From NCBI GenBank assembly GCA_965205425.1, contig CBDBGZ010000004.1, positions 192,001 through 256,000 of the forward strand: 64,000 nucleotides of DNA, in the 5' to 3' direction. Source of the stretch: Nitrosopumilus sp. GTDB lineage: Archaea; Thermoproteota; Nitrososphaeria; Nitrososphaerales; Nitrosopumilaceae. This document shows positions 1-64,000 of this stretch, in pieces. The position numbers and the translations under genes are program-made. The notes below the pieces were generated by a model. It was given only the letters and a program-made list of their open reading frames with translations. It was not told where the DNA came from and made no database searches. The first letter of the stretch is position 1; each line of letters begins with the position of its first letter.

Positions 1-98
1 GCAATCAATTCTGGAAAGAACAGTTGGAGTTGCTGTACATCATTTATTTTTTTAGAATCAGAGTATAGTTTTGCAGGAATAGGAACTGTTTTTCTTAC

Positions 99-1140
99 TA
101 TCTTTTCCGGAAATTATTTCACCCCTTAACTAGGAGAGCATCATTCCCATACTATCGTATGCGTGGGTATCGTGGCATACCTATGGTAAAGTTAGATGAG
201 AATAAGATCAGGTGGATTATACAATCTAAAAATGAAAAAGTCAAGAATTTAGATATTTCAGTAATCCTCAAGATAACGCCTAGAAGAGTACAACAAGTCT
301 ACTCTCAGTACAAAAAAACCAAAAAGATTCCCACACTCAAAAGACCAGGGCGTCCAAAAAAGCCAGTCACTGTACACGAGATAGAGCTAGTCAAACAAGT
401 TCAAGAAAAATTTCATACAAACGCACTATACCTTGAGAAAATCATATCAAAATTGTACAATACCAAGATAAACCACAATCGCATCCACAAGATTATGCTA
501 GATGAAGGATTATCAGTTGAGCAACCACGGAAAAAGATGAGAAGAAAGTGGATCAGGTATGAACGTGAATATTCAAATTCACTGTGGCATACTGACTGGC
601 ACACAATACATGATTCACGCTGGGCAGGAAAACAACTAATTGCATTTGAAGATGATGCCTCACGATTTATCACGGGTTTCGGAGTGTATGATGAGGCAAC
701 ATCTGTGAATTCTTCTGCAGTACTATCTGATGCAATAAAGAATCACGGTAGACCAGCATCCGTACTATCTGATAATGGAAAACAGTTCACATCAAATGTC
801 AATACTCTTGATCATAACAAGCCAGTAGACTTTGAGCAGCAACTAATGAGACATCACGTAAAGCACTCTCGTACAAGAGTGAGACATCCACAAACAAATG
901 GTAAGCTAGAAAAGTTCTGGGATATCTTTGAGTGTAAAATAGAATACTTTGAGTCAGTGGAGCAGTTTATGCATTGGTACAATCACATTAGAGTTCATGG
1001 CGCACTAGACTTGGATAACATGGAGACACCATCTGATGCGTATCACTCCAAGATGATAACAAACGAAATACTCATAGACCCAAGTATTCTATGGAGGAAT
1101 TACTCATGAAAGTGACACGAAATAATTTTTGGAAAGAACA
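99..1140 (+). mobile_element. IS481-family insertion sequence
   Basis: Imperfect 22-bp TIRs TATCTTTTCCGGAAATTATTTC (99-120) / GAAATAATTTTTGGAAAGAACA (1119-1140), 17/22 match, around a single transposase; no TSD seen. Confidence 0.75.
159..1109 (+). CDS. IS481-family transposase (HTH + rve integrase core)
   Basis: LWHTDW, EDDASR, SDNGKQF, PQTNGKLE, WYNHIRVH motifs. Confidence 0.92.
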   Translation: MRGYRGIPMVKLDENKIRWIIQSKNEKVKNLDISVILKITPRRVQQVYSQYKKTKKIPTLKRPGRPKKPVTVHEIELVKQVQEKFHTNALYLEKIISKLYNTKINHNRIHKIMLDEGLSVEQPRKKMRRKWIRYEREYSNSLWHTDWHTIHDSRWAGKQLIAFEDDASRFITGFGVYDEATSVNSSAVLSDAIKNHGRPASVLSDNGKQFTSNVNTLDHNKPVDFEQQLMRHHVKHSRTRVRHPQTNGKLEKFWDIFECKIEYFESVEQFMHWYNHIRVHGALDLDNMETPSDAYHSKMITNEILIDPSILWRNYS

Positions 1141-1310
1141 CAAATGAAATTAACTTTTCATCATAACGAATCAATTCGTAGAATTAAATTTAATTTCATT
1201 CCAGGATTCTCCCAGACATGCATTAATTTTAGGTATTTAGAGCCTTGTTTTGTATCCATGAAATGATAGTACCGTATAAATATTGATAATTTCGATAGTG
1301 ACACAATAAT

Positions 1311-2738
1311 ATGAATAACATAAAATATACGCTACCGTTTTTGATGCTAATTTTGTTTGTTCCTGTAGCAATGAGCGATACTTTTGCTCAAGGTGAACCC
1401 GGAGAGGATTCTACAGATAAGATAGGGCCAGTTGGAACTGTAAATGAATCTGCTGATATCAAATTACAGGAAATAGAAGAAAAACAACAGGATCTAAAAA
1501 ACAAACATCATGCAATAAATGAGGAATTCAACAGTACCAATTCAACTAAAAAAATTACAGAATTAAAGTCTGATTATATCCAGACCGTCAAAGAACTAAA
1601 TACTTTATCTTATGTAGAGCCTGAAAGGAATTACCTTGCAGAATGGACTGCATTGGATGCACAAATTATAATTCTCGAGGAACTGCAATGGAATAATTAC
1701 ACAGAACCAAGACAGGTAATGATAGATGGACTATATGAACAAATGAATGAGATTGAGCAAGAGAGTATTGCCTCCATGGTCTTAGATCCTGCAGATAAGA
1801 CCAAACTATATAATTTAGAAATGGAATTACACAATAAATACTCCAACCCTGATCACGAAACTTTTGTCAGTAATGAGTTTGTAGAGTATGCATATGTAGA
1901 TCATGTGCAAGAGAAGGTATTCCTTGTAATTGATGAAAACAAGGCACTTGCAGAAAATGGTATTTCATCCATACTTGTTGCACAAAATGTAATGGATGCT
2001 GTTGGAATTGATAATATAACAATAGACTTTGCAGAGATTACCCCACTAAGATGTAACAGTGTGACATCTGATTGTGATCCACTTATTGGTGGAATCTCAA
2101 TTGGAAGGGCAGATTCACCAAATGATCATTCAGGTACCATCGGATTCCGAGCTAAAGATAGTAGCAATAATAAAGGATTTGTAACCGCAGGCCATGCAGT
2201 TCAATTTGAGGATTTTACTAATACTGTAATGCATCAACCACACACCAGTACATCAATCATAGGCACAATTCCAAGCAATGGCGATGATGTATGCTATACC
2301 GGAGGCGGTGTAGATAAAGGTGAGCGAACTATAAATGGCAAACCATGTGACTTTGCATTTGTAAAAACTGCTAGAGGCGTATCAATTAATGATGATATTT
2401 ACAAGTCTCCAAATAGAACATATGACATTAATGCATTAGCTATACCATCTGATCAAGTACGCGGAACAATGCTAAAACTTGTCGGCTCCAACAGCGGAAC
2501 AGTTACAGGTTCGATACAAACTATTCTTTCAATTAGCGACAGAGTTCTGATGACTGTGCATTCTCCTGCAATTGCTGGAGATAGTGGTGGACCAGTATTC
2601 AAATCATCCACAGGTGCTAGAAATACATCAACTGCTGAAATATTTGGTATTGTACTCAGCTCGCATGGTATTGCACGCATTATGTATGAACCTGTAGATA
2701 AGATAATGACAGAGTTGAACTTGAGACCATACCATTAA
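1311..2738 (+). CDS. Secreted chymotrypsin-like (S1) serine protease with long prodomain
   Basis: N-terminal signal peptide; catalytic triad motifs VTAGHA, CDFAFV, GDSGGP. Confidence 0.88.
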   Translation: MNNIKYTLPFLMLILFVPVAMSDTFAQGEPGEDSTDKIGPVGTVNESADIKLQEIEEKQQDLKNKHHAINEEFNSTNSTKKITELKSDYIQTVKELNTLSYVEPERNYLAEWTALDAQIIILEELQWNNYTEPRQVMIDGLYEQMNEIEQESIASMVLDPADKTKLYNLEMELHNKYSNPDHETFVSNEFVEYAYVDHVQEKVFLVIDENKALAENGISSILVAQNVMDAVGIDNITIDFAEITPLRCNSVTSDCDPLIGGISIGRADSPNDHSGTIGFRAKDSSNNKGFVTAGHAVQFEDFTNTVMHQPHTSTSIIGTIPSNGDDVCYTGGGVDKGERTINGKPCDFAFVKTARGVSINDDIYKSPNRTYDINALAIPSDQVRGTMLKLVGSNSGTVTGSIQTILSISDRVLMTVHSPAIAGDSGGPVFKSSTGARNTSTAEIFGIVLSSHGIARIMYEPVDKIMTELNLRPYH

Positions 2739-3322
2739 TGTTCATACCTTTTCTTTTTATTTTATTTGTAGTATCTCTTTCGTTAATCCAATTATCATAT
2801 TCAGTTGAGAATAACTGGAAAGAAATTAATGTTGATTCGAGACTTGATAACCAAACAAAATATATCTTTTATTATAATTCTGAAGGCATTGAATTGATAG
2901 ATGTACAATATTTTACTGATTTCCCGTCACCTGGTTTCGTATTTAACACAACACAAGTCATAGACAAACAAGCACAGATCAAGGCACCTAGAAATTATCC
3001 AGTAGATTCACATCAGGAATGGATTATAGTTACAGACATTAGCGGTTCTTATGAATATGAGGAAAGTGATTGTTTTTACACTTACACGATTAGTACAATA
3101 AATTCAAAAGTGTTAGATTTTGGATATTATACAGTGCTTGCAGCTGACCTAGACGAAGTTGAAATACTCCAAATACCTGATTACTGTTTACCTCATACTA
3201 TTGCCAACTATCCTCAAAGTATGAAAACATATGAGAACATTAGAGGAGAACAGGTGAATGTGTATTTATCATCAGTTCTAAAGTTGTTGGAGAGAAATTA
3301 TCTTGTTGAAGCAATAAACTAA
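2738..3322 (+). CDS. Hypothetical secreted/surface protein, translationally coupled to the protease
   Basis: TAATG stop/start overlap; hydrophobic N-terminus; C-terminal V..SS..KL.ER motif resembling tails of Nitrosopumilus exported proteins. Confidence 0.7.
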   Translation: MFIPFLFILFVVSLSLIQLSYSVENNWKEINVDSRLDNQTKYIFYYNSEGIELIDVQYFTDFPSPGFVFNTTQVIDKQAQIKAPRNYPVDSHQEWIIVTDISGSYEYEESDCFYTYTISTINSKVLDFGYYTVLAADLDEVEILQIPDYCLPHTIANYPQSMKTYENIRGEQVNVYLSSVLKLLERNYLVEAIN

Positions 3323-3363
3323 TTGCACGATGTTTTCTTATTTTGCTCAAGACGTGTCACATA

Positions 3364-3955
3364 TACCTCGGAGCATAATTCTTTGCAATTTTTCAAAACA
3401 AATAGCAATACTTTTTGATCAGTAGTTAGAAATAATTTCATGGACATCACAAATGACGAGTTACTCCAGGGCCTACAAAAAAGAAAAGTACGGTAAGAAA
3501 AAGGAAAGACTGCATGCAATGTGTAAGATTAAAATCAACGAATCCACAATTGCTGAAACTGCCAACCAAATGTTTTGTACATACAATTCTGTAAGGAATT
3601 GGCTTGATTCATTTGAAAAATACGGACTAGAGGGCCTGGAGGATCTCCCTCGTTCTTGCCGTCCACCATTAATTTCACACAAAAAATTACAAAAAATAGA
3701 GCGTACATTTAAGAAAATTTCAGACGGCATGACTCCAAAAAAACTGATACAATTCATATTTTACAGAACACGCATTACATATCATATCACTCATGTTGCG
3801 TCGTTTGATGCACAAATGGAATCTAAAACCAAAGGTTCCACAAAAGGTACATGTACGAGCAGCATCCAAGGATACATGCCGCAAGTGGAAAAACCGCATC
3901 ATTTCACGCATAGAAAAGGCAAAAAAGAAAGGTTTTACAGTATTCATCCAAGACG
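3364..3955 (+). mobile_element. IS630-family element, 5' half only (frameshifted, truncated by IS5-type insertion)
   Basis: Starts TA|TACCTCGGAGCATAA; near-identical to the 5' part of the copy at 38087-39184; stops at the IS5-type TIR. Confidence 0.88.
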
Positions 3956-4981
3956 GGGTGTGTCCTAAAACTATCCTCTAACATGTTTTGTAACCCCCAT
4001 CAAATTAACAACTCGTATGTTGTAACAAATTACACGCAACGCCAACTCTTTTCTTTGAACCAACTTGTTTTTTGATGACAAGCTATTTCCAAAGATTCTT
4101 TTGAGTACTGCAAATACTGATTCAACAAGTGACCTCTTGTGATAATGTCTGTCAAATTCATCTTGATTGTCCTGGAATAATGTTATCATTTTTTTCCATG
4201 ATGCAGAGCCTTTGGGATTTCTAACTGTGTTCTTCTTTGGTTTGATGTATGGTATCTTTTGCAGAGTAGCTACCATATTGCAAATGTCTCGTGACAAATA
4301 TGCAGGATCTGCACAAAAATCACCAATTCCCTTTGGAATGTCTTTGATTAGTTTTTTGAGAATTGGTGCATCACCACGAGTTCCTTTAGTAATGTCAAAA
4401 GATACTATTGCCATGGACTGTATTGCAATTAGGATGTGCAGTTTTAGATATAATTTCTTGGATTTGTGCGTGTTTGTCTTGATGTCAAACCAAGCCTCAC
4501 ATCTTTTGGTACCAAATCCTGAACTGTCAGGAGCTATGTCTTTTTTTTGATTGGTTCTGTGAGTTTTGCGTTTACCTTTTTCAAATAAGGCATTGGAATT
4601 CTTTTTAGACTGTCATTAATGACAGTCTTGCTTGGTGCTTTTTTGAGCTCCATTATTTCCAACAGATCCGGCCTTGATCTCAAGTGGGACTCCATGGAAC
4701 GATAATCCAATCCAAACTTTACCTTTAGCATTGCACACATTATCTTTGCTTTTGTTGGAAATGCAGGACGTCCGCCTGTCTTTGGTTCCCATGGTGTATC
4801 CATACTCCAAACTGTCTTCTTTACTTTCTCCAAGAATAGAATCTCCTCATCCTTGCGATATGTGCCATATACTTGCCAGTCTCTTTTTGATTTGTTTTGC
4901 ATAGTTGTTGTGATTCCATGCGATCAATATGTTACAGAATTGAATAAAATTGTTATATTTGTCTACTTTTAGGACACACCC
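3956..4981 (-). mobile_element. IS5-family element with split transposase
   Basis: Perfect 15-bp TIR GGGTGTGTCCTAAAA (3956-3970 / 4967-4981); no TSD. Confidence 0.9.
3971..4902 (-). CDS. IS5-family DDE transposase, ORFA (4534-4902) + ORFB joined by a -1 shift
   Basis: A8G run at 4540-4548; the -1 frame continues DIAPDSSGFG...KLHI...ADPAY...YHKRSLVESVF. Confidence 0.85.
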
Positions 4982-5069
4982 GCTGGAACCAGTACAGTCT
5001 CAATAAGAAACAGAATTCATGAATTTAAAATAAAATTGGATTTGTTTTCCACATTAATTTAATTCAGAT

Positions 5070-5363
5070 ATGAAGGAAATGAATAATGCATCTAGAGATA
5101 GTGAGTTCAAGATACAACTATCAGTAGAAGACATTAACAAATTAGATGATGTAATTAAAGGCACAAGTAATAATTCAAAATCAATTGAAAAGTCAAGTGA
5201 AATGAAAACCAATAATGAAAATAATCATAATACAGCCAAGGGATTAAGATTACTTAATGTATGTACAAGTTGTGAAACTGAATTTATTCCAAAAAACAGC
5301 ATGATTTATGAAAAAATATGCAAATCATGTATAGAAAAAGAATCTAATGAAAAGAAAGTCTAG
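5070..5363 (+). CDS. Hypothetical protein with C-terminal C4 zinc finger
   Basis: CTSC...CKSC. Confidence 0.55.
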   Translation: MKEMNNASRDSEFKIQLSVEDINKLDDVIKGTSNNSKSIEKSSEMKTNNENNHNTAKGLRLLNVCTSCETEFIPKNSMIYEKICKSCIEKESNEKKV

Positions 5364-5551
5364 ACAGTACTAGGGTTCTTCTTTTTCATCCAGATTTGTT
5401 CATTAATTTCATGACATTTACAATCAGATGCCTTTGCTTTGCAATTAGTTTGGTGTAATAGTTTTTTACATTTGTTACATGCAGGATCTCTCCAACTAGC
5501 TTGATTTCCACAATTTGCACAATACAAAGTTAGTTTCTCCAAGTATGACAA
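5360..5551 (-). CDS. Small cysteine-rich zinc-ribbon protein
   Basis: CANC, CNKC, H..NC, CKC motifs in 63 aa. Confidence 0.55.
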   Translation of the reverse strand: MSYLEKLTLYCANCGNQASWRDPACNKCKKLLHQTNCKAKASDCKCHEINEQIWMKKKNPSTV

Positions 5552-5936
5552 TCAGTTATTGATTGAAAGTTTTGTTTTGATAATAGATTTTTTAACATAC
5601 ATAATTAGGGCATACTAGCATATAAGATACAAAATTTCATAATCCACAATTTTACGTAGCTGAGTAGTTAAATCAGTTCAAATCTCTCACATGATATATG
5701 AAGATTAGGTAGAGGTAAAATAATAATGAAAGATATTGGATAATTCTTTGACAGAATTAAAACTACAAAGGTATACATGAACGATATGGGAATAATTGAT
5801 ATGGCTAAGAAATTACCCAAAGGACATAACATTGGTGGCGGCAATAGACAGAAAAGATGTCAAGAGTTTAAAAAAAATAAATCTGATTAGAATTAGCGAT
5901 TTTTGTTAGAATACTTTTTTCCTTTTTTGATATTCA

Positions 5937-6004
5937 GTAGATGTTGTTTTAATTTGATATTCTTTGATGTAGATGTTGTTTTAATTTGATATTCTTTGAT
6001 GTAG
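5937..6004. repeat. 32-bp direct tandem repeat, 2 copies
   Basis: GTAGATGTTGTTTTAATTTGATATTCTTTGAT at 5937-5968 and 5969-6000, then GTAG. Confidence 0.95.
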
Positions 6005-6475
6005 GTGCCTTCAAAATTACTTTAACATAGATTCAAGATTGTGATTACTTCTAGGAATCCCGTCACCTTTTAACAATCCTTTTTTCGTGAGGTATACTCT
6101 ACAATAACCCTGAACTAATCAAGGAATAGTTAACTATCATCATTATGCGTTCTCAAATAACAAAATCTTTGGATTACATTCAAGACCGTTCTCTCAATGT
6201 TAACTGCGTTAAATACAGGGGGGGAGGGGGGGTACTCTGTTTTGGTTGTAACTCAGGCGATACGTCTAGTTTTCTTGTAAACTAACTGGCATTGAATAAT
6301 CAGAGAGAGAAGAGAGACACGCATATCGAGTCAAATCAGGTATGAAATCATGAAGATATCGAGAATTAGAATAAATTAATGGAAATGAAGAAAGATTCTA
6401 CAAATTGTTACATCCATTCAGCACCCCACATAGAAGAAACACATCGAGAACTAAAACAGGATTGAATGTCGAGAA

Positions 6476-7063
6476 TTATTTAGAATATTTTTGAACTTCA
6501 TCATTGAAAAGTTCAACATATCTGTTAGGTAATTCTAATCGAGGTTCTTTACCTTTTAGACATACTGTATCAATACCAAGTACACGAATTACAGTAAATG
6601 GAGATTCATCAGAATATGCCAGAGGTTTTAGCCAATCTCTAACAGTCTTTACATGAGCACCTGAAATACGCGCTCCACCATTTACAACTTCAGACAATGG
6701 TAAATGATAATTGTTTTCAGCTATTTTATTAGAAAACCAAGCTAGGAAAATTGGATGTTTTTCTAGATTTGTTTTCTGAGATGCAGATAATTCATTTTCG
6801 TATGCGAGGATTGTTTTCTTGCTAAATTCTTCTAAATGATTACAGCTATGACACATGAATCTAATTACATCAGGATTCATCATTCCCATATCGTATCTCG
6901 TATGATGTAATTCAAAACCTCCTGTACGAGTTACAGGATCAAATGGTTTTAGATTACATTCATCCAAAGTCTTTTGACAATGACTACAAACTTCAGGATA
7001 TCTCTTTTGTGTTTCTGGATATACTTGAGCTCGTTGATTTTGACTAAGATTGGGGTTGGTCAA
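6476..7063 (-). CDS. HNH-like zinc-finger protein with a putative C-terminal HTH
   Basis: CSHC...ELHH...MCHSCNH pattern; C-terminal EVVNGGARISGAHVKTVRDWL resembles an HTH. Confidence 0.65.
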   Translation of the reverse strand: MTNPNLSQNQRAQVYPETQKRYPEVCSHCQKTLDECNLKPFDPVTRTGGFELHHTRYDMGMMNPDVIRFMCHSCNHLEEFSKKTILAYENELSASQKTNLEKHPIFLAWFSNKIAENNYHLPLSEVVNGGARISGAHVKTVRDWLKPLAYSDESPFTVIRVLGIDTVCLKGKEPRLELPNRYVELFNDEVQKYSK

Positions 7064-8263
7064 AATCTATTTTCCTTGGTTTTGAATTTGCAACAGTTAG
7101 TAATTTTTGTGCAGTTGCAAAGTGTTCATTATTAATTTCTGCACCAATAAATTGACGATTCTGAGTTACTGCTGAAACCCCAAATGTACCGCTTCCAAGA
7201 AACGGATCATAGACAATTTCATTTTCTATTGTAAGATGTTTTATGTAATAGTCAGATTCCTTTGTGGACTGTGCCCACTCATGCAATTCTTTACCCTGAA
7301 ATTCGGACTTTATTACATCACGCACAAACTCACCCTCATACTTTCCCTTCGTAAACCACAGCATTATCTTGCAGGCAACCAGGATTTTTTTGCCAAACAC
7401 TGATGCAGATGGACCAGAATGTAGAACAGTTAATGGCCAATGGAATTTTAATCCATATTTTTCCATCATATTACCGACTTTGAGAATATTTCCTTGTCCG
7501 ACATAGCAAACTAAGGAACCACCTTCACGTAGAACTGTGGATGCTTGTTTTGCCAAATCTTCGTAAAGATGTAAAAATTTGTCATGATATGGAGGGTCCG
7601 TCAAAATTAAAGATACAGAGTTTGGTAATACAGGTACAGACTGAAATTCCAGATTGTAAAGTGTTACAGTATCAGGAAGATTAATCTGAATTTTTTTAAT
7701 CTCTTCCTGACGTTCTTCTCTTTTTTTATTTTTGTTTAAATCACGGTAAACTTTACTGATAGTTTTTTCTCCACTGTTAATTTTTCAATCTCTTCTTTTG
7801 GGGCTTGATCTAAAACTATTGTGCCCTTTTCATATGTACTTCCTGAAACATGAGCTTTTTTACCCAATAACTCTCTTGTTTTGCCTGAAGGTGTGGTAAT
7901 ATTACCACCCCTTCCAGCTTCACTCATTCTTTCTTTAGCTTGGTCTGCATAATGAGATTCAAGTTTTCTAACTATCTCAATTCTTTGAAGAGATGTTAAT
8001 TGTCTTCGTTTGAGATTGCATTCACCAACAAAAATTATTTCATCAGTTTTTGTATCAAATTCTTTGATAGTTGCCCTTGGTTGTATTCCTAATTCTTTGC
8101 AAATTTTAAATCTATGATGACCGTCTAAAATTACACCTTCCTTGTTTGTTACAATTGGCATCCATAACCCTTGGTCTTTGATGGATTTTTTCAGAGAATC
8201 ATAATCCTCTTCTAGTAAAGGAGTTACCAGTTTTTCATAATCTGGATTTATTGAAAGATTCAA
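7044..8263 (-). pseudogene. ParB/Srx-domain - N4/N6 DNA methyltransferase fusion, split by a 1-nt frameshift
   Basis: ParB motifs SIKDQG, ILDGHHR; MTase DPPY then DPFLGSG (beta order); adding one A to the A5 run at 7781-7785 gives one ORF ...EEIEKINSGEKTISKVYRDL...LILTDPPY. Confidence 0.85.
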
Positions 8264-8430
8264 GATTTTGTCTCTTGTTTTGTCTTAAGATTGTAGATTT
8301 TTTTGGCACCAAACAGGAGAGATTTGTCATCAAAGTGAGATTTGCAAAAAAGAATGGGCAATCCGTGCGTAAAATGTGCGATATACTGTTTTTCATCATC
8401 ACAACAATATCTAAAAAGAATTTCACCCAG
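8260..8430 (-). CDS. Small putative metal-binding protein (alternative frame to the ORF-track 8235-8426)
   Basis: LGEILFRYCCDDEK...LFCKSHFDD; stop overlaps the ParB start (TTGA), start overlaps the RHH gene end; needs a CTG start. Confidence 0.4.
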   Translation of the reverse strand: MGEILFRYCCDDEKQYIAHFTHGLPILFCKSHFDDKSLLFGAKKIYNLKTKQETKS

Positions 8431-8605
8431 TATTTTCCATCTCCTGTATATTTTGGATTAAAGGACCATCAACAGTTGCAAGGGCATTTTTTAATAGAAT
8501 CTTGTATGCGAGACTGGTAGCAAGACAACCACGTTTCTCATTAATTTCTGAAATTAGTGTTAACGGCAAAGAGAGAGTAATACTTTTTGTTTTATAGTTA
8601 TGCAA
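8423..8605 (-). CDS. Ribbon-helix-helix (CopG-like) regulator
   Basis: KSITLSLP..LISEINEKRG...S...KILL pattern; lies between integrase and ParB-MTase. Confidence 0.7.
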   Translation of the reverse strand: MHNYKTKSITLSLPLTLISEINEKRGCLATSLAYKILLKNALATVDGPLIQNIQEMENTG

Positions 8606-8680
8606 TAATAGATAAAACCCCTTTACAATAAAGGTATTATTATAATAGTTTAAGAAATATTTAAGATTGTAAATTTGATA

Positions 8681-9928
8681 TTATGTTTGTAATACAAAAA
8701 GTTCAGGATTGTTTTGTATGAATTTTTTTATTTCACCAGGAAGAGATTTTTGTGTAATTATTGGCATGTCAGACTGCTTTTCAAAAGATTTCATCTGAGA
8801 TTGTAAATTTGACACTGTGTCATTCAATGATTTATTCAATTTTTGTTGTTTTTCTAATTCATCAATTTGTTTTTGTTTTTTCAAAAGTTCCAAGTGTTGT
8901 CGTTCCGTAGGATCAATAGTTAGTTCAGGGATAGCCTTTACGAATTCAGCATAGCATTGTTCTCGAGTTGGCTGAAGATATGTTCCATCAAGTCCACGCT
9001 TATGAGCCATTAGTTTCTCTGCAATATTTGAATTGACATTATTGTTTAGTTTCAGAGTAGTGTTGAATCTTTTTCTGAACATGTACACTACAGCCTTGTT
9101 GTATCGATGTCCTTTTTTCTCACGTTTCAAACCAGATTTATCATATACTTTTTTGAGTACAGTATACATGGCATGCAGTGTCATGTGATTGTACTTTGAC
9201 ATGCGAGATACAGACCCAAAGATGGGAGAATCATCATCTAAAATTTCATTTCGTATGTGTTTGCGCCAATCAAAATATCTATCCAGTGCTTTTGTAGCTT
9301 CAGGAGTCAAAAAGACCCAGTATGATTCATTGGATCCTTCATAGACTTTAAGCCCATAGCAATATTTTGTATTAGACAAATTGTCGGGATCTGGCAAATA
9401 TACCAGGTGTTTCAGGCGTAAAATTGGGTCAAGGAGCCCAGACGGCCTTATTCCAGTAGATGCTAGAAAATGAACTAATGCAATATCTCGCGGGAGTTTG
9501 CACACTTGAAGAATATTTTGAATCTCATCAATAGTTACAGGAGTATTTCCAAATTGTTCTGAATTATTTTTCTGTATTGACTTTCGTACTAGTTTTTTGT
9601 GCCAAATTTTACGATTCATCTCAAAGAACAACTCCACAGGAGCTAAAAACGCATTGATGCTTTTTGGTTTTAATGTTTGATTCAACTCAAAGACATATTC
9701 TTCCAACATATCAGTAATTTTATCAGAATCAAAATTAGTTAACGATGTGAAATTATCAACATCAGAGATTTTTTTATTTGTAAATAGAAATTTCATAAAT
9801 CTGTCTAAACCATAAACATATGATCGTCTAGTTGCATGAGTCTTTATAGAATTGTAGAATCTACGATAATGAATATTATTTTTAGACATTTGTTTTGCAT
9901 GTTCTAATTGTTTTAGACTACTTACCAC
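8681..9928 (-). CDS. Tyrosine recombinase / integrase
   Basis: STGIR (Arg), YMFRKRF (HxxR variant), LMAH, catalytic Tyr in GTYLQP; C-terminal coiled coil. Confidence 0.92.
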   Translation of the reverse strand: MVSSLKQLEHAKQMSKNNIHYRRFYNSIKTHATRRSYVYGLDRFMKFLFTNKKISDVDNFTSLTNFDSDKITDMLEEYVFELNQTLKPKSINAFLAPVELFFEMNRKIWHKKLVRKSIQKNNSEQFGNTPVTIDEIQNILQVCKLPRDIALVHFLASTGIRPSGLLDPILRLKHLVYLPDPDNLSNTKYCYGLKVYEGSNESYWVFLTPEATKALDRYFDWRKHIRNEILDDDSPIFGSVSRMSKYNHMTLHAMYTVLKKVYDKSGLKREKKGHRYNKAVVYMFRKRFNTTLKLNNNVNSNIAEKLMAHKRGLDGTYLQPTREQCYAEFVKAIPELTIDPTERQHLELLKKQKQIDELEKQQKLNKSLNDTVSNLQSQMKSFEKQSDMPIITQKSLPGEIKKFIQNNPELFVLQT

Positions 9929-9985
9929 ACAACTAGGTACAAGAGGTTAATTAAAAATGGCTGTTTTTGTACCAGTTAATTGTTA

Positions 9986-11131
9986 TCATTGTACTTCAAT
10001 ATCTAGAAAATCAAATTTTTGACACATACAAGGAGTATCAAGAATTTTTGAAATTCCAGGAGCAATATTATCACTAATTACAAATCGTTTGATAGGAAGT
10101 CCACCCTCAGCCTGAATGTTCAAAGTAAACATATTCTTTGAGATTTTTTTGTATTTGACTTGAAAAATTTTCTTCTCAGAGCGTTTTCCAGATTTCTCAT
10201 AAACTACGATAGGGTTGAGAGTTAAATCTTTTAATTTTTTTAAATATTTAGAATCAACTTGAACTTCAGTTGAAATTGTTATTTTGATGGTGGAAGTAAA
10301 TTTCAAAGATTTTTTTGGAGATTCATAGACCAACTTCAAATTGGACAAATCTATCGTGTTAGTTGTGATATTAGATAATTTTACTTTTCGTTTTAATGGA
10401 TTTTGTATTTTAACAAAAAATGGCCTACCAGTTCCTAGAACTAAACTTGAATGATCTTCACCTCCAATCCAAGTAAATTTTGCAGTAGTTCCACCAAATT
10501 TTTTGAAAATTAATTTTGAGATGGCCCCTTCAACACTATCATATTCTGCAATACCATGAAAATTACAAATCCTACATCCTTTACCGGAACAATTATCACA
10601 AGACTTTTGTTTTTGTGGAAAACCTCGTTGTTGTTTTACATACCTGCCTGAAATGACGATAGATTTTGAGCGTAAATGACACAATTCATCTTTAAAATTT
10701 ACAGTGAAAGTTGTTTCAGGATCTATATGATCTATTGTTTTCTTTGTTTTTCTAGAAAATAAAATTCCTAGTTCTTTAGTAATGTCTGTCTTTACACTAT
10801 CTATGCCCTTTAATTTGAATTCAGAACGAATGAAATCATCTCTATCAACAATGGAGGGTTTGATCATAGCACCAACACTAAATGTTGTGAAAGAATAGGT
10901 TGATGAAGCATCTATCATTAATTTTAGAAAATGATGTAGGTTATCAAATAGATTTTTACAAACATAGCATTTTTCAGAAGAATCTAACTTTTTGTGTAAT
11001 TTTTTCCCCAATACTTTGTTTGAGGATAGATGCAGTTGTTTGGAAAATAATCGCCCTAAACAATGATCACATAAATCATATTTTTTTAAAATTTTATCTG
11101 CAATAGGAATAATTTCTGAATAAGTAGACAT
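9986..11131 (-). CDS. pus10: tRNA pseudouridine synthase Pus10-like
   Basis: LCDHCLGR zinc site, THUMP region, GRYVK, GGED..LG.GRPF, AEGGL.IK. Confidence 0.85.
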   Translation of the reverse strand: MSTYSEIIPIADKILKKYDLCDHCLGRLFSKQLHLSSNKVLGKKLHKKLDSSEKCYVCKNLFDNLHHFLKLMIDASSTYSFTTFSVGAMIKPSIVDRDDFIRSEFKLKGIDSVKTDITKELGILFSRKTKKTIDHIDPETTFTVNFKDELCHLRSKSIVISGRYVKQQRGFPQKQKSCDNCSGKGCRICNFHGIAEYDSVEGAISKLIFKKFGGTTAKFTWIGGEDHSSLVLGTGRPFFVKIQNPLKRKVKLSNITTNTIDLSNLKLVYESPKKSLKFTSTIKITISTEVQVDSKYLKKLKDLTLNPIVVYEKSGKRSEKKIFQVKYKKISKNMFTLNIQAEGGLPIKRFVISDNIAPGISKILDTPCMCQKFDFLDIEVQ

Positions 11132-11157
11132 GTTTGAACTGAAATTTAGGTATGAGA

Positions 11158-12486
11158 TTATCCTAATCCCATTTTTCTAAGAGTCCCTTGCATTTGACGA
11201 CCTTTTGAAGCCTTCATCATATTCTTAGAATTTTTATAATTTTTGATTAATTCTTTAACTTCACCTTCAGGCCATCCAGAACCGCGAGATATTCTTTTGA
11301 TTCTAGATGAGTTAAGTAATCCTTCAGGATCTGCTTTTTCTGCTTTGGTCATACTTTGAATGATGAATCTCCATTTTGTAACTCTGCCTTCCATTTGATC
11401 AACTTGATCACCTTTTACCATTCCAGATAAACCAGGCATACTATCAAGAATTCCTTGTAATGAACCCATTTTACTGACTTCTTCTAATTGTGAAAGGAAA
11501 TCTTCCATGTTCATTTTTCCACTAGAAATTCTTTTCATTCTAACGTCATCTCCTTCATTTTCTAATCGTTTAGCCAAATCTAATACAGCTTGAATATCAC
11601 CCATTCCAAGTAATCTTCCAACAAATCTAGTAGGGGAGAATTTTTCTAAATCATCAATTCTCTCACCAGTTCCTATGTACATTATTTGTGCACCAGTAGC
11701 GGCAGATGCTGCAAGTGCACCACCACCTTTTGCAGAACTATCTAATTTTGTAATAATTACACCACCAACTGGGATAGTTTTATGGAATGCTTCAGCTTGA
11801 TTGAAACATTGTTGCCCAATGGTTCCATCAATTACAAGTAAAGCTAAATCAGGATCTGCTACTTTGTTTATTCTTTCCATCTCTTCAAGTAAATTTTGTT
11901 CTTCTTTATGACGACCAGCAGTATCAATTAGAATAACATCCAAAGTTTGACCTGCAAAATGTTTTAAACCATTTTTTACAATACTAGGAGAATCTTTGTT
12001 ATTTTCTTCTCCATAAACTTCAACATTTGATTTTTCACACATAGTTTTTAGTTGTACTAAGGCACCAGGTCTGTAGGTATCAGCCCCTACAACCCCGATT
12101 TTGTATCCCTGTCCAGTTAAAAATTTGGCAAGTTTAGATGCCACAGTAGTTTTACCACTGCCTTGAATTCCCAGTAAAATTATCTTATTTTGTCTATCAG
12201 GTTTGAAATCAAAATCAGACTCATTTCCAAGTAATTTTGATAATTCGTCATAGAGGATTTTTACGATATGATCTTTACGAGAAAGTCCAGGTGGAGGAGT
12301 TTCATTTAGAGCACGATCCTCAAGATTTTTTGTGATTTGTAATACTAGGCGTACATTGACATCTGATTGCAATAATGCCCTTTGAACATCTTTTGAGAGT
12401 TCTTTGATTAGTTCCTCATCAATTCCCGAAGATTTTACAATTTTTTTGATTGCATCACCTAAACTAGTCTTAAGACCATCAAGCAT
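11158..12486 (-). CDS. srp54: Signal recognition particle protein SRP54
   Basis: GIQGSGKTT, DTAGR, TKLD, Met-rich M domain. Confidence 0.97.
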   Translation of the reverse strand: MLDGLKTSLGDAIKKIVKSSGIDEELIKELSKDVQRALLQSDVNVRLVLQITKNLEDRALNETPPPGLSRKDHIVKILYDELSKLLGNESDFDFKPDRQNKIILLGIQGSGKTTVASKLAKFLTGQGYKIGVVGADTYRPGALVQLKTMCEKSNVEVYGEENNKDSPSIVKNGLKHFAGQTLDVILIDTAGRHKEEQNLLEEMERINKVADPDLALLVIDGTIGQQCFNQAEAFHKTIPVGGVIITKLDSSAKGGGALAASAATGAQIMYIGTGERIDDLEKFSPTRFVGRLLGMGDIQAVLDLAKRLENEGDDVRMKRISSGKMNMEDFLSQLEEVSKMGSLQGILDSMPGLSGMVKGDQVDQMEGRVTKWRFIIQSMTKAEKADPEGLLNSSRIKRISRGSGWPEGEVKELIKNYKNSKNMMKASKGRQMQGTLRKMGLG

Positions 12487-13168
12487 TGTAATTCAATTCC
12501 GCATCCACTATTTCAAACCTTCCTCTATATCCATCCCAATTTTTTTCAGCTTGGTTAATTTTGATCGAATGTGAAAACAAAGGACAATTTATTACAAAAG
12601 TTTCAGCCTCGCCACCTTCAAAATTTAAATTAAATCCAAATTTTTCAGATAATGATTTCAACAAAACAATATCAGGTTTTGAAATAATTTTTCCCAACCA
12701 AGAATCATCCAATCCATCAGAAGATACAGTAGTCATTATAAAATCGAATTTTGAATTTACTAATTCATTCATATAAAATTCGGGTTCAGTATCCCATAAT
12801 GGAGAAATTACATTCAAATTTAATTTTGTGCAGATATTTTCAAATTTTTCTTTTTGGAATTTACTTTTAATTCCACCATGAACTAATCCATCTATTTGGT
12901 ATTGATCAATTGCACTTTGCAATAAATTTTCCATTAATGATAATTCATCATCAGTTTGATCAGAGTTTGATGTAATGGTTAATTGTGGAATTTTCATTGA
13001 GTCAGACTGTAGTTTTGTCCATTTCATGTTTGGATGGTGGAGTAGATGACTCTCATCAGACTTTGGAAAAACACTCAAAAGGCATTTAATTTCATGTCCT
13101 TGTTTTTGTGCCAGATAGATTGCATATGTACTATCTTTACCACCTGAAAAAAGGGAAGCTAATTTCAT
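12479..13168 (-). CDS. dph6: Diphthine-ammonia ligase
   Basis: SGGKDS PP-loop, EGGEAET. Confidence 0.9.
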   Translation of the reverse strand: MKLASLFSGGKDSTYAIYLAQKQGHEIKCLLSVFPKSDESHLLHHPNMKWTKLQSDSMKIPQLTITSNSDQTDDELSLMENLLQSAIDQYQIDGLVHGGIKSKFQKEKFENICTKLNLNVISPLWDTEPEFYMNELVNSKFDFIMTTVSSDGLDDSWLGKIISKPDIVLLKSLSEKFGFNLNFEGGEAETFVINCPLFSHSIKINQAEKNWDGYRGRFEIVDAELNYNA

Positions 13169-13186
13169 ATTCTAAAAAATATTTAA

Positions 13187-13213
13187 TTCAATAAATTTAA
13201 AAAATTTATTGAA
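13187..13213. promoter_or_regulatory. Perfect 12-bp inverted repeat upstream of dph6
   Basis: TTCAATAAATTT-aaa-AAATTTATTGAA; terminator hairpin or dimeric-regulator site. Confidence 0.45.
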
Positions 13214-13214
13214 A

Positions 13215-13282
13215 AAGATGCTTCAATACTCATAATCGTCATCACCAAATCAGACGGCTTTTCCGATAATCATCAGCATCCT
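13215..13282 (-). ncRNA. Archaeal C/D box guide sRNA
   Basis: Minus strand AGGATG-CTGATGA(C)-TTATCGGAAAAGCCGT-CTGA(D')-TTTG-GTGATGA(C')-CGATTATGAGTA-TTGA(D)-AGCATCTT with complementary termini. Confidence 0.8.
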
Positions 13283-13695
13283 CAATCGCTTTTAATGCGC
13301 ATTATTTTAGTTCTATCCATAACAACCCAGTATTCTACATTTTGACCATTTTCCAATTTACCTTTGACTTCATCATCAATCAAAGAAATGTCAACAGTCT
13401 CAAATGATTCAGAATCCATAACTTGTATGGTATCACCATTAATTGAGATAATTTGACCAACTTTTTTGTTAATCATTGGAATGTGAATTTGCATACTGAC
13501 AGGGCCTACATGAGGTCTTTTTTGACCATCAAAAATTCCTTGACCGACAATTCTTGCTTTTGCTGCACCGTGTTTACCTGGTTTTGAAGTATCATATTCT
13601 ACAATTTTACATGGCTCTCCACTAGGTTGATCAGAGTGAGGCAATAGAATGTATGATCCAATTTTCAATGAACCAAGATCAGATGGTTTACTCAT
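13282..13695 (-). CDS. eif5a: Translation factor aIF-5A
   Basis: Hypusine motif SKPGKHGAAK. Confidence 0.97.
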   Translation of the reverse strand: MSKPSDLGSLKIGSYILLPHSDQPSGEPCKIVEYDTSKPGKHGAAKARIVGQGIFDGQKRPHVGPVSMQIHIPMINKKVGQIISINGDTIQVMDSESFETVDISLIDDEVKGKLENGQNVEYWVVMDRTKIMRIKSD

Positions 13696-13789
13696 GAAAA
13701 ACAGTTTTTGGTCGAATATTTAACGTTTACACACGTAAACCAAGTAGAAAATAATTTTGAAATTACAATTGAAAAAAACAATCAGTCAC

Positions 13790-14909
13790 TATACTTCCTA
13801 ACACAAGTTCATCAACCATCTTCTCGCCGTATTACTTGAGAATGTCTAAATTGAATCGTCTGGTTCTGTAATATTTGGAGATGTTATTTTTTAGATTACT
13901 TGGAGATGGCAGATACTGTGAGACCAACAAATTGTATTTTCCTTAGCTTTCATACTTTCTCAACTGCATTAAACTGTGGTTGAGCCTTTTGGAGACCAAT
14001 TCAATAGAATATCATTGCATTCTCATCAAGATATTTTTGTACTAGTTTTGATCTGTGTTGTGGTGCTCAGTCTGCATAGACTAGAATCTTGCCAAACTTT
14101 CTGTGCAATTCCTTTAGATAATCCAAAAAAAACAGTACTGATCAAATTTTTTATATTGTCTGAATAATTGTCTGCAGTCATGAGTCAGTGCACCAAAAAT
14201 GATTGTCTTTTGATGTGACCCGTTTACTAGAATAATTGGACGTGTTCCTTTCTTTATCGCCCACACATCTTTTTTCTAAATAATGCATCAGCAGTAAAGA
14301 TGGACTCGTCTTGTGCAAGAACTGTAAACTCTTCTCTGCTATTTTTGAGGCTATTTGTTCTTTGGAGTTTCTTAAAACCAGAGTTTTTCCTCAATACTAG
14401 CTGAATTTACAAATCTTTTTGCTGCAACCTTTGGAACAAATCCCACCTGTGTAATAATCTGTACACATGTACCTCATTATATTTTACACCTGATTTTTGA
14501 TAAATCAGATTCATCACTTGTTTTGCACTCCAGCCTGACTGGTTTTCTGCAATTTGCAGTTGGATGCTGACTAGTTTCTTTTTTGGCATATGCATACTAG
14601 TTGGCCTTTGGATCCTTGGTTTGTCATACATACCATCTATTCTTCTCTCCCTCTTTGAATCTATCTAACCATTTGTATGCCCATGAACGTACACGCCTAA
14701 GACTCTTTGCAACATGTGATGCAATCTGTTTGTCAAGTAAGACTTGTTTTATCAAAAATAATCTCTCTTTTACCTTGACGTTCTTTTCATTTTTGTATGC
14801 TTGAATTAATTGTAAATTATTCATGGTTTGATGTGTAATGTTTTGATCAATATGGCATTTGGTAAAATAAATTAGGTGAATGGATCATAAAATTTTGTTA
14901 GAGAGTATA
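13790..14909 (-). mobile_element. Degenerate IS630-family element (second type)
   Basis: Ends TATACTTCCTAACA / TGTTAGAGAGTATA; fragmented ORFs with AYKNEK..KERL, GWSAKQV..SGVKY, AQDESIF, SP..NxVE-like motifs. Confidence 0.8.
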
Positions 14910-15139
14910 TGCCGAATTCAAGAGAGTAAATGAAGTTACAAAAATAGAATTAACGCCAAAATCATTAAGAATGATTTTTGTTGAAAGGTGCATTGACTGT
15001 AACATTGACAAAAATGTGATTGACATATTTGAGGGTCGAACCCTAAAGGTGTTCAATCCAAAATTTATAGAAACTATTCCCCTGAGAGACTAAAAGAACA
15101 TTACAACAAAGTTGAAGAGTCTTTGATTTTGTGAATAAT

Positions 15140-16012
15140 TCAAAGATTTGAAATTTCATCTAGAATTGTATTTGCAAATCTTCTTTTTGCATTTTTAGTT
15201 TTTATAATTTTTTTCAAGTGTGGGATTAATTCTTTGTCTCCAAAGGATAGTTTTAACACATTATAATATTCCAGTATAGTAGAATCATTTTCCTCACAAG
15301 ATATTTTCTCCATCATATTTTCTGCCCTTGATATTTTATCTTCAAGTAAAAGATGACTCATTGCATGTTGTAAAAATATCTGTACTATCTCACCATGTCT
15401 TGGTTCAATTGATACTGTTAATCTGAATTTTGACATTTTTTCAAATTCTGAAATAATTTTTTGTGTGGTACTGTCAAATTTCATGTAATAGCGTTGCATT
15501 AATGGTGATACCTGACGTAATAAGATTTCATCGAATTCATAATTTTTTGATAGGTTTCTTTCTGCATCAATGACTAGTTCTATTATTACAAATACAAACC
15601 TCAAAGGATCTCTTATTTCAGATTTTTTATACTCTACAGGATAATTTGTAAACATTTGATTTAGCAGGTTAATTGCATGTGCTGATAGTAAGCCTCTTTT
15701 TTTGTCAACATTGAGAGTTTTGATTATTTTTAGTAGGATTACAGAAAATATAGAATAATTCTTCGCAGATGCTCCGTTATTTTTCAAACATTGAATCTCA
15801 AAATTATTTGCAAATTCATCTAGAATTTTTGGAATTTGTTCAGTTTGTTCTATATTTCTGAAATTGATTATTTTGCCTGTGTCTTCTTTTGATGGGAATA
15901 GTGGACTTGCTAGTTTTAATGCACTTTGGATTGATGTTAATTTGCTTTTGTTTCCCTTACCGTATTTGCTTTTTTGTAGGGCTTGAATTGATTTAATCAA
16001 TGAATCATGCAA
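15140..16012 (-). CDS. Hypothetical protein
   Basis: 290-aa open frame, no recognised motif. Confidence 0.7.
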   Translation of the reverse strand: MHDSLIKSIQALQKSKYGKGNKSKLTSIQSALKLASPLFPSKEDTGKIINFRNIEQTEQIPKILDEFANNFEIQCLKNNGASAKNYSIFSVILLKIIKTLNVDKKRGLLSAHAINLLNQMFTNYPVEYKKSEIRDPLRFVFVIIELVIDAERNLSKNYEFDEILLRQVSPLMQRYYMKFDSTTQKIISEFEKMSKFRLTVSIEPRHGEIVQIFLQHAMSHLLLEDKISRAENMMEKISCEENDSTILEYYNVLKLSFGDKELIPHLKKIIKTKNAKRRFANTILDEISNL

Positions 16013-16442
16013 TGTTTTACCATGAAATTTCTTTTTGATAAATGTAGATATTAAATAAAAAATAAAAAATATGCAAGTAGAGTATTCTACTTTGCAATTA
16101 TGGTTTGTCTTTTCATCAGTTCTTTTCTGTCTACGTTGATTGTGTATTTGCCACGACCGTAAGGCTCAGGCGGTATAGGGATTTGCTGACCTACCATCTT
16201 TATCGTGTCATTTCCGAATTTATCAATCAATGAATTCTTTGACTGTTTGTTTAGAGTCCATACTCCGAATAATTTATAAAATTCTGACTTTCTATATATA
16301 CCAGTGTTTCCACTCCACGTATAATTTTAGAATCTTTATTTTTCTTCTTCAAAATGATTTCTGGAAAAAATATTATTCAGGATATATGATCATATTGTAA
16401 TCACTAGTGCTAATATGGAATTGTGCTTTTATAGAAAAAATG

Positions 16443-17810
16443 GTATGTGTTTAGGTCACGCCTAGATTAAACCGAATAATTTAGATCAGAGAAGAATTTT
16501 CAAGAAATAATGGACTCTAAACCGTGCAAAAACTGTGATGATTTGGCAAGAAAAAATATAGAATTGGAAATCAAAATCAAGCAGCTGGAATCAAAATTAT
16601 CTTACTATGATAACCCAAACTCTCCGCCATCATCTGATTCTCTCCATTGGAGGAAACAAAAGAAGAACAGAAAATCAAACCATCACAACAAACCAGGACA
16701 AAAGCCGGGACACAAGGGAACAACTACTAATTTCAAACCAACAGAGACCATTCTTCACAAAACAGACCAATGCTCAATATGTAGCAGCAAGAAGATAGAA
16801 CAAACCACACAACAAACCAGAATCATTGCAGAAATTCCAAAACCGCAACCAGTTATCATAACCAAACACGTAATCCACTCATACTTTTGCAACAACTGCG
16901 GCAACACAACGACATCTGATTGTGCAATACCCCAGAAAGGAAATTTGGGATTTAATTTGACAGGGATCATACTATCTCTGTGGTCAGCTAGAATTACACT
17001 AAGAAACATTGCAAAGATGCTTCAATCATTTTATTGTATAAAAATATCTGCAGGTACAATCAACAATTGTCTGTGTAACACTTCTGCAGCACTAGAACCT
17101 GTCGTAGAGAAAATCAGAGATGACATCTGTGCCTCAAAATCTGCGCATTTTGATGAGACAAAATATTCCATTCATGGAAATACGGGATGGGTATGGACTG
17201 GAGTGAACCAGAACTCGTGTTTTATCACAGTTGAGAAAAGTCGAGGCAAAAATGTGTTACAGAAACATTTCCCATCATTTGCAGGAGTTGCAGTCTGTGA
17301 TGGATGGATGCCATACCATATGTTTAGTATCAGACAGAGGTGCTGGGCCCACATACTGCGTGAGGCAAGACACACATCAGAAAAACTAGAAACAGACAAT
17401 TCTACCTCATTGTATCAATCTTTGAAAGAATTGTTTGTATACATCACATTATACAAAATAGAAAAACCAAATTATTTTCTGTATGATTCTGCCATACTGT
17501 CATTGGAGCAAATCCTGTTACAATATACTGATGATGAATCATTACAAAAATTTCTAACCAAGATTAATAACGCAAAGAATAACCTGTTCACATTTTTGCT
17601 ATATCCAGGAGTGGAACCAACAAACAATGCAGCTGAGCGTGCATTACGAGAGTCAGTAATTTGTAGAAAGATTCGTGGATGTGTTAGGAATGAGAAGGGT
17701 ATGAGAATGTTTGGAAATTTAATGAGTTGTATTATGACATGGAAGGTTAGGAATTGCAATATTTTAGATGAAATTGTGAAATATGTGTGAGTCTGGACCT
17801 AAACACGTAC
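16443..17810 (+). mobile_element. IS66-family element (single-ORF type), copy 1
   Basis: TIR GTATGTGTTTAGGTC / GACCTAAACACGTAC; 8-bp TSD AAAAAATG; 1368 bp. Confidence 0.95.
16510..17790 (+). CDS. IS66-family transposase
   Basis: NSPPSSD, GQKPGHKG, zinc finger, HFDET, QRCWAH, PTNNAAERALR. Confidence 0.95.
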   Translation: MDSKPCKNCDDLARKNIELEIKIKQLESKLSYYDNPNSPPSSDSLHWRKQKKNRKSNHHNKPGQKPGHKGTTTNFKPTETILHKTDQCSICSSKKIEQTTQQTRIIAEIPKPQPVIITKHVIHSYFCNNCGNTTTSDCAIPQKGNLGFNLTGIILSLWSARITLRNIAKMLQSFYCIKISAGTINNCLCNTSAALEPVVEKIRDDICASKSAHFDETKYSIHGNTGWVWTGVNQNSCFITVEKSRGKNVLQKHFPSFAGVAVCDGWMPYHMFSIRQRCWAHILREARHTSEKLETDNSTSLYQSLKELFVYITLYKIEKPNYFLYDSAILSLEQILLQYTDDESLQKFLTKINNAKNNLFTFLLYPGVEPTNNAAERALRESVICRKIRGCVRNEKGMRMFGNLMSCIMTWKVRNCNILDEIVKYV

Positions 17811-17815
17811 AAAAA

Positions 17816-18028
17816 ATGTATAATCAACTTATGAAACAAACACGAACCTTAAACAATTATAAATCCAAAACTAAGCGTACGAATATGGCAAGCAGTATTC
17901 AATTAGTCAAAGATGGTGGTTTTGGGAAATACCAAAAAAGTGAAGGTAAAATCGCATGCAATTACGCAAACGCAGATTTAGCGGTAAAAGCAATGTTAAA
18001 ATTCGTTGAAAAAAAAGCCAATAGATGA
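17816..18028 (+). CDS. Small protein, putative antitoxin
   Basis: 70 aa; ATG lies in the IS66 TSD; stop overlaps the toxin-like start (ATGA). Confidence 0.45.
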   Translation: MYNQLMKQTRTLNNYKSKTKRTNMASSIQLVKDGGFGKYQKSEGKIACNYANADLAVKAMLKFVEKKANR

Positions 18029-18251
18029 GATACGCAGTTTCCCTTTCTAATATTTTTAAAGAACAGTTAGCACATATTGTAGAATTTGATACTCTAACTA
18101 ATTCTAAGAAAGTAATTCAAAATACTAAGCAAACGGCTAAAGAATTAGAAACAATGTAAAGATCAGGAATATCTATGCAAACAACACGTATTCGTTCACC
18201 TGTAACTGGAACAAAGTATATTGTAGTTTATCGGGTAGTCAATAATCCCCA
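18025..18251 (+). pseudogene. RelE/ParE-like toxin remnant
   Basis: MRYAVSLSNIFKEQLAHI...ELETM*RSG...RIRSPVTGTKYIVVYRV; in-frame TAA at 18157; cut by IS remnant. Confidence 0.55.
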
Positions 18252-19142
18252 TGACCAATTACAGAATTGTAAAACTCTACGAGTTTTATTCTCTCTGGCG
18301 GCGTATGTTGGTATTGTTTTATTGAAGTAACTAGTCTCAGATTTTTTTTGTTGCTAAATTGATGCAGTGAACCGTTGTCATATGCAGGATCACATGAGAT
18401 ATTCTCGACAAATCCTGCAAGATTCAGTTAGTATTTCATACATCTTCTTGTCGTCATAAACATTTGCAGTTGAGACATCAGCAGATAGTGGAACAACCAG
18501 TTTGCCAGTACTACAACTCATATGCAGTTTGTACCCAAATATCCAACCCTTTGATTTTGAAAAACCCCGTTTTGCATCTGTGTCAATTCCTGAGATTGGA
18601 ATTCTATTCTTTTTCATATCTGACTTGTGCCATCTGGACCTGTAGCTTTTAGCATGGAACTATCCACTGATGTAGATATGTCATCGACTAGTTTATCGGA
18701 GATAAACTGATTTCCCATATTACTGATTATATCACCAATTGGCAGAACTTGAAATCGTCTGTCAATGGCTCTTCTGTTTGGAATTTGAGTTAATCTGCAA
18801 ACCTTGAAGAATTTATCATTGGTACCCTTAGTCAAAAGAAAATAATGTAATGTATTGTTGTTTGGAATTCTCATCCATGACTTTATGATGAACAGCTGCT
18901 GTACCATCAGAATTGTAGAGTATAAGTACGGTCTACCAGGTTTTCAGTATCTCCTCATACAAAGACAACATTCCCACCAAATGTAACACACCAATAAGAA
19001 ATGATTCCGATAGAATCTTGCCCTAGGGATTTTCATTTGTTTTGACATTCCAATGAACAAAACATGATAAGATCCTTAGCTTTTTCCATTTGAATAATTT
19101 GAGAATTGACTCAAAAATTAGAATTAGTTATGCTCATGTCTC
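18252..19142 (-). mobile_element. Truncated, frameshifted copy of the IS982/IS5-like element at 25565-26708
   Basis: Colinear with ~25821-26708 with multiple indels; retains end ...CATGTCTC. Confidence 0.9.
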
Positions 19143-19475
19143 AAATACACAAATTTCATGAAATATCTCCACTATTGAAAAACAAACTGAAACCAAAATT
19201 ACAACAAATCTAAATATAAAAAGAGGAGATGAAAATGTAATCATTGCAGACCAAAAGTTATTTTAACATTTTCCCTATGCACTGAATGCTTTGTAATAAT
19301 GCTGGTGATTGCTAATCTGTCATCTTTAAAATCAAATGCAGTCTTTGTGTTTGCTAAAAAGAGATTTTGTAGTGATAATATTCCCACCAGTTATGTGTGG
19401 CAACAATTCCATACAAATCTCCTTTATCACTACTCTCAATAACAGTACCACAACATTTCCTCAATTCATCAAACA

Positions 19476-20786
19476 TCAAGAAGATGGATCGTATAATTTA
19501 CCCATAAACAAAATTGCGCCACTGTCATTATCTTCTATTAAGAACAAGAAAGGATGATCTGCTATGAATTTTGGTGGAGGTGGGGGTCCACTCTCACGGA
19601 AGGTGGTAATGGTAGTTACTGCAGTAGCTTCTGTTCCCTCTTCGTTTACCTTGACATATGCATCCTGGGTTGCTTTAGAAACATAGAGTGGACCAAGAGA
19701 CGATGGGCCAATTCCTGTAAGATCAGAAGTGTGCTCATCAAATACATCAAGCATTCCCAAAGCTATGAGATGCTCATTTAGAAAATAATTTGTCTTCATC
19801 TCAAACTTTGGCATCGATACAACAACTGGTGTACTGGACATACTTTTATTCCATTTTTGTATCTGTTGTGCAGAAAGAACATTCTCCTCAAAGTGCTGTA
19901 CATCTAGACTCTCAGGCAATATCACCAGCATGGATAGTCTGTCACCCTCGTATGGCAACCTTAGCACCTGTGCCCCATCAGAGTGAGTGTAATTAAATGA
20001 AGAACGCTGATTCATAAAATCAGCCTTTACACTTGATGTGGCATTTTGTCTAAAGTCTGACTCTATTGTATCCTCTACTGAAAACTGGGAAAGCCATGTT
20101 CCCTTAAAATAAATGGCGTTGTTAATTACCATGGCAGTTGTGGGTTTCAAATCTCCGGGGATTACAACTTTTGTGATTTTGTCATTAGTCTTCTCTGAGG
20201 CCCATTGGTTTATTGTTTCGGCACTGCCCTCAGCATCAGAGCTAAAATCAAGTATTTCAGCAGTTGCAATGTATGTTTTATCTGCAATATCTAGGTATTT
20301 GGGGTATGGTGAGAATATATTGGCAATCCATAATGCGTTTGCAACTTGTAGTGTTGCATAAGGATCATCTGGGTTTAGTGCTGATATCATATGGGCAATA
20401 GAGTTGTGACGTAAAAATGCATCAGGTTCAAATCCAAACACCTGTTCTATCTGTTTGGCAGTATTTTCTCGTGCACCCTCATACAGTAAAGAAAATGCAG
20501 TATACATGCCAGTAGGTGAGAAAAAAATATTCTCATCTGTTGATATCTGTTGGTAAAACTTTACTGCAAATTCGTTATTTGATTGGGCAATTTCTCTAGA
20601 GATTGCAGTATAGTTGTGGTTCAGGCTTGAGGCATCCAGTATCATATGATCATATTCATCTGCAACAGAATTATCTTTCATTGTATCATTTGATGTTAAA
20701 ACATCAGGACCAGATATACCAAGTACAACAGATACAGCTATTATGGATACTATAGCAGATATCACTATTAGATATTGCTTATTCAT
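19476..20786 (-). CDS. Serpin (serine protease inhibitor), N-terminally anchored/secreted
   Basis: NIFFSP, NAIYFKGTW, hinge VNEEGTEATA, FIADHPFLF..ILFMG; hydrophobic N-terminus. Confidence 0.95.
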   Translation of the reverse strand: MNKQYLIVISAIVSIIAVSVVLGISGPDVLTSNDTMKDNSVADEYDHMILDASSLNHNYTAISREIAQSNNEFAVKFYQQISTDENIFFSPTGMYTAFSLLYEGARENTAKQIEQVFGFEPDAFLRHNSIAHMISALNPDDPYATLQVANALWIANIFSPYPKYLDIADKTYIATAEILDFSSDAEGSAETINQWASEKTNDKITKVVIPGDLKPTTAMVINNAIYFKGTWLSQFSVEDTIESDFRQNATSSVKADFMNQRSSFNYTHSDGAQVLRLPYEGDRLSMLVILPESLDVQHFEENVLSAQQIQKWNKSMSSTPVVVSMPKFEMKTNYFLNEHLIALGMLDVFDEHTSDLTGIGPSSLGPLYVSKATQDAYVKVNEEGTEATAVTTITTFRESGPPPPPKFIADHPFLFLIEDNDSGAILFMGKLYDPSS

Positions 20787-20866
20787 TGGTATTCTCTCCA
20801 GATTCTGGTATGACTATGGCATATGGTTCACGCTCATGGTTATCTGTATCATCGTACACATCAACC

Positions 20867-21902
20867 TGTTGTATCCCAAAATCAGTTCGTCCCTTATTTG
20901 ACATCGTATTCTTCTCCTGTCTGCTCATCAATAACTCTTGTTCTTTTCTCTGGCATCTTTCTTGCATATGCCTTTACAGGGGTCTCAAGATTATCCCAGT
21001 CAAGTGACATGTGTGGTTTGATGTGGTTGTACCAGTGGACCAGCTCATCAATGGTGCCAAACCATTTGTGCTTTCTCTGAATCTGCCGTGAAATCTTTCG
21101 AGCTTGCCATTGGTTTGAGGATGGTTTACTCTTACCATGATATGCTTTATCTCTAATTTTACCAGTTCTTGCTCAAACTGTGATGCTCCTCTTCTCTTGT
21201 ATTCTGATTGGTTTGCATAAAACTGAGAGCCATGATCAGTTAGAATTGATGCAGGCCTACCGTGCTTTGCAATTGCCTCATGTAATACCACAAGTGCGTT
21301 ATCTGTTGTTGCCTCTGCAAACACTTCATGAGAAACGATAAATCTTGATGCGTCATCCTGGTAACACAAGAACCATCTGCCATCGTCTAACTGCTTCCAG
21401 TCAGTATGCCATAGTGAGTTTGAATATGTCCTCTCGTATCTAACCCACTTTTGTCTTCTCCTCCTCTTTGGCTGAGCTTCTGCCCCCCCCCTTCATCTCT
21501 CATAATTTTGTGTATGGTATTGTGAGGTATGTGTGTTCCAGCAGTATCAATTATTTTCTCCAGGAATACTGCAGAACACCTGAACTTTTCAAATGTAGAC
21601 TGGACAGTCTGCACCATCTGCTCTGTGATTATTCCCTTTGGCCTTCTAGGCTTGCCTAGAATCGGAACTGCACCAGTACGGCGATACCGTCGTGAGTAGA
21701 GTTTCTGCACCCAACGAACAGACATCTTCATGGATGAGGCTACGTCTGTTGCGTTCTTGGCACCATCCTCTTTTGACTTTATTATCCAGGATATCTGGAT
21801 TGGATCTAACTTTTGCATAATCTTGTGATTCTTTCCTCTTTTCCAAACGTATCTTGACTTTAGTTTGGAAATAATGGGGTGAACTAATTTGAGGATAATA
21901 GA
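20867..21902 (-). mobile_element. IS481-family element with frameshifted transposase
   Basis: Imperfect TIRs TGTTGTATCCCAAAATCAGTTC / TCTATTATCCTCAAATTAGTTC; fragments with DDASR, TDHGSQF, PQTNGKLE; no TSD. Confidence 0.85.
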
Positions 21903-22014
21903 AGTCTTTTAATTTGTAAAAATCTTTAAAGCGATCAAGATTCTTGATATATTCTATTTTAGTTGCTTTGGATTTTATGTCATTTTCAAATAATAACAGT
22001 GATCTTTGCTTCAT
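21903..22014 (-). pseudogene. N-terminal remnant of a second tyrosine integrase
   Basis: MKQRSLLLFENDIKSKATKIEYIKNLDRF resembles FYNSIKTHATRRSYVYGLDRF of the integrase at 8681-9928. Confidence 0.65.
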
Positions 22015-22040
22015 ATTGACACTATAGAACAAATTTACTA

Positions 22041-22946
22041 GGTGATTATCAATTATTCACCACCAACACATAATCTAACAATAATGAGAAAGTATCCTCA
22101 TCTCTGTTGTTATATCTCCATTCCATCTCCTTGATGTACAACAAAAACTTTCCTGGACTTACTCCGTGATGCTTTGCCATGTTCTCTTTTGCAAAACTCC
22201 AAAACCCTTCGATTCCATTTATGTAAACATCGCCTTTACCAAACATTTTGCTGTGGTCTATTGAGAGATGCTTGTAACCATTGAAAATTAGAGAATCATA
22301 TCCTTTCCACTTGTCCGTATACACAATACTTCCTTTCTTTACTTTCTTGATGGTGCTTGCAAGAAGAGTTTTAGCTTTGACGTTGTTTACAATCTCAACG
22401 TGAACTTTTCCCTTTCTTTCCAGTATGCCAAATACGATGGTCTTGTTCTTGGCACCTCTGCCACGATTTCCCTTTCTTTTTCCTCCAAAATACGCCTCGT
22501 CAGCCTCAATTTTCCCTTTTAGTTTCTTGTCAGATTCTGCTAGATGATACAGTATGGCATATCTAATACAATCAAAAGCATTTAGTGCAGTTGGATAACT
22601 GACATCCGCTTCTCTAGCTGCACGTCTTGCACTAATCCCAAGATCAAATAGTTTGACTAGGGCCAACCATTTTGTAAAATTAATGTTGATGATATCAAAC
22701 CATGTTCCAGCAAACGGTCTATAATTTGTCTTGCAATCTTTGCATCTTAGTTTCCCTCTTGAAATAATATAGTAATTCTCAGAGTTACATGATGAACAAT
22801 GAATTGTGTTTTTCTTTTTGAATTGGTTGCAGAGAAATTCCAATGCCGTTGATTTGTTGTGAATTATTTTAGATAACTCAATTATGTTGATTGTTTTTTC
22901 CAATAATTACTCAAAAATAGTTGGTGGTAATAGGTTTACAATCACC
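22041..22946 (-). mobile_element. IS1595-family element, copy 1
   Basis: Ends GGTGATT / AATCACC; 8-bp TSD ATTTACTA; 906 bp. Confidence 0.95.
22049..22903 (-). CDS. IS1595-family transposase
   Basis: Zinc finger, EADEAYFGG, YTDKW, NGIEGFWS, EMEWRYN. Confidence 0.95.
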   Translation of the reverse strand: MEKTINIIELSKIIHNKSTALEFLCNQFKKKNTIHCSSCNSENYYIISRGKLRCKDCKTNYRPFAGTWFDIININFTKWLALVKLFDLGISARRAAREADVSYPTALNAFDCIRYAILYHLAESDKKLKGKIEADEAYFGGKRKGNRGRGAKNKTIVFGILERKGKVHVEIVNNVKAKTLLASTIKKVKKGSIVYTDKWKGYDSLIFNGYKHLSIDHSKMFGKGDVYINGIEGFWSFAKENMAKHHGVSPGKFLLYIKEMEWRYNNRDEDTFSLLLDYVLVVNN

Positions 22947-22989
22947 ATTTACTATTATACTTGCCTTGCACGTAGAAACTTTAACTTTT

Positions 22990-23601
22990 CTACTTTAGTT
23001 GATCAAGAATTGATAGACTCATCAAATTGGTCATCGTCATTCCTTTTCGATTAATATCCCGTCTAGTTTGATCACAGTATTTCTTTACACTTTGATGACT
23101 CTTTTCACTAGCAACTTCTATCACTACAATATTTTCAGAGTAAGGAAATGTAAATTTTGATGTGTTTAAGCAAAATGTGTTCATATTTCCTAATCCTGCT
23201 ATCTCAATTTTCTCTCTTTTTAGTAAAAGATTAGCAATTTCTTGTAAATCCTCACCATCATCACCATATTCTAAATAGTATACAGAGACAAAATTTGTAT
23301 CTCCCTGAACTTCTCTTTGAAAAAGATCATCTTTGATATTGAACATAAAAGAAGTTTTTTCTTGGTTGTGTGCTTCAAGATCTTTTGAAATCTGTTCACT
23401 GTCTTTGAATTTGGCTAAAATGTAATGATTTGTAGAATCTGAAAAGTATGGTTTGCTTTCAGTAGAAAAGGTACCAGTTACAAAATATAATTTTTCAATA
23501 TTTTTTGAATTAGTCCAAGTTTCTTTTAGTTCAACAGATTCATGATTATGCAAATAAGGTGCACAAACATATCCAGAATAAGACAATGCTAGTTTGGACA
23601 C
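22990..23601 (-). CDS. Hypothetical protein (probably core)
   Basis: 203-aa ORF with host-like composition. Confidence 0.75.
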   Translation of the reverse strand: MSKLALSYSGYVCAPYLHNHESVELKETWTNSKNIEKLYFVTGTFSTESKPYFSDSTNHYILAKFKDSEQISKDLEAHNQEKTSFMFNIKDDLFQREVQGDTNFVSVYYLEYGDDGEDLQEIANLLLKREKIEIAGLGNMNTFCLNTSKFTFPYSENIVVIEVASEKSHQSVKKYCDQTRRDINRKGMTMTNLMSLSILDQLK

Positions 23602-23711
23602 GATATTTTCAACATCTTTTCAGGGTATTTATGTTTATGAGATCAAAACGATCAATATCAAAAAACCACCTACGATAGTTTTTTAATAGTAGAGATCTTC
23701 GTTTTTTTTGT

Positions 23712-23838
23712 CCCGTGGTAGCTCAGCCTGGTAGAGCTTCCGGCTGTAGTTGTTGGCTTTAGATGGCTGACCGAAAAACAGCATATCAGGCATACAGAAA
23801 CCGGGTTGTCGGTGGTTCAATTCCGCCCCGCGGGACCA
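23712..23838 (+). tRNA. tRNA-Tyr(GTA) with 50-nt intron (23750-23799), encoded CCA
   Basis: Acceptor CCCGTGG/CCGCGGG, anticodon GTA 23746-23748, TTCAA T-loop, BHB pairing CTGT/ACAG. Confidence 0.95.
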
Positions 23839-23927
23839 CATATTTTTTTAAAACAATCTTAAAAATAATAAAAAGATAGACTAGTTTAAGAAAACAAAAT
23901 GAAATCTTAAATTAAGAAATTTTTTGC

Positions 23928-24122
23928 CTATGCTGATTTTTTGACTTGTTGTGCTGCTGGGCCTTTTTGACCTTCGCCTACTACAAACTCGACTTTATCG
24001 CCTTCGTTGATGAATCCGTCAACATCTGATTTGTGAACAAACAGATCGTCTCCACCTTCTCTTTCAATAAAACCAAAGCCTTTTGTTCGGTTGAACCATT
24101 TTACAGTTCCTGTTTCTGACAT
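23928..24122 (-). CDS. csp: Cold-shock protein
   Basis: GTVKWFN..KGFGFI, DLFVH. Confidence 0.96.
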
Positions 24123-24189
24123 TACCTTGAAACAATATATTCACTATATTAACTAAAGCATCAAGATGAAATTGAGTTACAGGTGAAGA

Positions 24190-24501
24190 TCAGAAATCTT
24201 TTGCAATGTGATTATTGTCTTTAAGCCATTCAACTTGTGGAAGAGTGAATCTCCAAACAATATCTCCACGTTCACTCTCTTTAAAATCCCAAGGGGCAAT
24301 AATTACAATATCGTTATCTCTGATCCAAACTCTTCTTTTTAGCTTGCCTCTAATTCTTCCACGTCTAGTAACATTATCATCACATTTGATCATTACATTT
24401 TCTCCCCCTAGCATTTTCAATACACGCCCAAATAGTTCACCCTCTTCAGGTAATCGAATTTCTTTTAGTGCACTTTCATTTTTTACTTGGCGCTTACCCA
24501 T
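24190..24501 (-). CDS. eif1a: Translation initiation factor aIF-1A
   Basis: MLGG, RIRGKLKRRVWI, GDIVWR; likely start MGKRQ. Confidence 0.95.
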   Translation of the reverse strand: MGKRQVKNESALKEIRLPEEGELFGRVLKMLGGENVMIKCDDNVTRRGRIRGKLKRRVWIRDNDIVIIAPWDFKESERGDIVWRFTLPQVEWLKDNNHIAKDF

Positions 24502-24607
24502 AATGCTCATTATCATTATGAGCATATAACTTGTAGGGTTTTTGTAGAAACCAAATTTAGCATATTTCATTCACAAGAGATTTTTATCTAGATTTCACAA
24601 GAAAAAC

Positions 24608-25171
24608 ATGGAATTTCGATGCATCGATGATTGTTCTCAATGCTGTATTGAAAGGGAGTATTATCCAAGTAAAAAATTTGGAAAAATTGGAGTTTTGATT
24701 TTACCAGAAGAAAAAGATAGAATTGAAAAACTTGCAATAGAAAATGGAATTGAAATTAAAATTTTGCCAAGGATAGGTATTTCTGATAATAAAAATTTAG
24801 AACCAACAAAAGTTTTAGCATATCAATTAATGGGATCTGAGAAAAATGGGAACACATGTCCATTTTTAGATATAGATAGTGGTAAAAAATCACCACATGG
24901 AGGTTTCCCATGTAAAATTTACAATGAAAGACCACTTGCATGTTCAGCATATCCACTAATTGAATCAGAACCAATAACACTTGATGAAAAATGCAAGTTT
25001 TGTAAAGAAAATGGCAATGCAGATAAAAATCTAAATTCAGAAATAGAATCACTCTTAAAAATTAAAGAAAAGATGATCCCAGATTCTGGACATGTTTGGA
25101 GATATGCAACAAATGTTGGAGAGCCAGAAGATCAAGAGATGATGACATCAGGATGGATTTTAGAAGAGTAG
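24608..25171 (+). CDS. YkgJ-family cysteine-cluster protein
   Basis: C..C..CC, CPFL, C.IY..RP..C..YP. Confidence 0.88.
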   Translation: MEFRCIDDCSQCCIEREYYPSKKFGKIGVLILPEEKDRIEKLAIENGIEIKILPRIGISDNKNLEPTKVLAYQLMGSEKNGNTCPFLDIDSGKKSPHGGFPCKIYNERPLACSAYPLIESEPITLDEKCKFCKENGNADKNLNSEIESLLKIKEKMIPDSGHVWRYATNVGEPEDQEMMTSGWILEE

Positions 25172-25564
25172 GTATTCTCAAAAATAAGAATTAGTGTAAA
25201 TTCAACCAAAAATTCAAAAGGCATTACAACTTTGGTTTGATATGAGTGAAGATGCAATGGTCAAATCTAGACAAAGTTGATCAAAAGATTATTGAAATTC
25301 TCAACAACAATGCCATAACGCCATCAAAAGAAATTGCATCTGAATTAAAAAAATCTGGTCATGATGTATCAGATAGAACAATAAGAAAAAGAATTGGGAG
25401 ATTAGAAAAAAGTGGAATCATCAAAAGAATACAAAGCAGTTCTTACAGATGTAATCAGGAATTAATGAATATCAAGCAGTTTTGATGAAGATCAAGCCTT
25501 TCAAATCACTAGAAGCAGTCAAAGACTCTATCAAAGATTTCATGACTAAACTAGACAGTTATCT

Positions 25565-26708
25565 GAGACTTGGGCATAACTATTTACAAAAATAATTCTC
25601 AGTGATTCCCTAACAGCAAAGCATTCTCTTTACGGTTCTTGGATTCTCTGCACCAATTGCACAGTTGTAGTAAACTGTCAACTGATACACAAGAACACAA
25701 ATCATTACAAATGATTTGACATTGTGCAATCCCTTTACAGGCAATACTCTGATGTCAAAAATATCTTTGAGATACTCAAATAGAGGTTCAATTGAGACTT
25801 TTCTATCTGCATACAGCTCTTGACCAATTACAGAATTGTAAAACTCTACGAGTTTTATTCTCTCTGGTGGCGTATGCGGGTATTGTTTTATTGGAGTAAT
25901 TAATCTCAGATTTTTCTTGTTGCTAAATTGATGCAGTGAACCATTGTCATATGCAGGATCACATAAGATATTCTCGACAAATCCTGCAAGAGATTCAGTT
26001 AGTATTTCATACATCTTGCCGTCATGAACATTTGCAGTTGAGACATCAGCAGATAGTGGAACAACCAGTTTGCCAGTACTACAACTCATATGCAGTTTGT
26101 ACCCAAATATCCAACCCTTTGATTTTGAAAAACCCCATTTTGCATCTGTGTCAATTCCTGAGATTGGAAGTCTGTTTTGCTTCATATCTGATTTGTGCCA
26201 TACTGGACCTGCAGCTTTTAGCATTGAACTATCCACTGATGCAGATATGTCATCGACTAGTTTCTCTGATACAAACAGACTTTTCATATTACTGATTATA
26301 TCACCAATTGGCAGAACTTGGAATCTCCTGTCAATGGTTCTTCTGTTTGGGATTTGAGTTAGTCTGCAAACCTTGAGCAATTTATCATTGATACCTTTAG
26401 TCAAAAGAAAATAATGTAATGTATTGTTGCTTGGAATTCTCATCCATGACTTTATGATGGACAGATGCTGTACCATTAGAATTGTAGAGTATACGTACGG
26501 TCTACCGGGTTTCAGTATCTCTTCATACAAAGACAACATTCCCACTAAATACAAAATACCAATAAGAAATGATTCCGATAGAATCTTGCTAGGGATTTTC
26601 ATTTGTTTTGACATTACAATGAACAAAACATGATAAGATCCTTAGCTTTTTCTATTTGAATAATTTGAGAATTGACTCAAAAATTAGAATTAGTTATGCC
26701 CATGTCTC
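25565..26708 (-). mobile_element. IS982/IS5-like element, intact copy
   Basis: 18-bp TIR GAGAC(T/A)TGGGCATAACTA; 8-bp TSD AGTTATCT; 1144 bp; family assignment uncertain. Confidence 0.93.
25610..26626 (-). CDS. DDE_Tnp_1-type transposase
   Basis: VDSS, DTDAKWG..GWIFGYKLH, CDPAYD, Y..R..IEPLF. Confidence 0.92.
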   Translation of the reverse strand: MFIVMSKQMKIPSKILSESFLIGILYLVGMLSLYEEILKPGRPYVYSTILMVQHLSIIKSWMRIPSNNTLHYFLLTKGINDKLLKVCRLTQIPNRRTIDRRFQVLPIGDIISNMKSLFVSEKLVDDISASVDSSMLKAAGPVWHKSDMKQNRLPISGIDTDAKWGFSKSKGWIFGYKLHMSCSTGKLVVPLSADVSTANVHDGKMYEILTESLAGFVENILCDPAYDNGSLHQFSNKKNLRLITPIKQYPHTPPERIKLVEFYNSVIGQELYADRKVSIEPLFEYLKDIFDIRVLPVKGLHNVKSFVMICVLVYQLTVYYNCAIGAENPRTVKRMLCC

Positions 26709-26934
26709 AGTTATCTCCTAGTCTCAAACATGGAAAGGAGAATAGAACATGTTGGTTTTACTGCAAGTTAATTCTGAGAAAACAAACACATCACAAAAAA
26801 GAGTAGAGAAATTTTCTGATGAATTAATAGATTACAGAATAAATGAAATCGACATTAAAGATGTAAACATTTTGAATATGTCTCTACTTTTATTGTAACA
26901 AAGAATATTCAGATTCTGCAATATCTATTGCTTT

Positions 26935-27482
26935 TTTTAATTCATCAATCCCATATCAAAAAGTACTACGGATTCTTTATTATCTGAAAATATTTGCTTA
27001 CAACCTTTTACACCATCTTTCCCATTTTCAAAGACATGAATTTCAGAATATCCTAATTTTTCTGCAGATGTTTTTAATTTCATAGCAATTGTTTTACTGT
27101 CATCATTGATCACAATAGGTCTAGCAACCTAAATTGAGGTTTGGATAATTGTTTTAGCTTTTTGATAGGTATCTTTAGCTTTATCAAATTCACCTAAACT
27201 CAAAAGACATTTGGAAGCACAAAGTAATGCACTTTTTACATTTGTAGAATTTTTTTCATTAGAATATTTTAAAAATAAATCACTTGCTTCTTTAATTTCA
27301 TTTTCAGAATCTTTTCCTTGACGTGTTCTATATTCTCCTGCAAGCATATACAATAAAGCTGATTTTAGAAGTTCAGATTTTTTTATTGATTCAGCTTGGT
27401 TTAGTAAGAGATTATGAGCAGTGATGAATTGTTTATTTTTAAGATGAGCAAGTGCAACCTCACAATTTGTTTTAGTATCCAA
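26935..27482 (-). pseudogene. TPR-like + receiver-domain response regulator, disrupted
   Basis: TAG at 27129-27131, then in frame VARPIVINDDSKTIA...LGYSEIHVFENGKDG...LFDMGL (receiver motifs), cut short. Confidence 0.7.
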
Positions 27483-27534
27483 TAGAAATACTCAAATTTT
27501 TTTCTGTCATAAAATTTTGTAGTAATATTTTGAA

Positions 27535-28587
27535 TTAAGGATTGATTACTGCACGACCAATAATTTTTCGTGCTTTGAGATCCTCCAAAGCAGTATTGGC
27601 CTCATCAAGAGAATATCTTTTAGAAATAACTGGATTAATTACACCTTTTCTTGCAAGATCAAGAAGTTCTACCATGTCATTATAATTTCCAGTGTATGCA
27701 CCTTGAATGGTTATTGATTTTAGAGGAATTGTTACAAGAGATAATTCAAGAGAACCGCCAAATAATCCAACTAGAACAAGATTTCCACGTTTTCTTAAAA
27801 CAGCTAAACCAGTTTTTACTGTTGGTGGAGCATTTACAAAATCAATTACACTATCAGCACCTTTATCATTACATATTGAAAGAATTTTTTGAACAGTATC
27901 AGCATCTTTCGAGTTTACAGTAAAATGAGCACCCATTTCTTTTGCAGTTTCTAATTTTGCATCATCCAAATCAACACAAATAATTTTAGCATCAGTAATT
28001 TCACTGGCAATTTGAACTCCCATTAATCCTAATCCACCAGCACCTACAATTACAATAAACTCAGGAGAGTTTTGATTTGCTTTTTTGACTGCTGTATATG
28101 CTGTTAAGCCAGAACAAGCCAGAGAAGTGGCAGCATCAGGATCCACACCATCAAGTTTTGCCAAATATTTAGAGTCAGGAATTAAAGTATAATCAGCATA
28201 ACCGCCATTTTGGAAAAGACCCATAGATTTTGGTGTATCACATAGATTTTCATTTCCTACTTTACATGCAGGACATTCTCCACATCCCATCCAAGGAAAT
28301 ACCAAAACATCATCACCCACTGAAACATTAGAAACATTTTCTCCAATTTCTTCAATAGTTCCAACAATTTCATGGCCAGGTGTAACAGGGTATTTTACTC
28401 CTCTATCAGTAACTTTCAAAAATTGACCATCTCCAAGATCATATCCACCCTCCCACAAGTGTAAATCACTATGACAGACGCCTTCAGACTGTACCTTTAG
28501 TAGAACCTGAGTTCCTTGAGGATTTGGATTTTCAGATTCAGATATAGTAAGAGGTTCATTTGGGCTTGGAATTCGGGCAGATTTCAT
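27535..28587 (-). CDS. Zinc-dependent alcohol dehydrogenase
   Basis: GVCHSD, GHE, C..C..C...C, GAGGLG. Confidence 0.95.
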   Translation of the reverse strand: MKSARIPSPNEPLTISESENPNPQGTQVLLKVQSEGVCHSDLHLWEGGYDLGDGQFLKVTDRGVKYPVTPGHEIVGTIEEIGENVSNVSVGDDVLVFPWMGCGECPACKVGNENLCDTPKSMGLFQNGGYADYTLIPDSKYLAKLDGVDPDAATSLACSGLTAYTAVKKANQNSPEFIVIVGAGGLGLMGVQIASEITDAKIICVDLDDAKLETAKEMGAHFTVNSKDADTVQKILSICNDKGADSVIDFVNAPPTVKTGLAVLRKRGNLVLVGLFGGSLELSLVTIPLKSITIQGAYTGNYNDMVELLDLARKGVINPVISKRYSLDEANTALEDLKARKIIGRAVINP

Positions 28588-28618
28588 AGTAGGGATTTTT
28601 GCCCTAACAATATAAGAG

Positions 28619-29359
28619 TTGACTGGATGTGAGAAAAAAATAGAGCCATTAGATATTATTGAATATCCAAAGATGAATTATGTGAGTGAAACGCAAACTC
28701 CAGATAGTATTTCTCAAGAACCTGTGAATATTCTATTTAGTCCATCATCAGTAGTTAAAAAAGATGTTTGGGAAATTGATCTAATACAAATTTTAGATTT
28801 ACTAATTAAAATTCTAGATAAAACAGGAAAGAAAGATCTTAAAGTGGCAGGAATGGCTGCATTGTCATCATCATTAATCTATAGAATGAAAGTAGAAAGT
28901 ATTTTTGCATTACAAAAAGTAGCAATGGAGAAAAAGCCAATGCATCAAAGAACAGATGTAGATATTGAACTAATAGATATTCCATATAGACATGAATCGA
29001 CATATCCTGTATCATTAGATGATTTGTTAGGGTTATTACAAAATCTCATAGGTACTATTGCAAATCCACAATCAAGAAGAAATAAACAATTAGAGATAGA
29101 ACCAATAGAAGCACCAGACTTTCAAGAATTTTTCATCTCTCTAGAAAACATCATTGGTAAATACGAAGATTTGATTATAAAGAAAATAGGAGCAGTAGGG
29201 CATGGATTATTACAAGAAATAATAGCAGACCTTGATCAAGTAGATTCTATCAGATGTTTCTTTGCAGCATTGTTTTTGGCAAGAGACCAAAAGGTAGACT
29301 TGGAACAAGTAGAAGACGATATCAAGATTATTGTTATGAAAGAGGAATTAAAAAATTGA
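28619..29359 (+). CDS. scpA: Segregation/condensation protein A (true start probably 28673 or 28682)
   Basis: DVWEIDL, F.A.LFLA kleisin features; precedes scpB. Confidence 0.85.
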   Translation: MTGCEKKIEPLDIIEYPKMNYVSETQTPDSISQEPVNILFSPSSVVKKDVWEIDLIQILDLLIKILDKTGKKDLKVAGMAALSSSLIYRMKVESIFALQKVAMEKKPMHQRTDVDIELIDIPYRHESTYPVSLDDLLGLLQNLIGTIANPQSRRNKQLEIEPIEAPDFQEFFISLENIIGKYEDLIIKKIGAVGHGLLQEIIADLDQVDSIRCFFAALFLARDQKVDLEQVEDDIKIIVMKEELKN

Positions 29360-29378
29360 TAAATAAAGAGGATGTAAA

Positions 29379-29951
29379 ATGGTAAAAGTTGAGAATTTAG
29401 TAGAAGCAACTGCCAGAATAGAGGCAGCACTGTACTCTGCAGGAAGACCATTACGAATTGAAGACATCATTAGAGCTTCAGGCACAGAATCTAGAACAAA
29501 AACACTAGATTTACTCAGCGACATTATGAAAAAGACAAAGTCAGCATTCAAAGCATTAGAAATAGTGATACTTCCAGATGGATCCTATGTAATGCAATTA
29601 AAACCAGAATACAGTGCAACTGTCAAAAGATATGCTTCAAAACCAGTTCTTCCAAATGCTACACTAAAGACATTATCTTACATTGCTTACAGTCAACCAA
29701 TTTCATCAAAACAATTAGTTGAAACAAGAGGATCTGGGGTTTATGCACATCTCAAAGAATTAAGACAGTTAGATTACATTAGCCATCAAAATGTAGGTCG
29801 ATTAAAAATTTACACAACAACAGAAAAATTCCAAAAATATTTTGGTATTCAAGGAGATGTGGAAGATCTAAAACAAAGATTATTCTCCAAAGTAAGAAAA
29901 ACAGCAAACAGACAAACAGTCACGTCCCCAATTGCTACAGAAGTAAACTAA
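29379..29951 (+). CDS. scpB: Segregation/condensation protein B
   Basis: IEAALY, TLSYIAY.QPI, TTEKF..YFG. Confidence 0.93.
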   Translation: MVKVENLVEATARIEAALYSAGRPLRIEDIIRASGTESRTKTLDLLSDIMKKTKSAFKALEIVILPDGSYVMQLKPEYSATVKRYASKPVLPNATLKTLSYIAYSQPISSKQLVETRGSGVYAHLKELRQLDYISHQNVGRLKIYTTTEKFQKYFGIQGDVEDLKQRLFSKVRKTANRQTVTSPIATEVN

Positions 29952-30019
29952 GGCAATTTTTTAACTCAAGGCTAATTTTTTGCGTTTTGTATAAATTAGA
30001 GTAATTCAGACATCATTTC

Positions 30020-30403
30020 GTGAGAAAATCCGTAGAGAACTTGGCAACTAGTAAAATTACTGGAGGAAGAAGAGTTCCACTAAGAATCAGAAGAAAATAC
30101 GAAACTGATAGATATCCAAACGAGCCAATCAACGGAGCTCAAGTTACAGTTACAAGAAGAATTAGAGGTAATAACAAAAAAACAGCTTTAAAATCAATTG
30201 ACTTTGTTAATTTAGCAACAGGTGAAGCTAAAGTAAAGAAATCAAAAATTATCAAAGTGTTAGAAAATGCTACAAACAATGATTACAAAAGACGTGGCAT
30301 CATTACAAAAGGTGCAATACTTGAAACAGCAGAAGGAAAATGCAGAGTGGTTTCAAAACCAGGACAAAACGGAATCGTTAACGCAATTTTACTAAAGGAA
30401 TAA
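30020..30403 (+). CDS. rps8e: 30S ribosomal protein S8e
   Basis: KITGGR, RGIITKGAI, SKPGQNG. Confidence 0.96.
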   Translation: MRKSVENLATSKITGGRRVPLRIRRKYETDRYPNEPINGAQVTVTRRIRGNNKKTALKSIDFVNLATGEAKVKKSKIIKVLENATNNDYKRRGIITKGAILETAEGKCRVVSKPGQNGIVNAILLKE

Positions 30404-30404
30404 A

Positions 30405-30704
30405 ATGAAAGATTACGAGCATGTCGTAATCTGGTTGGATTATTTCAACAAGAATTTAAAAAAATCTAAAGGAAGACGATTAGGATTAGAAAAATGTGTT
30501 TTTGATCCTTCGTTAAAAGAATTATCTGATGCAACAAAAGCAAGCGGATTAGAAATTACAGAGATAGATGACAAAGTGAGATTTCCAAAAAAGCCGTTTG
30601 TAAGGTCAGGCTATGTTATTGTACCAAAAGGATCCTCTAAGACAAAAATTCTTAACAAAATTTCTGAAAAGTTAGTGGCAAAAAGATTCAAACAGTCAAA
30701 ATAA
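30405..30704 (+). CDS. srp19: SRP19 protein
   Basis: VIW..YF..GRR...P motif. Confidence 0.88.
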   Translation: MKDYEHVVIWLDYFNKNLKKSKGRRLGLEKCVFDPSLKELSDATKASGLEITEIDDKVRFPKKPFVRSGYVIVPKGSSKTKILNKISEKLVAKRFKQSK

Positions 30705-30778
30705 AATGAATTCTAGCTCTTAGCTAAAGTAAAGTTGACAGAAGTCTATGAAAAGAATACAATAATTAGTAATTCTAA

Positions 30779-31045
30779 TTGCAGGAGGTAGGCGAAATAA
30801 TGCACCTAGCCGGTAGTGGCAGGGTAATCATTCAACTATCAACAGAATTAGTTGAAGGACAAATACTCTGTGACGAAAAGGGAACTAGAGTTGCAAAAGT
30901 AAATGAACTAATAGGTCCAGTAAAAAGACCGTTTGCGTCAGCAACGCCATTAACAAACAATATTAAAAAATACATTGGCAAAAATGTTTTCGCATCTCAA
31001 GAATCTCCTGCTAACAAACCAAAAAAATTTAGGAGAAGAAAATAA
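30779..31045 (+). CDS. gar1: H/ACA RNP protein Gar1
   Basis: LIGPVKRPF motif; between srp19 and tfb. Confidence 0.85.
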   Translation: MQEVGEIMHLAGSGRVIIQLSTELVEGQILCDEKGTRVAKVNELIGPVKRPFASATPLTNNIKKYIGKNVFASQESPANKPKKFRRRK

Positions 31046-31998
31046 TGAACATACAAGAAAAACAAAACTGTCCTGAATGTAAATCTACATTAGTAGATGA
31101 CATGCAGAATGGTGAAATCATCTGTTCTGGTTGCGGCGTAGTAGTCGATGATCAGATTGCAGATTTTGGTCCAGAAACCATTAGCTCAAACTTCGAAGAC
31201 AAGATGAAGCTTGCAAGAGCAACCGGACAAACAACATATTCCCAACATGATTTGGGAATAACTACTGAGATTTCAATCAGTGCAAAAGACTTTAGTGGAA
31301 AAACAATCAACCATGATGTCGCAAATCAAATGCACAATCTCAGAAAGTGGCAACAAAGAGTAAGAGTTTCCTCACCAAGAGAGAGAAGATTAGCAAATGT
31401 TTTAACAAAAATGGGTGAAACATGCGATGGTCTTAGTCTTTCAAAGAATGTTTTGGAAACTGCATCTATGATATACAGAAACTTGGATGGACATGTTGAT
31501 GTGAAGGGAAAATCAGTAGTTAGCATTACAGCTGCTACAATCTACATGGCATGCAAACAATGTGATGTAGTAAGATCATTAGAAGAAATTTGCCGAGGAA
31601 TTTGTCCAGCAAAAGATGTTAAATCAAAAACAAAACTTGCAGCTAGATACTATCGAACCATGGTAATGGAAATGGGACAATTACATGCCCCAGTTGTAAC
31701 CATGGACAAATACATCTCAAAGATAGCAAACATGACACAGACTGAGGTCAGAGTTGAAAGACTAGCCTTGGAAATTGCTGAAAAAACCAAAGACAGCAGT
31801 ATTGCGGATGGAAAGGCTCCAAACGGAATTGCCGCAGCATATCTGTATGTAGCATCTGTCCTACTTGGTCAAAATGTCCTACAAAGAGACGTTTCAAGTA
31901 TTGCAGGAGTCACAGAAGTCACTATCAGAAATAGATGTAAAGAAATTCTAACATGCTACAAACTCAAAATTACTTTGAGACCATCTCTGGCCAACTAA
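31045..31998 (+). CDS. tfb: Transcription initiation factor TFB
   Basis: CPEC..CSGCG zinc ribbon, two cyclin repeats, GVTEVTIRNR. Confidence 0.96.
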   Translation: MNIQEKQNCPECKSTLVDDMQNGEIICSGCGVVVDDQIADFGPETISSNFEDKMKLARATGQTTYSQHDLGITTEISISAKDFSGKTINHDVANQMHNLRKWQQRVRVSSPRERRLANVLTKMGETCDGLSLSKNVLETASMIYRNLDGHVDVKGKSVVSITAATIYMACKQCDVVRSLEEICRGICPAKDVKSKTKLAARYYRTMVMEMGQLHAPVVTMDKYISKIANMTQTEVRVERLALEIAEKTKDSSIADGKAPNGIAAAYLYVASVLLGQNVLQRDVSSIAGVTEVTIRNRCKEILTCYKLKITLRPSLAN

Positions 31999-32046
31999 TT
32001 ACATCCCCCTCCCCCCCTCTTTTCATTTTATTATCCACCCTTACGA

Positions 32047-32060
32047 TTAGGATTAGCTAA
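32047..32060. promoter_or_regulatory. Palindromic operator upstream of the sufC TATA box
   Basis: TTAGGATTAGCTAA; same motif twice upstream of sufB. Confidence 0.6.
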
Positions 32061-32101
32061 ATTTCGTCGGTATTATATATAGAATCAAAACAAATCGCAA
32101 T

Positions 32102-32872
32102 ATGGCAGTATTAGAAATCAAAGATCTTCACGTAACAAGAGAAGGTAAAGAGATTCTCAAAGGCGTTAATTTGAAAACAGGGCCTGGGGAAGTACATGCC
32201 ATCATGGGACCTAACGGTTCAGGAAAAAGTACACTAGCTTATACATTACTTGCACATCCAAAATACGAAGTCATAAAAGGAGACATTTTGTTAGATGGTG
32301 AAAGCATTTTAGAATTAACTGCTGATGAAAGAGCAAAGAAAGGATTATTCTTAGGATTCCAATACCCAACTGAAGTTTCAGGAGTAGGTTTTTCTCATTT
32401 CTTAAGAACCGCATACAATTCTTTAAGTAAAGCGCTTGAAGGCGACAACAGAGAAGTGTTCATCACAGTTAGAGAGTTTCAAAAATATCTTAAAGAAAAC
32501 TTGGAAAAAGTTGGATTAAGAGAAGAATTCCTTTCCAGATATCTTAATGAAGGATTTTCAGGAGGAGAGAAAAAACGTGCAGAAGTTTTACAAATGGCAG
32601 TCTTGAAACCAAAAATTTCAATTTTAGATGAACCAGATTCAGGATTAGATATTGACGCAGTTCAAGCAGTAGCACAAGCAATCAGCAAAGTAGCAGACAA
32701 AGATGCAACAATTATCATTATCACCCACTATGCAAGAATCTTGAAATTCTTAGACAAATTAGATTTTGTTCACGTATTTGCAAAAGGACAAGTATTGAAA
32801 ACAGGCGATGCAGCACTTGCAGACAAATTAGAAGCAGAAGGTTACGAGTGGGCTTTGGAACAATCAACCTAA
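32102..32872 (+). CDS. sufC: Fe-S assembly ATPase SufC
   Basis: GPNGSGKST, FQYP, FSGGEKKR, LDEPDSGLDID. Confidence 0.97.
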   Translation: MAVLEIKDLHVTREGKEILKGVNLKTGPGEVHAIMGPNGSGKSTLAYTLLAHPKYEVIKGDILLDGESILELTADERAKKGLFLGFQYPTEVSGVGFSHFLRTAYNSLSKALEGDNREVFITVREFQKYLKENLEKVGLREEFLSRYLNEGFSGGEKKRAEVLQMAVLKPKISILDEPDSGLDIDAVQAVAQAISKVADKDATIIIITHYARILKFLDKLDFVHVFAKGQVLKTGDAALADKLEAEGYEWALEQST

Positions 32873-32904
32873 TCAATTTTAAATAAAACCTTTTTCAAAA
32901 AAAT

Positions 32905-35747
32905 GGTGCTGTCCAATTTTGCCAATTTCGGACATGAATTGCATGATTCTTGCACAGAAATATGCAGAACAGACTCCACATACGGCCATATGGATCAAGG
33001 CCGTCACTGCAATGCCGTGATTTTGTGCCAAAATGACACGCACCGACACATAGCTTACGCTAGGGCCGGACCCCTATTCCGGACACGCAATGTCAGGATA
33101 TCAGGTTGTAGCAGACGCACATGATGGTCAACTGCAGTCTTCTTACAGACTCGCTTCTTGCGCGAGCCACCGCACCGAACCTCTCCTTGATTACAGAAAA
33201 CACGTCCTCGACCAGACTGCGCTGATGGTATGCCATTTCAAACCCTTTAGGATCATCGCGATGCCATCGCAACATCTTGCCCATCGGTGTAAATCCGCGT
33301 GGGACAGAGTTCCCCTTGGGGCATATTACCGGCCTGCGTCCGCTGTCAGTTATGACCCTGCAGTTCTCCCCTGCAAGGTATGCCGCATCAAGCAGCACGT
33401 CACCTGAACCCTGTGGCATCCTTGCAAACATGGTACGAAATACCGGCGAGTCATGCGTCCTTCCACAGGTCACCTCGCATGCAGATATCATTCCATGCGG
33501 GGCCACAAGTATGTGCAGCTTGTCAAATCCGCGCCTTGACACCAGTCCCTTCTTGGCATCCTCCCAGTCCTCGTATTTTGCTATGGAGAACCCCGACGAG
33601 TCGCCTCCAAGACTGCCGTGTGTGTCGTCTCCGGCCTGTGCCAGTAACAGTCCCTTGATCTGCCCCATGCGTCCGGAGAGTGACTTTGCCATGTTTCCCA
33701 GGGTGGATTTGGAGGGGATCTTTTTTAAGCCATAGGTGTTTACCGTACCTTGGTGCAGCTCCATGTATGGTATGTGTTTAGGTCACGCCTAGATTAAACC
33801 GAATAATTTAGATCAGAGAAGAATTTTCAAGAAATAATGGACTCTAAACCGTGCAAAAACTGTGATGATTTGGCAAGAAAAAATATAGAATTGGAAATCA
33901 AAATCAAGCAGCTAGAATCAAAATTATCTTACTATGATAACCCAAACTCTCCGCCATCATCTGATTCTCTCCATTGGAGGAAACAAAAGAAGAACAGAAA
34001 ATCAAACCATCACAACAAACCAGGACAAAAGCCGGGACACAAGGGAACAACTACTAATTTCAAACCAACAGAGACCATTCTTCACAAAACAGACCAATGC
34101 TCAATATGTAGCAGCAAGAAGATAGAACAAACCACACAACAAACCAGAATCATTGCAGAAATTCCAAAACCGCAACCAGTTATCATAACCAAACACGTAA
34201 TCCACTCATACTTTTGCAACAACTGCGGCAACACAACGACATCTGATTGTGCAATACCCCAGAAAGGAAATTTGGGATTTAATTTGACAGGGATCATACT
34301 ATCTCTGTGGTCAGCTAGAATTACACTAAGAAACATTGCAAAGATGCTTCAATCATTTTATTGTATAAAAATATCTGCAGGTACAATCAACAATTGTCTG
34401 TGTAACACTTCTGCAGCACTAGAACCTGTCGTAGAGAAAATCAGAGATGACATCTGTACCTCAAAATCTGCGCATTTTGATGAGACAAAATATTCCATTC
34501 ATGGAAATACGGGATGGGTATGGACTGGAGTGAACCAGAACTCGTGTTTTATCACAGTTGAGAAAAGTCGAGGCAAAAATGTGTTACAGAAACATTTCCC
34601 ATCATTTGCAGGAGTTGCAGTCTGTGACGGATGGATGCCATACCATATGTTTAGTATCAGACAGAGGTGCTGGGCCCACATACTGCGTGAGGCAAGACAC
34701 ACATCAGAAAAACTAGAAACAGACAATTCTACCTCATTGTATCAATCTTTGAAAGAATTGTTTGTATACATCACATTATACAAAATAGAAAAACCAAATT
34801 ATTTTCTGTATGATTCTGCCATACTGTCATTGGAGCAAATCCTGTTACAATATACTGATGATGAATCATTACAAAAATTTCTAACCAAGATTAATAACGC
34901 AAAGAATAACCTGTTCACATTTTTGCTATATCCAGGAGTGGAACCAACAAACAATGCAGCTGAGCGTGCATTACGAGAGTCAGTAATTTGTAGAAAGATT
35001 CGTGGATGTGTTAGGAATGAGAAGGGTATGAGAATGTTTGGAAATTTAATGAGTTGTATTATGACATGGAAGGTTAGGAATTGCAATATTTTAGATGAAA
35101 TTGTGAAATATGTGTGAGTCTGGACCTAAACACGTACCATGTATGTAACGTGGATTCTGTACGAGTGGTTGTGAAACACCATGTCCAGTACGCATAACAG
35201 CGAGGCAATCTCGGCATCGGTAGCATCTTTCCACACGGAGGGGATCAGCTTCTTGATTCGCTTGATCCTTGCCCTTATCTTCTTGCTCTCGCCCCTTCTA
35301 TTCTTCTCATATTGTGAGTAGTTGCGATACTTTCGTGCCTTGAGATTTCTGACGTGCTTGCGGTATTGTGTTACGTGTGCACCGTACAGTGCGTTCCTGT
35401 GCTTCTTTTTCCCAGTCATTACATGTACCAGTCATTTGGTGATCAAAAAACATGGCGGAATCCGTCATGATCTATAAGCTTTTCGCAAGTTTTGCGGAAA
35501 AAATTTGGACAGCACCCTCTCGCCCCTTCTATTCTTCTCATATTGTGAGTAGTTGCGATACTTTCGTGCCTTGAGATTTCTGACGTGCTTGCGGTATTGT
35601 GTTACGTGTGCACCGTACAGTGCGTTCCTGTGCTTCTTTTTCCCAGTCATTACATGTACCAGTCATTTGGTGATCAAAAAACATGGCGGAATCCGTCATG
35701 ATCTATAAGCTTTTCGCAAGTTTTGCGGAAAAAATTTGGACAGCACC
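32905..35747 (-). mobile_element. GC-rich IS5-family (IS903-like) element, copy A, interrupted by IS66 and carrying a duplicated 231-bp left end (35517-35747)
   Basis: TIR GGTGCTGTCCAA; 9-bp TSD CAAAAAAAT (32896-32904 / 35748-35756); transposase split into 33093-33764 and 35126-35419. Confidence 0.93.
33770..35137 (+). mobile_element. IS66-family element, copy 2 (transposase 33837-35117)
   Basis: Same TIRs and length as copy 1; 8-bp TSD CATGTATG inside the IS903-like transposase. Confidence 0.95.
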
Positions 35748-35758
35748 CAAAAAAATTA

Positions 35759-36664
35759 GGTGATTATCAATTATTCACCACCAACACATAATCTAACAAT
35801 AATGAGAAAGTATCCTCATCTCTGTTGTTGTATCTCCATTCCATTTCTTTGATGTACAACAAAAACTTTCCTGGACTTACTCCGTGATGCTTTGCCATGT
35901 TCTCTTTTGCAAAACTCCAAAACCCTTCGATTCCATTTATGTAAACATCGCCTTTACCAAACATTTTGCTGTGGTCTATTGAGAGATGCTTGTAACCATT
36001 GAAAATTAGAGAATCATATCCTTTCCACTTGTCCGTATACACAATACTTCCTTTCTTTACTTTCTTGATGGTGCTTGCAAGAAGAGTTTTAGCTTTGACG
36101 TTGTTTACAATCTCAACGTGAACTTTTCCCTTTCTTTCCAGTATGCCAAATACGATGGTCTTGTTCTTGGCACCTCTGCCACGATTTCCCTTTCTTTTTC
36201 CTCCAAAATACGCCTCGTCAGCCTCAATTTTCCCTTTTAGTTTCTTGTCAGATTCTGCTAGATGATACAGTATGGCATATCTAATACAATCAAAAGCATT
36301 TAGTGCAGTTGGATAACTGACATCCGCTTCTCTAGCTGCACGTCTTGCACTAATCCCAAGATCAAATAGTTTGACTAGGGCCAACCATTTTGTAAAATTA
36401 ATGTTGATGATATCAAACCATGTTCCAGCAAACGGTCTATAATCTGTCTTGCAATCTTTGCATCTTAGTTTCCCTCTTGAAATAATATAGTAATTCTCAG
36501 AGTTACATGATGAACAATGAATTGTGTTTTTCTTTTTGAATTGGTTGCAGAGAAATTCCAATGCCGTTGATTTGTTGTGAATTATTTTAGATAACTCAAT
36601 TATGTTGATTGTTTTTTCCAATAATTACTCAAAAATAGTTGGTGGTAATAGGTTTACAATCACC
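35759..36664 (-). mobile_element. IS1595-family element, copy 2 (transposase 35767-36621)
   Basis: 8-bp TSD AAAAATTA; one amino-acid difference from copy 1. Confidence 0.95.
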
Positions 36665-36751
36665 AAAAATTATTAGTTTACAAAGTTTTTGAAGATTCTA
36701 TAACAGAGAATCTAGTTTTTGTTTAAATAGGGTTTCAAAATTTGGAATAAT

Positions 36752-37429
36752 ATGTCAGAAGAAAATCAACAATATTATTTTAATTTCTCATTTTTTAAAG
36801 TAGACCCAAAATGGAGATGGATGGCAGACCTAGCAAAAGAAGAATCTGCAAAGGAAGTTGAGAATGTAATTAACAATTCAGGAATAATGTTTAGATCATA
36901 TTCAAATTTAGGATTAAGGGATGATGCGGACTTTATGTTTTGGTTTGCAGCAAAATCTGTTGAAGAAATACAAAAAGTAATGGAAAAAATTTACAAAACA
37001 GTTTTTGGAAAATATATCATACCTTCAAGGACATACCTTTCATGTACTAGACCTTCAGTTTACGTCCAAGAAGCAAGAAAAGAGCATGGTTTTCTAACTG
37101 GAATGGAACCAAAAAAACACGTCGTAGTTTATCCATTTACTAAAACAAGAGAGTGGTATCTCTTACCAAAAGAAAAGCGTCAAGAAATAATGGATGAGCA
37201 TATAAAAGTGAGTAAAAAATACCCACAAGTGGTTCTCAATACAACTTACTCATTTGGAATACATGATGAGGATTTCATGCTTGCATTTGAAGTAGATGAT
37301 ATCAGAGATTTTCAGGATTTAATCATGGATTTGAGAGAAACACAAGTTTCAACATATGTCAAAAAGGACATACCAATGATTGTGTGTGTGAAAAAAGACA
37401 TCGTCCCAATGATTTCCAGTTTAGGATAA
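36752..37429 (+). CDS. Chlorite dismutase / coproheme decarboxylase-like haem protein
   Basis: YPFTKTREWY.L..R...M.EH, TTYSFG..D..F. Confidence 0.9.
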   Translation: MSEENQQYYFNFSFFKVDPKWRWMADLAKEESAKEVENVINNSGIMFRSYSNLGLRDDADFMFWFAAKSVEEIQKVMEKIYKTVFGKYIIPSRTYLSCTRPSVYVQEARKEHGFLTGMEPKKHVVVYPFTKTREWYLLPKEKRQEIMDEHIKVSKKYPQVVLNTTYSFGIHDEDFMLAFEVDDIRDFQDLIMDLRETQVSTYVKKDIPMIVCVKKDIVPMISSLG

Positions 37430-37834
37430 GCCTACAAATTATTTAAAAATCAAATATCATAGGTGCAAATCTTGGATAAACATCCATAGCTCTATTATAG
37501 AGTGTTTTACATGTTCTTTAACTTTAATTCTGTAATTTTATTTAGAAATATTACTGAAAAATAAGGTTTTTTGAGCATATTAGTTCCTGTAAATCAGAAT
37601 TATCTTTTTAATTTGTTTATCGTGATGTTTGGTTAAAGATCTAAAATTACTCAAAGAAACAATGACAAAAGAACCATCAAAAGTCATCAAAGCATTAGAT
37701 ACAGCAGACAGACAGCAAACATACCCACTAACATTATCAGATCAGCTGCAGATGAAATTGAGAACAGGAATAAAATCCAAAAAGAGATTGAACCTAAAAT
37801 TAAGGACCAAACCAAAAATGAGATATTAGATCAT

Positions 37835-40081
37835 GAGACTTGGACATAATGATTTACAAAAATAATTTCCAATATTTCTCTAGCAACACAACATTCTCTT
37901 TACAGTTCTTGGATTCTCTGCACCAATTGCACAGTTGTAGTAAACTCTCAACTGATACACAAGAACACAAACCAACACAAATGATTTGACATTGTGCAAT
38001 CCCTTTACAGGCAATACTCTGATGTCAAAAATATCATCTTTGAGATACTCAAATACAGGTTCAATTGAGGTTTTTCTATCTGCATATACCCCAGATCATA
38101 AGTCTTTTCAATTTACTGTTCTTGCAAAATACTGATACATATTCAAATTAAATTTGTGGGTTCTAAAATATTCCATAACTGTATGTCTCATCTCATGAAT
38201 AGATTCATAAAATTCTGATTCAACATTAACATGTTTGCACTGTCTCCAAATCTCTTCAATCATACTCAAATGCGGGAAGCCTCTCAGAAGATATGCCAGT
38301 TTGACATCTTTGTTTTTACGCAGATATTCTTTTACATCATTAGCTTTGTGTTGTGGTGCCCTATCAACAATAACAAATATTTTTCCAAATTTTCTACGAG
38401 CTGCTTGCAAATAATCCATAAATGCAATTGAATTAAATTTTTCATACGATCTAAAAAAACTTTGATTGCCATCTGTCACCATTCCATAAACCAAAAATCT
38501 TTGGTGCGATCCTCTCCAACGTACAATCATTCGTTGGTGTGCATCTGTCCAGTATTTTTTACCAAGACGTACATCGTCTACAAATACAGACTCGTCTTGG
38601 ATGAATACTGTAAAACCTTTCTTTTTTGCCTTTTCTATGCGTGAAATGATGTGGTTTTTCCACTTGCGGCATGTATCCTTGGATGCTGCTCGTACATGTA
38701 CCTTTTGTGGAACCTTTGGTTTTAGATTCCATTTGTGCATCAAAGGACGCACATGAGTGATATGATATGTAATGCGTGTTCTGTAAAATATGAATTGTAC
38801 CAGTTTCTTTGGAGTCATGCCGTCTGAAATTTTCTTAAATGTACGCTCTATTTTTTGTAATTTTTTGTGTGAGATTAATGGCGGACGGCCAGAACGAGGG
38901 GGGGTCCTCCAGGCCCTCTAGTCCGTATTTTTCAAATGAATCAAGCCAATTCCTTACAGAATTGCATGTACAAAACATTTGGTTGGCAGTTTCAGCAATT
39001 GTGAATTTGTTGATCTTAATTATACACATTGCATGCAGTCTTTCCTTTTTCTTACCGTACTTTTCTTTTTTGTAGGCCCTGGAGTAACTCGTCATTTGTG
39101 ATGTCCATGAAATTATTTCTAACTACTGATCAAAAAGTATTGCTATTTGTTTTGAAAAATTGCAAAGAATTATGCTCCAAGGTATACATCTCTTGACCAA
39201 TTACAGAATTGTAAAACTCTACGAGTTTTATTCTCTCTGGCGGCGTATGCGGGTATTGTTTTATTGGAGTAATTAATCTCAGATTTTTCTTGTTGCTAAA
39301 TTGATGCAGTGAACCATTGTCATATGCAGGATCACATAAGATATTCTCGACAAATCCTGCAAGATTCAGTTAGTATTTCATACATCTTCTTGCCGTCATG
39401 AACATTTGCAGTTGAGACATCAGCAGATAGTGGAACAACCAGTTTGCCAGTACTACAACTCATATGCAGTTTGTACCCAAATATCCAACCCTTTGATTTT
39501 GAAAAACCCCATTTTGCATCTGTGTCAATTCCTGAGATTGAAAGTCTGTTTTGCTTCATATCTGACTTGTGCCATACTGGACCTGTAGCTTTTAGCATTG
39601 AACTATCCACTGATGCAGATATGTCATCGACTAGTTTCTCTGATACAAACAGACATTCCATATTACTGATTATATCGCCAATTGGCAGAACTTGGAATAT
39701 CTGTCAATGGTTCTTCTGTTTGGAATTTGAGCTAGTCTGCAAACCTTGAGCAATTTATCATTGATACCTTTAGTCAAAAGAAAATAATGTAATGTATTGT
39801 TGCTTGGAATTCTCATCCATGACTTTATGATGGACAGATGCTGTACCATTAGAATTGTAGAGTATACGTACGGTCTACCAGGTTTCAGTATCTCTTCATA
39901 CAAAGACAACATTCCCACCAAATACAAAATACCAATAAGAAATGATTCCGATAGAATCTTGCTAGGGATTTTCATTTGTTTTGACATTACAATGAACAAA
40001 ACAGGATAAGATCCTTAGCTTTTTCTATTTGAATAATTTGAGAATTGACTCAAAAATTAGAATTAGTTATGCCCATGTCTC
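37835..40081 (-). mobile_element. Degenerate IS982/IS5-like copy interrupted by IS630
   Basis: Ends GAGACTTGGACATAA / TTATGCCCATGTCTC; frameshifted; flanks do not match (no TSD). Confidence 0.9.
38087..39184 (-). mobile_element. IS630-family element, full length, frameshifted transposase (38108-39095)
   Basis: TA duplication (38085-38086 / 39185-39186); ends TACC..AG.TCATAA-like; IQDES, VDRAPQH, IEEIW motifs. Confidence 0.93.
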
Positions 40082-40644
40082 GTGTAATTGTTTGGTCAAT
40101 TCCATCTGATAATGCAACAATCATTTTCTCTTGTGGTATTTTTGCAATCTGCTTTCTAATCCAAGAGCCTGATGGAATTACACATTCAGTTTTTATCTTC
40201 AGTTTATTTGCAGTTGATTCAGAATAGCAGTTACCAAGACAACATTCCATAATGAAATGATGTATAGCGAAAAGATAAAGTTCGTGAACTAAAAATCATC
40301 AAAAAACTAGAGATTAGATGATTTTACCTAAGGTAAATACGAATAAACAATCTGAAACACCTTGAAAATAGTTCATGAACATATGCTTCTCGCTATATGT
40401 CCTCTGAATTGTATATGGCATTACTTTTTTGTGAGCAAGAAAACGACAACGTCGTGCACATTATTTTAGCGATATTTGTAAATGCTTGAGTTGTTGAATT
40501 TCTAATGTGTGTAAAATCAAGATTATGATTCATATTTGATGGGGCAGCACACCTCCTTCAAGCTTTTTCTATCCAAATTTGTTGTTTAACTGATGAAATA
40601 ATGGTTAGTTTGTGATCTAAATTGAGTTACTTTCCCAAGTACTG
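40082..40644 (-). mobile_element. 5' remnant of an ISH3-like element
   Basis: End CAGTACTTGGGAAAGTA at 40644; removing the MITE restores MNHNLDF...NAIYNSEDIHHFIMECCLGNCYSE...IPSGSWIR. Confidence 0.7.
40265..40395. mobile_element. 131-bp MITE with TA duplication (IS630-type)
   Basis: Imperfect ~26-bp TIR TAGCGAAAAGATAAAGTTCGTGAACT / TAGCGAGAAGCATATGTTCATGAACT; removal restores the host ORF. Confidence 0.85.
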
Positions 40645-40758
40645 CATTTGTTTCTATTCTGTATCCCTTGCCAGATTCGTAGTTTCAAAATCAATAATAG
40701 TAAGATTATTTTTCATTTTTACTTAAAATAGTAAGAATACCTTATAAAACTACCCAGT

Positions 40759-41808
40759 ATGACTAGTTGTATAAACATAAATGATGAAATTTTAGATCAA
40801 AAAATAGTTTTGAAATACAATAAACTAGGAAAAACAGACATTGAAATCTCAGAGATAGGATTTGGAGCATGGGCAATTGCACTTGATTGGTGGGGCAAAA
40901 AAATTGAAGAAGATGAAGCAAAACGAATGCTCAAAAAAGCATACGATGTAGGAATTAATTTCTTTGAAACAGGGGATTTGTACGGTAAAGGATTAAGTGA
41001 AAAAATAATTGGCGAAGTTTTCAAAGATATGAGAGACGAGATTGTTATTTCTACAAAATATGGTTATGATTTTAGCGGTGTTGAACAAATAGGACACAAA
41101 GAACTTCCACAAAGATTTGATGAAGATTATACTAGAATGGCACTAAGAAATAGTTTAGAACGATTACAAACAGACCATGTTGATATGTATGGTGTACATA
41201 ATCCAAAATTAAAAGACGTAAGGAATGATTCTATTTTCAACTTACTTGATAGTTTCATTAAAGATGGCTCCATCAAAACATATCAAATTGCTTTAGGTCC
41301 TGCAATAGGATGGACCCAAGAGGGCATGGAAGCAATAGATAAACCAAATCTAAGTGCAGTTCAAACAGTTTACAATATTTTAGAACAAACACCGGGAAAT
41401 GAATTAATGAAAAAAGCTGAAGAGAAAGATGTAGGAATTCTAGTCAGAGTTCCAGAAGCATCAGGAATTTTAACAGGCAAAGTTAATGCAAATACAAAAT
41501 TTGATGATAATGATCACAGATCAGTAAGAAAAAGAGAATGGCTCAAAGCATCACTAGAAAAAGTTGAACAGTTCAGACCAATTGCAGACAGAAATGGGTT
41601 AAACATCACAGAATTTGCAATGAAGTATATGATGACAAAGAAAGGATTTGCAACAGTACTTCCAACAATGATCAGTGAAGAAGAAATTGTAAATTATGCT
41701 CAGATATCAGATGGAAAATATATTTCAGATTCAGACATGAAAGAAGTAGAAGAATTATACAATACCTGGCCTTCATACGAATTAAAAGTAACACCTCAAG
41801 CAAATTAA
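40759..41808 (+). CDS. Aldo/keto reductase (start probably near 40810)
   Basis: LGKTDIEISEIGFGAW, ISTK, SLERLQTD. Confidence 0.93.
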   Translation: MTSCININDEILDQKIVLKYNKLGKTDIEISEIGFGAWAIALDWWGKKIEEDEAKRMLKKAYDVGINFFETGDLYGKGLSEKIIGEVFKDMRDEIVISTKYGYDFSGVEQIGHKELPQRFDEDYTRMALRNSLERLQTDHVDMYGVHNPKLKDVRNDSIFNLLDSFIKDGSIKTYQIALGPAIGWTQEGMEAIDKPNLSAVQTVYNILEQTPGNELMKKAEEKDVGILVRVPEASGILTGKVNANTKFDDNDHRSVRKREWLKASLEKVEQFRPIADRNGLNITEFAMKYMMTKKGFATVLPTMISEEEIVNYAQISDGKYISDSDMKEVEELYNTWPSYELKVTPQAN

Positions 41809-41815
41809 TTTGTAA

Positions 41816-42154
41816 ATGAGTGACCCAATAGATATAGAAAAAACTCTGAAAGTTATTGAAATAATGAAGATTGCCAAGATAGGCAAATACAAGAAATGGG
41901 AAACCATGATAAAAAAAATCAAAAATTATCAGAAACTAAATCCTGAAGAATTAGAATATTATTCAAACATAACTAGAATCTACAAGGAATCAGGCATCAC
42001 ATCTAGAAGTAAAGTATACCATACCAAACTCTCAGAATTGGATGAAAAACCACCATGCAAAGAATGTGGAGATGATTCACAATTCTATTGCAACATGAAC
42101 GATCAATATTTTTGTACAATTCATGTCGTAGGACATGATGAGAATGAATTCTAA
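41816..42154 (+). CDS. Hypothetical protein with C-terminal zinc finger
   Basis: CKEC..C....FC..H...H. Confidence 0.75.
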   Translation: MSDPIDIEKTLKVIEIMKIAKIGKYKKWETMIKKIKNYQKLNPEELEYYSNITRIYKESGITSRSKVYHTKLSELDEKPPCKECGDDSQFYCNMNDQYFCTIHVVGHDENEF

Positions 42155-43200
42155 GATGCAGGAACTGTTTCTTCTAAACTAAAAGAACTTTCTACAAAGT
42201 ATTCTACACGAGTTTTTTTGAATTCTCTAGTACTAAAGAGAATTTTGTATTCATCAACACTAATTTGATCTTGGATTGTTTTTGCCATTTCATTTGCCTC
42301 TTCATGAGTCTTACAGTGAATCATTGAAAATACATTGTAAGGCCAATCAGCATATGTAGGTCTCTCATAGCAATGACTTACTTGAGGAAAAGAGCCCAAA
42401 GTTTCTCCAACTTTAGCAATTCTATCTTCAGGTACTTTCCATACAATCATACCATTTGCAGTAAATCCCACTTGTCTATGTCTTAAGATAGCTGCAAATC
42501 TTCGCATAACTCCAATATCTTCATAGTGTTTCATTTTTGCAAACAATTCATCTTCAGTCATTCCAAGATTTTTTGCGGCATTTACAAAAGGCTCATCAAT
42601 AATATCCATATCTTTTTGTAACTCACGAATGAAATCTTTGTCTTCTTCAGTAGGAACAAATTTTACATTTTTAATTTCTTTTTTCTCTTCAGTTGGTGCT
42701 ACATCATGTTTCTTGTCATCTACCATGTCAAGTTTAACACCAATTTTGAATAATTGTAAAGTTGGAAGCATTCTAACTGTTTTAATTCCTTTTAGGACAT
42801 TGAATTTTTCAAGCTCTTCTTTCAAATCAGCTCTAGGAGGAACAGCTAAGGTAAACCAAAGATTGAATTGGTGATCTCGCTCATAGTTATGGCTTACACC
42901 CGGATGACGATTGATTTGACTAGCAACGTATTCTAATTTATCACTTTCAATCTCCATAGCAACAAGAGAACTGGTATAGCCAAGTTTTCTCGTATCAAAA
43001 ATTGCACTTAGTTGTCTTAAAACTCCAATTTCTTTTAGTTCATTTAGTCTTGCTTTGATATCTTCAGGAGTTGAATCAAATTTTTTAGCAATAGCATCAA
43101 AAGGTCTAGTTACAAGTGGGAAAGTCCATTGAATCTCATTAAGAAGTTCTTTATCAGATTCATCCATAGAAGTCAATAAGTCAATACCTTGAGTATTCAA
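42151..43200 (-). CDS. ahbAB: Sirohaem decarboxylase, fused AhbA/AhbB
   Basis: Two Lrp-like halves with VSHNYER and VSHCYER; haem-gene context. Confidence 0.9.
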   Translation of the reverse strand: MNTQGIDLLTSMDESDKELLNEIQWTFPLVTRPFDAIAKKFDSTPEDIKARLNELKEIGVLRQLSAIFDTRKLGYTSSLVAMEIESDKLEYVASQINRHPGVSHNYERDHQFNLWFTLAVPPRADLKEELEKFNVLKGIKTVRMLPTLQLFKIGVKLDMVDDKKHDVAPTEEKKEIKNVKFVPTEEDKDFIRELQKDMDIIDEPFVNAAKNLGMTEDELFAKMKHYEDIGVMRRFAAILRHRQVGFTANGMIVWKVPEDRIAKVGETLGSFPQVSHCYERPTYADWPYNVFSMIHCKTHEEANEMAKTIQDQISVDEYKILFSTREFKKTRVEYFVESSFSLEETVPAS

Positions 43201-43270
43201 TTAAAAATGTAGCTCGTATTTTAGGCTCTGATTTTTAATACATAAATAGAAACTGAAGTCCCTTTGATCG

Positions 43271-43924
43271 ATGATAGTTGATCTTAATCTTCAAGGGAAA
43301 AAAATAATTATCATAGGTGGAGGAAACGAGGCACAAAAAAGAATCAATTCAGTGTTAAAACAAGAATGTGTAATTACGGTTCTCAGTGATTCAGTAAATT
43401 TACAAATAAACAAACTAGTGAAAACAAAGAAAATTAAATTTGTAAAACAAAAAATTGTAGACACAAAATTTATTTCAAAATTAAAACCAGATTTGATAAT
43501 TACAACAACAGATGATAAAAAAATAAACCAGAAAATCATCAATGATGCAAAAAAGAAAAAGATTTTTGTTTACAGTTCAGATAATCCAGAAGATAGTGAT
43601 TTTTCAAATCCTGCAATAATAGATTTTGAAAATATGATACAAATTGCAATTTTTACTGGTGGAAAAAGTCCAGCAATGTCAAAAAAACTTAAAGACAAAT
43701 CGGAAAAACTATTCAAAAAAATAATTACCAAAGAAGATATCGCTCAAATTAAAATTCAAAAAATTGCAAGAAAAATTGCAAAAGAAACCATTTCCACTCA
43801 AGAGGAAAGAAGAAACTGTCTACGTAGTATCATGAGTGATAATGATATTGATCAGTTAATAAAAGACGGCCAAGTGAAAAAAGCTAAAAAGCGAGCTATT
43901 ACAATATTGAGGAATTGGAAATGA
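43271..43924 (+). CDS. sirC: Precorrin-2 dehydrogenase / ferrochelatase (SirC/Met8-like)
   Basis: IIGGG, D.P..SDF..PA, TGGKSPA. Confidence 0.9.
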   Translation: MIVDLNLQGKKIIIIGGGNEAQKRINSVLKQECVITVLSDSVNLQINKLVKTKKIKFVKQKIVDTKFISKLKPDLIITTTDDKKINQKIINDAKKKKIFVYSSDNPEDSDFSNPAIIDFENMIQIAIFTGGKSPAMSKKLKDKSEKLFKKIITKEDIAQIKIQKIARKIAKETISTQEERRNCLRSIMSDNDIDQLIKDGQVKKAKKRAITILRNWK

Positions 43925-45186
43925 ATCAAAATATCATCAATGCACGTGTTACTTTTCGTAACTCTCCAATTCACATTTTAGAGCAATTTACCATTAAAGA
44001 CATGGAAAATGCATATGATCAATTCAAAAAGAATTCAGGGCTAGATGAATGTGTAATTATTCAAACTTGTAATAGAATTGAATTATTTGGAAAATCCAAA
44101 TCTCATGATTCAGATAAAATCAAAAAAACATGGGCAACAATTACAGGGTTAGAAGAAGAAGCATTTAATGAAAATATAGAATTTGTAGAGAATCAAGAGG
44201 CACTTCATCATTTGCTAAAACTCACATCAGGTCTAGATTCCATGGTATTGGGAGAGGAACAGATTCTAGGTCAAATAAAAAATTCCATCACATCTGCCAG
44301 AGAAGTTAAAGCATCAGGACAACATCTCAATACACTATTTGATAAAGCAATTAGAATTGGAACTAGAATTAGAAATTCAAGTGGAATTGGTGCAGGAGGA
44401 ATTTCAGTAGGGTCAATGGCAGTAAAGCTTGCAGAAGAAAACATTGATGAATTAAAAACAAAAAAAGTTTTGCTTATCGGTACAGGAGAAGTATCCACCC
44501 TAGTTGCAAAATCACTACAAAGACGAGGCTATGCATTTGATGTTACAAGTAGAACGATGGGAAGATCAGAAACATTTTGTGAAACAATGGGTGGAAATCC
44601 AGCTAAATTTGAAGATGTGTTTTCAGGGTTTGACAATTATGATGTAATTTTTGTTGCAACAACTGCACCATATTTTCTAGTTACAAATGATAGAATTACA
44701 GAAGCTATGAAAAATAAAAGCAAAGGAATGATGATTTTGGATTTATCAAATCCTAGAACAGTTGATGAAAAAGTTGCAACCATTGGAGGAGTTAAACTCA
44801 TGAATCTAGATCAAATTGCCGAAATGGTAGAAAAGAATATGAATGCACGATTAAACAAGGTAAAAACCGTTGAAAATATAATTAACGAGGAAGTTTCTGT
44901 ATTAGAAGCCTCAATGAAAAGACTAGATGCAGAACCACTGGTAAAAGACGTATTCAAAAACATAGAGAATCTTAGAGAAAAAGAATTACAAAAAGCACTT
45001 CAAATGCTAGATGAAAAAGATGAAAAAAAAGTCAAAATTATTGAGGAATTAACAAAGGCAGTTGTAGAAAGTATCGTATCGACCCCAATGAATAATATCA
45101 GAAAAGCATCAGAGCAAGGTAAACCTGACGTAGTAGAGCTTGCCAGTAAATTATTTGACTATAAAAAACAAAATCAAGTAGACTAG
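43915..45186 (+). CDS. hemA: Glutamyl-tRNA reductase
   Basis: TCNR, SGLDSMVLGEEQILGQ. Confidence 0.97.
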   Translation: MEMNQNIINARVTFRNSPIHILEQFTIKDMENAYDQFKKNSGLDECVIIQTCNRIELFGKSKSHDSDKIKKTWATITGLEEEAFNENIEFVENQEALHHLLKLTSGLDSMVLGEEQILGQIKNSITSAREVKASGQHLNTLFDKAIRIGTRIRNSSGIGAGGISVGSMAVKLAEENIDELKTKKVLLIGTGEVSTLVAKSLQRRGYAFDVTSRTMGRSETFCETMGGNPAKFEDVFSGFDNYDVIFVATTAPYFLVTNDRITEAMKNKSKGMMILDLSNPRTVDEKVATIGGVKLMNLDQIAEMVEKNMNARLNKVKTVENIINEEVSVLEASMKRLDAEPLVKDVFKNIENLREKELQKALQMLDEKDEKKVKIIEELTKAVVESIVSTPMNNIRKASEQGKPDVVELASKLFDYKKQNQVD

Positions 45187-45216
45187 GATTATATTTTAGC
45201 TAGAGAGAATTTTATC

Positions 45217-46197
45217 ATGTCATTTCCAACTAGACGGCTTCGTCGACTACGAATATCAGATAAAATGAGAGAATTAGTTCAAGAAACAACCCTTTCACCA
45301 AAAGATTTCATTTGTCCAGTATTCGTTCAAGAGGATTTGAAAGAAAGAGTCAAAGTAGAATCAATGTCAGAAATCGAACGTTTACCACTAAGTGACATAA
45401 ATGAAGAAGTTAGAAAAATTATTGATTTAGGAATTCCTGCAATCATGGTTTTTGGAATTCCATCACAAAAAGATGAAGCAGGAAGTTCAGCATTTGACAA
45501 TAATGGAATTGTTCAAAAAGCAATTGCACAGATTAGAGAAGAATTTGGAGATAAGATGGTAATCATGGCAGATGTTTGTCTATGTCAATTTACATCCACA
45601 GGACATTGTGGAATTATTCAAGGAGATAAAATCGATAATGATATCAGTTTAGATACACTTGCAAAAATTGCAATTAGTCAAGCAAAAGCAGGAGTAGACA
45701 CAGTATCACCATCAGCAATGATGGATGGTCAAGTTGCTGCAATTAGAAAAGCATTAGACAAAGAAGGATTTGTAGATGTTTCAATAATGTCACACTCTGC
45801 AAAACACCGCTCAAACTTTTACTCGCCATTTAGAGATGCAGCAGAATGCACTCCAAAGTTTGGAGACAGAAAAACCTACCAAGTTCCATATACAAATGCA
45901 AGAGAAGCAATGATGGAAGTTGAAACAGATATTGAAGAAGGAGTAGACATTGTCATGATAAAACCAGCATTATCATATTTGGATTTAATTGCAGAAACTA
46001 GGAGAAAATACAATGTTCCAGTTTCAGCATACAGTGTATCTGGAGAATATGCACTGGTAAAAGCAGCATCACAATTAGGATACGTAAATGAGAAAGACAT
46101 TACACTAGAAATTTTACATTCTATTAAAAGGGCAGGTGCAGACATGATAGTAACATATTTTGCAAAATCAGCTTCTAGATTCCTTCAAGAATCATGA
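45217..46197 (+). CDS. hemB: Porphobilinogen synthase
   Basis: DVCLC..GHCG, PSAMMDG, MIKPA, VSGEY. Confidence 0.97.
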   Translation: MSFPTRRLRRLRISDKMRELVQETTLSPKDFICPVFVQEDLKERVKVESMSEIERLPLSDINEEVRKIIDLGIPAIMVFGIPSQKDEAGSSAFDNNGIVQKAIAQIREEFGDKMVIMADVCLCQFTSTGHCGIIQGDKIDNDISLDTLAKIAISQAKAGVDTVSPSAMMDGQVAAIRKALDKEGFVDVSIMSHSAKHRSNFYSPFRDAAECTPKFGDRKTYQVPYTNAREAMMEVETDIEEGVDIVMIKPALSYLDLIAETRRKYNVPVSAYSVSGEYALVKAASQLGYVNEKDITLEILHSIKRAGADMIVTYFAKSASRFLQES

Positions 46198-46505
46198 GAA
46201 ACGACGAGCGTTTTGAAATTCAAAGAGCCTTTGATTTATTGCCACATGTAGTCGGTGCTAGCTGGACTGCAGTTTGGTTTAGAATGAAAGATATCAAAAA
46301 ACCAACAAGAGAAGAATTTCGAGAAAAAACAATAGAATATTTGCAATTAGTTGAGCCTGTATTTGATTCCTACCCAAAAGGAGAAGAATTTGCTGAAATT
46401 AACAAATACATCGAATTTAGGAAAAATGAAGAATATGAGAAAATAAAGACTGGCGAAAATAATGAAATTGAAACAAGGTATGATAGATATGTCGATTATG
46501 GCTAA
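46194..46505 (+). CDS. Hypothetical protein coupled to hemB
   Basis: ATGA overlap with hemB; 103 aa. Confidence 0.75.
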   Translation: MRNDERFEIQRAFDLLPHVVGASWTAVWFRMKDIKKPTREEFREKTIEYLQLVEPVFDSYPKGEEFAEINKYIEFRKNEEYEKIKTGENNEIETRYDRYVDYG

Positions 46506-46621
46506 AGCATTGGAGTTTTAAAACACACATCCCCATAGTTGCTAAGGCAATATGAGAAAAGCAGTACAAATACCAAGATTACAGGAGGAGTAAAAATGAG
46601 AAAGTATGTTAGTGTCCTCAT
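46502..46621 (-). CDS. Possible 39-aa single-pass membrane peptide
   Basis: MRTLTYFLIFTPPVILVFVLLFSYCLSNYGDVCFKTPML fills the gap; below ORF-track cutoff. Confidence 0.4.
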   Translation of the reverse strand: MRTLTYFLIFTPPVILVFVLLFSYCLSNYGDVCFKTPML

Positions 46622-46650
46622 TGTCCTTAAGGGATTAAAAATTCCATAAG

Positions 46651-47271
46651 TTATATCTCCTGTTTTAGTTGTTTTAGATAATCTTTGAGTATTTTAGTTC
46701 TTTTTTTGGCTTCCGCCTTACCAGATGTTGTATTCATCAAAGACTCCAATTTGAGTAATTTTTGATAAAAATGATCTATAGTCCAAGTTTTATCATCAGG
46801 TTTCCTCGTTTTACAAAATGGATCATCAATGTTGTAAAATGGTCGTTTCAGTGAACCTCCAGTAGCAAAAACTCTTGCAAGTCCTATTGCACCTATTGCA
46901 TCTAATCTATCAGCATCCTGAAGAATTTTTCCCTCCAAAGTTGAAGGTATTTTATTTTGTGAAAAACTATGATCACGAATAGCATCTGAAATAACAGTAA
47001 TTTCTTCTTCTAAAAAATTATATTTTTTTAGAATTTGTTTAGATTTTTTTACACTTTCTGTTGAAGCCATTTTTGAGCGTTTGTCAGATTTTGGATAAGA
47101 AACAATATCATGTAATAATGCGGCACTAAGAACTAATTTCTCATTGGCTTTCTCTTTCTTGCACATTTTTTGAGCATTTTTGTAAACTCTCATAATGTGT
47201 TCAAAATCATGTGCGGAATCATTATTCATGATTTCTTTAACTTCATTTTTTATAGAATCGAGAATTTTCAT
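46651..47271 (-). CDS. HD-domain phosphohydrolase
   Basis: HDFEH..RV, LLHD, DADRLDA. Confidence 0.92.
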   Translation of the reverse strand: MKILDSIKNEVKEIMNNDSAHDFEHIMRVYKNAQKMCKKEKANEKLVLSAALLHDIVSYPKSDKRSKMASTESVKKSKQILKKYNFLEEEITVISDAIRDHSFSQNKIPSTLEGKILQDADRLDAIGAIGLARVFATGGSLKRPFYNIDDPFCKTRKPDDKTWTIDHFYQKLLKLESLMNTTSGKAEAKKRTKILKDYLKQLKQEI

Positions 47272-47892
47272 TTAGAATCTCCATATTTTTGGTTTGACAA
47301 ATTTTAATTTTCTTTTAGTGATTAAAAGAGTCCAATTGACTGATGCAAATAAAATAATCAATCCAATTCCTGCACCATCAATTAATAAAATTCCAGTTAG
47401 ACGATCCTCAAATAATTCTAAGAATGGAGTTAGCACAGCATTTCCAGAATAAATCATAACAATGTATGAGATAGTCCTACCAAACCAAAATCCAACATAA
47501 ATTCCCAGGCTTTTTGCTCGCATTAGTCCATATGCAATAAACAACATGTTACTTGGTAGAGGGGTCGCACCAAAAAGAAAAGATGCAATAACATAACCAT
47601 ATTTTTTATTATTCAGATAATCTCCAATCACATCAAGGTTAGATTTTTGTTCTTCTGCAACAAATCTTCTAAAAAGTACACTAATTCGCTTAAGAGCAAA
47701 TCGGCCAATAGTAGCTCCTGTTGCACCCACCATAGCAAGAATAACTACATTCAGGGTAGGATCTAGAAGATAAAATGATGTTAGAATAATCCAGCTTGGA
47801 GGCATTAGAATTGGAGATGCATTTACTCCAATTAGTACAAGAAAAATTCCAAAATATGAAAATTCTCCAAAAATTTCAAAAATATCTAACAT
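47272..47892 (-). CDS. DedA/VTT-like membrane protein
   Basis: Multiple TM segments, GAT.G, TPLPS motifs. Confidence 0.75.
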   Translation of the reverse strand: MLDIFEIFGEFSYFGIFLVLIGVNASPILMPPSWIILTSFYLLDPTLNVVILAMVGATGATIGRFALKRISVLFRRFVAEEQKSNLDVIGDYLNNKKYGYVIASFLFGATPLPSNMLFIAYGLMRAKSLGIYVGFWFGRTISYIVMIYSGNAVLTPFLELFEDRLTGILLIDGAGIGLIILFASVNWTLLITKRKLKFVKPKIWRF

Positions 47893-48041
47893 CTTTCAAA
47901 AATTGTAGTACTTTTTTTGCTTCTAAACCCTTGGATTCATTTTTAGTCATGAAAAAATATCATTCTGATCTAAAAAATTATAAGAATTACATGTTTTTCA
48001 AAACAATGATCATGTATTGTAACAAATTGGATCAATCATGC

Positions 48042-49455
48042 GGTGCTGTCCAAATTTTTTCCGCAAAACTTGCGAAAAGCTTATAGATCCAGTACTTGGG
48101 AAAGTAGATTTCAGTTGTACGATTTTCACTAGTTTTTTTATGTTAATTTTGTGCCTATGAAAATATCATGCTCAAATTATAGCACTGACAAAAATATCGT
48201 CATGAAATCAGTATGAACTAACCGAAATTCAAAGAATCAAATTTTACTTTCCCAAGTACTGTAGATCATGACGGATTCCGCCATGTTTTTTGATCACCAA
48301 ATGACTGGTACATGTAATGACTGGGAAAAAGAAGCACAGGAACGCACTGTACGGTGCACACGTAACACAATACCGCAAGCACGTCAGAAATCTCAAGGCA
48401 CGAAAGTATCGCAACTACTCACAATATGAGAAGAATAGAAGGGGCGAGAGCAAGAAGATAAGGGCAAGGATCAAGCGAATCAAGAAGCTGATCCCCTCCG
48501 TGTGGAAAGATGCTACCGATGCCGAGATTGCCTCGCTGTTATGCGTACTGGACATGGTGTTTCACAACCACTCGTACAGAATCCACGTTACATACATGGA
48601 GCTGCACCAAGGTACGGTAAACACCTATGGCTTAAAAAAGATCCCCTCCAAATCCACCCTGGGAAACATGGCAAAGTCACTCTCCGGACGCATGGGGCAG
48701 ATCAAGGGACTGCTACTGGCACAGGCCGGAGACGACACACACGGCAGTCTTGGAGGCGACTCGTCGGGGTTCTCCATAGCAAAATACGAGGACTGGGAGG
48801 ATGCCAAGAAGGGACTGGTGTCAAGGCGCGGATTTGACAAGCTGCACATACTTGTGGCCCCGCATGGAATGATATCTGCATGCGAGGTGACCTGTGGAAG
48901 GACGCATGACTCGCCGGTATTTCGTACCATGTTTGCAAGGATGCCACAGGGTTCAGGTGACGTGCTGCTTGATGCGGCATACCTTGCAGGGGAGAACTGC
49001 AGGGTCATAACTGACAGCGGACGCAGGCCGGTAATATGCCCCAAGGGGAACTCTGTCCCACGCGGATTTACACCGATGGGCAAGATGTTGCGATGGCATC
49101 GCGATGATCCTAAAGGGTTTGAAATGGCATACCATCAGCGCAGTCTGGTCGAGGACGTGTTTTCTGTAATCAAGGAGAGGTTCGGTGCGGTGGCTCGCGC
49201 AAGAAGCGAGTCTGTAAGAAGACTGCAGTTGACCATCATGTGCGTCTGCTACAACCTGATATCCTGACATTGCGTGTCCGGAATAGGGGTCCGGCCCTAG
49301 CGTAAGCTATGTGTCGGTGCGTGTCATTTTGGCACAAAATCACGGCATTGCAGTGACGGCCTTGATCCATATGGCCGTATGTGGAGTCTGTTCTGCATAT
49401 TTCTGTGCAAGAATCATGCAATTCATGTCCGAAATTGGCAAAATTGGACAGCACC
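48042..49455 (+). mobile_element. IS903-like element, copy B (transposase 48317-49267), with a MITE in its left end
   Basis: TIR GGTGCTGTCCAA; flanked by CAATCATGC; DSSG, KLHI, LLDAAY, YHQRSLVE motifs. Confidence 0.95.
48090..48261. mobile_element. 172-bp MITE (ISH3-type ends)
   Basis: Perfect 17-bp TIR CAGTACTTGGGAAAGTA; 6-bp TSD TAGATC; absent from copies A and C. Confidence 0.93.
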
Positions 49456-49464
49456 CAATCATGC

Positions 49465-50700
49465 GGTGCTGTCCAAATTTTTTCCGCAAAACTTGCGAAA
49501 AGCTTATAGATCATGACGGATTCCGCCATGTTTTTTGATCACCAAATGACTGGTACGTGTAATGACTGGGAAAAAGAAGCACAGGAACGCACTGTACGGT
49601 GCACACGTAACACAATACCGCAAGCACGTCAGAAATCTCAAGGCACGAAAGTATCGCAACTACTCACAATATGAGAAGAATAGAAGAGGCGAGAGCAAGA
49701 AGATAAGGGCAAGGATCAAGCGAATCAAGAAGCTGATCCCCTCCGTGTGGAAAGATGCTACCGATGCCGAGATTGCCTCGCTGTTATGCGTACTGGACAT
49801 GGTGTTTCACAACCACTCGTACAGAATCCACGTTACATACATGGAGCTGCACCAAGGTACGGTAAACACCTATGGCTTAAAAAAGATCCCCTCCAAATCC
49901 ACCCTGGGAAACATGGCAAAGTCACTCTCCGGACGCATGGGGCAGATCAAGGGACTGTTACTGGCACAGGCCGGAGACGACACACACGGCAGTCTTGGAG
50001 GCGACTCGTCGGGGTTCTCAATAGCAAAATACGAGGACTGGGAGGATGCCAAGAAAGGGCTGGTGTCAAGGCGCGGATTTGACAAGCTGCACATACTTGT
50101 GGCCCCGCATGGAATGATATCTGCATGCGAGGTGACCTGCGGAAGGACGCATGACTCGCCGGTATTTCGTACCATGTTTGCAAGGATGCCGCAGGGTTCA
50201 GGTGACGTGCTGCTTGATGCGGCATACCTTGCAGGGGAGAACTGCAGGGTCATAACTGACAGCGGACGCAGGCCGGTAATATGCCCCAAGGGGAACTCTG
50301 TCCCACGCGGATTTACACCGATGGGCAAGATGTTGCGATGGCATCGCGATGATCCTGAAGGGTTTGAAATGGCATACCATCAGCGCAGTCTGGTCGAGGA
50401 CGTGTTTTCTGTAATCAAGGAGAGGTTCGGTGCGGTGGCTCGCGCAAGAAGCGAGTCTGTAAGAAGACTGCAGTTGACCATCATGTGCGTCTGCTACAAC
50501 CTGATATCCTGACATTGCGTGTCCGGAATAGGGGTCCGGCCCTAGCGTAAGCTATGTGTAGGTGCGTGTCATTTTGGCACAAAATCACGGCATTGCAGTG
50601 ACGGCCTTGATCCATATGGCCGTATGTGGAGTCTGTTCTGCATATTTCTGTGCAAGAATCATGCAATTCATGTCCGAAATTGGCAAAATTGGACAGCACC
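49465..50700 (+). mobile_element. IS903-like element, copy C (transposase 49562-50512)
   Basis: 1236 bp; flanked by CAATCATGC at 49456-49464 and 50701-50709. Confidence 0.95.
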
Positions 50701-50744
50701 CAATCATGCAATATCCTTATAAGCAATTTATGCATAGTGTAGCC

Positions 50745-50867
50745 ATGTCCGAGATGGTTTGGAAGTGTTTTAGATGCAATTTATCATTCAAGGACGACCA
50801 ACTTGCTGAAATGCACAAGCAAATTTCAGAACATTCTGTTACTAAAGTAAAGACAATTGTAGCATAA
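50745..50867 (+). CDS. Small C2H2 zinc-finger protein (40 aa)
   Basis: WKCFRCNLSF.......H....H; TATA-like TTATAA at ~50717. Confidence 0.7.
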   Translation: MSEMVWKCFRCNLSFKDDQLAEMHKQISEHSVTKVKTIVA

Positions 50868-50911
50868 TTACAAAATTATTACCAAAATTTGCAATTATAG
50901 ATAAAAAATAG

Positions 50912-51011
50912 TGCAGAGGGTGGGATTCGAACCCACGAACTCCTGAGAGAAGGGATTACCCATATATGGATCTTGAGTCCCTCTCGGTTGACCGGGCTTC
51001 GATACCTCTGC
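50912..51011 (-). tRNA. tRNA-Leu(CAA) with 15-nt intron (50957-50971)
   Basis: Acceptor GCAGAGG/CCTCTGC, anticodon CAA, long variable arm, GTTCGAATC. Confidence 0.95.
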
Positions 51012-51130
51012 ATTGAGATTGTGTATGGACCAATATTTCTCGATTACTATTTTACCAAATTAAAAACCTGATCTATCATTTTACTAATTTTTGGACAAAG
51101 CTTATAATTGTGCACAATAGTTTCCAAAAC

Positions 51131-51445
51131 ATGTCAGAATTCATACCAATTTCCGACGCAAAAAAAATGCGAAGTGGAGTTAATGTTGAAGCTGTTGTTA
51201 AAAGCAAAGGAGACCCAAGAACTGTCAACCTCAAAAGTGGGGGAACAGTGGATGTCTGTGATGCAGTAATTTCTAACGGTGAAACAGAAGATGACCAAAT
51301 GAAACTCACATTGTGGGGCGACGATATCAAAGCAGTAAATGTTGGAGATACAGTTGTCATCACAAATGGATATACCAATGAGTTCAAAGGTGAAGTATCC
51401 TTAACCAAAGGTAAATTTGGTAAGATGGATATCAATCCTCAATAA
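51131..51445 (+). CDS. ssb: Single-stranded DNA-binding protein (single OB fold)
   Basis: KLTLWG, GDTV.I.NGY..EFKG..SL..GKFG. Confidence 0.9.
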   Translation: MSEFIPISDAKKMRSGVNVEAVVKSKGDPRTVNLKSGGTVDVCDAVISNGETEDDQMKLTLWGDDIKAVNVGDTVVITNGYTNEFKGEVSLTKGKFGKMDINPQ

Positions 51446-52044
51446 TTTCTTTTATTATCTAAATTATTTTTCAAATCTATTAAAATTACAATAACACCGA
51501 TAATTGAAATTAGTATTCCCAAAACAAGTAAAAATCCAGAAATTAAAAGAGATGAGACCACATTCATTACCTGGGAATCAGGATTTGATAATGCATCAGA
51601 GTTTTCCAGATCTTCAGAAAACATTACAACAACATTTACAATTCGAGAACCAGTATTTTTGATTTCAAAATTCAAACTATCATACTGTTCAAGTTCTAAT
51701 GCTTCAAATAAAATTGGTTCAGACATTACAAAATTTCCATAATCATCTCCAAAAATATTTGAGATGTTGATTGATAATGTATCTCCAGAAACATAATCAA
51801 TAACTTGAATTCCCCAAAGCAGAGGAGCACCATATGTAGATGTATCATACGTCACATATGCTGATTCATTAGGCATGATTTGGAGTTCATTTGTTATTTC
51901 ATCAAACATTCCCTTAAACATAGAAGCCATCGAAAGATCATTGGGGCCAGTAATGTTTGAAGGAACAACAGAAGATGCAATAGAAAGTGAAACTCCAACT
52001 AATATCAAACCTACAATTGTAATTACTAAACCACGTTTTTTCAT
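51439..52044 (-). CDS. Membrane protein with N- and C-terminal TM helices
   Basis: Hydrophobic termini. Confidence 0.75.
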   Translation of the reverse strand: MKKRGLVITIVGLILVGVSLSIASSVVPSNITGPNDLSMASMFKGMFDEITNELQIMPNESAYVTYDTSTYGAPLLWGIQVIDYVSGDTLSINISNIFGDDYGNFVMSEPILFEALELEQYDSLNFEIKNTGSRIVNVVVMFSEDLENSDALSNPDSQVMNVVSSLLISGFLLVLGILISIIGVIVILIDLKNNLDNKRNY

Positions 52045-52110
52045 TTTAAAATAACAAACTAAAACCCACTTTTATGTTATAGAATTGAATAGTAAATAGA
52101 TTTTGTAAGA

Positions 52111-53265
52111 TTAACGTCTAGATTTCTTTTTAGCTGCAGTCTTTTTCTTTGCTGGTCTCTTTTTAGCTGCAGTCTTTTTCTTTGCTGGTCTCTTTTTAGC
52201 TGCAGTCTTTTTCTTTGCTGGTCTCTTTTTAGCTGCAGTCTTTTTCTTTGCCGGTCTCTTTTTAGCTGCAGTCTTTTTCTTTGCTGGTCTCTTTTTAGCT
52301 GCAGTCTTTTTCTTTGCTGGTCTCTTTTTAGCTGCAGTCTTTTTCTTTGCTGGTCTCTTTTTAGCTGCAGTCTTTTTCTTTGCTGGTCTCTTTTTAGCTG
52401 CAGTCTTTTTCTTTGCTGGTCTCTTTTTAGCTGCAGTCTTTTTCTTTGCTGGTCTCTTTTTAGCTGCAGTCTTTTTCTTTGCTGGTCTCTTTTTAGCTGC
52501 AGTCTTTTTCTTTGCTGCGGCTTTTCGTCTATTAGCCAACAATTCTTTTAATTTTAAATGTGCTTTATCTAATGATTTTTGGGCAGTTTCTTCTGCTTTT
52601 GTTCGTCTCTCCAAATCTTTTAGGAATTTTTGTACAGATTTGTGACTTGCTGCTTTGGTTTCTCGAAGAGGTGGTTTTGATTTAGTTTGTTTTTGAATCT
52701 TTGAAACAATTTTTGATTTAATATCAGAGAAATCAGTAACATCACCTGAAATCTTTTTTGCAGTTTTTTGTCTACTTTTAATTTCTTCAACCAATTCATT
52801 GACATGATCATTTAATGAGCGTAATCTAGTCTCAGCATTTTGTTTTTCTAGAGGATTTTCAGCAAATTCAATTTCTTGTTCAGTCTGTTCGATTGCCTCT
52901 TTTTCAGTAGCCAATCTGGCCTCTGCAGCAGCAACCAATCTCCCAATACTTTCCAATTGAGAGTTCTTCCTAGTTAAAACAGTGGAAACATCAGTAGATT
53001 CTTCTTTTTCGGATTCTATTTTCTTATCAAGAGAATGTAAACCAGAAACAGAACGTTTTTCAGCGGTACGAAATTCTTTAACTTGTTCTTCTGCTTTTTT
53101 ACGTAATTTGGTTGCTTCTTGTTTCTTTTGTCGTAATTGAATTACTAGTTTTTCTAATGATGCCAATGATTGAATCAAGACAAATGGCTCGGTTAAGTGG
53201 TGGACATAATCAGGATTTGACTTGCAAGTTAAGAAAATTAACTTAATTTGATCGCTAAAAATCAT
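52111..53265 (-). CDS. Coiled-coil protein with histone-H1-like Lys/Ala/Pro tail (start probably TTG 53166)
   Basis: Long E/K coiled coil followed by (AKKKTAAKKRP)n. Confidence 0.85.
   Translation of the reverse strand: MIFSDQIKLIFLTCKSNPDYVHHLTEPFVLIQSLASLEKLVIQLRQKKQEATKLRKKAEEQVKEFRTAEKRSVSGLHSLDKKIESEKEESTDVSTVLTRKNSQLESIGRLVAAAEARLATEKEAIEQTEQEIEFAENPLEKQNAETRLRSLNDHVNELVEEIKSRQKTAKKISGDVTDFSDIKSKIVSKIQKQTKSKPPLRETKAASHKSVQKFLKDLERRTKAEETAQKSLDKAHLKLKELLANRRKAAAKKKTAAKKRPAKKKTAAKKRPAKKKTAAKKRPAKKKTAAKKRPAKKKTAAKKRPAKKKTAAKKRPAKKKTAAKKRPAKKKTAAKKRPAKKKTAAKKRPAKKKTAAKKRPAKKKTAAKKRPAKKKTAAKKKSRR
52126..52517. repeat. 33-bp coding tandem repeat, ~12 units
   Basis: CTTTTTAGCTGCAGTCTTTTTCTTTGCTGGTCT; one synonymous variant at 52251. 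Confidence 0.97.
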
Positions 53266-53303
53266 TTTTTAAAAAATATTAGTTAAGAGATTTTATCAAC
53301 ATC

Positions 53304-53615
53304 ATGGAATTTCATCCAAAAGATTTGCCAATTTTAAGAACATATGATGTAAAAGATGAAAAAGAAGCAATGTTGGCTGTTGAAGACATTGTAAATTTAG
53401 GATTTAAAGGGAAAAAAGAAGGTTACAAAGTTTTAATGCCAAAAGAATCAAAAATTGCAAAAAGAATTGGATATTCTGTAACAACTGGAATAACAACAGG
53501 ACTTGGACAAAAAAATGAGGATAGAGATATCAAATATTGGACATATCACCATGATGACAAACATTATGCAATAGTTCTAATTCACAGAGAATTATTGGCT
53601 GAATTAGGTTTTTGA
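53304..53615 (+). CDS. Hypothetical protein
   Basis: 103-aa ORF, host-like composition. Confidence 0.75.
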   Translation: MEFHPKDLPILRTYDVKDEKEAMLAVEDIVNLGFKGKKEGYKVLMPKESKIAKRIGYSVTTGITTGLGQKNEDRDIKYWTYHHDDKHYAIVLIHRELLAELGF

Positions 53616-54272
53616 TTTATCAAAGATTTTGTAAAGTTTAGTTCTATTTGCCATCACACCAGCTAGCATTACACCAACAATAGTTCCACCAATCACATCC
53701 ATAGGATAGTGTTCTAAAACATAGAGCCTACTCAATGAAATCAAAAAAGGATACAAGAACATCAGATATGCACCACGGGGAAATCGTTCAGAGAGGGCAA
53801 ACCCTAGAATAATAGCGAAAATCATTGATCTGGCCGCATGACCAGAGGGATATGATGCATCATAGCCTCCCTCACAAAATAAAGCAAACGTATCTTTACT
53901 TACAGACACAGGGAAGGACACTGCATCGTACTCAAAATCAGGCCTATCTCTATCAACACCACATTTTACATAACCAGTAAGCAATGTAGAAATCACAATC
54001 AAAATCATCAAAGTGACTCCAATTCTACGTGTTTTTGGAATGATCAAAACTAAAATTGCAAATCCTAACATCCATAATGCCTCACCACTTTCGGTGATAG
54101 ATTGCATAATCAGATCTAATGTAGGATTTCCAACATTTTCTGAAAAAAATAAAATTACATTCTGATCAAAGCTTTCTGTAATTCCAGAATATACAATTGC
54201 AGTAATAATTAGAAATAAAATTGTAAGTAAAACAAAGGAACGAGATCTAATATCAAAAAGCCAATTTTGCAA
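53604..54272 (-). CDS. PAP2-family membrane phosphatase
   Basis: K......RP, PSGH, SR.....H...D. Confidence 0.92.
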   Translation of the reverse strand: MQNWLFDIRSRSFVLLTILFLIITAIVYSGITESFDQNVILFFSENVGNPTLDLIMQSITESGEALWMLGFAILVLIIPKTRRIGVTLMILIVISTLLTGYVKCGVDRDRPDFEYDAVSFPVSVSKDTFALFCEGGYDASYPSGHAARSMIFAIILGFALSERFPRGAYLMFLYPFLISLSRLYVLEHYPMDVIGGTIVGVMLAGVMANRTKLYKIFDKSKT

Positions 54273-54373
54273 TTACTGAAACCTCAAGCACGTGTCTTTT
54301 AATTTTTGTCAATAGATAAGTTTTGAAATAGAAATAAAGAAATCATTTCTGATCGGCTAAAGAATTTAACCAA

Positions 54374-55600
54374 GTGAACAATAGACAAATTGTGAAGGTA
54401 CTCACACTAGATGATTTTGACCTAAAAGGCAAGACTGTTTTTTTGAGAGTGGATATGAACTGCCCAATAGATCCAGAAACATTAGAAATTTCAGGTACTA
54501 AAAGAATTGAAGAGGCAATAAAAACTCTTGATTCATTAAAAGAGGCCAAAGTTGTCATTGGGTCACATCAAGGTAGAGTTGGAAATAATGAATATACGGG
54601 AATGGACAAACATGCCAAAGTTCTTGAAAAATTGATGAATAGAAAAATAAAATACGTTGAGGATACAATTGGTGAAGCAGCTCAAAATGCAATCAAAAAT
54701 TTAGAAGAAGGCGAGATTTTATTTTTAGATAATCTTCGATTATGTGCAGAAGAAAATTATGAATTTGCTCCAGAAAATGCAGCTAAAACAATCATGGTTT
54801 CTCGTTTATCAAAATTATTTGATCTTGTAGTATTGGACTCTTTTCCCAGTGCACACAGGTCACATCCATCAATAGTAGGATTCCCTCAAGTTCTCCCAGC
54901 TTGTGCAGGAAGAATTGTAGAAAGAGAGGTTAGGAATCTAGATGAAATTATGACAGTTGCAAAAGCACCTCACGTTATTGTCTTAGGGGGTTCAAAAATT
55001 CCAGATAGACTAGAAGCGATAAAATTATTGATTCAAAATGGTCGTGCAGACCATGTTCTATTGACAGGGTTAATTGGTAATGTGTTCATGAGAGCACAAG
55101 CAAGAATCAAATCCTCTATGGGAATTAAACGTGAAGAAGAAGTTGTGGCAAAAGCTCATTCATTGATAGGAGAATATCCAGATGTATTTGCAACTCCCGT
55201 AGATATTGCAATCGACAAAGATGGAGAAAGAGTAGATATGGATGTAAGAGAAATGGGAAAAGGCGATAAGATATTTGATTTAGGACCGAAGACCATAGAA
55301 TATTATTCAAAATTAATTACAGGTGCAGGAACAGTATTTATCAGCGGACCTGCAGGATTTTTTGAAAAAGAGAATTTCAGCTACGGAACAAAGGCATTAC
55401 TAAATTCAGTTGCAAATTCAATGGCAACAACTATTGTAAGTGGAGGACATCTTACTACTGCATTAAAACAGCATGGGTTAGCAGATAAAATTAATCATAT
55501 TAGTACTGCAGGAGGAGCACTTGTACTTTATCTGACAGGAGAAAAGTTACCAATGATTAAAGCATTGGAAGATGCTGCAATAAAGCACAAATCTAAATAG
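54374..55600 (+). CDS. pgk: Phosphoglycerate kinase
   Basis: RVDMNCP, SHQGR, DLGP, HISTAGGA. Confidence 0.96.
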   Translation: MNNRQIVKVLTLDDFDLKGKTVFLRVDMNCPIDPETLEISGTKRIEEAIKTLDSLKEAKVVIGSHQGRVGNNEYTGMDKHAKVLEKLMNRKIKYVEDTIGEAAQNAIKNLEEGEILFLDNLRLCAEENYEFAPENAAKTIMVSRLSKLFDLVVLDSFPSAHRSHPSIVGFPQVLPACAGRIVEREVRNLDEIMTVAKAPHVIVLGGSKIPDRLEAIKLLIQNGRADHVLLTGLIGNVFMRAQARIKSSMGIKREEEVVAKAHSLIGEYPDVFATPVDIAIDKDGERVDMDVREMGKGDKIFDLGPKTIEYYSKLITGAGTVFISGPAGFFEKENFSYGTKALLNSVANSMATTIVSGGHLTTALKQHGLADKINHISTAGGALVLYLTGEKLPMIKALEDAAIKHKSK

Positions 55601-55940
55601 AAGATTTACAAGAAGGATTAGGACATTTTCTTTCTTCTGATGGCCCTAAATGAATATCATTATCACATGCATTACAATGATGCTTCTCGATTGGATCAAA
55701 TAATTTCAGATACATTGTAGTAAAGTTCTGCGCAATATTTCTTGCAAGACCAGAATCACATAATTCATTGAAGAATGTTTCAGTATCATCTATTATCCAA
55801 GAGGGATCAAGATCACCATCAGTTTTAAGAATTTCAAAAACATCATCATTTGTGAAATTAGTGTCTACATCATTAAATTTATCAAAAATGATTTTTCGGA
55901 TTTGGAGCGTAATTGGGACTGTAGGAATAAAATCACTCAT
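55593..55940 (-). CDS. Hypothetical protein with C-terminal zinc ribbon
   Basis: CNAC...CPNPSC. Confidence 0.75.
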   Translation of the reverse strand: MSDFIPTVPITLQIRKIIFDKFNDVDTNFTNDDVFEILKTDGDLDPSWIIDDTETFFNELCDSGLARNIAQNFTTMYLKLFDPIEKHHCNACDNDIHLGPSEERKCPNPSCKSSI

Positions 55941-55941
55941 A

Positions 55942-56385
55942 CTAATACAGGTTTGCTGCCTCTTCTTTTAGTTTGTCCACATCTCCAGAATCTTCTAGAT
56001 TCTTTCCAATGTAGGTATAAAGAGCAGATTTGAGTACCTTGAGAGAAAGCAAAGCACATTTGATTCTTACAGCTTGAAGATGTTCAAGGCCTAATTCACT
56101 TAAAACATCATTCTTTTCAATGGCTCTTGCTTCATCAATACTCTTACCTTTTGTAATTTCTGTCAAAACTGAAGAACATGCCATACAAATTGCACATCCT
56201 TTTCCATGAAATTTAATATCAGTAACTTTATTTTCATCAATTTTCATATCAATATCAATACTGTCACCACATAGAGGGTTAGAATCATGGAAAGTGACAT
56301 CATGATTTTCAATTTCCCCATAGTTGATTGGATTTCTTGAATAGTCAACGATCATTTCATGATAAATGTCTGCGTTACTACTCAT
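55942..56385 (-). CDS. sufU: SufU/IscU scaffold
   Basis: NPLCGD, GCAIC, RIKCA. Confidence 0.93.
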   Translation of the reverse strand: MSSNADIYHEMIVDYSRNPINYGEIENHDVTFHDSNPLCGDSIDIDMKIDENKVTDIKFHGKGCAICMACSSVLTEITKGKSIDEARAIEKNDVLSELGLEHLQAVRIKCALLSLKVLKSALYTYIGKNLEDSGDVDKLKEEAANLY

Positions 56386-57626
56386 AATTTGAACACCTTT
56401 GCCACAATATTTAATGAATTTACCAGAATATCAATGTCTTGTTTAGTATTGTAAATGTAAAAGCTAGCTCTAGATGTTGCTGCAACATTTAGTCTTTCCA
56501 TTAATACTTGTGCACAGTGATGGCCAGATCTAACTGCAATTCCTTCTTCATCAATAATTTGAGCAACATCATGAGGGTGAACATCTGCAAAATTAAATGA
56601 GATCACACCACCACGTTTTGAAATATCTTTAGTGCCATAGATATGGAGTCCTTTAACTGCAGATAATTTTTCTATAGCATATTTTGTTAATTCAATTTCG
56701 TGTTCCCTTACATTATCCATTCCAATTTTAGTTAGATAGTCAATTGCAGCCCCCAATCCAACAACATCTGCAATGTTTGGAGTTCCTGCCTCAAACTTGT
56801 ATGGCAAATCATTCCAGGTCGTTTCATATTTGTGAACCTCTCTAATCATATCCCCACCACCATGAAATGGACTCATGGTTTCTAGTACGGATTTTTTAAC
56901 CCATAAAACACCAATTCCAGTTGGTCCAAGCATTTTATGGCCAGAAAATGCAAAAAAGTCACATCCTAATTCTTCAAGGTCTACTTTCATGTGAGGAACT
57001 GCTTGAGCACCATCGATTAGAGTGAGTACGCCTGCAGTTTTGCATTTTTCAATAATTTTTTCAGTATTTGTAATTGTTCCAAGAACATTTGACATTAAAC
57101 TAAAAGTGACAAGTTTGACTTTACCTGTTACCAGGATTTTATCAAGATCATCTAAAATTAATTCACCATTATCATCCATTCCAATGTATTCAAGTTTAGC
57201 TTTTTTTTCTTGTGTTACAAGTTGCCATGGAACAATGTTACTGTGATGTTCATATTCAGTAGTAACTATAATGTCTCCTTCTTTGATATGAGTTCTGCCC
57301 CATGCATATGCAACTAAATTAATTGCTTCAGTGGTACCTCTAACAAAGATAATTTCTTGGCGATTTTTAATATTAACAAAATTTGCAATTTTATCTCTTG
57401 TTGCTTCATATGCTTCAGTAGCTTCTTCAGCAAGTGCATAAACTGCTCTGTGAATATTTGCATTATGGTTTTGATAATAATCAGTAATAGAATCAATTAC
57501 TTGATTTGGTTTTTGAGTAGTAGATGCATTATCTAGATAAACAAGAGGTTTGTTATCTCTAACTGTTCTTTTAAGAATTGGGAAATCATTTCTAATATTT
57601 TCGAATAGTAATTCAGTACTTTGCAT
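56382..57626 (-). CDS. sufS: Cysteine desulfurase
   Basis: YLDNA, SGHKM, RSGHHCA. Confidence 0.97.
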   Translation of the reverse strand: MQSTELLFENIRNDFPILKRTVRDNKPLVYLDNASTTQKPNQVIDSITDYYQNHNANIHRAVYALAEEATEAYEATRDKIANFVNIKNRQEIIFVRGTTEAINLVAYAWGRTHIKEGDIIVTTEYEHHSNIVPWQLVTQEKKAKLEYIGMDDNGELILDDLDKILVTGKVKLVTFSLMSNVLGTITNTEKIIEKCKTAGVLTLIDGAQAVPHMKVDLEELGCDFFAFSGHKMLGPTGIGVLWVKKSVLETMSPFHGGGDMIREVHKYETTWNDLPYKFEAGTPNIADVVGLGAAIDYLTKIGMDNVREHEIELTKYAIEKLSAVKGLHIYGTKDISKRGGVISFNFADVHPHDVAQIIDEEGIAVRSGHHCAQVLMERLNVAATSRASFYIYNTKQDIDILVNSLNIVAKVFKL

Positions 57627-57629
57627 ATC

Positions 57630-57938
57630 TTAAAGCTCCACGTAAATTTCGTTGGCGTCTATTTTAACATTGTATATTTTGAGAGAAGTTTCAGCAGGAA
57701 GGTTTTGGGGTTCACCATTTACCAAATTAAAAACAGAGAGATGTAATGGACATCTAACGCCTTCATCACTTAGAAAACCAGCAGAAAGGTCAGCATCAGC
57801 ATGAGTACATATCAAATCAGTTGCATGTATTTTCCCCTTTAGATTAGCTATGAGAAGTTTCTTATCTTCATGAACAAATCCAAAAAGTTGGCCTTCTTTT
57901 ACCTGCTCTGTACTGCAAGCTTTAATCCATTCAGACAA
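57630..57938 (-). CDS. Rieske ferredoxin
   Basis: CTH...CPLH. Confidence 0.93.
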   Translation of the reverse strand: MSEWIKACSTEQVKEGQLFGFVHEDKKLLIANLKGKIHATDLICTHADADLSAGFLSDEGVRCPLHLSVFNLVNGEPQNLPAETSLKIYNVKIDANEIYVEL

Positions 57939-57942
57939 AATA

Positions 57943-59343
57943 TCACCTATACTTGTAATGTTGTTCTATTTCAGAATCTTCATTGTATCGAGTTTCCTCA
58001 ATTTCAACAAACTTTGTTAGTTCTTCATCAGTGTTAATCGTAAGTTCTTTGTTGTCCCATTTTGATTCAATAAGATATGCAATCCATGCTCTAACTTGGA
58101 AAGACATTTTTCTTGAAAGTGGTTCTAAGAAACCCTCAACAATTGTTCTTTCAGCTTCTTCATGACTTAGACATCTAGTTTTCAAATAGAATACTTGTTC
58201 CTCATCAATTTGTGCAACTGAGGCAGAGTGAGTTGCCTTTACATCATTAGTGAAAATTTCTAATCCAGGAATTGCATCAGATTTTGCATCTTTATCTAAG
58301 AGAATTGAACGACCAGACAAAAATGAATTTGATTTTGTAGCATTTTCTTTAATTCTAATCATTCCCTTGAAAAGAGATTTTGATTTATTTCTAAGAATTG
58401 ATTTTTCAACAACTCTACCCTCTGTTGCTGGACTTTCATGGTTAACATTAGTTTGAATATCAAATGATTGCTCATTGTTTCCAAAGATTACTTCAGAATC
58501 ATTAGAGGATGCACCAGTACCATTTAGGAAATATTCGATTTTGTATCGAGATAACATTGATCCAAATAATCCAGAATACCAATTGACTTTGGCATCTTGA
58601 GCCAAATCTGTTCTTCTAGTTGAAAATGCTACTGCATGTTGATCAATCATTTGAAGAGTGGTAACATCTAGTTGAGCATTTGCTCCAAGAGCAGTATTCA
58701 TCAATTCCAAATATGCTTGTTGAGTTTGAATGCTTGGAGAATACAATTCCTGTACAATGCTAGCCTTGCTACTTTCATCTGCAAAGATCACATTTCTAGA
58801 AATGGTTGAATGGCCATCTTCAGATAGGCAAGTGAACATGTGGATTGGCTTATCGACAATCAAATTACGTGGGATGTGAATGAATATTCCTGAATTAAAA
58901 GCAGCGTTGTTTAGTGCAGTGAATTTATCTTCTTCAGATTTTGAAGCCTCTAGTGCTTTTTTTACCAATTCAGAATTATTTTCTATTGCATCAGAGATTG
59001 ATGAGATTACTAATCCTTTTGATTTTAGTTCGTCAGGAAGATTGATTTTGATAATATTAGTTCCAATTTGAATAATACAAATTTCATTTTCTAGTTCACC
59101 TAATCTTTTTGTTAAGAAATTAGGAATTGTTTCTGTAGTAGATGTTGAAAGAGATACTTTTTCTGGGTCCATCTTTTTTGCATCAGTGTACTTATTGTAA
59201 AGTGGTGATAATTCAATTGGCAAACTATCATAGACCGATAATGAATTCTTTCTGTAATCCTTTAGCCAATCAGGTTCATTTCTTGATGAGGAGATCTCAT
59301 CAATGAGACTGGTGTTGATTTTTGAAAGAATTTCTTGAGACAT
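57943..59343 (-). CDS. sufD: Fe-S assembly protein SufD
   Basis: PGLEI...DVKATH, FYL..R; follows sufB. Confidence 0.93.
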   Translation of the reverse strand: MSQEILSKINTSLIDEISSSRNEPDWLKDYRKNSLSVYDSLPIELSPLYNKYTDAKKMDPEKVSLSTSTTETIPNFLTKRLGELENEICIIQIGTNIIKINLPDELKSKGLVISSISDAIENNSELVKKALEASKSEEDKFTALNNAAFNSGIFIHIPRNLIVDKPIHMFTCLSEDGHSTISRNVIFADESSKASIVQELYSPSIQTQQAYLELMNTALGANAQLDVTTLQMIDQHAVAFSTRRTDLAQDAKVNWYSGLFGSMLSRYKIEYFLNGTGASSNDSEVIFGNNEQSFDIQTNVNHESPATEGRVVEKSILRNKSKSLFKGMIRIKENATKSNSFLSGRSILLDKDAKSDAIPGLEIFTNDVKATHSASVAQIDEEQVFYLKTRCLSHEEAERTIVEGFLEPLSRKMSFQVRAWIAYLIESKWDNKELTINTDEELTKFVEIEETRYNEDSEIEQHYKYR

Positions 59344-59370
59344 GATTTATCAAAATTAGGTATTGGGAGT

Positions 59371-60780
59371 TTATCCCACCGAGTCATCCATTTCTAGTTT
59401 GATGAGTCTGTTTAGTTCAACAGCATACTCCATTGGTAATTCTTTTGTGAATGGTTCCATGAAACCATTAACAATTAGAGACAATGCTTCTTCTTCACTA
59501 AATCCTCTACTCATAAGATAGAAGATTTGTTCATCACCAATTTTTCCAACAGTTGCTTCGTGAGTAATTGTTGCATCCTCCTGATTGATTTCCATGTAAG
59601 GGTAGGTATCAGTTTTTGATGTATCGTCTAAGAGTAATGCATCACATCTTACAGTAGATTTTACGCCAGTAGCACCTTTTGCTACATTTAGCATTCCTCG
59701 GTAAGTGGAACGACCATCCATTCTACTTACTGACTTTGATGTGACTTTGGAAGTTGTATTTGGTGCAAGATGAACCATTTTTGCGCCTGTGTCTTGGTGT
59801 TGTCCTTTACCAGCAAAGGCAATAGATAATGTTTCACCATAGGCTCTCTCACCCATAAGGTATACTCCAGGATACTTCATTGTTAGTTTACTACCAATGT
59901 TTCCATCAATCCATTCAACAGTTGCACCTTCATATGCATAAGCACGTTTGGTTACAAGATTGTAAACATCAGCACTCCAATTTTGGATTGTTGTGTATCT
60001 TAATTTTGCATCCTTGTGTGCAACTAACTCTACAACTGCAGAGTGTAGTGATTCTGAAGAATAGACAGGAGCAGTACAACCTTCAATGTAGTGTACTTCT
60101 GCACCCTCATCTACAATGATCAATGTTCTTTCAAATTGACCAATGTTTTCTGCATTAATTCTAAAGTATGCTTGCAGAGGCATGTCTACTTTGACACCTG
60201 GTGGAACATAGATGAATGAACCACCACTCCAAACTGCACTGTTTAATGCTGCAAATTTGTTATCCTCTGGAGGAATAATTTTACCAAAGTATTTTTTGAA
60301 TAACTCTGGATGTTCAATTAAAGCTGCATCAGTATCTAAAAAGAGAACACCTTGTTTTGCCAAATCTTCTCTTAAACTGTGGTATACAACTTCAGATTCA
60401 TACTGTGCACCAACACCTGCTAAAAATTTCTTTTCAGCTTCTGGAATTCCAAGTTTATCAAAGGTGTTTTTGACATTTTCTGGAACATCATCCCAGTTCT
60501 TTTCTACTTTGTCAGATGCTTTTGCATAATAGTAAATATTTTGGAAATCAATTACACTAAGATCTCCACCCCAAGTTGGCATTGGTTTTTGCATAAATAT
60601 TTCAAAAGAACGTAATCGAAAATCAAGCATCCATTGTGGCTCTTTTTTCATTTTACTAATTTCTATTACAGTTTCCTTAGACAGGCCTTTCTTGCTAAGG
60701 TGGACATACATTTCTGTAGAGTCTTTAAAATCATATTGTGAATAATCCATATCTAGATTTTCAGTAGTCATGTCCGTCAT
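59371..60780 (-). CDS. sufB: Fe-S assembly protein SufB
   Basis: [28 protein letters not shown]. Confidence 0.97.
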
Positions 60781-60812
60781 AACCCCGTTATATTATAAAT
60801 ACATGAGGAAAA

Positions 60813-60840
60813 ATAGGCACAGCTAAATAGCTTCAGCTAA
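60813..60840. promoter_or_regulatory. Two tandem palindromic operators upstream of the sufB TATA box
   Basis: ATAGGCACAGCTAA + ATAGCTTCAGCTAA; match the sufC box. Confidence 0.6.
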
Positions 60841-60859
60841 ATTTTGGAGTTTAGATAAT

Positions 60860-61663
60860 CTAGTTAAGACTAGTTTTCATTGTATCAAATGCACCTGAAA
60901 CAGTATGAATTTCAGAGACAACATAAGAAACATCAAATTTCTTTAGTTCCTCAGAAGTAAAAGGCCCAATACACACTAGAGATAATTTTGAGAGATGGTT
61001 AAGCAAATCCAATTTTTCATAATCTTTTTGCATTATTTCAAAAAATCCACGAACAGATGATGCACTAGTAAAGATTACACCATCAACCTTATTTTGAGAA
61101 AATAATTCACGAAACCCATTCCATTGAGTTGTATCTCTAAATGCACATACATCATACAGATGAATTTCTATAACATTAATTCCAATTTTATTTAATAATT
61201 CTTTGAGAAAAGAATTTGATGCTCCACTACGAGGAATGATCACTTTTTTGTCTACAGCATTGATTTGAGAAAATTCCTCACCAACACCTATTGAAGAATT
61301 ATTTTTTGGTTCATGATTTACTGTGATCCCATATGTGTTCAGAGTTGCAGTAGTTTTAGGACCTACAGACATTACCATAGTATTTGCAACTGCCAATTGT
61401 AATTTCTCAAAGTTTCCAATATTTTTTGCAGTGTCAAATAGTATTTTGACAGCTTTTGAGCTTAGAAATACAGAGTAATCTGGAGTTTCAGTTTCAATTA
61501 GATTTAAAAATTCATCAACAATTTTTTCCCCCTTACTTACAAGTTCTATTGTAGGTAATGCTATTGGTATTGCTTTGTTACTTTCAGCAAGTAAAATGAA
61601 TTCTGATGCATCGTCTTTTGAGCGAGTAATGGCTATAGTTTTTCCATCAAGCATTATTTCCAA
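60860..61663 (-). CDS. hemD: Uroporphyrinogen-III synthase
   Basis: ITR, FTSASSV, IGP.T. Confidence 0.92.
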   Translation of the reverse strand: MEIMLDGKTIAITRSKDDASEFILLAESNKAIPIALPTIELVSKGEKIVDEFLNLIETETPDYSVFLSSKAVKILFDTAKNIGNFEKLQLAVANTMVMSVGPKTTATLNTYGITVNHEPKNNSSIGVGEEFSQINAVDKKVIIPRSGASNSFLKELLNKIGINVIEIHLYDVCAFRDTTQWNGFRELFSQNKVDGVIFTSASSVRGFFEIMQKDYEKLDLLNHLSKLSLVCIGPFTSEELKKFDVSYVVSEIHTVSGAFDTMKTSLN

Positions 61664-62394
61664 CCTATAGTATCTGACAAATCAACAACATTGCCAATTA
61701 TAATATTTGTAGGAGGAGTAATTTTATTTTCTTTAACTTTTTTTGCAATATTTATGACTGTACCTTTGATCATTTTTTGTTTAAGAGTAGTTCCATTTTG
61801 AATAACAGCTACAGGAGTTTTTTTATCCATTCCACCAGCAATTAGTTGTTTACAAATAACATCTATTCTTGACAATCCCATCATAATTACAATAGTATCA
61901 ACAGATTTTGCAAGATTTTTCCATTTTACAATTTCTTTTTTCTTTTCTGGATCTTCATGACCAGTTACAAAAACTACAGAAGATGCATGTTTTCTATGAG
62001 TTAGAGGAATTCCGGCATATGTTGCAGATCCAATTCCAGAAGTAATGCCGGGAACAATTTCATATTTTACTTTGTTTTCTTTAAGAAATTCTGCTTCTTC
62101 GCCACCACGTCCAAAGATAATTGGGTCACCGCCCTTTAGTCGAACTACATTTTTTTTAGATTTTGCATATTGAACCATTAGATCATTAGTTGTATTTTGA
62201 TGAGTCGTATCATCACCAACTGCTCTACCAACATAGACTTTTTCTGTATTTTTTGGAATCATAGAAATAATTTTTTTGCTTACCAATCTATCATAAAGAA
62301 CAACATCTGCTTTTTCAATTAATTCAACTGCACGTAATGTGATTAATTTACTATCTCCAGGCCCTGCACCAACAAGATACACTTTTCCAGTCAT
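61654..62394 (-). CDS. cobA: Uroporphyrinogen-III C-methyltransferase
   Basis: VGAGPGD, RLKGGDP..FGRGGEE. Confidence 0.96.
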   Translation of the reverse strand: MTGKVYLVGAGPGDSKLITLRAVELIEKADVVLYDRLVSKKIISMIPKNTEKVYVGRAVGDDTTHQNTTNDLMVQYAKSKKNVVRLKGGDPIIFGRGGEEAEFLKENKVKYEIVPGITSGIGSATYAGIPLTHRKHASSVVFVTGHEDPEKKKEIVKWKNLAKSVDTIVIMMGLSRIDVICKQLIAGGMDKKTPVAVIQNGTTLKQKMIKGTVINIAKKVKENKITPPTNIIIGNVVDLSDTIGWK

Positions 62395-63326
62395 GGCTTA
62401 TTCCATTCCTTCACTTTTTCTCTCCAATTTAATGCAAGATCATTTACTCCTTTGGAACGTAATTCTTCGCCTGCATTTTTTCCTAGGGATTTTGGGTCGT
62501 CTTTGTTTCCAAGTTTGTTTACCTGAAGAGATTGTTTTCCATCTACAGAGAATGCAGATACGCTCAAAGTCATCTCAGAACCATTTGATTTGGCATATGC
62601 CCCTAAAGGAAATCGGCATCCAGAGTCAACATAGTCAGAAAGAGAACGTTCAGCCTCTATTTCTAAACGAGAGTCAGCATCTTCAATTTTTTTTAACATC
62701 GAAATTGTTTCGATATCATCTGCTCTTGCAACAATTGCAATTGCACCTTGCCCTGGAGAAGGAGAGAAATCTTCAACGGGTAAGGGAGTATGGGTTACAT
62801 CAACTCCTAATCTAGATATTCCAGCTTGTGCAAGAACAATAGCATCATAGTTGTCTCCAGATATTTTTTTTATTCTAGTTTCAATATTTCCACGAATTGG
62901 TTTTACAATGACATCAGGTCTTTTTCTAGATACTTGAATTGCTCTTCGTAATGAGCTAGTTCCAATTATAGAGCCTTCTTTGATAGTATCTAATGTTGAA
63001 CCGTCTGAAGAAATGAAAACATCATTTACTGCTTCACGTTTTGGAATAGATGCAAGTATTAGATTTTCATCTAGTTCTGACGGAACATCTTTGAGACTAT
63101 GTACAGCAAAATCTACCTCTTTTTGAGCAACTGCTCTATCAATTTCTTTTTCAAAAATTCCTTTTTGATCTATTGTAAATAACGGTCTAGTATCAGTGTC
63201 ACCTTTTGTTGTAATTGGTTTGATTTCATAATCACATTCAGGATTTACTTTTTTTAATTCTGATATTACCCAGTTTGTCTGTGCAACAGACAGTTGACTT
63301 CCTCTAGCCCCAACTATGTACTTCAA
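62391..63326 (-). CDS. hemC: Porphobilinogen deaminase
   Basis: AVHSLKDVP, GTSSLRR, IRGN..TR, GC..P. Confidence 0.97.
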   Translation of the reverse strand: MKYIVGARGSQLSVAQTNWVISELKKVNPECDYEIKPITTKGDTDTRPLFTIDQKGIFEKEIDRAVAQKEVDFAVHSLKDVPSELDENLILASIPKREAVNDVFISSDGSTLDTIKEGSIIGTSSLRRAIQVSRKRPDVIVKPIRGNIETRIKKISGDNYDAIVLAQAGISRLGVDVTHTPLPVEDFSPSPGQGAIAIVARADDIETISMLKKIEDADSRLEIEAERSLSDYVDSGCRFPLGAYAKSNGSEMTLSVSAFSVDGKQSLQVNKLGNKDDPKSLGKNAGEELRSKGVNDLALNWREKVKEWNKP

Positions 63327-64000
63327 TTTTTCACCGATTTTAATGCAGAATGATATGCATCAAGTGTTTTGTTGAGATCAGTTTCTGTATGGGCATCAGA
63401 TAGGAAAACAACTTCAAATTGAGAAGGAGTAATAAAGATACCTTTTTTCAATAAAGTTTGGAATAATTTTTGAAACTTCTTTGCATTTGCATTCTTTGAG
63501 GTTTGATAGTCCACTACAGGCTTGTTTGTGAAGAAAATCTGGAACATTGAGGCTGTAAAATTGATTTGATGGGGGATTTTCATGTCAGTTGCCATATCAT
63601 CTAGAGCAGTTGAGAATAATATATTGAATCGTTCTAGTTTGGAGTACAGTTTATTCTTAATTTTGTTAATTGTTTTAATGGAACTAATTGCAGCACTTAC
63701 AGAAATTGGATTTCCTGCAAAAGTACTTGCCTGGTAAACTTTGCCGCCTGGAGAAAGCAAATCCATGATTTCTTTTTTTCCACCTACTGCAGAAATTGTA
63801 AATCCATTACTGAGTGCTTTAGCCATTGTAGTAATATCAGGTTTAATTCCAAAATACTCTTGAGCTCCACCAGGTGCAACTCTAAAACCAGTAACTACCT
63901 CATCAAAGATTAATGGGATGTTATTTTCTTTAGTTATTTTTCGTAAATCAGAAAGAAAGTTCTTTTCAGGTAAAATCAATCCCATGTTTGCAAGTATAGG
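63323..64000 (-). CDS. hemL: Glutamate-1-semialdehyde aminomutase (5' part outside window)
   Basis: FDEVVTGFR, YQASTFAGNP, PSQFE. Confidence 0.95.
   Translation of the reverse strand, partial: PILANMGLILPEKNFLSDLRKITKENNIPLIFDEVVTGFRVAPGGAQEYFGIKPDITTMAKALSNGFTISAVGGKKEIMDLLSPGGKVYQASTFAGNPISVSAAISSIKTINKIKNKLYSKLERFNILFSTALDDMATDMKIPHQINFTASMFQIFFTNKPVVDYQTSKNANAKKFQKLFQTLLKKGIFITPSQFEVVFLSDAHTETDLNKTLDAYHSALKSVKN

What the first reader, a model, noticed from the sequence alone, without database searches (positions are those of the whole stretch)
48033..50712. IS903-like element inserted twice into the same 9-bp target and carries an internal 11-nt match to that target
Seen: CAATCATGC occurs three times (48033, 49456, 50701), framing two tandem full copies. 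The neighbours B and C differ at about 10 positions by my manual comparison, while B differs from distant copy A (32905) at only one I could see, so this is not a recent local duplication but two separate insertions in one register. The empty site reads GGATC-AATCATGCAAT-ATCC, and AATCATGCAAT also lies in the element's own non-coding 3' tail (49412-49422; 50657-50667), at the 3' end of a hairpin. Inference: targeting may be aided by an element-encoded RNA or by a transposase-binding subterminal motif that the target mimics. RNA guidance is known for IS110 and IS200/605 systems but, to my knowledge, not for IS5-family DDE elements. Caveat: copy A has the same tail yet sits at a non-matching site (CAAAAAAAT).
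Basis: partly seen in the sequence, partly recalled or inferred. Interest (0 to 1): 0.72.

Follow-up and report, generated by a model that had tools for sequence, protein, structure and literature searches.

The report
Archaeal transposon stacks beside TATA box
Two copies of a jumping gene sit head to tail because this archaeal transposon family tends to land exactly seven bases upstream of a promoter's TATA box, a spot that each insertion recreates; the proposed RNA guide is not supported.

Summary
The tandem is real: 9-bp duplication–copy B–duplication–copy C–duplication, B and C differing at 10 sites (B also carries an unnoticed 172-bp MITE). The 11-nt tail match exists but does not generalise: 0 of 43 new homologous sites match their own tail at ≥9 nt, and the tail has no conserved RNA fold. 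What explains the site is promoter anchoring: in 29 of 80 homologous insertions (17 genomes) a TATA core starts exactly 7 nt beyond the duplication (1.4 expected), on one side only, with a BRE-like signal and outward genes; 27 of 170 further single ends repeat it. The window's site is such a position, 7 nt upstream of the TATA box of a 40-codon gene, so a first insertion recreates the target and a second stacks next to the promoter. Tethering by TBP/TFB is inferred, not shown. Works like bacterial TnGBS/ISLre2/ISKra4 and yeast Ty3; my searches found no archaeal report. The scan noted TATA anchoring before on other archaeal DNA (IS6, DPANN IS5-like, stacking). Side finding: the 3' tail carries helically phased A/T steps and a conserved motif 158 bp from the right end.

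The parts
48033..48041 (+). 9-bp target duplication, promoter-distal copy
48042..49455 (+). IS copy B (1414 bp), inferred older; IS5-like DDE element
48090..48261 (.). 172-bp MITE with 17-bp inverted ends, followed by a 6-bp duplication (48262-67); inserted just after B's own TATA box; shares its ends with a 1320-bp family whose transposase best matches ISH3 (135 bits, below the 225 cut-off); 4 copies in the genome
48317..49267 (+). transposase ORF of B, 316 aa, intact
49456..49464 (+). 9-bp target duplication forming the head-to-tail junction; junction also in a contig of run X5
49465..50700 (+). IS copy C (1236 bp), promoter-proximal, inferred newer
49504..49511 (+). C's own BRE-TATA-like promoter core, conserved in most relatives
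   Evidence: promoter function inferred
49562..50512 (+). transposase ORF of C, 316 aa; D148, D219, E279 invariant in 15 relatives; Pfam DDE_Tnp_1
50513..50700 (+). 188-nt non-coding tail with AA/TT steps phased at about 10.5 bp in register with the right end (same in B, 49268-49455)
50542..50558 (+). conserved subterminal motif, 157-160 nt from the right end in 18 of 22 representatives (in B 49297-49313)
50657..50667 (+). 11-mer matching the empty target (in B 49412-49422); judged coincidental
50701..50709 (+). 9-bp target duplication, promoter-proximal copy: the recreated target
50710..50716 (+). 7-nt spacer at the BRE position
50717..50724 (+). TATA box that anchors the insertion site
50745..50867 (+). 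40-codon ORF (CxxC..H, weak zinc-finger-like Pfam hits below cut-off) starting 28 nt after the TATA start; kept in the C5 haplotype with one change
32905..35747 (-). copy A: 231-bp left-end fragment (35517-35747) plus a full copy split by an IS66 (33770-35136), all within one 9-bp duplication (32896-32904, 35748-56)

Best explanation
A clade of IS5-like DDE insertion sequences in Nitrosopumilaceae-type archaea inserts preferentially at one fixed position relative to the archaeal core promoter: the promoter-side edge of the 9-bp (10-bp in one lineage) duplication lies 7 nt upstream of the TATA box, i.e. just outside the BRE, in either element orientation (shown statistically). Insertion leaves BRE-TATA and the gene intact, and the promoter-side copy of the duplication stays at the same distance, so the target is recreated. 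Here B inserted first upstream of the small gene at 50745, and a second, slightly different copy C later landed in the promoter-side duplication, giving duplication-B-duplication-C-duplication (inferred, about 0.7). The likeliest molecular cause is that the transpososome is positioned by the TBP-TFB complex or by TBP-bent DNA (inferred, about 0.55; direct reading of the TATA element by the transposase is the main alternative). The 11-nt tail match plays no part.
For: TATA core (WTAWW) exactly 7 nt beyond the duplication in 29 of 80 sites vs 1.37 per background offset; 12 of first 37 and 17 of next 43; 18 of 80 with a TATA model trained only on this genome's upstream regions vs 0.56; maximum over all offsets in 10,000 shifted-site nulls was 12 (±60 nt) and 15 (±10 nt); holds after dropping any one of 11 end types and with one site per type; core at 7-9 in 48 of 80 and in 14 of 17 genomes; independent replication in 27 of 170 single ends vs 1.34. 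One-sided: six A/T at 7-12 on the right in 23, left in 22, both in 1 (P 0.002); opposite flank featureless when oriented. Promoter-like: A at -4 and -3 in 62% and 52% vs 27% and 31% of control cores; outward ORF start in 25 of 50 TATA sides vs 9 of 43 opposite sides (P 0.005), seven at 28-31 nt, the genome's leaderless spacing. Sharp peak with background at 12-19 nt argues against selection alone. The window site fits exactly; of the element's 8 known sites 4 have the strict core and 6 have six A/T at that offset (counted by hand). Re-use is seen elsewhere: two different elements hit the same 9-mer, 7 nt upstream of a relative's own TATA box, at different loci of two genomes. A matrix from 67 other sites ranks the empty site at the 99.7th percentile, the promoter-side recreated site at the 96th and the distal one at the 57th. 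B carries a MITE, as expected of the older copy. Control families of the same genome, including a 971-bp element that passes the NF033579 cut-off, are not anchored at 7 (1 of 12).
Against: About 40-45% of sites show no TATA-like signal at the offset. Promoters are predicted from sequence; no transcript data. The strict start-codon test was weak (7 of 29 vs 13 of 131, P 0.057). Junctions like B-C are rare: only this genome among 269 searched (one other hit looks like chance), so stacking is not routine. Copies recombine, so B≠C is not proof of two events. Run X5 holds the junction while its contig across this locus is empty, which this model does not explain by itself. The nested site in copy A is not TATA-anchored. 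A small excess of ≥9-nt matches to the whole cognate element (17 of 71 vs 7.8-9.8 expected) is unexplained, though absent in 21 further sites.
Confidence: 0.78

Rival explanations
1. Same fixed-distance preference, but the transposase itself reads the TATA-like, A/T-rich bendable DNA with one subunit; no host transcription factor is involved and promoter targeting is a by-product.
For: All evidence is sequence-based; the anchored motif could be read directly. DDE transposases commonly read flanking sequence (PMC2577343, passages). The BRE would lie under the transposase footprint, which could clash with TFB (inference).
Against: A symmetric dimer reading DNA should favour both flanks, yet both-sided sites are under-represented (1 of 80, P 0.002); the BRE-like A at -4/-3 and outward genes go beyond a bare TATA motif.
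Confidence: 0.33
2. One transposition put a copy at this promoter-anchored site; the tandem then arose by recombination (an element-plus-9-bp circle or unequal exchange) and B and C diverged by gene conversion from other copies.
For: Four allele pairs at two SNP columns show recombination among copies; run X1 has roughly ten-fold element depth, so donors for conversion exist; run X5 holds the junction although its contig over this locus is empty, as a mobile circle or moved dimer would give.
Against: Needs conversion along almost the whole element (differences at positions 93-1096) and gain or loss of the MITE; forming the first junction by 9-bp homology is inefficient (established knowledge); re-use of one exact register by two different elements is seen in relatives.
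Confidence: 0.15
3. The second copy was directed next to the first copy's inverted repeat, as IS30 and IS911 do.
For: IR-targeting is documented for IS30 (PMC9333248, passages); nested insertions in relatives cluster near ends.
Against: Three nested sites near left ends sit 7 nt upstream of a TATA-like motif of the host element and rank 1st, 1st and 5th of about 1240 positions by the target matrix; right end-spacer-left end junctions occur in only 1 of 269 genomes.
Confidence: 0.05
4. One reading: an element-encoded RNA or a subterminal motif mimicked by the target guides or boosts insertion.
For: The doubly used site is one of 3 loci among 1241 candidate promoter positions with an 11-nt tail match; 2 of 80 homologous sites have 11-nt tail matches (0.14 expected); whole-element ≥9-nt matches 17 of 71 vs 8.6 in shuffles (P 0.003).
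Against: 0 of 43 replication sites reach 9 nt in the tail; matches scatter over both strands, all registers and the whole element; no excess in 21 further IS5-like sites; 7 other targets of this element do not match; 11-mer not conserved, no consensus fold, no Rfam family; many regions and thresholds were tried.
Confidence: 0.04
5. The tandem is an assembly merge of two haplotypes.
For: The assembly is mixed: 5.2% contamination and 88-95% identical duplicate regions between contigs; no piece listed spans the whole stretch.
Against: A separately assembled contig of run X5 (another study code than X1) covers 49426-50091 across the junction with one difference; a merge would not be expected to keep an exact third copy of the duplication.
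Confidence: 0.03

Closest known systems
TnGBS ICEs, ISLre2 family and ISKra4-group IS (p-MULT 3/4; Guérillot et al. 2014, PMC3942029; passages and Discussion read)
   Same: DDE elements inserting at a fixed distance upstream of core promoters (15-17 bp upstream of the sigma-A -35 box), in both orientations when the inverted repeats are near-perfect; a contact with the initiation complex was proposed there.
   Different: Those are bacterial Mutator-like transposases and sigma-A promoters; this is an IS5-like (DDE_Tnp_1) transposase and an archaeal BRE-TATA promoter, offset 7 nt. That paper only suggests for archaeal ISH6 that an AT-rich duplicated motif might favour promoters.
Ty3 of budding yeast (PMC6673722; passages)
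   Same: Position-specific integration at promoters; Brf1 plus TBP suffice in vitro, and TFB/TBP are their archaeal counterparts (established knowledge).
   Different: Retrotransposon integrase, Pol III genes, insertion at the start site rather than upstream of the BRE; binding is shown for Ty3 and untested here.
IS903 / IS903 group of the IS5 family
   Same: About 1.2 kb, one ORF, ends starting GG, 9-bp duplications (IS903 9 bp in Table 1 of PMC2577343); best NCBIfam match NF033579 IS5 family.
   Different: Score 85.7 is under the 140 cut-off; IS903's target consensus is symmetric, whereas this clade's is one-sided and TATA-anchored; a 165-215-nt 3' tail is kept here.
Double insertion of TEs into one target (McGurk and Barbash, bioRxiv 10.1101/158386; passages)
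   Same: Head-to-tail dimers with the target duplication at the junction, favoured at preferred targets; bacterial dimers cited there. Tandem casposons in one target are reported for Thaumarchaeota (PMC6563490, passages).
   Different: There the preference is a palindromic motif; here it is a fixed distance to a promoter.
IS5 internal-bend (IB) region of E. coli (PMC2753651, PMC11677980; passages)
   Same: A 3'-terminal region of about 180 bp with in-phase A-tracts.
   Different: IB holds an IHF site and activates neighbouring sigma-70 promoters; the archaeal tail has a different conserved motif 158 bp from the end and its function is untested.
IS110/IS1111 bridge/seek RNA systems (PMC11187229, PMC11208160; search listings and abstract starts only)
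   Different: DEDD recombinases with structured guide RNAs matching targets; here a DDE enzyme with inverted repeats and duplications, no consensus fold and no consistent target match.

Membership tests
IS5 family, IS903 group | DDE transposase of the DDE_Tnp_1 type with conserved D, D, E | tested here: met
   PF01609 62.7 bits over cut-off 23; D148, D219, E279, R275, K286 invariant in 15 rows; confident model, weak Foldseek matches only to DDE enzymes, highest TM 0.51 to Tn5 transposase
IS5 family, IS903 group | Score above the curated IS5 family model cut-off | tested here: not met
   NF033579 best hit at 85.7 bits vs 140; it is matched by 15 of 15 rows and gives the best E-value
IS5 family, IS903 group | Single ORF, short inverted repeats starting GG, 9-bp duplication | tested here: met
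   68 of 80 sites 9 bp, 12 of 80 10 bp; the GG-end criterion for the group is recalled, the 9 bp is in PMC2577343 Table 1
IS5 family, IS903 group | Symmetric target consensus as in IS903 | tested here: not met
   signal is one-sided; opposite flank flat once oriented
IS5 family, IS903 group | Phylogenetic placement among named IS903-group elements | not tested
   trees hold only session sequences, with open deep nodes; no named reference elements
Promoter-targeting elements (TnGBS/ISLre2/ISKra4, Ty3 type) | [quoted passage not shown] | tested here: met
   29 of 80 and 27 of 170 at offset 7
Promoter-targeting elements (TnGBS/ISLre2/ISKra4, Ty3 type) | Mutator-like (p-MULT) transposase | tested here: not met
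   no Mutator family hit in Pfam to E 0.1 or NCBIfam to E 1 for this protein: works like them, is not a member
Promoter-targeting elements (TnGBS/ISLre2/ISKra4, Ty3 type) | Dependence on, or contact with, the initiation complex | not testable with these tools
   needs an in vitro or genetic test
RNA-guided IS (IS110/IS1111, IS200/IS605) | DEDD or HUH enzyme | tested here: not met
   DDE_Tnp_1
RNA-guided IS (IS110/IS1111, IS200/IS605) | Conserved structured non-coding RNA | tested here: not met
   RNAalifold 0 pairs on 18 tails; mean z -0.43, -0.27, 0.25 in three segments of 21 tails; no Rfam hit but a tRNA outside the element
RNA-guided IS (IS110/IS1111, IS200/IS605) | Fixed guide segment that covaries with targets | tested here: not met
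IS30/IS911-type IR-targeting elements | Frequent right end-left end junctions | tested here: not met
   1 convincing case in 269 genomes; circles not testable here

The most novel reading that the evidence does not exclude
An archaeal IS5-like transposase docks on the TBP-TFB complex of the basal transcription machinery and integrates just outside the BRE, a prokaryotic cut-and-paste counterpart of Ty3, while a 158-bp, helically phased right-end segment with a conserved motif wraps or loops as part of the transpososome.
Probability: 0.42. Interest if true: 0.82.

Novelty: new variant of a known kind. Interest (0 to 1): 0.64.

Why it matters
It replaces a speculative RNA guide with a well-supported and directly testable rule: an autonomous 1.2-kb archaeal IS clade finds promoters at single-base precision and spares them. 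If TBP/TFB tethering is confirmed it extends the Ty3 and TnGBS safe-harbour strategy to the archaeal, eukaryote-like initiation complex and to a third transposase lineage, gives a minimal two-factor system for studying tethered integration, and suggests a promoter-mapping or safe-landing tool for archaea. It also predicts which copy in a stack is newest and why these elements hit their own promoters.

Tried and rejected
Tail-guide and subterminal-mimic tests: an early 2-of-37 signal did not replicate; the L061 tail allele inside its match is shared by 4 of 12 copies, so it is not site-specific. A symmetric IS903-like consensus predicted sites well but proved to be a mix of two promoter orientations. 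RNA structure of the tail: none. My first label of the MITE as IS1595-type was wrong. Complex prediction of transposase with TBP and the TFB core: no verdict, score 0.00, controls not folded; not evidence either way. No RNA holder listed. Metagenome scans found no relatives; the viral-contig scan timed out; PDB sequence search gave nothing relevant; the sigma-70 scan is not applicable to archaea. The 'inward gene' measure was too lenient to inform. Trees have open deep nodes, and one row was probably a wrong frame. Nested junctions in G384 lack duplications and rank low in the target matrix; they were not counted as insertions. Small-share runs were not used.
Full report
1. The observation. 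Copy C is 1236 bp with a 316-aa ORF; copy B is 1414 bp because a 172-bp MITE and a 6-bp duplication sit just after its own TATA box. The MITE shares its ends with a 1320-bp family whose transposase best matches ISH3. B and C differ at 10 positions; inner copy A differs from B at one. Copy A is a 231-bp left-end fragment followed by a full copy split by an IS66, all inside one duplication. The empty site exists on contig C5, a 93.5% identical second haplotype in this mixed assembly, and in contigs of 4 of 4 runs laid; run X1 has the empty joint at depth 981 against flanks of about 2300-2600, so both alleles occur on the window-type background. A contig of run X5 spans the right end-9-mer-left end junction, which argues against an assembly merge; oddly, X5's contig across this locus is empty (216 pieces were not shown).

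2. The element. Pfam DDE_Tnp_1, invariant D148/D219/E279, best NCBIfam model NF033579 (IS5 family) at 85.7 bits, under its 140 cut-off. Relatives were found in 25 of 348 family genomes and in none of the other families among 401 phylum genomes searched; the named records are a Thaumarchaeota and a Cenarchaeum assembly, so the host is taken as Nitrosopumilaceae-type (inference). It is IS5/IS903-like, not a tested member.

3. Site collection. From 211 loci held at that point (redundant; 12 from this genome excluded) I kept 81 distinct element copies with paired ends and an exact duplication and dropped one without orientation, leaving 80 sites in 17 genomes, 68 with 9-bp and 12 with 10-bp duplications. 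One further insertion (L113) collapsed with L109 because its flanks are identical.

4. Test of the tail idea. An 11-nt tail match arises at 0.12% of random positions. In the first 37 sites the mean longest match equalled background (6.16 vs 6.10) but two sites reached 11 nt, at 120 and 190 nt from the end, on opposite strands and in other registers than the window's. In the next 43 none reached 9 nt (1.1 expected), and in the last 80 nt none of 80 did. Against the whole cognate element there is a small excess, 17 of 71 standard-length sites at ≥9 nt versus 7.8, 8.6 and 9.75 under three nulls, scattered over both strands and all registers, unrelated to TATA anchoring (9 of 40 vs 8 of 31) and absent in a pre-registered third set of 21 IS5-like sites of this genome (4 vs 4.6). 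Seven other targets of the same element share 4-5 nt with the tail. The tail shows no consensus fold, no unusual stability and no Rfam family. The guide idea is not supported; the residual excess is reported as unexplained.

5. What fixes the register. The pooled sites first looked like a weak palindrome, and a matrix from 67 of them put the window's empty site at the 99.7th percentile and in the best register within ±20 nt. A TATA model trained on this genome's upstream regions hit 18 of 80 sites at one offset (background 0.56). With the core WTAWW, 29 of 80 sites have it starting exactly 7 nt beyond the duplication (background 1.37; 12 of 37 and 17 of 43); shifted-site nulls searching all offsets never exceeded 12 or 15; dropping any end type or taking one site per type leaves it. 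Cores at 7-9 cover 48 of 80 (background 4.0), and 27 of 170 single ends not in the 80 repeat the peak (background 1.34). The signal is one-sided (right 23, left 22, both 1) and the far flank is flat once oriented, so the palindrome was a mix of two orientations. Anchored cores carry a BRE-like A at -4/-3, and an outward ORF starts on that side in 25 of 50 versus 9 of 43 cases, with a cluster at 28-31 nt; the stricter start-codon test was only suggestive (P 0.057). Offsets 12-19 are at background, so survival bias alone, which would give a step, does not fit. In this genome the related 1026-bp family shows 3 of 9 strict and 5 of 9 lenient, while a 971-bp element that passes the NF033579 cut-off shows 1 of 12 and ten other families show no peak at 7.

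6. The tandem. The window site reads duplication, 7 nt, TATA box, then an ATG 28 nt on, opening a 40-codon ORF kept in the C5 haplotype. Of the element's 8 known sites, 4 have the strict core at 7 and 6 have six A/T there (counted by hand; for three sites only one flank is visible). After one insertion the promoter-side duplication is still 7 nt from the TATA box (matrix percentile 96 vs 57 for the distal copy), so a second insertion gives the observed stack with the newer copy next to the promoter; B's MITE fits B being older. Exact re-use is seen in relatives: two different elements entered the same 9-mer, 7 nt upstream of a relative's own TATA box, at different loci of G387 and G389, and three nested sites rank 1st, 1st and 5th of about 1240 positions in their host elements (the G017 case used a related element as host). 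Against: such junctions are rare (only this genome convincingly among 269), copies recombine (four allele pairs at window 49557/49687 across B, C, X3 and X5), and the X5 junction is unexplained, so a recombinational origin keeps about 15%.

7. Mechanism. Shown: fixed, one-sided distance to a TATA-like motif with promoter features. Inferred: that these are active promoters; that C came second; that TBP-TFB or TBP-bent DNA positions the transpososome (about 0.55) rather than the transposase reading TATA directly (about 0.33).

8. The tail. All relatives keep a 165-215-nt tail (one 326 nt). A motif I wrote from their alignment lies 157-160 nt from the right end in 18 of 22 representatives while its distance from the stop codon varies from 27 to 40; the other four best matches (136, 148, 148, 179) are weak. 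Between motif and end, lineages share only 17-47% identity, yet AA/TT steps are phased at about 10.5 bp in register with the end: 0 of 3000 random phase shifts reach the power seen in nine lineages; peaks fall 2.1-4.1 nt (mod 10.5) from the end in 17 of 19 elements, 14 of 19 significant alone; flanks and ORF show nothing; Rayleigh tests at 11-12 bp are also significant, and summed power peaks at 10.6. This points to a DNA bend or wrap, with E. coli IS5's 177-bp bent 3' end as precedent (PMC2753651, PMC11677980; passages).

9. Relation to what is known. Fixed-distance promoter targeting is known for bacterial TnGBS, ISLre2 and ISKra4 (PMC3942029; passages and Discussion) and yeast Ty3 (PMC6673722; passages); double insertion with a duplication at the junction is known (10.1101/158386; passages); IR-targeting is known for IS30 (PMC9333248; passages); the palindromic model and IS903 consensus are in PMC2577343 (passages). 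The thaumarchaeal mobilome survey lists IS5 elements without target analysis in the section read (PMC6563490; passages and section 14). Searches for an archaeal report: one search returned 0 papers; none of the 30 listed of 95 described it by title or abstract start; one search likewise for 15 of 18. The library lacks most subscription journals, and I read no supplements; site tables of PMC3942029 and PMC6563490 could bear on novelty. This scan's own unchecked notes report the same habit in other archaea (23 findings; IS5/IS903-like DPANN elements at 6 nt; stacking, e1-6414082); they are not counted as support.

10. Verdict. Real tandem; RNA guidance not supported; best explained by TATA-anchored insertion that recreates its own target. 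New variant of a known kind; interest 0.64.

Noticed in passing
window 50513-50700 and 49268-49455; homologous tails (L002-L168): 3' tail with AA/TT steps phased at about 10.5 bp to the right end and a conserved motif 158 bp (15 turns) from the end across lineages with background identity; no consensus RNA fold.
   Followed up: yes
run X5, window 49426-50091: A contig carries the B-C junction at depth 39.6 while the contig across this locus is empty at 51.4: the junction may exist elsewhere (moved dimer, circle) or a filled allele was not shown.
   Followed up: partly
L109:1840-4350 (G387), L113/L198 (G389): Two different elements inserted at the same 9-mer, positions 45-53 of a relative, 7 nt upstream of its own TATA box, at different chromosomal loci.
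   Followed up: yes
71 homologous sites: Small excess of 9-11-nt matches between target and the whole cognate element (17 vs 8-10 expected), not replicated in 21 further sites.
   Followed up: yes
G000 971-bp and 1026-bp families (L261, L262): Their left-end regions show the same 10.5-bp AA/TT phasing (phase 2.0 and 2.3; P <0.01 and 0.04), so end phasing may be wider among IS5-like elements.
   Followed up: no
G157 copies (L034, L048, L057-L067): A 12-bp in-frame repeat of variable copy number near the transposase start makes copies 1271-1343 bp long.
   Followed up: no
L002, L008, L051, L077-L084 (G002, G160): One lineage makes 10-bp rather than 9-bp duplications but keeps the 7-nt distance on the promoter side.
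   Followed up: partly
G000 C5, C8, C9 (e.g. C9:75670): A roughly 130-bp repeat with 9 copies contains a close match to the tail motif; its family was not identified.
   Followed up: partly
G000 whole assembly: Mixed-strain assembly: C4 overlaps C5, C6, C8 and C9 at 84-95% identity, and C8 repeats 10-11 kb blocks of itself and C9; at least a dozen IS and MITE families with 4-37 copies.
   Followed up: partly
G000 1132-bp family (TAA duplication): 10 of 26 sites have a WTAWW core 3 nt beyond the duplication (background 1.1); may be its own target motif or another anchoring distance.
   Followed up: no
window about 52125-52517: Near-perfect 33-bp tandem repeat on the minus strand of ORF 52111-53265, encoding a lysine/alanine/arginine-rich repeat.
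   Followed up: no
window 31045-31998: A divergent TFB paralogue (36% to another TFB of the genome) lies just upstream of the ABC ATPase gene next to copy A.
   Followed up: no
window 50912-51011: tRNA gene with an apparent intron 200 nt downstream of the tandem.
   Followed up: no
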